This document shows, in pieces, positions 1-33,549 of a stretch of 33,549 nt of DNA. The translations under genes were made by a program, and so were the position numbers. Below the pieces are notes generated by a model. The model did no database searches. It worked only from the letters and a program-made list of their open reading frames with translations, and was not told the origin of the DNA. The DNA comes from an uncultured Myxococcales bacterium (GTDB lineage Bacteria; Myxococcota; UBA727; VGSZ01): assembly GCA_903952805.1 (NCBI GenBank), contig CAJBHN010000539.1:1-33549 (forward strand), written 5' to 3'. The number at the start of each line of letters is the position of its first letter. Position 1 is the stretch's first letter.

Positions 1-35
1 ATGACCGGCTCATACAGGCACAGGGCGGTGAAGAG
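1..35 (-). pseudogene. Edge fragment of an alpha/beta-hydrolase paralogue, cut off at an IS junction
   Basis: 31 of 35 nt are identical to 10427-10461 inside the intact hydrolase gene. The minus-strand translation LFTALCLYEPV matches LFAALCLYEPVI. Similarity stops abruptly at about nt 35. Confidence 0.35.
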
Positions 36-130
36 TGTTCTTCAACCAACCGCGCCTGCATTCAACCCTGGGCTCTCTGACCCCAGCCTCCTATCGAAAG
101 CTCGCAGCCAGCATCCCGCAGGCGGCGCAA
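32..130 (+). mobile_element. IS3-family (rve/DDE integrase) transposase, 3'-terminal remnant
   Basis: The translation VFFNQPRLHSTLGSLTPASYRKLAAS matches the conserved C-terminal YN..R.HS.LG..TP..Y block of rve-domain transposases. A stop lies immediately upstream (29-31) and there is no N-terminal part. Confidence 0.55.
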
Positions 131-194
131 GAACACTGTCCACCGAAGTGGGTCACGTCCAGTGCTCCAAAGCGTCGAGCTCAGGCGAGTCCGC

Positions 195-896
195 CTACTC
201 GAGGAGCACTCTTCTTGCTGGCATCGCGCTGGGACCTGCGAGGGGCGTTGCGTTGGGGGTCGTACGTGACCCCACGTTTGCGAGCCTCGGGGAAGAAATT
301 TGACCGTAACCCTGGCCCCATGTCGTCACCACCAGTCCATCGGCGCGAAAGAAGATCGTTGATTCCTTCCCATCATGGGTGAGCGTAAAGGACCGGTTGA
401 CTGCTTCGAGTTCGACGACCGACTCATCGATGGTCAGTCCATCAGCAGGCACGACACGAGAGAGAGGATCGATTGTCATGCTCCACTGGGTCGGGCTTGT
501 GCCCGGAGCGCCGAAGCGGTCGAAAGCACCTCCTCCGCTGAACCGGATGCGCCCCTGCTCTCGGTCACGCGGAATGGGGAAAACGATTGGGAGCCGTGCC
601 CGGTACGCGACCAATCCGTTGCCAGGGGGCCGGGTCGTGGCCCCGATCGGACCGTCACACGGTCCACCATCCACGCTGTCGAGGGTGCAGAAAATCAAGA
701 CTTCATCGACCGAGCCACGGTTCACAAAGAGCATGCGCTCACGACGAAAAAACTCCAGAATCTGGTCACGTTCAACGGAATGGGCGACATCCTCCTTCGC
801 CGCAAGAGAAACCTGCACGCCGATTGACACGGCGACGGCGACGACAGCCAGGGTGATGGCAAGTTCAACCATCGTAAAGCCTCGGCGCGTGCTCAT
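195..896 (-). CDS. Prepilin-type N-terminal cleavage/methylation domain protein, FimT/GspH-like pseudopilin
   Basis: The N-terminus MSTRRG|FTMVELAITLAVVAV is a class III signal peptide with Gly-1, Phe+1 and Glu+5. It shares the block ER..VNRG....VL..C...DGGPC with the ORF at 7403-7735. Confidence 0.8.
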   Translation of the reverse strand: MSTRRGFTMVELAITLAVVAVAVSIGVQVSLAAKEDVAHSVERDQILEFFRRERMLFVNRGSVDEVLIFCTLDSVDGGPCDGPIGATTRPPGNGLVAYRARLPIVFPIPRDREQGRIRFSGGGAFDRFGAPGTSPTQWSMTIDPLSRVVPADGLTIDESVVELEAVNRSFTLTHDGKESTIFFRADGLVVTTWGQGYGQISSPRLANVGSRTTPNATPLAGPSAMPARRVLLE

Positions 897-1406
897 GGAT
901 CAACAGTAGCTTGAACCACTCCGGTTCTCCACCCGTCAACGATCAGGGCACCGACGAGCAAGACGCAAAGGCCTGACAGCGATGTCAGCGCCATGTTCGG
1001 TCCCCACGATCTTCCTTCTGGCGGAGTGATGCGTTGCCCGTACGGCGAGGGAGGCCGTTCCAACGATCGTCCGCGTCGTCGAAGACACGGTGCTTGCGCC
1101 GCTCTGAAACCAGGCCACTTCGCCAGTCTGAAACCCGACCACCCGTGATGGGGATTCGTAGCACCGGCAGCGCCGCTTTGGCCAAGGCCGGCTGACGCCC
1201 CCTCGCGGCACCGATGGTCCCGGTCCGGAGCGCGGAGACGCAGCGCACGCCCGTGGTGGCCTGGTGAGGGCGGGGGGTCGGGGGCAGAGCCGCTGGTGTC
1301 GCACCGGTGGCCTCGTTGTCTTTGGTCGCGCCGACGTCCCCCCCCCCGGTGCAGCGTCGTCGATGTGGTGGACCAGAGCCGACTCCGTTTCACCCGATGG
1401 TGTGAC

Positions 1407-1556
1407 TCAGCGGCGACGTGTGGGTTTCGGTGCGTCGGCCTTCTGCTGCCGGTAGGAATCGCCCTCAATGTCGACCAGGTGGCAGTGTTGAGCGAAGCGG
1501 TCGATGGTCGCGTGGATGGAGCGAGCGCCGTTGAAGACCTCGCCCCAGTTCTTGTA
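1407..1556 (-). mobile_element. IstB-like (IS21 helper ATPase) C-terminal remnant
   Basis: The minus-strand translation YKNWGEVFNGARSIHATIDRFAQHCHLVDIEGDSYRQQK matches the IstB C-terminal signature (..DR..HH.....I.G.SYR). A stop codon lies directly upstream, so only about 50 aa are left. Confidence 0.6.
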
Positions 1557-1767
1557 TCAATCAGTTTCGGCCAGTTTTATTGTCACCGACCAGGTCGTGA
1601 CGTAGCATTTGAGTCGCATCTGCGCCGTCATACCCAGCCTGATCGGAAGGTGCTCCTCATGGCGGTCCTGAAGCCAGGCAAACCTGGTGCGGATCCGAAC
1701 GCGGCGAGTCCTGTGGGACGACGTGGAACCGGGAGAAAAGCGCCGATCATCGGGATGGGGGGCCGCC

Positions 1768-3519
1768 ATGGCGAGTAAGGTCCCTACAGGATCACGGTCC
1801 GATAGAGACGGACTTCTCGGTCGCGTTCTTGAGAATCTCAAGCAGTTCGTCCCGCCCGCCGACGTAGAGGCCAGACGTGCAGGACTCAAGTCAGGTACGC
1901 GAGTGATGGAGTCGCTGCTTGCTGCCGGCTTTGATGAGGAATCGGTCTTGCTTGCCTGCTGCAGCGCGCTTTCGCTGCCACCGGTGCCGGACGCATGGCT
2001 GACGGAACCTCCGGTTTGGCCGCGAGAACTCGATGTGAGCGTGTGCCTTCGACTCGGTGTCGTTCCGATCGGCCTGTCGACCGAGCCTCTTCGGCTGGGA
2101 TTCGCAAACGTCGAGCTGGCGGCAAAACGGGAGATTCAAGAGCTTCCGCCCCATAAGCGATACCTGATGCTTGGCCGTAACCAGCCAGGGTTCTTCAATG
2201 CAGGAGGTGATGTCTCGAGAGACGCCATTGTCGAGACTGAAGAGAAGACCTCGTTGACCGCCAATCTTGATTTCGATTCGCCGACCGTCACCGCCGTCGT
2301 CCCTCTTCCAGACGAGGTCGCCAGTGCAGCACGCTTGTCGTCGTCGGCGGCGGATGGCGAGGATGACCTGCTCTTTACCGATCTGTCTGCCGGGGGAGAT
2401 GAAAGCGAGAACGACCCTACCGTGCAGGAGACGACGGTGCCCATGCCGGCCGCCCGGGCGCCTCCGCCCACGGAACCGACTGCTCCGATGCGCGCGCGGC
2501 TGATCGGAGAAGTTCCTCTGTCGACCCGGAAGAGGAGTCGAACGCTGGTCTCACCTGAGAACCAGACCACCCTGAAGGACAGCCTTGAGGCATGCGACAG
2601 CGATGACATCATGGATGCGGTCGAGGACCCGACCCCAGCGGCAGTTGTGGAGGTCAAGCCACCCGTACGTCCCCCCATGAGTACAGGTGAGTTCCACAGA
2701 GTTCCCAAATCGGGGCGATTTCGTGAGGTCGCGCGCACCAATCCGGGGCTTGACGAGCTGGCGTCTCTGACCTCTGACGCCTTCCAGTCGATCGAAGCGA
2801 CTCTTGCAGAGTCGGACGGGCCCGTCGGGATGCCGCTGCGCGGTGCTACGCCGAAGGTGATGGCTTCCCTCGATCCGCCCCTGCCGCCAGCGCGGGTTGA
2901 CTCCGCTCCAGCCAGACCACCGCGGGGGCGCACCCGGTCGATCGCGCCACTGGATCCACCTCTTGCAGCTGCAGGCGAGACACCAGCGCAGCGCGCGAGG
3001 ATGGTCGCGCCGTTGGATTCGCCATCAACAGATCGGCCCCGGGGCGCCAGGCCGTTTGTGACGGAGCTGGGTCATCGTCGGAGCGTCGGGATATTTGTGG
3101 CTGGCGCCGTATCCGTCCTCTTGCTGAGCCGCCTCTCGTGCGACGACACGCAGCCGGCGCAGTCGTCACCATCAGTCACTCCGGGAGTGGGCTCGTCGAT
3201 TCCGGTGGCGGCTCCGCGTTCAAGCCCACCTCCGACCGAGAACAGGGGACTCGACCTCGTCTCACGTCAACGCTCACATATTGAGAAGGCCTCGCGTGAG
3301 AAGGATGATCAAAAAGCCCTGATTGAGCTGTCCATGGCCATTCGCCTTGATCCACGAACCATCGAGGCTCGTGACGCGCTGTTGGCTCGCGCGCGTCGCT
3401 ACGTCGCGCTCGGGCAACGAGCCAGAGCCGAAGAGGACGTGTTGAGGCTGCTGAAGCGGACGGATGTCACCGATATCCGCGAGGCCGTCGAACAGCTCTC
3501 GAGAACCACGGGAAGGTGA
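1768..3519 (+). CDS. T2SSE_N (GspE/MshE N-terminal-like) domain protein with a Pro-rich linker, one TM segment and a C-terminal TPR-like region
   Basis: RVMESLLAAGFDEESVLLACCSALSLPPVP ... LRLGVVPIGL ... LRLGFAN resembles the GspE N-terminal domain. A TM segment is VGIFVAGAVSVLLLS. The helical C-terminus is ALIELSMAIRLDPRTIEARDALLARARRYVALGQRARAEEDVLRLL. I chose the ATG at 1768, which follows a G-run; the ORF opens at 1687. Confidence 0.7.
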   Translation: MASKVPTGSRSDRDGLLGRVLENLKQFVPPADVEARRAGLKSGTRVMESLLAAGFDEESVLLACCSALSLPPVPDAWLTEPPVWPRELDVSVCLRLGVVPIGLSTEPLRLGFANVELAAKREIQELPPHKRYLMLGRNQPGFFNAGGDVSRDAIVETEEKTSLTANLDFDSPTVTAVVPLPDEVASAARLSSSAADGEDDLLFTDLSAGGDESENDPTVQETTVPMPAARAPPPTEPTAPMRARLIGEVPLSTRKRSRTLVSPENQTTLKDSLEACDSDDIMDAVEDPTPAAVVEVKPPVRPPMSTGEFHRVPKSGRFREVARTNPGLDELASLTSDAFQSIEATLAESDGPVGMPLRGATPKVMASLDPPLPPARVDSAPARPPRGRTRSIAPLDPPLAAAGETPAQRARMVAPLDSPSTDRPRGARPFVTELGHRRSVGIFVAGAVSVLLLSRLSCDDTQPAQSSPSVTPGVGSSIPVAAPRSSPPPTENRGLDLVSRQRSHIEKASREKDDQKALIELSMAIRLDPRTIEARDALLARARRYVALGQRARAEEDVLRLLKRTDVTDIREAVEQLSRTTGR

Positions 3520-3602
3520 GTATCCGTTCGGCCAACCGCGCAGAGACCGCAGCGCTGGTGGGGCAATACCCCCGCCCACCGTTGCCCAGAGTGTTGACCC
3601 AC

Positions 3603-3628
3603 GGGCCCAACAGATGGGCCTTGTTTTT
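3603..3628 (+). terminator. Candidate rho-independent terminator
   Basis: GGCCCA-acaga-TGGGCC stem-loop followed by TTGTTTTT. It lies between the convergent genes ending at 3519 (+) and 3667 (-). Confidence 0.45.
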
Positions 3629-3666
3629 CCGACGGGCCCAAGAGCCGCGAGACGGGTTCGACCCGG

Positions 3667-5844
3667 TCAGGGTATCTTCCAGTCTGGCCGCTCGGGAACA
3701 AGGGATAGCCGTGGTGAGGCGGGAGGCTGGCGCTCGAATGCTGCGCGTCGGAGATCGCTGCTGCCGTGCCCGGGGTATAACACCGAGGTGGGGGCCAGGC
3801 GGCTTGCCTCCTCCTCGGGGTTTGCGGCGTTCGGGATGAACATGGGCAATCCAACGATCTCCGGGTCGAAACCGTTCGCATTACCAGCGTTACCGCCGAT
3901 GCCTGCGTAATCAGAATCATGGTAGGTCGAGCCATCAACGGCTTCGGCTTCGGCGCCATCAACGCTGCCGACCTCCGCCGGTACATGACGAACGTACCTG
4001 GAGCGTGTGAACATACCGACCATAGAACCCACAACCTTGAGTCGCATACTTGGCTGCAGGCGCCGCAGCAGGTGTTCAGCTGGGTCCCTTTTCGAGAGAT
4101 CGTCTGATGCCCAGCCTGTGAAGATCGAAGCATCGATCGTCACAGTCTCGGCGCGATCGGGGATGGTGCTTGAGCCAGTAGACCAGGCCACGGACGAGAG
4201 ATCCGTGTCGGCTGAAAGCACCGTGATCACTGGAGCCATGATCGCGATGCGCGAGTGTCGTACGTCAATCGGAGTGAGATCATTCACCCCACCGATAATG
4301 TAGATTGGGAGATTCGACCCGATGCTCAAGCCGGTGTGCACAAAGCGGTCGAGATTCCGAACATTTGTCAAGACGACGGCGTTGGGTCGCGCACAATCGG
4401 TGGCGTCGCTTGAAGCAAGGGGACAAGGAAGATGGGCCGATCCGTTGGGTCGCTGCCCGCCTTTCGAGGTCCCAATCCAGACAGCACCTTTGAATCGGTC
4501 GGTTTCAGTGCATCGGACCGGATCTTGCTCAAGGCAACGGAATCGCCCGAGCTGGCCGGGGCCCTGTTCGGTCATCGCCTGACCGAAGCGGTCGACATCA
4601 AAGACGATAGGCATGATGGGCGTTGGCTTACCGTCTCCACCGACATACGGATCCAGGAATCCTCTACGAGAGGCTTCCATCGGATTCGAGGCATGCGTCG
4701 GCGTTACTGCACCGTAGCGAACAATTGCTGCACCGGATGTCATGACGCCATCTTGCTCTTCGTAATCTGAGTAATGGACAGGGTCGGCTGATTGACGAGC
4801 TGTTGGTCGATCCGACCAGATCTGCGTCCCCGGATAGTCTTGTTCTCCACCGAGGTACCATTCACCATCGATGATCCGGATATCGGCTTGAAGAGCGAAT
4901 CGTGAGAAATCAGGGTCGGGGATGACGTCATTCGTTCGGGGATTGGTCCACTCCAAAACCGGCGCCTTGGTGTAGTATTCCATGGACGGCGGCTTGTAGC
5001 TTGGCCGGTTGCGAATGCCACTGTTTCCTCGCCATGGCGCCACCTGTCGCCAGAGAACAACCTGAACCCAAATCCAACCGGCAGGAGCCACCGGACGCAA
5101 GCCGAGGAAATCTGCAACATGGATGTTGCGAACCGTGAACGAGGTCGATCCGCTGGAACGCGGAACGCGCTCCTGTCGGTCTGACAGCTCATCTAGAAAC
5201 GGCTCCTGCTCTCTCGCCAGCATGCCGCCGCCCGTGATCATGGAGTGCTGCATCGTGGCAACCTCCCCGGTTGTGCCAGCGGTGACCTCGACCTTCCCTG
5301 TGAAGCTTTCGTTGATGGCCTGATGGGATGCCGCTGCAAACTGGAAGAGACTCATGGTCCGTCGCTTGTTCGGCGCAGACGAGCGACAGGTCCTGCCATT
5401 GGCGGCCACCGGATTCGCACTGACGATAAACTCAGATGACTCCGAGACGTGCAACATGCCACTGAAGGGAAAGACGTCCGCAGGAGACTCACCGGCCTGT
5501 GTGGGTACCACCGTGATTCCATCGAGGTCTGCGTATGGGGTCTGCTTTCCCTCGCGGACATCGCGCTTCAACTGCGACGAGAGGACCGTCATTCGACTCT
5601 GCAGTTGCGATACATCATCACCCGGGTTTCGTATCGCGATATGGCTCGCGATCCGTAAGGCACCTTCACACCCATAGAGTTGCTGGAGTTCCTCGTCCCC
5701 TGCAGCGCTGTTCTTGATATCCTGGGTGAGCAGGTCAAAAAGCCCCCCAACTAGGAGAGACAAGATCAGAGCGATTCCCAGTACGAAAAGGAGCGCGTAA
5801 CCCCGGGCGCCCGGTCGCGCGGTCTTTGATTGAAGACGTGTCAT
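3667..5844 (-). CDS. Large PilX/GspK-like minor pilin-associated protein (725 aa)
   Basis: The ATG at 5844 overlaps the upstream stop (ATGA at 5841-5844). The N-terminus is MTRLQSKTARPGARGYALLFVLGIALILSLLVGG: a PilX_N-type hydrophobic helix without Glu+5, as in GspK/PilX. It is the last gene of the pilin operon. The 28 codons upstream of this ATG in the ORF track are probably not translated. Confidence 0.7.
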   Translation of the reverse strand: MTRLQSKTARPGARGYALLFVLGIALILSLLVGGLFDLLTQDIKNSAAGDEELQQLYGCEGALRIASHIAIRNPGDDVSQLQSRMTVLSSQLKRDVREGKQTPYADLDGITVVPTQAGESPADVFPFSGMLHVSESSEFIVSANPVAANGRTCRSSAPNKRRTMSLFQFAAASHQAINESFTGKVEVTAGTTGEVATMQHSMITGGGMLAREQEPFLDELSDRQERVPRSSGSTSFTVRNIHVADFLGLRPVAPAGWIWVQVVLWRQVAPWRGNSGIRNRPSYKPPSMEYYTKAPVLEWTNPRTNDVIPDPDFSRFALQADIRIIDGEWYLGGEQDYPGTQIWSDRPTARQSADPVHYSDYEEQDGVMTSGAAIVRYGAVTPTHASNPMEASRRGFLDPYVGGDGKPTPIMPIVFDVDRFGQAMTEQGPGQLGRFRCLEQDPVRCTETDRFKGAVWIGTSKGGQRPNGSAHLPCPLASSDATDCARPNAVVLTNVRNLDRFVHTGLSIGSNLPIYIIGGVNDLTPIDVRHSRIAIMAPVITVLSADTDLSSVAWSTGSSTIPDRAETVTIDASIFTGWASDDLSKRDPAEHLLRRLQPSMRLKVVGSMVGMFTRSRYVRHVPAEVGSVDGAEAEAVDGSTYHDSDYAGIGGNAGNANGFDPEIVGLPMFIPNAANPEEEASRLAPTSVLYPGHGSSDLRRAAFERQPPASPRLSLVPERPDWKIP

Positions 5845-6911
5845 GGGGCTTCCTTGTTGCGCAGCGTGACCCGGCCGACCATCATCGCAGATTGGAGTTT
5901 CTCGGGCGGCGCCGGGGTCGTTGACCACGGCAGGAGCCGAGCTTGTGCGGAACCCTCTGCGCCCAGTTCAACGGCAACACCCACCATCTGGGGATGTGCA
6001 CCGTTGTCTACGGGCGAGGCTCGCCATCCACGTCGTGACTCCTCACGCTCGACAATCGCGCTGTCGGCCAGAGGAGGCACATCCGGCTCTTCAACGAGTT
6101 CGAGCTCACCGTCGATGTAGCCCACCCCCACACGCAGATCGGCAACACCGTGGGAAATCCGGAGCCGTTCTGACTTGAAGCTGCTCACGTTTCCGTCAAG
6201 CTCGACTTGTGAGAACAGGATGCCAAGTGGAGACCGGTTTCCTTCGAGTCCTTGATCGAAGTCGATGTAATGACGCTTGACGTCCGCGAGTACGACGCGT
6301 GCGTTCTCGAGACGCGCTCGTCGAGAGACTGGGATGGCATCGGTGACCCCTGGCAAATTCTGCATCCGGAGCTCGCAGGATGCGCCGCTGGGGTCGCCGC
6401 TCAGAAAGACCGGATGGATACGTTCGGCGGCATCGACGATCACTACGGTGCGGCGAAAGCGTGGTCCTCCATCGATATTTCCATAGAGGGGTGTCGTGCC
6501 GATGATTTCTTCGCCGGCCTGAAAGCAACAGATCTTCGTGCCGTTGGCCGTGAAGGTCTGAAACGTCAGACGATCGGCGTTCACTGCGGTGATCGAACAA
6601 ACCGAATACTCGCTGTTCTGGCGCAGGGTCCAGAACACATCAGTACCCTTTTGACCAACACCCTTCCCCACAACCACGTAACCATGTCGGCCAAGGTCCG
6701 CTCCGCCGCTGCTTCGTATCTCCTCGAGGAGCTGATCGAGTGCAACCTTGGTTTGGGCGGAGAGGGCAAGTGATTGACGTGACGACTTGACCGATTTGAG
6801 CATTGAAGAAAACGTTGAAGAGGCAGCGGCCGTAATCAGCGCGAAGATGGCAAGTACCACCATCGCTTCCATCAACGTAAACCCACGACATGACGGGACC
6901 GACAGTTTCAT
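5841..6911 (-). CDS. pilW: PilW-like type IV pilus minor pilin
   Basis: MKLSVPSCRG|FTLMEAMVVLAIFALI is a prepilin signal. Its size (356 aa) and its position after the pilV-like gene fit PilW. It has ATGA start/stop overlaps at both ends (6908-6911 and 5841-5844). Confidence 0.7.
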   Translation of the reverse strand: MKLSVPSCRGFTLMEAMVVLAIFALITAAASSTFSSMLKSVKSSRQSLALSAQTKVALDQLLEEIRSSGGADLGRHGYVVVGKGVGQKGTDVFWTLRQNSEYSVCSITAVNADRLTFQTFTANGTKICCFQAGEEIIGTTPLYGNIDGGPRFRRTVVIVDAAERIHPVFLSGDPSGASCELRMQNLPGVTDAIPVSRRARLENARVVLADVKRHYIDFDQGLEGNRSPLGILFSQVELDGNVSSFKSERLRISHGVADLRVGVGYIDGELELVEEPDVPPLADSAIVEREESRRGWRASPVDNGAHPQMVGVAVELGAEGSAQARLLPWSTTPAPPEKLQSAMMVGRVTLRNKEAP

Positions 6912-7318
6912 GGCGTGACCAGGTAGGTTGCCAGCCGACTGCGTAGCTGCCTCCCATCTCGCTCAGCGACCACTTCGACCATGAGGCGGGCGTAGCCCTT
7001 CGTTGGCTGGTTTGGTACAATCTGGCATGTTGCCACCAGGGCACCGTTGTCATCGCCTTTTGCCGAGGTTGAGTAGGCGAGCGGCATGCAGTCTTCATGA
7101 GTGACCGGCCGTTCGTATTCGATCGCCAGAATCGACTCGAGATGGCTTTGGCACACAAGCTGGGCTTGCCTCTTGAGATTTTGTGTCGCAATGAATCCGA
7201 CAATATGGGACATCGACGACGCGACTGCAGTCAAGACGATCGCGAGGATTGCACCTGACACCATCGCTTCCAACAGGCTAAAACCCCTCAAAAGGCAGAC
7301 TTGAGCAGGTGTGTTCAT
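6908..7318 (-). CDS. pilV: PilV-like type IV pilus minor pilin
   Basis: MNTPAQVCLLRG|FSLLEAMVSGAILAIVL is a prepilin signal. GAGGGA lies upstream of the ATG at 7318. The ORF-track start at 7330 is a GTG four codons upstream. Confidence 0.7.
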   Translation of the reverse strand: MNTPAQVCLLRGFSLLEAMVSGAILAIVLTAVASSMSHIVGFIATQNLKRQAQLVCQSHLESILAIEYERPVTHEDCMPLAYSTSAKGDDNGALVATCQIVPNQPTKGYARLMVEVVAERDGRQLRSRLATYLVTP

Positions 7319-7402
7319 CCAATCCCTCACGATCAGGATAGCACCATTGCCGACGTGATCGCCACGTTGACCGGCAGCAGGCCCGTGTCGTGTCCTTGAT
7401 CG

Positions 7403-7735
7403 TCAAGAGTCTTCGGCGCCCGGAAAGCTGTGGCTGCTGGTGGACCGCCTCATGGCGCAGGCCTGAGCCGGATACACCACCAGCTCGTTGCCGCCCGCCG
7501 CGCAGGGCCCGCCGTCGGTGGCCGTGCACAGCACCAGGACCCCTGTCGCCATGCCGCGGTTGACGTGGGCGTTGCGCTCCTGCTGGACAAAGTCGAGGAT
7601 CGAAAACTGCCTCGGGGAGTCGTCGATGCTGTGGGAGGTGCGGGCGCTGACGGCGATGCCGAGGCTCGCGGCCACGCCGACGATGGCTGTGACCGCCATG
7701 GCTTCAATCAGCGAAAACGCGCGGAAGATGTCCAC
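7403..7735 (-). CDS. Short FimT/FimU-like pseudopilin, possibly frame-disrupted
   Basis: It contains ..DIFRA|FSLIEAMAVTAIVGV, a prepilin-like motif with Ala instead of Gly at -1. It is a paralogue of 195-896. A start at GTG 7735 is preferred because the ATG at 7801 would overlap the divergent kinase start at 7794. A second frame continues to 7333 (see findings). Confidence 0.55.
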   Translation of the reverse strand: MDIFRAFSLIEAMAVTAIVGVAASLGIAVSARTSHSIDDSPRQFSILDFVQQERNAHVNRGMATGVLVLCTATDGGPCAAGGNELVVYPAQACAMRRSTSSHSFPGAEDS

Positions 7736-7793
7736 TTTCGATACAGTGTGGGCTCCCCCCGACGACCGCAATCCAACGGTACTCCAACGCCAT

Positions 7794-9737
7794 ATGGCCA
7801 CCGAAATCCCCTTTTCGCGCTACGTGCTTGGCACTCGCCTGGGCAAAGGCGGCATGGGCGTGGTCTATCGGGCCTGGGACACCGTCGACGCTCGCGAGGT
7901 CGCGCTGAAAATCGGCGAGGTCCCAAGCGACGAAGCCGCCGCCGCCCGCCTGGTCCGTGAGATCCAGCACGCGTCAGCGGTGAGACACCCACATGTGTGT
8001 TCGGTGCTTGGCACAGGCACCACCAGCACCGGCGCGGTCTTTTTGGCGATGGAGCTTGTCGATGGACCCACCTGCGTCAAGTTGGCCAAGCGGTCACGCT
8101 CGGGTCCGTCGATCTGGATCGAGGCCTTGCGGGCCCTGACCGACGGCCTCGCCGCCGTCCACGCCGAGGGCATCGTCCACCGCGACGTGAAACCGCAAAA
8201 CGTCATGTTCAACGACGAGGGGGTCTTGAAGCTCCTCGACTTCGGCATCGCCCGGTCGGTCCTCGACGACACCGTCACCGCCACTGGGCAGGTCATCGGG
8301 ACCCCCGCCTATATGAGCCCCGAACAGGCCCGCGCCGAAGCCACCGACGCCCGCACGGACCTCTTCTCGGCGGCGTTGACGGTGGCGGCCCTCGCCGGAA
8401 GAGGAAAGTCCCGCTTCAGCTCGACGGAATACACCCTCGCCCAGAAGGTGTTGCGCGCGGCCTATTGGTCACCACCGCTGTTGTCCAATGTCGACGCCGC
8501 CACGCCCCCTGAACTGGAGAACCTGTTTGGCCGGGTGCTGACGCTGCAGCCGGCGGATCGGGTGTCGTCGGCCCGTGAGCTTCTCGCGATCATCGATGCT
8601 TGCCCCATCCGCCATCCCCGCGGGGAGGCCTGGTTGACGGAGTGGGCCATGGGCACCGTCGACGACGCCACCGTCCGCGCCTTCGACGCCGCCCGCGAGG
8701 TCGAGCGGGCCCGCACCTTGCCCAAAGACCTCGACAGCCAGACCGCGCGGGTCCTCGCCTGGCGGCGGGCCACCCTGCTCGACCCCACCCCGTCGTCGCT
8801 GGCGGCCCTCAGCGACGAAGCTGGCCGCGCCGGCTTCCGCTTCGACGAGGACTACGACGACGTCCGGCAGAAGGTCTTGGCTGGACTCGAGGGACACCCG
8901 CCCGAGCCCGAAGAGCTGCGCCGCAGTTCGGAACTGTTTCGGCGCAGCGGCCACATCGAGGTCGCCACCCGCCTGCTGTGGTCCTATGTGCGCCTGCGCC
9001 CCGACGACACGGCCGCTGTGCGCATCCTCGAACGCAGCCTCATGGGCCGGGTTGAAAAGACCGGCCTCAGCATCGCCCGCGGCATCAAGACCGGCGGTCT
9101 GGTGGCAGCGGCGCGGCCGCGGTCGACGACGCCAGACGGGGCCAACGCCCAGACCCGGACCCTGGCGCTGCCAGACGCGGGCCGCACCATGCGGGGCCTC
9201 GCCGGCGCCGATGGACCGAAGCGACCAGCATCAGGACAGGACGAACACCGTGCCGGCACCGGCCCCCGCGGCCCCGTCGTCGCCGAGCAGCCTGGCCTGC
9301 CGCGCTGGTTGGCGCCGACGGCGGTGGCGTTGCTCGCCTGCGTGGTCATCTGGATCTTCATCAGCACGGTGCGGACAGCCCGCACGGAATTCACGGGCCA
9401 GGCCAAAAAGATCGACGCCGTCGAGGTGAAAACCGTCGTCGACACCCGCCTCGATCTGGTGGACCAGGCGCAGCAGGCCCTTGATGCCCGTGACCACGTC
9501 GGCGCCATCGACAAAACCACTCGGGCCCTCGGCATGGACCTCTCGATGGAGAGCGGCCGTCGCGCCCTGCTCATCCGCGCCCGGGCCCGCATCGCTGTCG
9601 GCGACAAAGCCCCAGCCCGCCGGGACCTTGAGTTCTACATCGAGCGGTCGACGTCGTTCTCCGACCCGAACCTTGCCGAAGTGAAGCGCCTGTTGGCCAA
9701 CCTCGACGCTCCCGACCTGAACCGCCCTCGCGAGTAG
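7794..9737 (+). CDS. Ser/Thr protein kinase with a C-terminal TM segment and a TPR-like domain
   Basis: Hanks-type motifs are GKGGMGVVY, VALK, HRDVKPQNVMF, DFGIAR and GTPAYMSPEQ. A TM segment is WLAPTAVALLACVVIWIFI. Upstream of the ATG at 7794 the ORF is antisense to the FimT-like gene. Confidence 0.9.
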   Translation: MATEIPFSRYVLGTRLGKGGMGVVYRAWDTVDAREVALKIGEVPSDEAAAARLVREIQHASAVRHPHVCSVLGTGTTSTGAVFLAMELVDGPTCVKLAKRSRSGPSIWIEALRALTDGLAAVHAEGIVHRDVKPQNVMFNDEGVLKLLDFGIARSVLDDTVTATGQVIGTPAYMSPEQARAEATDARTDLFSAALTVAALAGRGKSRFSSTEYTLAQKVLRAAYWSPPLLSNVDAATPPELENLFGRVLTLQPADRVSSARELLAIIDACPIRHPRGEAWLTEWAMGTVDDATVRAFDAAREVERARTLPKDLDSQTARVLAWRRATLLDPTPSSLAALSDEAGRAGFRFDEDYDDVRQKVLAGLEGHPPEPEELRRSSELFRRSGHIEVATRLLWSYVRLRPDDTAAVRILERSLMGRVEKTGLSIARGIKTGGLVAAARPRSTTPDGANAQTRTLALPDAGRTMRGLAGADGPKRPASGQDEHRAGTGPRGPVVAEQPGLPRWLAPTAVALLACVVIWIFISTVRTARTEFTGQAKKIDAVEVKTVVDTRLDLVDQAQQALDARDHVGAIDKTTRALGMDLSMESGRRALLIRARARIAVGDKAPARRDLEFYIERSTSFSDPNLAEVKRLLANLDAPDLNRPRE

Positions 9738-9953
9738 CACCGACTCAGCCTTTGTTGGCCAATCGGCCGCCAAAGAGGGTGCCCGACAGCGCCACGAGTC
9801 CCAGCATGCTGATCACACGCATTCGACGACGAGCACCGGGCGCCATGATTCCTCCAGAGACGGCGTCGGCGGTGTCGCCAACGGCTCCACGGGAGCAGCA
9901 GGTGCCGCCGTTGGCCCAGTGGCAGCACCCAACGACAGCGGTGGTCGTCGTCG

Positions 9954-10805
9954 TCACCGCCCTCGCATGAACGCCAGCACCCGCTCGTTGACGGCGGCCG
10001 CATGGGTGATGGGCCCCATGTGGCCGGCGCCGGCGATGGTGTCGATGGTGGCGTGGGGCATGACCGACGCGGCGAGCTGCGCGCTCTCTCTCGCGGCCGT
10101 TGGCGACGTCTCCCCGATCAAGAAATGGGTCCGCAGCGAGAGCCCGCGCAGGGCCTCGATCGAAACCCGGGTCCCCTCCAGCGAGGCGACGTGGCGGTGG
10201 GAAATGCGAACCTGCTCGATCGTGCTGCGGCGCGCCGTCGTCGACAAGCGCGCAAAGGCCCCCGGGCCGTTCCACCAGTCGATGAAGCCTTGCACCCAAC
10301 GAGCCCCCGGGCCGCCGGGGTCGTCGTCGCTGATGGGCACGGCCATCAACGCGGTGATGCGGGCCACCTCGACCTGGGCCTGCTCGCTGCCGGGCGGGTC
10401 GGCCCCCGGGCCGACGAGGTGGACAATGACGGGCTCGTACAGGCACAGGGCGGCAAAGAGGGCCGGCTCCCGCAGTGCCGCCTCCAGCGCGACGAGGCCG
10501 CCGAAGGAGTGGCCAAAGACGCAGGCGGGCGCCGGCAGCGACGACAGCAGCGCCACCAGCGCCCGCACCTCGGTGTCGAGAGTCCAGAGGCTGCCGCCCG
10601 GTCCATCCGCTGGCGGCGTCTGGCCCACGCCGAGGAGGTCGGCGGCCACGACGGTGAAATCGGCCTCGGCCATCGCGGTCAGTCGCGAAAACTGCGTCGA
10701 ACTCATGCCGCTGGAGTGCAGCAGCACCAGCGGCGGGCCCTGACCCGTCACGGTGGCGTGCAGGCGACGCGGCTGGTCGGAGGGCACGGTGGCGAGGTGC
10801 TTCAT
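9954..10805 (-). CDS. Alpha/beta-fold hydrolase
   Basis: PLVLLHSSGMS (oxyanion region), the nucleophile elbow GHSFGG, and the C-terminal AGHMGPITH, which is typical of this fold. Confidence 0.85.
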   Translation of the reverse strand: MKHLATVPSDQPRRLHATVTGQGPPLVLLHSSGMSSTQFSRLTAMAEADFTVVAADLLGVGQTPPADGPGGSLWTLDTEVRALVALLSSLPAPACVFGHSFGGLVALEAALREPALFAALCLYEPVIVHLVGPGADPPGSEQAQVEVARITALMAVPISDDDPGGPGARWVQGFIDWWNGPGAFARLSTTARRSTIEQVRISHRHVASLEGTRVSIEALRGLSLRTHFLIGETSPTAARESAQLAASVMPHATIDTIAGAGHMGPITHAAAVNERVLAFMRGR

Positions 10806-11103
10806 GCCAGCACGGTAATCCCGGCTCCTTGATGGCAGTAGGGGGTCCCGCCGGGTGATCCGTTGATCGCGGCGTCGCCTCGCCGGTGCATCGCCGGTGC
10901 ATCCAACCGACCACCCTCGGTCTTTGACGACGACAACCGCCGTCCGCGATCACCCCGCACCTCAGAGCCTGATGCGGCGTCGACGACGACGGCGGCCGCG
11001 ATCCCGACGTTGACGGCGACCAACGCCGCCACGGTCGAGGCCCGCCGAGTTCACGTCCATGCTCGCGCGGTCCGTACGCAAACGGCTGTGCTAGGACCTT
11101 GCT

Positions 11104-12303
11104 ATGGCCACCAAGAAGAAGTCGACCACGGCTGCGACCACGAAACCGTCCAAGGCTGCCGACCCGACGGCGCCACCACGCAAGAGGAGGGCCAAAGACC
11201 CCCTCGACGAGGTGACCCTCGCGGCCATCAAACAGACCGCCGCCGGCATCCACGACGCCATCTTGCAGCATAAACGTCCCGAGCTGCGCACCCCCGTGCG
11301 GGCCCTGAGCAACGTCAGCTACGACCCCAAGAAGGGCTACCTGGAAATCGGCAGCGACAAGAAGGTCCGCACGCTGAGCGTGTCGTCGGTCAAGACCTTC
11401 GCCCAGACCCTCAAGATGATGGCCCTGTCCCAGGAGCTCATCAAAAACGACGACGTCGCCACCAAGCGAGACGCCTACTACCAGTCCAAGAACTGGGGCG
11501 ACGCCCGCTTCGATGAACAGCCCGAGAGCGACACCGTCATGGACGATATCGAGGCCCTGTTTTCGGACCTCGGCGTGTCTCGCGAGCAGCTGCGCTTTGT
11601 CCCCGATCAACACGGTGGCGCCGTCGCCGGCGAACTCGTCGTCATCGACCGCGACATCGAAACCGGCGAGCTGATCGAGATCGACTGCACCCGCTTTGGC
11701 TCGGGCGCCTATGCGGTGCCGTCGTGGGTTGAACACCTGAAATTCAAGACCAAAGCCAAGTTCATCTTGTGCATTGAAACCCAGGGTATGTTTCAGCGCC
11801 TGCAGCATCAGAAATACTGGCAAAAGGCCGGCTGCGTATTGGTGTCGATGGGCGGCGTGCCGACGCGCTCCTGCCGGCGTTTTGTGCGGCTCTTGAGTGA
11901 GCAATGCAAGCTGCCCGTCTACGCCTTCACCGACTGCGACCCCTATGGCTTTGCCAACATCTACCGGACACTGAAAGTCGGCTCAGGCAACGCCGCCCAC
12001 ATCAACCAATTCTTCTGTGTGCCCAACGTGCGCTACCTCGGCCTCACGCCGCAGGACATCATCGACTTCGACCTCGGCAAGGCGACGCATCCGTTGGCCG
12101 ACGTCGACGTCAAACGGGCCTTTGACGCGTTGAAGAACGATCCGTTTTTCCAAAACCAGAAGCCGTGGAAGCAGGCCATCGACCTGTTGATGAAGATGCA
12201 AAAGCGCGCCGAGCAACAGGCCCTGTCGCTGCACGGCTTGAACTTCGTCATCGACGACTACCTGCCCAGAAAACTGAAGAACCCCGACGCGTTCCTGCCG
12301 TGA
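11104..12303 (+). CDS. top6A: DNA topoisomerase VI subunit A / Spo11-family protein (5Y-CAP + Toprim) with a basic N-terminal tail
   Basis: TKRDAYYQS carries the catalytic Tyr motif. The Toprim Glu lies in FILCIETQGMF and the DxD in FTDCDPYGF. The C-terminus has KRAEQQALSLHGLNFV. The N-terminal tail MATKKKSTTAATTKPSKAADPTAPPRKRRAK is Lys/Ala/Pro-rich. Confidence 0.9.
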   Translation: MATKKKSTTAATTKPSKAADPTAPPRKRRAKDPLDEVTLAAIKQTAAGIHDAILQHKRPELRTPVRALSNVSYDPKKGYLEIGSDKKVRTLSVSSVKTFAQTLKMMALSQELIKNDDVATKRDAYYQSKNWGDARFDEQPESDTVMDDIEALFSDLGVSREQLRFVPDQHGGAVAGELVVIDRDIETGELIEIDCTRFGSGAYAVPSWVEHLKFKTKAKFILCIETQGMFQRLQHQKYWQKAGCVLVSMGGVPTRSCRRFVRLLSEQCKLPVYAFTDCDPYGFANIYRTLKVGSGNAAHINQFFCVPNVRYLGLTPQDIIDFDLGKATHPLADVDVKRAFDALKNDPFFQNQKPWKQAIDLLMKMQKRAEQQALSLHGLNFVIDDYLPRKLKNPDAFLP

Positions 12304-13508
12304 GCACCGCCGACGTGCACACCGTCAACGACGCTGCGCGGCGTCGTCAGTTGCCATCGCTGACCGGGGCCCGCTTCGTCGCGGCCCTGGCCGTCGTCGT
12401 CTACCACCTGTGGCGCTGGGATGCGTGGGCCGTGCCTGGCGTCGTCGAACACGTCGTGGGCGGCTTGAGCGTCGCGGTGTCGTTCTTCTTCGTGTTGTCG
12501 GGCTTCGTCCTCGCCTGGTCGGGCTTGCGCGACGACGGCTCATTGCGGCTGCCGGCGACGGCGTTTTGGCGGGGGCGGCTGCGACGCCTGGCGCCGACGT
12601 TTTGGCTGGCCACCGTCGTGGCCCTGCCGACGGCGCTGGCGCTGCTGCACCGCAGTGGCCTTGAGGGGACCGGGTTGGTGCGAGCGGTGGTGCTCGACGC
12701 GGCGCTGTCGTTGTCGTTCTTGCAGGCGTTCGTGCCCGGCCATGAGCTGGCCATCAATCCGCCGGCGTGGTCGTTGTCGGCGGAGATGTTTTTTTCGCTG
12801 CTGTTTCCGCTGCTGGCACCACCGCTGTTTCGCCTGCGGGCCGGCTCGGCCGTCGTCGCCCTGGTGGGCTTGTGGCTGCTGTCGTGGTTGCCGGGCCTGC
12901 TCTACCTCGTGCTCGACCCCGATGGCCTGTCGACCGCAGGCATCGCCGTCGACCACCGCGCCCACGCCGTCGTCCTCGACGTGCTGCGCTATCACCCTTT
13001 GCTGCGGCTGCCGGAATTTCTCGCCGGCATCGTCGCCGCCCGGCTGTTTCTCGACGGACGCCGTGTGCCGACGTCGTCGGCCGTCGTCGCCGTCGTCGTC
13101 GTCATCGCGGTGTTGGCGCTCGGCCTGCCTGCCCCCCTCGTGCACAATGGGCTGCTGGTGCCGGCATTCATTGTGCTGGTGCTGGCGCTGGCGTCGATGT
13201 CGCCGACGATGTCGCCGACGATGGCCCTGTCGACGTCCTCACGGTGGTGGCAGCGCCTCGGCGACAGCAGCTATGCGCTGTACCTGCTGCATGTGCCGCT
13301 GCTGTATTGGATCGCGGGGATGTCCATGCGTCGCCTGGGCCGCAACGTGCTGGATGAGCCGCTGCTCGCTGCGCTCGTTGTCGTCGCCATCGTCGTGGTG
13401 GCCGTCTCTGTGTCGCTGGTGCCGGTATTTGGTGGGCGACGGGTGGGCATATGCAATGTTGGGCTCGGCTCGGACTCCCACCCTAAAACGGGTGGAGGTT
13501 CAACTTGA
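12300..13508 (+). CDS. Acyltransferase family 3 (OafA/YrhL-like) integral membrane protein
   Basis: LPSLTGARFVAALAVVVYH and VSFFFVLSGFVLAW are typical AT3 motifs, and the protein has many TM helices. The GTG at 12300 overlaps the top6A stop (GTGA). Confidence 0.8.
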   Translation: MSTADVHTVNDAARRRQLPSLTGARFVAALAVVVYHLWRWDAWAVPGVVEHVVGGLSVAVSFFFVLSGFVLAWSGLRDDGSLRLPATAFWRGRLRRLAPTFWLATVVALPTALALLHRSGLEGTGLVRAVVLDAALSLSFLQAFVPGHELAINPPAWSLSAEMFFSLLFPLLAPPLFRLRAGSAVVALVGLWLLSWLPGLLYLVLDPDGLSTAGIAVDHRAHAVVLDVLRYHPLLRLPEFLAGIVAARLFLDGRRVPTSSAVVAVVVVIAVLALGLPAPLVHNGLLVPAFIVLVLALASMSPTMSPTMALSTSSRWWQRLGDSSYALYLLHVPLLYWIAGMSMRRLGRNVLDEPLLAALVVVAIVVVAVSVSLVPVFGGRRVGICNVGLGSDSHPKTGGGST

Positions 13509-13893
13509 CCACCTTCGACATGTGATTGAAGTCTTCGTCAAGGGTGAGCAGTGCGCCGTTTGACAAAACGTTTGTGTGCGCGGCGATGAGGCAGTCGAAC
13601 GCAGCGGCCGTGATGCCTGCGCTCCGGCAAGCATTGCGTATCTGCGCTGCCTTGCGGTGCGTGGCCTCGTCGGCCAACAGAATCGGAAAGCCGCTGAGCG
13701 CCTCTTCAAGCGCGTTGAAAGCCTGCTCGGTGCGAACACCTGACAAGAGCTCTTGATACACAACGCCGGGCAACAACAGTTCCTCATCCGTCTCGACAAG
13801 CCTTCGGAACTCGTCGACGACCGGATGAAGCGGCTGTTTGGATGCCGCGCGTCGAAAGATCATCGAGACTGCGGAGGTGTCGAGGACGATCAA
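13483..13893 (-). CDS. vapC: PIN-domain toxin VapC
   Basis: MIVLDTSAV..., ..YQELLSG.., ..DCLIAAH.. and ..LLTLDEDF give the PIN acidic residues in the usual order. Its start overlaps the vapB stop by 4 nt (13890-13893). Confidence 0.85.
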   Translation of the reverse strand: MIVLDTSAVSMIFRRAASKQPLHPVVDEFRRLVETDEELLLPGVVYQELLSGVRTEQAFNALEEALSGFPILLADEATHRKAAQIRNACRSAGITAAAFDCLIAAHTNVLSNGALLTLDEDFNHMSKVVKLNLHPF

Positions 13894-14102
13894 CGTTTCG
13901 ACCGCTCTGCTTTTGGATCAAAGTCGTCGGCGAAATCAATGGTTCCGATAGCGTCGAGCGCGGCTCGCCGCTTACGGCGAGCAATGAACTCGCGAAGTGC
14001 TTCGTTCACGGTCGCGCGCTTGCTTGGCATTCCACCGAGGTGGAGTGCGCGTTCAAGAAGCTCGTCGTCGATAGCAAGGTTGGTAGCCATGGGGCCCTCC
14101 AA
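13890..14102 (-). CDS. vapB: VapB-type antitoxin
   Basis: The 70-aa product MATNLAIDDELLERALHLGGMPSKRATVNEALREFIARRK is typical of the VapB (Rv0623-like) family. It sits directly upstream of the PIN gene. Confidence 0.8.
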   Translation of the reverse strand: MEGPMATNLAIDDELLERALHLGGMPSKRATVNEALREFIARRKRRAALDAIGTIDFADDFDPKAERSKR

Positions 14103-14114
14103 GACGTTCCAAGC

Positions 14115-14138
14115 CTACACAACACAGTGTGTAGACTT
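14115..14138. promoter_or_regulatory. Palindromic candidate operator upstream of vapB
   Basis: CTACACA-acacag-TGTGTAG (7-bp arms) contains the nested palindrome ACACA-g-TGTGT. It lies 13-35 nt upstream of the vapB start codon. Confidence 0.4.
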
Positions 14139-14223
14139 CAACGCTGGATCCGGGAGCCCAACGGGCTGCATCTCGGGCACGAGCACATGATTGTGCGCGA
14201 AGCGCATATCATAGCGGAGTGAT

Positions 14224-14244
14224 TTCATCGCGTAGCGATGAAAC
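14224..14244 (-). other. Perfect 9-bp stem / 3-nt loop hairpin downstream of the S-subunit gene
   Basis: TTTCATCGC-gta-GCGATGAAA lies 33 nt beyond the stop at 14277. No U-tract follows it on the minus strand, so a terminator role is uncertain. Confidence 0.35.
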
Positions 14245-14276
14245 CCTGCCGAGATGCTTTGTTGCCCAGCTCGGGC

Positions 14277-15239
14277 CTATGCCGGCTCTTCATCGTCTCC
14301 ATAATCGTCCTGTTCTCTCGAGCCAAGATCGCTCAATGTAAAGCGATGAGGCAGCGCCGCAATCTTTAATTTTTGCGAAAGACCTTCACGAGCCTTCACA
14401 ATCGAAGTGAAGTAAGTCCGGAACGCCTCAGAAACCTCACGGCCGACATCAACGCTCGGCGGCACTGGAATCAACAGTTCAACGACCCTGTCGCCGACGT
14501 CTTCGCGATTTGTCTGCATTAGAACCAGACGGCGCCACTGCGCCCGAACTGGCTCCAAGGTTAGAGCCCATAGCAAGTAGAACTGGTCGACTAGAAGCGG
14601 TGTTGCCGCACGGAATATGAAGACTTCCTTAGTTAGTACAATTCGCTCTTGACCCGGCATCAAAACACAGAAATCACCGATGTTCTTTGATGTTCGCGCA
14701 GGTGAAATCAAATCGTAAGGCATTAATCCCGAGCCTGCCTCGCCCCAGTACTCCTCAGCGAGCGGCAGCGGTATCATATTTGTAGGATTTATATTCACCC
14801 CGCCGGCGCGGAGATCCGAGACCTTAATGTAAGGGACATCGCCGACGCGTCGATCGGCCGAGGGGCTGCCATGGCCGGGAAACCGTTGGAGGTCCCCTGC
14901 AAGCTCCAGTTCACCAACTGTTTTAAGGGAGTATCCGGGCAATTTAGAATTTGTAAAAGACCGGAGATTTTCGACGGTGCTTAAGTCGAAAAAAGTAGGT
15001 GTCGCAATTCGGCTCGTTGAAACATCCGACGCCTTCACGGTAAATGACGTCCCAGTGCCAACGGTGCCGGCCAGAATTGCATCAACGTCCGTCTCCAGAC
15101 GATCGTCGAGAAGCGCGAGACGATCCCCTGTTGCCTGGTCAACTTGGTAAAGCTCTGCACCGTCCTTGTTAATGCCACAGGTGGGCGCGTTCGACATGAT
15201 CACCTGCCCGTCCGTGAACCACTTAGGTCGGTGCGGCAT
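14277..15239 (-). CDS. Restriction-modification specificity (HsdS-like) subunit with a single target-recognition domain
   Basis: GDVPYIKVSDLRAGGVNINPTNMIPLP resembles the start of an HsdS TRD. LLIPVPPSVDVGREVSEAFRTYFTSIVKAREGL resembles the conserved i.lPPl.eQ..I helix region. It overlaps the methylase gene by 17 nt. Confidence 0.7.
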   Translation of the reverse strand: MPHRPKWFTDGQVIMSNAPTCGINKDGAELYQVDQATGDRLALLDDRLETDVDAILAGTVGTGTSFTVKASDVSTSRIATPTFFDLSTVENLRSFTNSKLPGYSLKTVGELELAGDLQRFPGHGSPSADRRVGDVPYIKVSDLRAGGVNINPTNMIPLPLAEEYWGEAGSGLMPYDLISPARTSKNIGDFCVLMPGQERIVLTKEVFIFRAATPLLVDQFYLLWALTLEPVRAQWRRLVLMQTNREDVGDRVVELLIPVPPSVDVGREVSEAFRTYFTSIVKAREGLSQKLKIAALPHRFTLSDLGSREQDDYGDDEEPA

Positions 15240-16851
15240 TTAGGCCTACCTTTTCGAATATATAGATGTTTGTCTTTGCCCGACAGAAGCCTTGAAACGC
15301 CTCCATCGGGACGTTGAGAACGCCCCGAAGCGTCAGTTTGCCCTGTAGCCAATCAAAGAGCCACAGATAGCTTGAGCTGAAGAAATACGTTTCTGGGAGC
15401 ACAATTGCAACGCGGCCACCTGCCACGAGAAGCCTCCAAGACAATTCAAGAAATGCGAGCCCGATTTCGCGCTCCTGGAATGTCTTTGCATCAAATGTGA
15501 ATGATCCATCGGGCATTCGTATCGGCTTTTGGCAAATCGTTAGCGAAGCCAATCGTGCGTCGTTTCTTGAAACCTTCAGCTTCTTCCCAAAAGGAGGGTT
15601 CGTGGCAACACAGGTGAAGCTTTCCGGCTTGAGCACAGGTACAAGGTGTGGCCAAGATTCCGGCCACTTTTGCCTAGCAATAGAATCCCCAATAAACGTG
15701 TGTGCACTTCCATCACCAAGAATCATCATCATCGCCTTGGCCAACTTCACACCCACTGCGCTTTTGTCTACGCCATAGATGTGCTGTTGGGCCCACGCCT
15801 TAACATCTGACTCCGACATTCCTGGGTGTTTTTCGCGAAATACGCGGAACGCTTGCAAGAGGAAACCACCGGTGCCGCAAGCAGGATCGATTAGCGTGTC
15901 TCCATAGTCCAAATCGAGCGCGCGAATCGCGGCGTGCACTATCCTTGGTGGAGTGAAATACTGGCCGTCTTCTGCTTTTCTAGATGGGCTCCTAAAGACC
16001 TGAAATGCTGAAGAAACCACCTCAAATCCGGCATCGATAAGCTTCACGGCAGCAAGTTCAAAGCATACTTCGTGAATCGTTTCGTCAGCAAATAAAATAT
16101 CTCGATCGTTTTCTTGGGAAAAGACGTCTTTAGCCGAGAGTTTTAGGCTTTGATAGAAGTCTCTAATCGACTTTGCTGTCGCTTTTGCAGTCGCCTGGGT
16201 TTGAAATAAAACCGTCTCTGAGGGCTTTGCCTTGGCGCGGCGATCACTTTCCAATTTAACAAGGATCAGGTTGCAAAGTTGATTGAGCCGGGTTTCAGGC
16301 TCTGTCACGCGGGCATCTTGGGCTACGACAATCTCGAGCAGTCGCTGTAATCGCTTTGCGAGGTCGCGCGTGTTTGTCGCCTGAAGGTGGCGCCATAAAA
16401 GCGGCTCTCGCGTGGTATGTAAGAGAAGGTCGTTTGGCCCGGGGAGGGTCGAAATGTGCTCACGCTGGAACGTGCCGTCCTGCAATCGATATACTGCGGT
16501 TAGTAGAGTGCCATTTGTCCAGTAGCCAGCCCGAACACGAGGCTCGTGACCCATATATACTTCAAGTTGGTCAACACCGACAGTCTCATCGGGCTCTTTG
16601 GTCTCAAAAATTATGCGAATGTGCTCAACTTCCCCACGCTGATCGGGCGAAGCGAACGCGACCAAGTCGACCGGAAAACCGTCGAAGGAGTGCCCCTTCT
16701 CTCGCTTGCTCGCGTCGTGGGGGGTCTTTGGTACCTTCCATTCGGGAGTCCATTGGAGTTGGTCGTCCTTCCACCCCAACTCGATAAGTTTTGCGATGAG
16801 TGGAAGTCGAACGAGTTGGTGTTCTGGGCCGGTCATAGCCATAGACTCCAC
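15223..16851 (-). CDS. Fused PD-(D/E)xK nuclease-like N-terminal domain plus gamma-class N6-adenine DNA methyltransferase (type IIB/IIG-like RM subunit)
   Basis: The N-terminal part FDGFPVDLVAF...RIIFETKEP gives a D...ExK motif in an HSDR_N-like domain. Methylase motif I is LIDPACGTGGFLLQAF and motif IV is VATNPPFGKK. The start is GTG 16851 or ATG 16842/16836. Confidence 0.8.
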   Translation of the reverse strand: MESMAMTGPEHQLVRLPLIAKLIELGWKDDQLQWTPEWKVPKTPHDASKREKGHSFDGFPVDLVAFASPDQRGEVEHIRIIFETKEPDETVGVDQLEVYMGHEPRVRAGYWTNGTLLTAVYRLQDGTFQREHISTLPGPNDLLLHTTREPLLWRHLQATNTRDLAKRLQRLLEIVVAQDARVTEPETRLNQLCNLILVKLESDRRAKAKPSETVLFQTQATAKATAKSIRDFYQSLKLSAKDVFSQENDRDILFADETIHEVCFELAAVKLIDAGFEVVSSAFQVFRSPSRKAEDGQYFTPPRIVHAAIRALDLDYGDTLIDPACGTGGFLLQAFRVFREKHPGMSESDVKAWAQQHIYGVDKSAVGVKLAKAMMMILGDGSAHTFIGDSIARQKWPESWPHLVPVLKPESFTCVATNPPFGKKLKVSRNDARLASLTICQKPIRMPDGSFTFDAKTFQEREIGLAFLELSWRLLVAGGRVAIVLPETYFFSSSYLWLFDWLQGKLTLRGVLNVPMEAFQGFCRAKTNIYIFEKVGLNAAPT

Positions 16852-17130
16852 TAGCAGATGGCTCGCGTTTCCGACAGGGCCTGGTCTTCAAGCTGGGCAA
16901 CGATGTTTTGTCGGACAGCATCCGCATGACCCGCGCATTCCCGCTGGCGCCGTCATGGTCGTGGCCCCCGGCAGCACCGGCACCATCCACCCCACCGGCG
17001 GAGACATCGTCGGCAACGGCGGGTTCGTCACTGATGGCCCGCGCATGAGCTACGGCACCCAATCCGGCAGGGCTGCATCGTCGGCGTCTCCGTTCCCGCA
17101 TGAGTCGTCGACGGCGCGGACGGCCCTGGC

Positions 17131-17616
17131 TCAGGGCTCCCGGGTTGGTTGATCGCGGAAGGCCAGCAGCAGGAAACGGGGCGCGCCTCCGTGCCGGCGG
17201 AAGTCGACCGCGTCAAAGTCGGGGTCGAAGAAGTCCACAAAGCCGGGCAGCCCACGCAGGCGTTCACTCGAAAAGGCCTGGTATCCCATCGACCAGCGCG
17301 CAAAGTCGCGCTCGGGAATCGTCCGCTCCCGCAGCACCCTGCATTGGTGGTGCCGCGGGTCCCGCTCGATGATCGCGTACAAACGCTGGACGGCCTCCAC
17401 CGGTCCCTCCAGCACCTGCAGGATGCGCCCCTCGCCCACCAGCAGCATGCCGGTGACGCCAAGATCCGCGTTGCGGACGCGGCTCTTCGTCAGCAGCAAC
17501 GCCAACTCGGGCTCGGCGATGCCGTGGGTTTCGCTGGCATAGATGATCTGCATCAACGGCGCCGGTGGCTTCGACGGCGTGGGTGGGGCAGCTGGGGCAG
17601 ACGCTGACATGGACAC
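17131..17616 (-). CDS. BLUF-domain (blue-light FAD sensor) protein
   Basis: MQIIYASE (Tyr), GVTGMLLVGEGRILQVLEG (Gln), YAIIERDPRH and FARWSMGY (Trp/Met) are in BLUF order. The true start may be the internal Met at 17553. Confidence 0.85.
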   Translation of the reverse strand: MSMSASAPAAPPTPSKPPAPLMQIIYASETHGIAEPELALLLTKSRVRNADLGVTGMLLVGEGRILQVLEGPVEAVQRLYAIIERDPRHHQCRVLRERTIPERDFARWSMGYQAFSSERLRGLPGFVDFFDPDFDAVDFRRHGGAPRFLLLAFRDQPTREP

Positions 17617-17741
17617 TCCTGGCTCAGCCGTCCTCGATGCGTAGCGTCATCATGGTAGTCGCCGGACGATGAAACACATCGGGAATTTCATCGGCATCAA
17701 CCCATGAATATCCCGACGCTGCACCCCGCCGGGTTCCGTCC

Positions 17742-18230
17742 TCACTCCACAAACGACACGGTCCATTCGCGGACCTCGCCGCCGGCTTTGACCTCGACGG
17801 TGTCGCCGACGACGCAGCCAAGCACCGCGCGCCCAAACGGCGACGACGGCGTCACGACCGACAGGTAGCCATCGCCGCCGGGGCCCGTCAGCTCAATGCC
17901 CGCCCCCACCGGCGCCAGGAAAAAGGTGCGGCCGGCGTCGTCGCATTCGACCTCGACGACGGCGCCCAGGGCGACGCGCGCCTTGCCCGTCAGGCGTTTG
18001 GGAGCAAAGCCTTCCAGCATGGCGAGGTCGGCCATGGCGCGGCTGAGGCGGGCCTTGTGGCCGGCGGCGAGGCTCGACTGCTCCAAGGCGACGCGGGAGT
18101 CCTCGCGCTTCTCGGCGGGAGTGGCGCCTTCGCGGGCCTCGACGGTGGCCTCCTCCATGGCCTGGCGGGCGTCACGGGCGCTCGCTTGCAAGTGGGCGAT
18201 GAGTTGGGCGAGCAGGTCGTCCTTGTCCAT
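17742..18230 (-). CDS. GreA/GreB-family transcription elongation factor-like protein
   Basis: An N-terminal coiled coil is followed by a C-terminal domain, VALGAVVEVECDDAGRTFFLAPVGAG...VVTPSSPFGRAVLGCVVGDTVEV, which resembles the GreA/B C-terminal fold. Confidence 0.7.
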   Translation of the reverse strand: MDKDDLLAQLIAHLQASARDARQAMEEATVEAREGATPAEKREDSRVALEQSSLAAGHKARLSRAMADLAMLEGFAPKRLTGKARVALGAVVEVECDDAGRTFFLAPVGAGIELTGPGGDGYLSVVTPSSPFGRAVLGCVVGDTVEVKAGGEVREWTVSFVE

Positions 18231-18344
18231 GCAGAAACGCTAGCAGGCTGGGGCGAAAACCAAGCCCCGTGTTCCCGCACGTCGCCATTTTTTTCCCTGC
18301 GACGACCCGCTCCATCCTTCCCACCACACCACCGCTGCTGCTGG

Positions 18345-19676
18345 TCAGCGGTCGGCGCGATCGATGAGCGTGTAGCGGAAGTCAGCGCGAGCGTTCATCT
18401 GCAGCAGCGGCGTCACGTGTTGCAGGAAGTCGCCGCGGCTCATCGCGATCACCTGACAGCCCTCCGACGATGAGTTGACCTCGTCGGTGAGCATCTTGCC
18501 GCCGTGCTGCTCGGGGTTGTCCCAGGCCCAGTGGAGGTTGAGCGCCCTGGCGCTGAAGCGGTCGCGCGCTTCCTTCGCCGAGATGGCACCGTCGCCATCG
18601 ACGTCGCGGGAGACGGTGGCGGCGTCGGGGCGTGCAGCGCCACTCATGCCCCGGTGCGCGCCGTTGCGGTAGGTGTATTGCCCGGGCTGCATGTGGCCGA
18701 CGTCTTTGATGCCGTCGCCGTTGGCGTCGACGCCGAGCCCATGATTCGAGCGACCGACGCCGGGGTCGGTGGTCGCGCGGAACTCGCGCACGTTCATCGT
18801 GCCGGCGCCGTCCTTCCAGACAAACGCGATCGTGTCATTCCAACGGTTGAACGCATTGCCGTGGCGCGTGCCGTCGATGTCTTGGCCCCGCAGGCCCACG
18901 ACGTTGATTTCGTTGGCGCCAGTACGCCACTGCGCGCCGGCGCCGCGCACCATGGCCTGCAACTCGCTCGCTCGCGCCGTCTGGTCGGCGGGCGTGCGCA
19001 CCGACACCGCCCGGTCGACCTTCGTCGACGTCGCATCGCGGGAACGAAACAGCCCGAACAGGCCGCCGCGGGGTTTCGTCGTCGTTGTTGGCGGCGACGA
19101 GGCGCCGCGCTCGATCGTCGTGCGCGAGGCCTCGTCGGCGCTTCGACGGCGCAGGCGGCTCTGCGTGACGGTCTCGGTGGTGGCCCGCGGCGCTGGTGTC
19201 GCCTGCGCCGCGTCGGCGGCTTGTGCTTTGGGGATCGATCGCTCGAGCGCGCTCCGCGTCGCCGTGTCGACCACGCCGGACACCGGCAGGCCTTCTCGTC
19301 GCTGGAACGCCTGCACCGCCGTCTTGGTGCCCGGGCCGAATTCGCCGTCGACGCCACCGGGGACCTGGATGCCCGACTGCACCAGGCAGCGCTGGACAAA
19401 CGTCACGTCGTCGCCCGCTGATCCCAGGGCGACCATGGGTTCGGCGGCGCTGTCGGGGCGAGCGCGGCTGGTGGCGAAGCTGGGTGATGGGCGGGAGACC
19501 GAGTCAGGCATGAAGCCAGTATCGATGCCTCCGGTCGTCTGTTGCGAGTCATCGGGCCCAGCGTCTCGATTCTGCCGCCGCCGGGCCGTCAGGAGGCGAT
19601 GCAGCTCGCCGACGCTGCCCGACAGCACGGCCACATCTTGCTCGACAGGGGCAAAGTTGGACAGTAAACGGACCAT
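18345..19676 (-). CDS. Peptidoglycan-binding (PG_binding_1) domain protein with a C-terminal putative cell-wall-active domain and DxDxDG Ca-binding-like motifs
   Basis: VTFVQRCLVQSGIQVPGGVDGEFGPGTKTAVQAFQRREGLPVSGVVD is a PG_binding_1 repeat. GVDANGDGIKD and RDVDGDGAISAKEA are EF-hand/TSP3-like motifs. The ORF opens at 19736. Met 19676 is preferred because it avoids overlapping the divergent gene. Confidence 0.7.
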   Translation of the reverse strand: MVRLLSNFAPVEQDVAVLSGSVGELHRLLTARRRQNRDAGPDDSQQTTGGIDTGFMPDSVSRPSPSFATSRARPDSAAEPMVALGSAGDDVTFVQRCLVQSGIQVPGGVDGEFGPGTKTAVQAFQRREGLPVSGVVDTATRSALERSIPKAQAADAAQATPAPRATTETVTQSRLRRRSADEASRTTIERGASSPPTTTTKPRGGLFGLFRSRDATSTKVDRAVSVRTPADQTARASELQAMVRGAGAQWRTGANEINVVGLRGQDIDGTRHGNAFNRWNDTIAFVWKDGAGTMNVREFRATTDPGVGRSNHGLGVDANGDGIKDVGHMQPGQYTYRNGAHRGMSGAARPDAATVSRDVDGDGAISAKEARDRFSARALNLHWAWDNPEQHGGKMLTDEVNSSSEGCQVIAMSRGDFLQHVTPLLQMNARADFRYTLIDRADR

Positions 19677-19715
19677 GGTTCCATTTGTCCGTTTGTTCCA
19701 TCCCATCGGAAGAGC

Positions 19716-20669
19716 TTGACCTTCAGCCGCCGCCATTTCGTCGTCGCTTCTGTCGCCGGTGTCGCCGGCGCGGGGGTTCTCGTCGAAAGCCGCACCCGGG
19801 AATCGCCCATGTCCACGCCGTCACCCTCGCCGAAGTCGATGCCCCACCGGCCCCGCCAGCCCGTGATCTTCCTGCCCCACGGCGGTGGACCGTGGCCCTT
19901 TGTGAAGCTCGGCTTCGCCTCTGACGCCGAAGACGCCGACCTGCGGGGCTACCTGAGCGGTCTGTCCGCCGCGGTGCAGGTCGGCACGCCGACGGCGCCC
20001 CGGGCCATCGTGGTCATCTCGGCCCACTGGGAAGCAGCCGTGCCGACGGTGACGACGTCGGCGGCCCCGCCGCTGCTCTTTGACTACTCCGGCTTTCCCC
20101 CCGCGTCCTACGCGCTCACCTGGCCAGCCCCTGGCGACCCCGCTCTCGCCGCCGACGTGCGGGCCCTGCTGGAGGGCGCCGGCTTCGCCACGGCACAGGA
20201 CGCCGCCCGCGGCTACGACCACGGCACCTTTGTGCCCCTCAAGGTCGCGTTTCCCGAGGCCCGCATCCCCGTCGTGCAGCTGTCGTTGGTCGCGGGCCTG
20301 GACCCCGCCGTCCACCTCGCCATGGGCCGGGCCCTCGCCCCGCTGCGCGACGACGGCGTCCTCGTCGTCGGCAGCGGCATGACCTTCCACAACCTGCGCT
20401 CCTTCGGCGCCCAGTCCGCCCCCGTCGCTGAAACCTTCGACGCCTGGCTGCGGGAGGCCACGACGTCGCCACCGGCTGAGCGCGACCGCCTGTTGACCGG
20501 CTGGACCAGGGCCCCCGCCGCCCGCCTGGCCCACCCTCGCGAAGAGCACCTCATGCCGCTGATGGTCTGCGCCGGCGCCGCCGGCGACGACGTCGGCCAC
20601 GTCGCCTGGAACGGCACCTGGGCCGGTCTGCGATTTTCGGCCCATCACTTTGGTGGCACCGGGGTCTGA
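19716..20669 (+). CDS. Class III extradiol dioxygenase, LigB/4,5-DOPA-dioxygenase (YgiD-like) family
   Basis: The His-bearing motifs are FLPHGGGP, ISAHWE, YDHGTFVPL and GSGMTFHNL. The TTG start at 19716 gives a Tat-like N-terminus, SRRHFVVASVAGVAGAG. An alternative start is ATG 19809. Confidence 0.8.
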   Translation: MTFSRRHFVVASVAGVAGAGVLVESRTRESPMSTPSPSPKSMPHRPRQPVIFLPHGGGPWPFVKLGFASDAEDADLRGYLSGLSAAVQVGTPTAPRAIVVISAHWEAAVPTVTTSAAPPLLFDYSGFPPASYALTWPAPGDPALAADVRALLEGAGFATAQDAARGYDHGTFVPLKVAFPEARIPVVQLSLVAGLDPAVHLAMGRALAPLRDDGVLVVGSGMTFHNLRSFGAQSAPVAETFDAWLREATTSPPAERDRLLTGWTRAPAARLAHPREEHLMPLMVCAGAAGDDVGHVAWNGTWAGLRFSAHHFGGTGV

Positions 20670-20906
20670 GGTGTCGACGACATCGGCATCTGCCGACGAT
20701 GAACCGATCTCATGGCCCAACCAGTTGGCGCGGGGCGCTTGCTGTGGCGAAAAGACCCGTCGATTCGGCCGATGGGTGACGCCGTCACGCCTGCCTTCAG
20801 TCCGCCAGCTCGGGTCGTCACGGCGAAGAAGACGCTGGGCGTTTGCGCCTCCTTGCTTTAGCAACGGGGTCGTCGGCGCCGGGCACCGGGCCGCGCAGGA
20901 GCACGC

Positions 20907-21683
20907 ATGGGCGCAGCAGCATTGATCACGGGCGCATCGGCCGGCCTCGGACTCGAATTCGCGAAGTGCTTCGCGGCCGACCATATCGATGTTGTGCTGG
21001 TCGCGCGGCGCAAGGACCGGCTCGACGCTCTCGCGGCGGAGTTGGTCGCTGCGCATGGCATCAAGGCGCATGTGATCAGCGCCGATCTCATGGAGCCCGC
21101 CGGCGCGCGCCAGCTGATCGCAGACGTCAACGCCCTCGGCGTCGACATCGGCTGGCTCGTCAACAACGCCGGCTTTGGCACCTCGGGGCTGTTTCACGAA
21201 CTCGACGCCGCGAAGGAGGCCGCCGAAGTGCAGCTCAACTGCGTCGCCCTCACCGAGCTCACGCGCGCGTTTGTGCCGGGCATGGTCGCTCGCAAAACAG
21301 GCCGCATTCTCAACATCGGCTCGACGGCCGGATTTCAACCCGGTCCGTTGATGGCGACGTACTACGCGACCAAGGCGTTCGTGAACTCGTTCACCGAGGC
21401 GCTCGCGTACGAACTGCGCGGCACCGGCGTCACCGCCACGGTCAGCTGCCCCGGCGCGACGGCCACCGAGTTCGCGGCGGTTGCCGGCACCGACACGTCG
21501 AAGCTCTTCGCTGGCGACGTCGCGACCGCCGAGCAGGTCGCCGCTGAGGCCTACGCCGCGATGAACGAGGGCCGCGCGATGATCGTGCACGGCCTCCGCA
21601 ACAAGCTGATGGCCTTCGGATCGGCGCTCACACCGCGCGCCGTGGTGCTGTCGATGGCTGCGGGCATGAATCGACGCGCCTGA
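20907..21683 (+). CDS. Short-chain dehydrogenase/reductase (SDR)
   Basis: TGASAGLG is the cofactor-binding motif. NNAG is also present, and YYATK supplies the YxxxK catalytic motif. Confidence 0.9.
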   Translation: MGAAALITGASAGLGLEFAKCFAADHIDVVLVARRKDRLDALAAELVAAHGIKAHVISADLMEPAGARQLIADVNALGVDIGWLVNNAGFGTSGLFHELDAAKEAAEVQLNCVALTELTRAFVPGMVARKTGRILNIGSTAGFQPGPLMATYYATKAFVNSFTEALAYELRGTGVTATVSCPGATATEFAAVAGTDTSKLFAGDVATAEQVAAEAYAAMNEGRAMIVHGLRNKLMAFGSALTPRAVVLSMAAGMNRRA

Positions 21684-21998
21684 GCGTCGCGCTGATCGGG
21701 CTCCATCACACGCGAGCCCCTCGACGACGACGCACATGGCGACGGGACTGGCCGCTATCGGCACCGTCGCACGAGCAAGGTCAGGTCATGGCCGAGACCC
21801 TTGAGCGGGAGCTGGAGCAGCGCCCTGGTCTCGTCGACGACACCGCACACCACATCGGCGTCGCGCCGTTCCAGTTCGCGAAGCCGACGGATCCACGCCG
21901 ACCGACGCCGACGCGTTGCTCCCTCGTCGACGAGGTCGGGGCGCATGCCTGAGTGCGCGCGACTTCTGACGCGACACACTCATGCATGAAGATGGGAC

Positions 21999-22478
21999 GT
22001 GTTGATCGCAGCTCTCGACGTAAGCCTGCAGGGGCTGCACGCCGACATGCAGTACAGCCACAGCGCGGCCGTCGACGTCGCCATCGCCATCGCTGTCGCC
22101 GTCGCCGTCGTCTTCGGCGCCATCGTCTTCGCCGTCACCCGCTCGCGCAGCGCCGGTCTCTGGTGCGGCGGCCTCGTCGTTGGCCACCTGGTGTGTGACT
22201 GGCTTTCGGGTTTTGAGCACGGCCTCGGTTTGCACGGCTCGCCGATGGTGGACTTCAACCTCTACGCGTCGGCACCCGGCGTCGCCCTCGCCATCGAAGT
22301 CGTCTTCGCCGCCTTGTGCGTCGCGGTGTCGTTGCGCCTGCGAGAAGCTCCGCATCTCGTGTCGACGCGACAGAAGTTCGCGCTCTACGGCGCCTTCGTC
22401 GGCGGTATCTTGATGTTTGCGCCGACAGCGTCCTTGACGGCGCGTGAGTTGGCCGCGCGGTTCGGCGTCGAGTTCTGA
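21999..22478 (+). CDS. Hypothetical polytopic membrane protein
   Basis: Several hydrophobic helices are present: VAIAIAVAVAVVFGAIVFAV, GLWCGGLVVGHLVCDWL, GVALAIEVVFAALCVAVSL and LYGAFVGGILMF. I recognise no family. Confidence 0.5.
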   Translation: MLIAALDVSLQGLHADMQYSHSAAVDVAIAIAVAVAVVFGAIVFAVTRSRSAGLWCGGLVVGHLVCDWLSGFEHGLGLHGSPMVDFNLYASAPGVALAIEVVFAALCVAVSLRLREAPHLVSTRQKFALYGAFVGGILMFAPTASLTARELAARFGVEF

Positions 22479-22631
22479 GCTCGCCCTTCAGGCGCGCGCG
22501 TTCATGGTGTCCATGAGGGCGGTGACGATGACAGCCTCGTTGGTGAGGCCTCGAGGCCGTGGGCCGGCATGTTTTGCCACCGACGCCGACGGTCGTCGTC
22601 GGCGTCTTTGTGTGACGCGTACGTCTCGAGG

Positions 22632-23039
22632 TCAGGCGGGGGGCCAGGCCGACTGTTGCATCACGACCCGGTAGCCGTCGGGATCCTCATAGGTGCGTCC
22701 GTGTTGGTCCCAATATGGGTTGGCGGCGGGCACAGGCACGAGGCCCCGGGCCTCGATGGACGCCGTCACCGACGACCACGTCGCCGCATCGGGCACGTAG
22801 AACACCAGCAGGTTGTCCGCCGTGGGGGCGCCGCCGACGGTGTGGCCGCGTTGGTGGGTGAACTCCAGATGGTAGCTGGCGCCATCGTGGCCGAGCATGA
22901 CGCCGTCAATGCCGTCGTGGTCGACGAAGCCGCCCACCCTCTCGAAGCCGAGGGCTTCGTAGAAGGCCACCACCTCGTCGAGGCGGTCGGTGGGCCGGGC
23001 AATGCGAAGGTGAGCGGCGCCCCCAGCGTGTTTGATCAT
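22632..23039 (-). CDS. VOC (glyoxalase/bleomycin-resistance/dioxygenase) family protein
   Basis: HLRIARPTDRLDEVVAFYEALGFE...HLEF...LLVFYVPD...YEDPDGYRVV is the typical paired beta-alpha-beta-beta-beta pattern. The start is taken at MIKHAGG (23039). Confidence 0.75.
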   Translation of the reverse strand: MIKHAGGAAHLRIARPTDRLDEVVAFYEALGFERVGGFVDHDGIDGVMLGHDGASYHLEFTHQRGHTVGGAPTADNLLVFYVPDAATWSSVTASIEARGLVPVPAANPYWDQHGRTYEDPDGYRVVMQQSAWPPA

Positions 23040-23093
23040 GACCGAAGGTACCACCTGATTCGCGCACCGCGTCCATCGCGCCGCGTCGTCCGT

Positions 23094-23324
23094 TCAGACA
23101 AGAGGTGACTCGATAGCCGCACCCATGCGCTTCGCTGTCGTACCCACGATCTCCTGGTATGCCACCGCGTCGCCGCAGGAGAGATGGACGTCGCGTTGGA
23201 TGTCGACCTTGGCGCTCTGGAGGACCTTGGCGCTCTGGAGGACCTTGCCGATCGGGAGGAAGAGCTCGACCTCGCCCCGCTCACCGAAAAGAGCGGCGAC
23301 CGCGCCCATCGATGACCAAGCCAT
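23094..23324 (-). CDS. Small hypothetical protein containing an in-frame 18-bp tandem duplication
   Basis: This 76-aa ORF lies upstream of the VOC gene on the same strand. The repeat KVLQSA-KVLQSA is encoded by 23205-23240. Confidence 0.3.
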   Translation of the reverse strand: MAWSSMGAVAALFGERGEVELFLPIGKVLQSAKVLQSAKVDIQRDVHLSCGDAVAYQEIVGTTAKRMGAAIESPLV

Positions 23325-23385
23325 GACACGGCTGCGGCGTCATGACGGCCGGCAAGGGTGACTTTGTACGATCCACCCGCTGGCC

Positions 23386-24171
23386 ATGACCAAAGCAAGA
23401 CCGACGCTGTTTACCATCGCGCACATGTACGTCCTCGCTTGCTTCGTTGTTTTTCTGCTGGCCTATGGCTTGACCATCGTGTTGACGAGCGTCGGCTACC
23501 ACCGAGCCCTCGCCCATGGCGCCGTGCAGTTGCATCCCCTGGCCCGCAAAGCCCTCGTGACCTTTGGCCCCTGGCTGACGGGCTTTGACGCCAAGACCTG
23601 GGTCGTGATGCATCGCAACCACCACCAGTATTCCGACACCAGCGACGACCCCCACTCCCCCGTCAACGTCGGCTTCCGCGGTCTCTTCAAGGCCCAGCTC
23701 GACGGCTACGCCCGCACGCAGATGGCGCTGGTCAGCGGCGACCCCACCTACGCCAACCTTGGCCGCGACCTCGAGCTGTCGTGGCCCACGCGCACCGGTC
23801 GCTGGTACGTGCCCTACCTGTTGCAGGTCGCGGTCGGCGTCGTCGTCGGCCTGAGCTTTGGCTGGTGGATCGGCATCGCGTTGCTGGCGGGCCTGATGAG
23901 CCACATCGTGCAAGGCGCCATCATCAACTACTTCGGCCACGCCCACGGCGGCCGCAACTTCGACATCGACGACAACTCCCGCAACAACCACCCCGCCGCC
24001 TGGCTCGTGCTGGGCGAGGGCTTCCAGAACAACCACCACCGCTATCCGTCGTCGGCGCGCTTCTCGTACCGCTGGCACGAGGTCGACCTCGGCTTCGTCG
24101 TCTGCCGCCTGCTGGAGGCCGTGCGTGTGCTGCGCGTCGTCGACAAAACGCTGATGCCCCGGCCCGGCTGA
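23386..24171 (+). CDS. Membrane fatty-acid (acyl-CoA/acyl-lipid) desaturase
   Basis: Three His boxes are present: HRALAH, HRNHHQYSD and QNNHHRYP. There are hydrophobic TM pairs. Confidence 0.85.
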   Translation: MTKARPTLFTIAHMYVLACFVVFLLAYGLTIVLTSVGYHRALAHGAVQLHPLARKALVTFGPWLTGFDAKTWVVMHRNHHQYSDTSDDPHSPVNVGFRGLFKAQLDGYARTQMALVSGDPTYANLGRDLELSWPTRTGRWYVPYLLQVAVGVVVGLSFGWWIGIALLAGLMSHIVQGAIINYFGHAHGGRNFDIDDNSRNNHPAAWLVLGEGFQNNHHRYPSSARFSYRWHEVDLGFVVCRLLEAVRVLRVVDKTLMPRPG

Positions 24172-24187
24172 CGTCGTCGCGACCAGC

Positions 24188-24229
24188 AAAAAAAGGCGCG
24201 TCGTCCTTGCAGACGGCGCGCTTTTTTTC
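24188..24229. terminator. Bidirectional rho-independent terminator
   Basis: An A7 run is followed by a 10-bp stem, GCGCGTCGTC/GACGGCGCGC (one G-U pair), with a 6-nt loop and then a T7 run. It lies between convergent genes. Confidence 0.8.
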
Positions 24230-24349
24230 GGTCGTCGTCGTCGATGCGGGTCGTTTCCGTCGGGCGCGTCGTCGACATCCGCGTGTCAGCGCCGCTCCCG
24301 TGGGACGGCGGCTCCCTGTCACCAATCGCTGGTCTTCAAGGTGCTGCCT

Positions 24350-25024
24350 TCAAGGTGCGGCGACGCTCACCTTGCACAGCAGCGTGTTGTCTTGCTTCAA
24401 GCTGGACGACCAGATCAGCTTCGCCGACGCGTCCCACGACACCTCGTCGTAGCCCTCCTTGGGCTTGACGTCGTCGGTGCTGTACTCGACGGCGGCGGGC
24501 CATGCCGAGGTGTCGTAGCCGGCGTCCATCCAACCCGATGGCTCGGCCGTGATCGCCGACGCGCAATCCACCTCCGGCGTCGCACTGTCCTCACACGAGA
24601 CGTCGGTCGGCGCCCGATGGATGACGAGGCACTGCCAGCCCTGGTTGGAGACCGCGACATAGTCCCCGGTCAGCGTGTCCTTGATCTGCATGATGAAGCC
24701 GCCGTCGCCCATCTGCTGCTGGGCGGTGCCGATGTACTCCAGGCCGGTGTCGTTGGCCTTGTAGTCCTTGAGGATGACGTTGAGGTTCAGCGGGTAGGCG
24801 CCGTCGAAGCCGAAGACCTCCTTGTTGAAGGACCGCTCCGTCTCAATGGACACGCTGTCTTCCTGCAGGAGCGTGTCGCCGTCGTACATCGCGAACCAGT
24901 TGTCGGACCAGGCCTCGACCCGGAACTGACCGGTCGTGGCGATGCTGTCGGCATGGCTCGAACACGAGACGGTGACGAGAGCAGCGAGCAGGGGAGGCAG
25001 GGGAGGCAGGGGAGGCAAACGCAT
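24350..25024 (-). CDS. Putative lipoprotein of unknown function
   Basis: The start MRLPPLPPLPPLLAALVTVSC has a lipobox-like VSC and follows a GGGGGA Shine-Dalgarno sequence. The longer ORF up to 25282 contains a terminator hairpin, so its N-terminal 86 codons are rejected. Confidence 0.7.
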   Translation of the reverse strand: MRLPPLPPLPPLLAALVTVSCSSHADSIATTGQFRVEAWSDNWFAMYDGDTLLQEDSVSIETERSFNKEVFGFDGAYPLNLNVILKDYKANDTGLEYIGTAQQQMGDGGFIMQIKDTLTGDYVAVSNQGWQCLVIHRAPTDVSCEDSATPEVDCASAITAEPSGWMDAGYDTSAWPAAVEYSTDDVKPKEGYDEVSWDASAKLIWSSSLKQDNTLLCKVSVAAP

Positions 25025-25157
25025 CCCCCGAGCATAGCGATGGTGTCGGTGCGCTTGGAAAGAAAGACCACGAGCAGGCCTCGGCCCGGCAGCTGCTGGG
25101 CCAGCCCGTCGACGAGGCAACGCGGCGTCAGCGACAAGGTCCAGCTCGGCGGACACG

Positions 25158-25189
25158 AAAAAAGCGCGCCGTCGTTGCCGACGGCGCGC
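25158..25189 (-). terminator. Rho-independent terminator of the 25218-27353 gene
   Basis: A perfect 11-bp stem, GCGCGCCGTCG/CGACGGCGCGC, has a 4-nt loop and is followed on the minus strand by T6. Confidence 0.8.
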
Positions 25190-25217
25190 TTGAGTTTCGG
25201 TCGAGCCTGGAGCGAGC

Positions 25218-27353
25218 TCAGGGAGCGGCGCAGCCGTCGACGACGACGTCGCCGAGGCCGACCAGCACCGTATCGAGGTCAATCAGGCCGCCGACGTCGC
25301 TGCAGGTGAGGCCGGCGCCGCAGTCGCTGGGGCTGTCACAGGCTTCGAAGCAGACGTTGGCGCCGCCGAGGCCGACGGGGTCGCACAGGCCCGACGAGCA
25401 TTGGCTGTCGGCGCTGCAGGCGAGGCCACCGGCGAGGCCGGCGCGGCGGGCGGTGCAGCCGAAGGACACGCGGGCCACCTGCAGGTAGCTGGCGATGGGG
25501 CTGCAGACCTCGGCGCCGCCGCATTGGCCGTCGTCGACGCAGGCGGTGCGGGCGCGGACGCCGTCGCCGGTGATGGGGGTGGCGATGTCTTGGCTGGCGG
25601 CGGCGTTGCTCGGGTTGAACCAGCCGAGCTGGAACTCGAAGTCGTTGAGGCTTTCGACCTCGGTGTCGCGGTCGGCGTCGCGCAGCACGAAGGTGCCCTC
25701 GGCGGCCAGGCCTGGCTGGCCGAGGCTGGGGTTTTGGGCGTTGACGCGCAGGTCGGTGAGCTGGGCTTCGGCGAAGGCCGCGGCGGTGTTGAGGCCGAAG
25801 TTGCAGGCGCTGCGGATCGCGCCCTGGATGAGGGGGTCGCCACCCGAGATCGACGCCGAGACGTCGCTGCAGCGGACCACGTTGATGAGCACGCCGCCGA
25901 GGGAGTCCGACGCCAGGCCGTTTGGCAGCGAGGGGAACACGACCTGCTCCAGGATGGCGAGCACGAAGGCGCCGTAGTTCAGGTTGATGCCGTGGGGCGC
26001 GGTGGTGACCTGGTAGCGCTCGGTGTCTGGGCCGACGGGGGCGTAGACGACGTCGGCGGCGTAGGTGGCGTCGACGGGGGCGAGGGCGGCGTCGGCGAGG
26101 GACAGGGGACGGCGAGCGCAGGCCAGGTCGCCCACGGCGCACGACAGGGGCCAGTAGACGACGGCGTCGGTCCAGGCTTCGTGGACCTCGTACTGGCCGG
26201 CGAGGACCTCCGAGACGGTGAAGCGGCCGCCGATTTCAAAGTCGGTGATGACGTCGCGGATGCCAGCGCCGATGTCGGTGAGGTCGTCGTAGCGAGTCCC
26301 GAGGCTGTTGCTCAGCAGGGTGTCGAGCGAGGTGCGGAAGGTCTGCCACAGGCTGTAGTCGCCGGGGTTCTGCTCGGCGTCGCTGTAGGTGTCGGTCTCG
26401 GCGAACTCGAGGCCGGCTTCGCGCATGACAAAGAACAGGGCCAGGCCGGCGGGGTCGGCGAGGACGGCGGAGATGGTGTCGACGGTGGTGTCGATGGGGG
26501 CGGGCAGGGCGTCGCCGAGAGCCATGTGCATCAGCACGTCGTAGTCACCCGTGATCTGGGTCGCGGCCTGCTCAAGGGCCACCGTCAGCGTCGTGGTGCT
26601 GCCACCGTCGAGGCGAGCGCTGTCGGCGCAGCCGCGGGCCACGATGGAGCCGTTGGCGCCAAAGCCGGTGACGACGACGGCGGCGCGGCGGCCGGCGGCC
26701 TGGTCGGCAAAGGTCTGCGTGCCGGGCACGGTGGCAAAGGTCGCGGTGAACGAGGGCTGGGGCAGCGTCGACTGGGCCAGCAGCGTCGCGCAGTCGGGGG
26801 CGCCGGTGGCGACGTAGACGAGGCCGGTGGCGCGGGTGACGGGGATGCGGGTCGCCGCCGTGACAGCTATCTTCAGAGTCGCTGAGGGATCTTCAACCAC
26901 CTGCACGGTGGCAGTGGCGGTTTCGATGTTGCCGTCGACGTCGACAATGCTGGCCGAGACCGTCAGGTTGCCGTCGAAGGCGTCAGCGCGGACCGGGACG
27001 ACGGCGCCGCCGGTGACGTCGGTGACGAAGTTGGCGCCCAACACGGTGGCGCCAAAGCCGGCGCTGTCGACGGTGACGGGGAAGTCGGTGGCGACCAGAC
27101 CGCTGGTCTCGCCGGTGACGACAAAGCGCAGGTTCTGGGTCTGGCCGCGGTAGACGACGACGGGGGAGGCGCCGTCAAACACGATCTGGCGGGGCTCCTT
27201 GGGGTCCAGCGTCGTGTCGGGGTCCAACGGATCCAGATCCACCGGACCGTCCACCGGCGCCACGGGCTCGTCGGAGCAGCCGTCGCAACCAGCGAAACCC
27301 ACCAGGGCCAGAACGCTCAAACCAGGGATGACGCTGCGCAGGGGGCGGAACAT
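25218..27353 (-). CDS. Large secreted lipoprotein with a C-terminal Cys-rich region
   Basis: MFRPLRSVIPGLSVLALVGFAGC has a lipobox (FAGC) and GGAG lies upstream. The C-terminus carries repeated Cys motifs: CVDDGQCGGAEVC, CSADSQCSSGLC and CDSPSDCGAGLTC. Confidence 0.75.
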   Translation of the reverse strand: MFRPLRSVIPGLSVLALVGFAGCDGCSDEPVAPVDGPVDLDPLDPDTTLDPKEPRQIVFDGASPVVVYRGQTQNLRFVVTGETSGLVATDFPVTVDSAGFGATVLGANFVTDVTGGAVVPVRADAFDGNLTVSASIVDVDGNIETATATVQVVEDPSATLKIAVTAATRIPVTRATGLVYVATGAPDCATLLAQSTLPQPSFTATFATVPGTQTFADQAAGRRAAVVVTGFGANGSIVARGCADSARLDGGSTTTLTVALEQAATQITGDYDVLMHMALGDALPAPIDTTVDTISAVLADPAGLALFFVMREAGLEFAETDTYSDAEQNPGDYSLWQTFRTSLDTLLSNSLGTRYDDLTDIGAGIRDVITDFEIGGRFTVSEVLAGQYEVHEAWTDAVVYWPLSCAVGDLACARRPLSLADAALAPVDATYAADVVYAPVGPDTERYQVTTAPHGINLNYGAFVLAILEQVVFPSLPNGLASDSLGGVLINVVRCSDVSASISGGDPLIQGAIRSACNFGLNTAAAFAEAQLTDLRVNAQNPSLGQPGLAAEGTFVLRDADRDTEVESLNDFEFQLGWFNPSNAAASQDIATPITGDGVRARTACVDDGQCGGAEVCSPIASYLQVARVSFGCTARRAGLAGGLACSADSQCSSGLCDPVGLGGANVCFEACDSPSDCGAGLTCSDVGGLIDLDTVLVGLGDVVVDGCAAP

Positions 27354-27617
27354 GTGATCTCCGTCAACAGGAGGACGACAACAGGGGGATGGTGGGGAAC
27401 TCGGGCGGATTATCGCACTTAGGCGTACATGTGTTGCTTCCTTTTCGGCCGGGGGAGGCCAGCGTTTCAAGTCCCTGTTTTCATTGGTGATATGCCGAGG
27501 GCTCGTCCCGACGGATCCCCGGGGGCCGTCCCGCCGGCCCCGGCTGCTGCATCCCGTCGTTGCCCACCCCGTCTCGCGCAGGCAACCAACGGCCGGGCGT
27601 CAACACGGGAGCCGGCG

Positions 27618-28714
27618 GTGATCAAATACCTGGGCTCCAAACGCACGCTGCTGCCCCTGATCGGCGGCGTCGTCGCCGCCCTCAAAGACGCCCACACCGC
27701 CATCGACCTGTTCTCCGGCACCAGCCGCGTGGGCCATGCCCTCAAACGCGCCGGCCTGCGCGTCGTCGCCAACGACCTCAACGCCTACGCCGCCACCCTC
27801 GCCCGCTGCTACGTCCAGGCCGACCTCGACGACGTCGCCCATGACGCCCGGCTGTTGATCGCGGAGTTCAACGCGCTGCCCGGCCGCCCCGGCTACGTCA
27901 CTGACACCTTCTGCGAGCAGTCCCGCTTCTTTCAACCCAAAAACGGCGCCCGCATCGACGCCATCCGCGAAGCCATCGTCGACAAAGGCCTGCCCCCCGA
28001 TTTGGAGGCCGTCTGCCTCGTGTCGTTGATGGAGGCCGCCGACCGCGTCGACTCCACCTGCGGCGTGCAAATGGCCTACCTCAAACAATGGTCCAAGCGC
28101 GCCCACCACGACCTGACGCTGCGCCTGCCCGAGCTGCTGCCCCGCCCCGAGCGCGGCCGCTGTCTGGCCCTGCACCATGACGCCATCGACGTCGTCAACG
28201 ACCTCTCGGCCGACGTCATCTATCTGGACCCGCCCTACAACCAGCACAGCTACCTCGGCAACTACCATGTGTGGGAGTCGCTGGTGCTGTGGGACAAGCC
28301 AGCCGTCTACGGCAAGGCCTGCAAGCGCGTCGACAATCTCGAGCGCAAAAGCGCGTTCAACCGCAAGACCACCATCGAAGCCGCCGTCAAAGACATCGTC
28401 CGCCTCGTCGACGCCCGCTTGTTGCTCGTGTCGTTCAGCAACGAGGGCTACATCTCGCGCGCCGCGATGGAGGCGCTGTTGGCCGAGCGTGGTCCCGTCC
28501 ACGTCATCGCCACCGACTATCAACGCTACGTCGGTGCCCGCATCGGCATCCACGGCCCCGGCGGCGACGTCGTGGGCGCCATCAGCCATCTGCGCAACCT
28601 CGAATATCTCTACGTCGTCGACATCGCCGGCAGCGGCGTCGACTGGGCCAGCGTCGCCAGCCAGATTCAGCACCGCGCACCGTCGACGACCAGCACCGGC
28701 TATGCTCGACGCGC

Positions 28715-28718
<4 letters not shown>
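27618..28718 (+). CDS. Dam/D12-class-like N6-adenine DNA methyltransferase
   Basis: The protein starts IKYLGSKRTLLPLI. DLFSGTSRVG is the AdoMet motif and IYLDPPYN is the DPPY catalytic motif. The GTG at 27618 is preceded by GGGAG with a 6-nt spacer. Alternative in-frame starts are ATG 27492 and ATG 27429. Confidence 0.8.
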
Positions 28719-30211
<1,493 letters not shown>

Positions 30212-30243
30212 TCACCGCCGGATCCCGCGAGACGTTGGTGCTC

Positions 30244-30315
30244 GTCGTCGCTGCGGTCGTCGCTGCGGTCGTCGCTGCGGTCGTCGCTGTGGTCGTCGCT
30301 GTGGTCGTCGCTGCG
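30244..30315. repeat. 12-bp tandem repeat, 6 copies
   Basis: GTCGTCGCTGCG occurs 3 times, GTCGTCGCTGTG twice and GTCGTCGCTGCG once, head to tail. The minus strand reads (DDRS/DDHS)n and the plus strand reads (AAVV)n. Confidence 0.95.
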
Positions 30316-30591
30316 GTCGACGTCCTCGATGTCGTCGACGACGTCGTCGCCCGCCGTTTGCTGTCGGCTCTCGGTCACGCGTCAGACCCATATGATGAAA
30401 CCGCAGCTCTTATTGAAGGCCGCATCTGCCAACTTGACGACGAAGACGTCTCCCCATTCGCACACGATGGCGAATGCGATGAGCCAGCGTTTCGGTGCAT
30501 TCGGCACAGATGGCGACGATTACCTGGAGCTCGTGGGCCTGCAGGAGCGCCACGGGTCGTTGCCAACGACATCGACGAGCCATAGCTCGGC

Positions 30592-32127
30592 TTGGTGGCC
30601 AGCGTCGACAGCAGCTCAAGCAGCCTGATCCCGTGGCGCGCGCCGGCGACCATCGCGGCCGTGGTCGTGATGTTCCTGGGGCTCGCGCTGCGGTGGCGTG
30701 GCCAGACGTCGTTGGAGCTGTGGGCCGACGAAGCCGACTGGGCCATCCGCGCCGTCAACGGCACCGACACCTTCATCCGCCCCGTCGGCACCATGTGGCT
30801 CGCGCGCGCCCTCGTCGCCGTGCACAACAGCGAGGTGATGTTGCGGTTGCCGTCGCTGATCGCGGGGGTCGCGCACCTGGCGCTGCTGTGGCTCTTGCTG
30901 CGCCGACTCGTGCGCGCCGAGGTCGCCGTGCTCGGCGTGCTGGCGGTGGCCGTGCACCCCGTCGCCGTCGAGATGGCCAAGGAGTTCAAGCCCTACGCCC
31001 TCGAGGCGTGTCTGCACACGCTCCTGCTGTTGCTCACGGTGCGGTGGCTGCATGCACCTTCACGTCGCGGCAGCGTGGGCATCGGCGTGCTCGCGGCGGT
31101 GTCGCCGCTGTTGTCGTGGAGCATCGTATTTGCGTATCCGGGCACGTTCCTCGTCGGCTTGATGCGCGCGGGGCGGGATCGACGTCGTGGTCAGGTCGTT
31201 ATCTTTGTCGTCGGCGCCATCGTCACCCTGCTCGTGCTCGCGGCGTTGTTTCTGGCGCGGGTGCAAAACGAAGACCGCAAGGCCGACTACTGGGGCAAGA
31301 AGTACGATGTGTTCTTCACCGGCGATGGTGTGGTGAATCAGCTCGCGTGGCTGGCCAACAAGACCGCGCTGGTGGCGATGCAGCCGGGTCGACTCGGTGT
31401 GTCGTCGTGGTCATCGTCGGTGTTGTCGGCGACGGCCGGCATCCTGGTCGTGCTCGGTCTGGTCGTGCTGGCGCGGCGCCGCGCGTGGGAAGTGCTGGTG
31501 CTGCTGGTCTTCCCCGTGCTCACCACCCTCGTGTTCAACGTTGCCCGCCAGTGGCCCTGGGGGGTTTTCCGCACCAACTTCTATCTGTTGCCCATGATGA
31601 TCATCCTCGCCACCGTCGGCGTCGATGGCCTCTTCTCCGCGCTCGCGCGCCTTCACCGGCGCGCGGTCGCGGCCGCTTTTGTCTTCGTCGCCGTCGCGAC
31701 GCTCGCAGCAGTGCCAGCATGGTGGTCGATGGCGGCGCGCAAAAGCCGTCGTCACCAGACGGGGCAGGCGAGCGTCCACCGCGCCATGCAGCTGCTGCGC
31801 GCGGTCGAAACGACCAGTCCGACGACGACAAAGCCCGTCCTGCTGCTCGATGGTCATGCCTGTGGCCTGTTTCGCTACTACAGAGACCACCACAGCGCGG
31901 GTGTCGCTGCCGACCACGACTGGTACGTCGCGCACATCGACGAACGCTGCGGCACCGTGGGCCATGGCTGGTTCCCCCTCGTCGACAGCATGGCCGGCCG
32001 CGACTTCTGGTTGATGGTCGTGCAGCGCAAGCACGAAGCGCAGACCATCAAACGCCTGCGCGCCGAATGCGCCGTCGAACACCTCCACAAGCTCCCCGGC
32101 ATGACGCTGTTGTACTGCCGGCGCTGA
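30592..32127 (+). CDS. GT-C fold membrane glycosyltransferase (ArnT/PMT-like, GT39/GT83-type)
   Basis: The DE motif lies in the first loop (LELWADEADW). There are about 10 or more hydrophobic helices and a C-terminal soluble domain. The start is TTG 30592 or GTG 30595. Confidence 0.7.
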   Translation: MVASVDSSSSSLIPWRAPATIAAVVVMFLGLALRWRGQTSLELWADEADWAIRAVNGTDTFIRPVGTMWLARALVAVHNSEVMLRLPSLIAGVAHLALLWLLLRRLVRAEVAVLGVLAVAVHPVAVEMAKEFKPYALEACLHTLLLLLTVRWLHAPSRRGSVGIGVLAAVSPLLSWSIVFAYPGTFLVGLMRAGRDRRRGQVVIFVVGAIVTLLVLAALFLARVQNEDRKADYWGKKYDVFFTGDGVVNQLAWLANKTALVAMQPGRLGVSSWSSSVLSATAGILVVLGLVVLARRRAWEVLVLLVFPVLTTLVFNVARQWPWGVFRTNFYLLPMMIILATVGVDGLFSALARLHRRAVAAAFVFVAVATLAAVPAWWSMAARKSRRHQTGQASVHRAMQLLRAVETTSPTTTKPVLLLDGHACGLFRYYRDHHSAGVAADHDWYVAHIDERCGTVGHGWFPLVDSMAGRDFWLMVVQRKHEAQTIKRLRAECAVEHLHKLPGMTLLYCRR

Positions 32128-32363
32128 CCATCGCGCTGCAACGACGCGTCTTTCGACAGCGGGAGGCGCGCCAGTCGGAGGCCGACACCGTGCCGTGCAT
32201 CGACTCATCATCTGGCGGTGATGAATCGCGTGAGGTTCGCGGACGTCGGCGGCCTGAGGGGGTCCAGCTTCACGACGGCTTCCATGCTGTTCATAATTGA
32301 CCCATGAATGATCAATATGAGCAATCAATGATCTGTATCCTCGTCCTGACGCCGTTTTAGCCC

Positions 32364-32378
32364 GGCACGGCGACTGCA
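32364..32378 (+). promoter_or_regulatory. Sigma-54 (-24/-12)-like promoter element
   Basis: GGCACG-gcga-cTGCA fits the consensus TGGCACG-N4-TTGCW with exact GG-to-GC spacing. The GC dinucleotide lies 14 nt upstream of the ATG at 32391. Confidence 0.4.
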
Positions 32379-32390
32379 TAAGGACCCATC

Positions 32391-32900
32391 ATGAACACTG
32401 ACATTCCCAGCGGCGCCCCGATGGGCACCGGGTCTCTGGCCGACGCCGAAGGCGTGGTGCTGGTGTTGCAAGCCCGGGCCCTGCGCCGCCGACTCCGTCT
32501 GCTGGCCCGGGTGCTCAAGGGCCTGCTGCTGGTGGGCCTGTGTGCCGCGTGTGCGAGCGTCGCGTTGTTGCCCCGAGCCGGGCGCTTTGGCTGCCGCTCC
32601 AAGCAGAGCGAGGCGAAGGGCAACTTGAAGGCCCTGTATATCGCGATGCAGGCTTACCGTGCCGACCACGACGTCTCCAGCGACGACTTCGCCGCGCTCG
32701 ACTTCGCCCCGAAGGGACACAAGATCCGGTACCGCTACGTCGTCACCGACGTGGACCCCGCACCCGGCGGGGCGGCTGGCTTCGTCGCCTGGGCCATCGC
32801 CGACGACAGCGACCCTGCCCACGCGGGTGATGCCTGGTGCATCGACGACACCTACACGATCACCAACGTCCACAACATTTGCGAGGTCGACCAATGGTGA
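32391..32900 (+). CDS. Type IV pilin-like protein lacking a prepilin cleavage motif
   Basis: LLLVGLCAACASVALLPRAGRFGCRSKQSEAKGNLKALYIAMQAY parallels the pilin alpha1 helix (..AIPNF..FQARSKQSEAK.NLKA.YTAQ). A C-terminal Cys pair, WCIDDTYTITNVHNIC, resembles the pilin D-region disulfide loop. There is no G|FTLIE motif. Confidence 0.65.
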   Translation: MNTDIPSGAPMGTGSLADAEGVVLVLQARALRRRLRLLARVLKGLLLVGLCAACASVALLPRAGRFGCRSKQSEAKGNLKALYIAMQAYRADHDVSSDDFAALDFAPKGHKIRYRYVVTDVDPAPGGAAGFVAWAIADDSDPAHAGDAWCIDDTYTITNVHNICEVDQW

Positions 32901-33268
32901 GGTCATCCACCGCCAACCGCGCCATCGACGACGACGCGCCCATCGTGGCCGCCGACGTCGACGCCGCCCGCCGCTTGCTTGGGGGCATCGGTCTGCTCAA
33001 GCGGGTGCTGCTTGTCGTCACGGCCGCGTTCACAGTCTTGGTGCTGGTGCCCCTGATGGAGTCCAGCTGGCAGCGGCACGGGATATACGCGTTGTGCACG
33101 GACGGCTTGGCGGCGCAGCATGATCGCCTGGTTCGCGGCGACATCCCCAGCGACGTCGTCGTGCACCACGGCCACCACGGCACTGTCTTCTACTCGCCCA
33201 CCACCGTCGCCCTGCTGGTCAACGGGCAGGTGGTGGCGTCGAGCGATCGTTGTGGTCCGGCCTGGTAG
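32894..33268 (+). CDS. Small single-pass membrane protein, hypothetical
   Basis: The ATG at 32894 overlaps the end of the pilin-like gene by 7 nt. The TM segment is VLLVVTAAFTVLVLVPL. Confidence 0.5.
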   Translation: MVRSSTANRAIDDDAPIVAADVDAARRLLGGIGLLKRVLLVVTAAFTVLVLVPLMESSWQRHGIYALCTDGLAAQHDRLVRGDIPSDVVVHHGHHGTVFYSPTTVALLVNGQVVASSDRCGPAW

Positions 33269-33329
33269 GCGTCGGCGTCGTTGACGGCGTCGTTGACGGC
33301 GTCGGCGTCACGCCCGCTCGTCGTCGGTC

Positions 33330-33549
33330 TCATCGCGCTACGCCGCGTATCACCGGCGCGACGGACGGTTCGTCTTCGCTTTCGTCGTCGGCGCGACAAA
33401 AGACGTGGATGGTCACGGCGCGCGAGCTGCTGTCGACGCGCAGCGTGGCGGGCTGGCGATTGTGCTTCATGAAGTCGACGGTGGTCTCGACCCGCTTGCC
33501 GCGCCGCAGCAGCGACAGACGCACATCGGGACGGCCTTCGACGAGGAGG
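33330..33549 (-). CDS. 3' end of a hypothetical gene running off the window
   Basis: The reading frame is open from the window edge to the stop at 33330 (..LLVEGRPDVRLSLLRRGKRVETTVDF..). I recognise no family. Confidence 0.4.
   Translation of the reverse strand, partial: LLVEGRPDVRLSLLRRGKRVETTVDFMKHNRQPATLRVDSSSRAVTIHVFCRADDESEDEPSVAPVIRGVAR

Follow-up and report, generated by a model that had tools for sequence, protein, structure and literature searches.

A top6A gene apart from top6B in an uncultured member of the Myxococcota: very probably the A subunit of a split bacterial topoisomerase VI

The contig CAJBHN010000539.1 of an uncultured Myxococcales bacterium, analysed here over its whole length of 33,549 nucleotides (the window), carries a gene for a protein similar to the DNA-cleaving A subunit of DNA topoisomerase VI (Topo VI). 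The gene is accompanied by a membrane acyltransferase gene and a nearby toxin-antitoxin and methyltransferase island, and no gene for the B subunit is found on the contig. This raises the question of whether the product works alone, belongs to the island, acts together with the acyltransferase, or is the A subunit of an enzyme whose second subunit is encoded elsewhere in the genome.

The top6A gene and its product

The top6A open reading frame (Table 1) starts with ATG, which is preceded by the sequence AGGA 7 nt upstream, and encodes 399 amino acids followed by a stop codon. The original prediction, made from the sequence alone, assigned the product to the Top6A/Spo11-type family, and this assignment is borne out by the domain searches. 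Three Pfam domains characteristic of Top6A were found, namely PF21180 (TOP6A-Spo11_Toprim; 186.5 bits, profile positions 1–170 of 170), PF04406 (TP6A_N; 57.2 bits with a cut-off of 26) and PF20768 (Topo_VI_alpha; 52.2 bits), all widely exceeding the curated gathering thresholds. Residues 93–399 align with the Top6A of Methanocaldococcus jannaschii of known structure (PDB 1D3Y; 329 bits, E = 4e-97), and the alignment with Top6A of Methanosarcina mazei spans residues 43–393. In the six-frame translation of the window, the Top6A HMM matched only the frame of this gene, with 793 bits. All six NCBIfam Topo VI-A models stayed below their equivalog cut-offs; the best of them, NF003337, gave 417 bits where 675 are required and was matched over positions 18–370 of 370.

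Table 1. Features of the top6A locus in the window
Feature	Coordinates	Strand	Basis or remark
Intergenic region, 298 bp	10806..11103	.	between divergent alpha/beta-hydrolase gene and top6A
top6A, DNA topoisomerase VI subunit A, 399 aa	11104..12303	+	Pfam, 1D3Y, Top6A HMM, dN/dS
N-terminal K/R/P/A/T-rich tail, residues 1–36	11104..11211	+	outside the region aligning with archaeal Top6A of solved structures
N-terminal 5Y-CAP part (binds Top6B according to PMC7671362)	11224..11388	+	residues 43–92 align to M. mazei Top6A 21–70
R122-D-A-Y-Y126, conserved Arg and catalytic Tyr of 5Y-CAP	11467..11481	+	aligned to LREAYY of 1D3Y
Toprim metal-binding E225 (11776–11778) and D277-x-D279 (11932–11940)	11776..11940	+	aligned to 1D3Y
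T2BI box KRAEQQAL, residues 367–374 (R368-x-E370-x-x-A373)	12202..12225	+	fits the Topo VI form R/KxExxA/S
Acyl_transf_3 membrane acyltransferase	12300..13508	+	PF01757, 110.9 bits

The four motifs on which the family assignment had been based, KRDAYYQS, LCIETQG, TDCDPYG and KRAEQQAL, were all located in the protein as described. KRDAYYQS occupies residues 121–128, with the codon of the catalytic Tyr126 at 11479–11481; the counterparts of the conserved arginine and tyrosine in M. jannaschii Top6A are numbered R99 and Y103 (PMC7671362). LCIETQG begins at residue 222 and TDCDPYG at residue 276, and the stretches IETQG and TDCDPYG align with IETSG and TDGDPYG of 1D3Y. The T2BI box discriminates between the subfamilies, being R/KxExxA/S in Topo VI, xWELDAL in Mini-A and RVELNAM in Topo VIII (PMC7671362). 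Both the active site and the B-binding part of the protein are intact.

The basic N-terminal extension of about 35 residues noted in the original prediction corresponds to residues 1–36, which include 10 K/R and 4 D/E. This tail is variable in sequence, yet it is present across the whole subclade to which the window belongs (Top6A at least 77% identical to the window protein) and is about 20–25 aa longer than in operon-type relatives. It may be disordered and bind DNA.

The gene is under strong purifying selection, with dN/dS values against relatives of 0.09–0.20 over the whole gene and 0.06–0.12 over the catalytic domains (residues 96–399). The higher dN/dS at residues 41–95 might have pointed to loss of the B subunit, but this reading was rejected, since the same holds in comparisons with genomes having B. 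The GC3 of top6A, 0.85, is host-like.

The surroundings of the gene

The non-coding gap of 298 bp reported upstream of top6A was confirmed; it separates the gene from a divergently oriented alpha/beta-hydrolase gene (9954–10805, minus strand). No sigma-70-like site was found between positions 10806 and 11103, where the promoter of top6A is presumably located, because the gene is no longer placed behind top6B.

The island beside top6A had been described as a vapBC/restriction-modification island. The PIN/VapB genes and an N6-methyltransferase gene were confirmed, and a 320-aa ORF next to the methyltransferase gene is weakly similar to Type I specificity subunits, but no restriction endonuclease was identified in the island. 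Its GC content is 0.533 compared with 0.649 for the window, and the GC3 of its genes is 0.54–0.55. No phage genes, plasmid genes or tRNA were seen in the window.

The acyltransferase gene downstream is co-directional with top6A, and the two genes are probably co-transcribed. It may start either at GTG 12300, overlapping top6A by four nucleotides (GTGA), or at GTG 12315, leaving an 11-nt gap; gene callers differ between assemblies on this point, giving proteins of 402 and 397 aa. The GTGA on which the earlier proposal of translational coupling was based is present at 12300–12303, but the start codon is ambiguous. An orthologous acyltransferase, 49% identical over 375 aa, was found in one relative (locus L112, Top6A 87–90% identical), where it begins with ATG after a gap of 10 nt. 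No orthologue adjoins top6A at the loci of about 180 other relatives, so the pairing, for which the original prediction had no explanation, is limited to the window and L112. At 81–89% Top6A identity the downstream genes encode a metallo-beta-lactamase (L026), a histidine kinase (L115), guanylate cyclases (L010 and L028) and a ferritin (L012). The acyltransferase is a lineage-specific neighbour and not a topoisomerase component.

Two neighbours of top6A in relatives were examined as possible partners and dismissed. The Acyl_transf_3 protein of L027, a candidate for a conserved partner, is a 29%-identical paralogue fused to an SGNH domain and encoded on the opposite strand. The HATPase_c protein encoded directly downstream of top6A in L115, a candidate for a divergent B-like partner, is an ordinary sensor histidine kinase.

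The arrangement of top6A and top6B among relatives

Searches of the window with two Top6B proteins (tblastn) gave no match at E≤1e-5, the best match of the Top6B HMM to its six-frame translation had an E-value of 1.6, and HATPase_c was absent from every scanned ORF, in agreement with the initial observation that no GHKL/Bergerat ATPase is encoded in any frame of the 33.5 kb. The broader claim that this Top6A has no Top6B partner holds for the contig only, as members of the same subclade encode the B subunit elsewhere.

Gene order was compared by binning the informative loci, among the matches listed, according to the identity of their Top6A to the window protein. Among these matches, top6B lies directly upstream of top6A at 16 of 23 loci with 70–77% identity and at 58 of 72 loci with 55–70% identity, that is, at 74/95 loci of the more distant relatives in total. 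In the window subclade the tandem occurs at none of the nine informative loci among the matches listed (Fisher p = 5e-6 versus the more distant relatives). The top6B–top6A tandem is the ancestral arrangement across about 100 informative bacterial loci, and the operon is broken in at least one subclade, the Myxococcota subclade of the window, in which both genes are kept.

Two genomes of the subclade illustrate this separation. In GCA_016177705.1 (locus L010, Top6A 82% identical) a Top6B of 665 aa is encoded 2.9 kb from top6A on the opposite strand, and in GCA_030685175.1 top6A (83%) and top6B are found on two contigs of the same MAG, JAUXRK010000111.1 and JAUXRK010000030.1, respectively. Top6B genes without top6A in their flanks were also found in housekeeping contexts (L014–L024 and L105–L111), and the Top6B protein P0169 is canonical, scoring 396 bits to M. 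mazei Top6B. For A/B pairs located on one contig (n=17), the A–A and B–B identities correlate with r = 0.81. A large B clade without an assigned partner (12 clusters) matches the A clade of the window, which likewise lacks an assigned partner (14 clusters). Top6A and Top6B co-occur throughout this Myxococcota clade.

The search for the B subunit of the window organism itself covered the traced Top6B clusters, not its complete genome. Eight Top6B sequences (P0139, P0241, P0168, P0167, P0169, P0153, P0146 and P0150) were traced to samples, and none came from those containing the contig of the window (ERZ27313514/15/16/18, ERZ18655639/271, ERZ1426760/774/741 and ERR4223705). Identical copies of this contig occur in ERZ27313515, ERZ27313516, ERZ18655639, ERZ1426760, ERZ1426774 and ERR4223705. 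No member of the Top6B clusters shares the profile of the window Top6A, which is represented in NCBI, JGI, Logan and ENA by about 10 contigs. Conspecific or nearly conspecific Top6A sequences reside on contigs of up to 246 kb, the nearly identical P0256 and P0251 being found on contigs of 246,596 and 74,892 bp, and among the best 120 Top6B matches there is none whose longest contig reaches this length. Ranking of Top6B by calibrated A–B divergence was abandoned, its resolution being too low (the true partners of control pairs ranked from 1st to 35th).

The genome scan was seeded with a fused Top6A+Top6B query, A1, in which row 1 contains the real sequences and the other rows are scrambled copies keeping six seed stretches; only two seeds were used, both in the Top6A half, which makes it effectively a Top6A scan. 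The contig and species of the window are not among its matches, being either absent from the collection or masked in it, and the species is also not among the metagenome-scan matches listed. A canonical top6B elsewhere in the genome, together with the lack of the acyltransferase at orthologous loci, had been named at the outset as the signs of an ordinary split enzyme; both are seen in relatives, but the top6B of the window organism itself was not found.

Interpretation and comparison with known systems

Taken together, these data make it very probable that top6A of the window encodes the A subunit of an ordinary split bacterial Topo VI, with gene order, rather than a new stand-alone enzyme, almost certainly accounting for the 'missing partner'. 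The original prediction had allowed for a top6A merely separated from its B subunit, and the evidence from relatives favours this alternative. The enzyme would be a canonical A2B2 heterotetramer, in which two Top6A protomers would cut a DNA duplex by means of Tyr126 and the Mg-binding Toprim residues E225, D277 and D279, and two Top6B GHKL ATPases would capture a second duplex and pass it through the break, resulting in relaxation and decatenation. The operon has been broken in the Myxococcota subclade, with top6B placed elsewhere on the chromosome, which would explain why top6A stands alone on the contig with an upstream region of its own; in the lineage of the window top6A now directly precedes an unrelated acyltransferase gene. 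The window organism itself probably retains top6B, and Topo VI may act as its decatenase, a role that has been proposed for the enzyme in other bacteria (PMC11302465).

It is improbable that top6B was lost and the A subunit was kept for a B-independent Spo11-like role or with an unrecognised partner. No Top6B could be traced to the samples of the window, no candidate B clade has as many member sequences as the A clade, and the break-up of the operon in the whole subclade is a precondition for the independent loss of top6B. However, the missing B stems from the limited tracing and not from a completed genome search, an unlinked B is still present in two genomes of this subclade, and the N-terminal 5Y-CAP segment that binds B has been kept, with a conservation no lower than in the operon clades (0.74 in the split subclade versus 0.63). 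The strong purifying selection on top6A also argues against this scenario, as does the fact that DNA cleavage by Top6A of archaeal Topo VI needs both Top6B and a nucleotide. Slightly less probable still is its more specific form, in which top6B disappeared once the operon had broken up and a fully intact, strongly conserved Top6A persists, possibly with a new partner, as a B-less Spo11-like cleaver in a cellular, non-viral genome.

Membership of top6A in the vapBC/methyltransferase island, as a JetD-, OLD/Gabija- or Mini-A-like nuclease of defence systems or mobile elements, is very unlikely. It was suggested by the proximity of the low-GC island with its vapBC, Type I-like methyltransferase and specificity genes, and a marginal match to a JetD model (19 bits) was also obtained, but this match is confined to the shared Toprim fold, the GC3 of top6A is unlike that of the island genes, no such island lies beside the orthologues at about 180 other loci and no relative was found in the viral contig collection. 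The proposed likeness to Mini-A and defence Toprim nucleases also fails on the full length of the protein, its N-terminal 5Y-CAP part and its Topo VI-type box. Equally hard to credit is a functional module in which top6A and the acyltransferase gene are coupled since their products act together. The close co-directional placement of the two genes and the orthologous pair in L112 are consistent with such a module, but the gene that follows top6A differs in other relatives at 81–89% identity, the one further Acyl_transf_3 neighbour is the distant opposite-strand paralogue of L027, and the start overlap is neither conserved nor, even in the window, certain. DNA topoisomerases are not known to be linked biochemically to polytopic membrane acyltransferases.

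The gene in itself, a further bacterial Topo VI member from an uncultured freshwater representative of the Myxococcota, matters little, as bacterial Topo VI is already documented. Of wider relevance is the dispersal of the operon in a subclade that keeps both genes, due to which an isolated top6A on a MAG contig should be read as an orphan Spo11- or Mini-A-like nuclease only after the whole genome has been searched for top6B. Should the B subunit nevertheless have been lost, the protein would be a rare case of a cellular Top6A without B, bearing on how Spo11-type enzymes work without the canonical ATPase.

Among known systems, the JetD and OLD-family proteins have only the Toprim fold in common with the window protein, the JetD model matching residues 193–292; no other JetD/OLD domains, JetABC or GajB-like partners or conserved defence context were found. 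Topo VIII consists of fused or paired B-like and A-like modules, carries the RVELNAM box and is plasmid-borne, unlike the window locus with its KRAEQQAL box and no GHKL module. Mini-A is similar in being a 5Y-CAP and Toprim protein with no adjoining B subunit gene. However, Mini-A proteins have about 300 aa, lack the N-terminal 5Y-CAP part, carry xWELDAL and are encoded by viruses and proviruses (PMC7671362), in contrast to the window protein of 399 aa, which has this part and KRAEQQAL and is without viral relatives or context.

Within Topo VI proper, the archaeal top6B and top6A genes are described as invariably in tandem (PMC7671362) and most of the bacterial ones are arranged likewise, unlike those of the window subclade. 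In the survey of bacterial Topo VI by Allen & Maxwell (2024; PMC11302465) the enzyme is described as sporadic in bacteria and horizontally acquired, and one of its two bacterial clusters adjoins Methanococcales; this fits M. jannaschii being the best PDB match, as the closest solved relative of the window protein is also from Methanococcales. The main text of this survey contains no occurrence of Myxococcota and never uses 'operon', and 'adjacent' appears seven times for positions in trees or structures, not for gene order. The window protein has the same three-domain architecture and length class as the archaeal and bacterial Top6A represented by the structures 1D3Y (M. jannaschii), 2Q2E (M. 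mazei) and 2ZBK (Saccharolobus shibatae), and shares with them the catalytic arginine and tyrosine, the Toprim glutamate and DxD, the T2BI box and the B-binding segment, but its N-terminal tail is rich in K/R and about 20–25 aa longer.

Top6A of the window and its missing partner

In the top6A ORF each of the three Pfam domains of the topoisomerase VI A subunit is found: TOP6A-Spo11_Toprim scores 186.5 bits across its full 170-position profile, TP6A_N 57.2 bits and Topo_VI_alpha 52.2 bits. This bears out the family originally predicted; the catalytic, Toprim and C-terminal motifs then named are all in place. The crystal structure of M. jannaschii Top6A (1D3Y) aligns with residues 93-399 (329 bits, E 4e-97), and the M. 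mazei alignment spans residues 43-393. The best NCBIfam model is covered from position 18 to 370 of 370, but its 417 bits fall short of the equivalog cut-off (675), and all six NCBIfam models for Topo VI-A stay below their respective equivalog cut-offs. The N-terminal tail, residues 1-36, is rich in K/R, with 10 basic residues to 4 acidic ones. Neither tblastn with two Top6B protein queries nor a Top6B HMM run against the six-frame translation (best E = 1.6) matched anything in the 33,549-bp contig, which the window covers from end to end. Since the Top6A domains and motifs are present and Top6B is absent from the entire contig, the observation of an A subunit without an adjacent partner is confirmed.

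Features of the window and residues of its Top6A
Feature	Position	Strand	Remarks
top6A ORF	11104-12303	+	399 codons, ATG start, AGGA 7 nt 5' of start
KRDAYYQS motif	R122 and catalytic Y126		Top6A residues
LCIETQG motif	E225		Top6A residue
TDCDPYG motif	D277 and D279		Top6A residues
KRAEQQAL motif	R368-x-E370-x-x-A373		Top6A residues
Acyl_transf_3 membrane protein gene	12300 or 12315 to 13508	+	110.9 bits, directly 3' of top6A
Low-GC island	14103-17000		GC 0.533 vs 0.649 for window
Specificity-like ORF	14277-15239	-	320 aa, weak resemblance to Type I specificity subunit; in island
Type I-like N6-adenine methyltransferase	15223-16851	-	in island
D12-class N6-adenine DNA methyltransferase ORF	27423-28718	+	120.5 bits
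Long ORF with zinc-ribbon matches	28181-30211	+	overlaps the D12-class ORF in a different frame

Gene order and whereabouts of top6B

The loci compared by tblastn comprised 80 from species-representative genomes, at least 80 from metagenomes and others fetched by exact look-up; those with at least 2.5 kb of sequence upstream of top6A were informative. Among the informative loci listed, top6B lies directly upstream on the same strand in 58 of 72 where Top6A is 55-70% identical to the window protein and in 16 of 23 at 70-77% identity, as against 0 of 9 in the window's subclade (at least 77%; Fisher p = 5e-6 for the subclade versus the remaining loci). By these counts bacteria commonly have the two genes as a B-to-A operon, which is broken in the window's subclade. 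Broken operons also occur outside this subclade: 17 of the 95 informative loci at 55-77% identity are without Top6B in the examined sequence, and eight of these (L008, L035, L036, L132, L136, L139, L158 and L189) come with flanks of 8 kb or more to either side. In L036, Top6B is probably elsewhere on the same 767-kb contig, judging by the equal contig size for P0085 and P0186. One contig with a Myxococcota-type top6B-top6A tandem (L039, JABDBI010000006.1; Top6A 72% identical to the window's) is titled 'Methanobacteriota archaeon', probably through mis-binning or mislabelling of a MAG.

The window Top6A belongs to a large, strongly conserved family in Myxococcota/"Deltaproteobacteria" MAGs (the best 120 clusters are 69-98% identical to it), with identical copies in about ten freshwater metagenome assemblies, and a search from one relative's Top6B yielded an equally large Top6B family. 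For 17 A/B pairs placed on one contig by the equal size of the longest contig, A-A and B-B identities correlate with r = 0.81, as expected of co-inherited partner subunits. In the clustering, two clades chiefly remain with no partner assigned, that of the window's Top6A (14 clusters) and a large one of Top6B (12 clusters), a match that is circumstantial.

Two genomes of the subclade keep a Top6B apart from top6A. In GCA_016177705.1 (Top6A 82% identical) a 665-aa Top6B is encoded on the opposite strand at a distance of 2.9 kb; GCA_030685175.1 (83% identical, contig JAUXRK010000111.1) has no Top6B within 10 kb and encodes one of 685 aa on a separate contig, JAUXRK010000030.1. Other lone Top6B genes of the clade lie in housekeeping contexts, beside ClpB/DHFR/ThyA, a methyltransferase and epimerase, or an asparaginase. 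Two arrangements are conserved in the wider clade: Top6B, a small ORF and an opposite-strand 170-aa asparaginase-family gene (L111, 10001-13109; L105, L106), and methyltransferase, epimerase, Top6B and a small ORF (L021-L024). Since leaving the operon, top6B has found stable places among housekeeping genes.

On the strength of these relatives, the window genome very probably encodes a Top6B. We infer this indirectly because all eight traced Top6B sequences come from samples other than those of the window organism, the source profiles of the Top6B clusters single out no candidate partner, and the window's contig and loci with Top6B alone were both missing from the results of a genome-collection scan, its two seed peptides both being from the Top6A half of a fused Top6A+Top6B alignment. 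True loss of Top6B in this species is highly improbable. The dN/dS of subclade Top6A is 0.09-0.20 overall and 0.06-0.12 for residues 96-399, indicating purifying selection. Residues 41-95, aligned with the segment that contacts Top6B (PMC7671362) and predicted to do the same, are kept; relative to Toprim, their conservation is not lower in the subclade (0.74 vs 0.90) than in operon-type clades (0.63 vs 0.82).

The Top6B P0169 of the clade is canonical (396 bits to M. mazei Top6B). The Top6B proteins of one Myxococcota clade (P0169, L023-L024 10001-12406; also P0168 and P0167) measure 770-850 aa, with about 140 acidic/Ala-rich residues inserted between segments matching M. mazei Top6B 5-329 and 337-494, and an Ala/Lys/Pro-rich C-terminal tail resembling histone H1. 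The Top6A N-terminal tail is K/R-rich in the same subclade, and both tails may add DNA binding.

Genes adjoining top6A

As to the proposed translational coupling with the acyltransferase gene, the TGA that ends top6A (12301-12303) shares two bases with GTG at 12300, a possible start (GTGA). GTG at 12315 is equally possible, gene callers being split between the two according to assembly. In the orthologous pair of L112 (Top6A 87-90% identical; acyltransferase 49% over 375 aa) the genes lie 10 nt apart and the acyltransferase starts with ATG. No other relative's locus among those scored has the pair. Downstream of top6A in the other close relatives are a metallo-beta-lactamase (L026), a sensor histidine kinase (L115), guanylate cyclase (L010, L028), ferritin (L012) or a convergent Acyl_transf_3-SGNH paralogue just 29% identical (L027). 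Upstream, the neighbour that the subclade conserves is a divergent DUF4388/PatA_N gene (L025, L028, L010, L012); the window has an alpha/beta-hydrolase gene in its place. Given this restriction to L112, these differing downstream genes and the replaced upstream neighbour, the pairing arose recently and is specific to this lineage. Co-transcription of the two genes is probable, with no indication of a shared function among the loci compared.

In the neighbouring vapBC/restriction-modification island the vapBC pair is confirmed, alongside the methyltransferase and the specificity-like ORF, but no restriction endonuclease gene was identified within it. The sole defence-model match of Top6A, to JetD (19 bits), is restricted to the Toprim fold. 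A JetD/OLD-like defence nuclease, as suggested for Top6A, or a mobile-element one is very improbable: GC3 of top6A is host-like (0.85; island genes 0.54-0.55), the viral contig collection holds no Top6A relatives, and relatives outside the species have no homologues of other window genes, the island included, beside top6A, save for the acyltransferase in L112 and, in L037, a weak SDR match.

Conspecific contigs L002, L004 and L005 all stop at about 14,972-14,981, within the specificity-like gene, a sign that strains may differ at this point. Conspecific L001, 99.1% identical rightwards of 9762, has wholly different genes to the left (SpoIIM-like and CBM_4_9-like; Ser/Thr kinase and pilin-like in the window), a strain-level structural variation adjoining the top6A locus. 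Of the overlapping D12-class and zinc-ribbon ORFs, at most one is fully real across the overlap.

Comparison with known Topo VI-type systems

Mini-A proteins are characterised by about 300 aa, absence of the N-terminal 5Y-CAP part, xWELDAL and a viral context (PMC7671362); the window Top6A has none of these, and the suggested likeness to Mini-A is not supported. It also lacks every feature published for Topo VIII and displays in its sequence those of Topo VI (PMC7671362). In archaea top6A and top6B are described as invariably tandem (PMC7671362); against this, their dispersal in one Myxococcota subclade is mildly new, the only such point here. Bacterial Topo VI is sporadic, was acquired from archaea two or more times, one of its clusters lying beside Methanococcales, and has been proposed as a decatenase where topo IV is absent (PMC11302465). 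The closest solved relative of the window Top6A, that of M. jannaschii, fits this Methanococcales-adjacent bacterial cluster.
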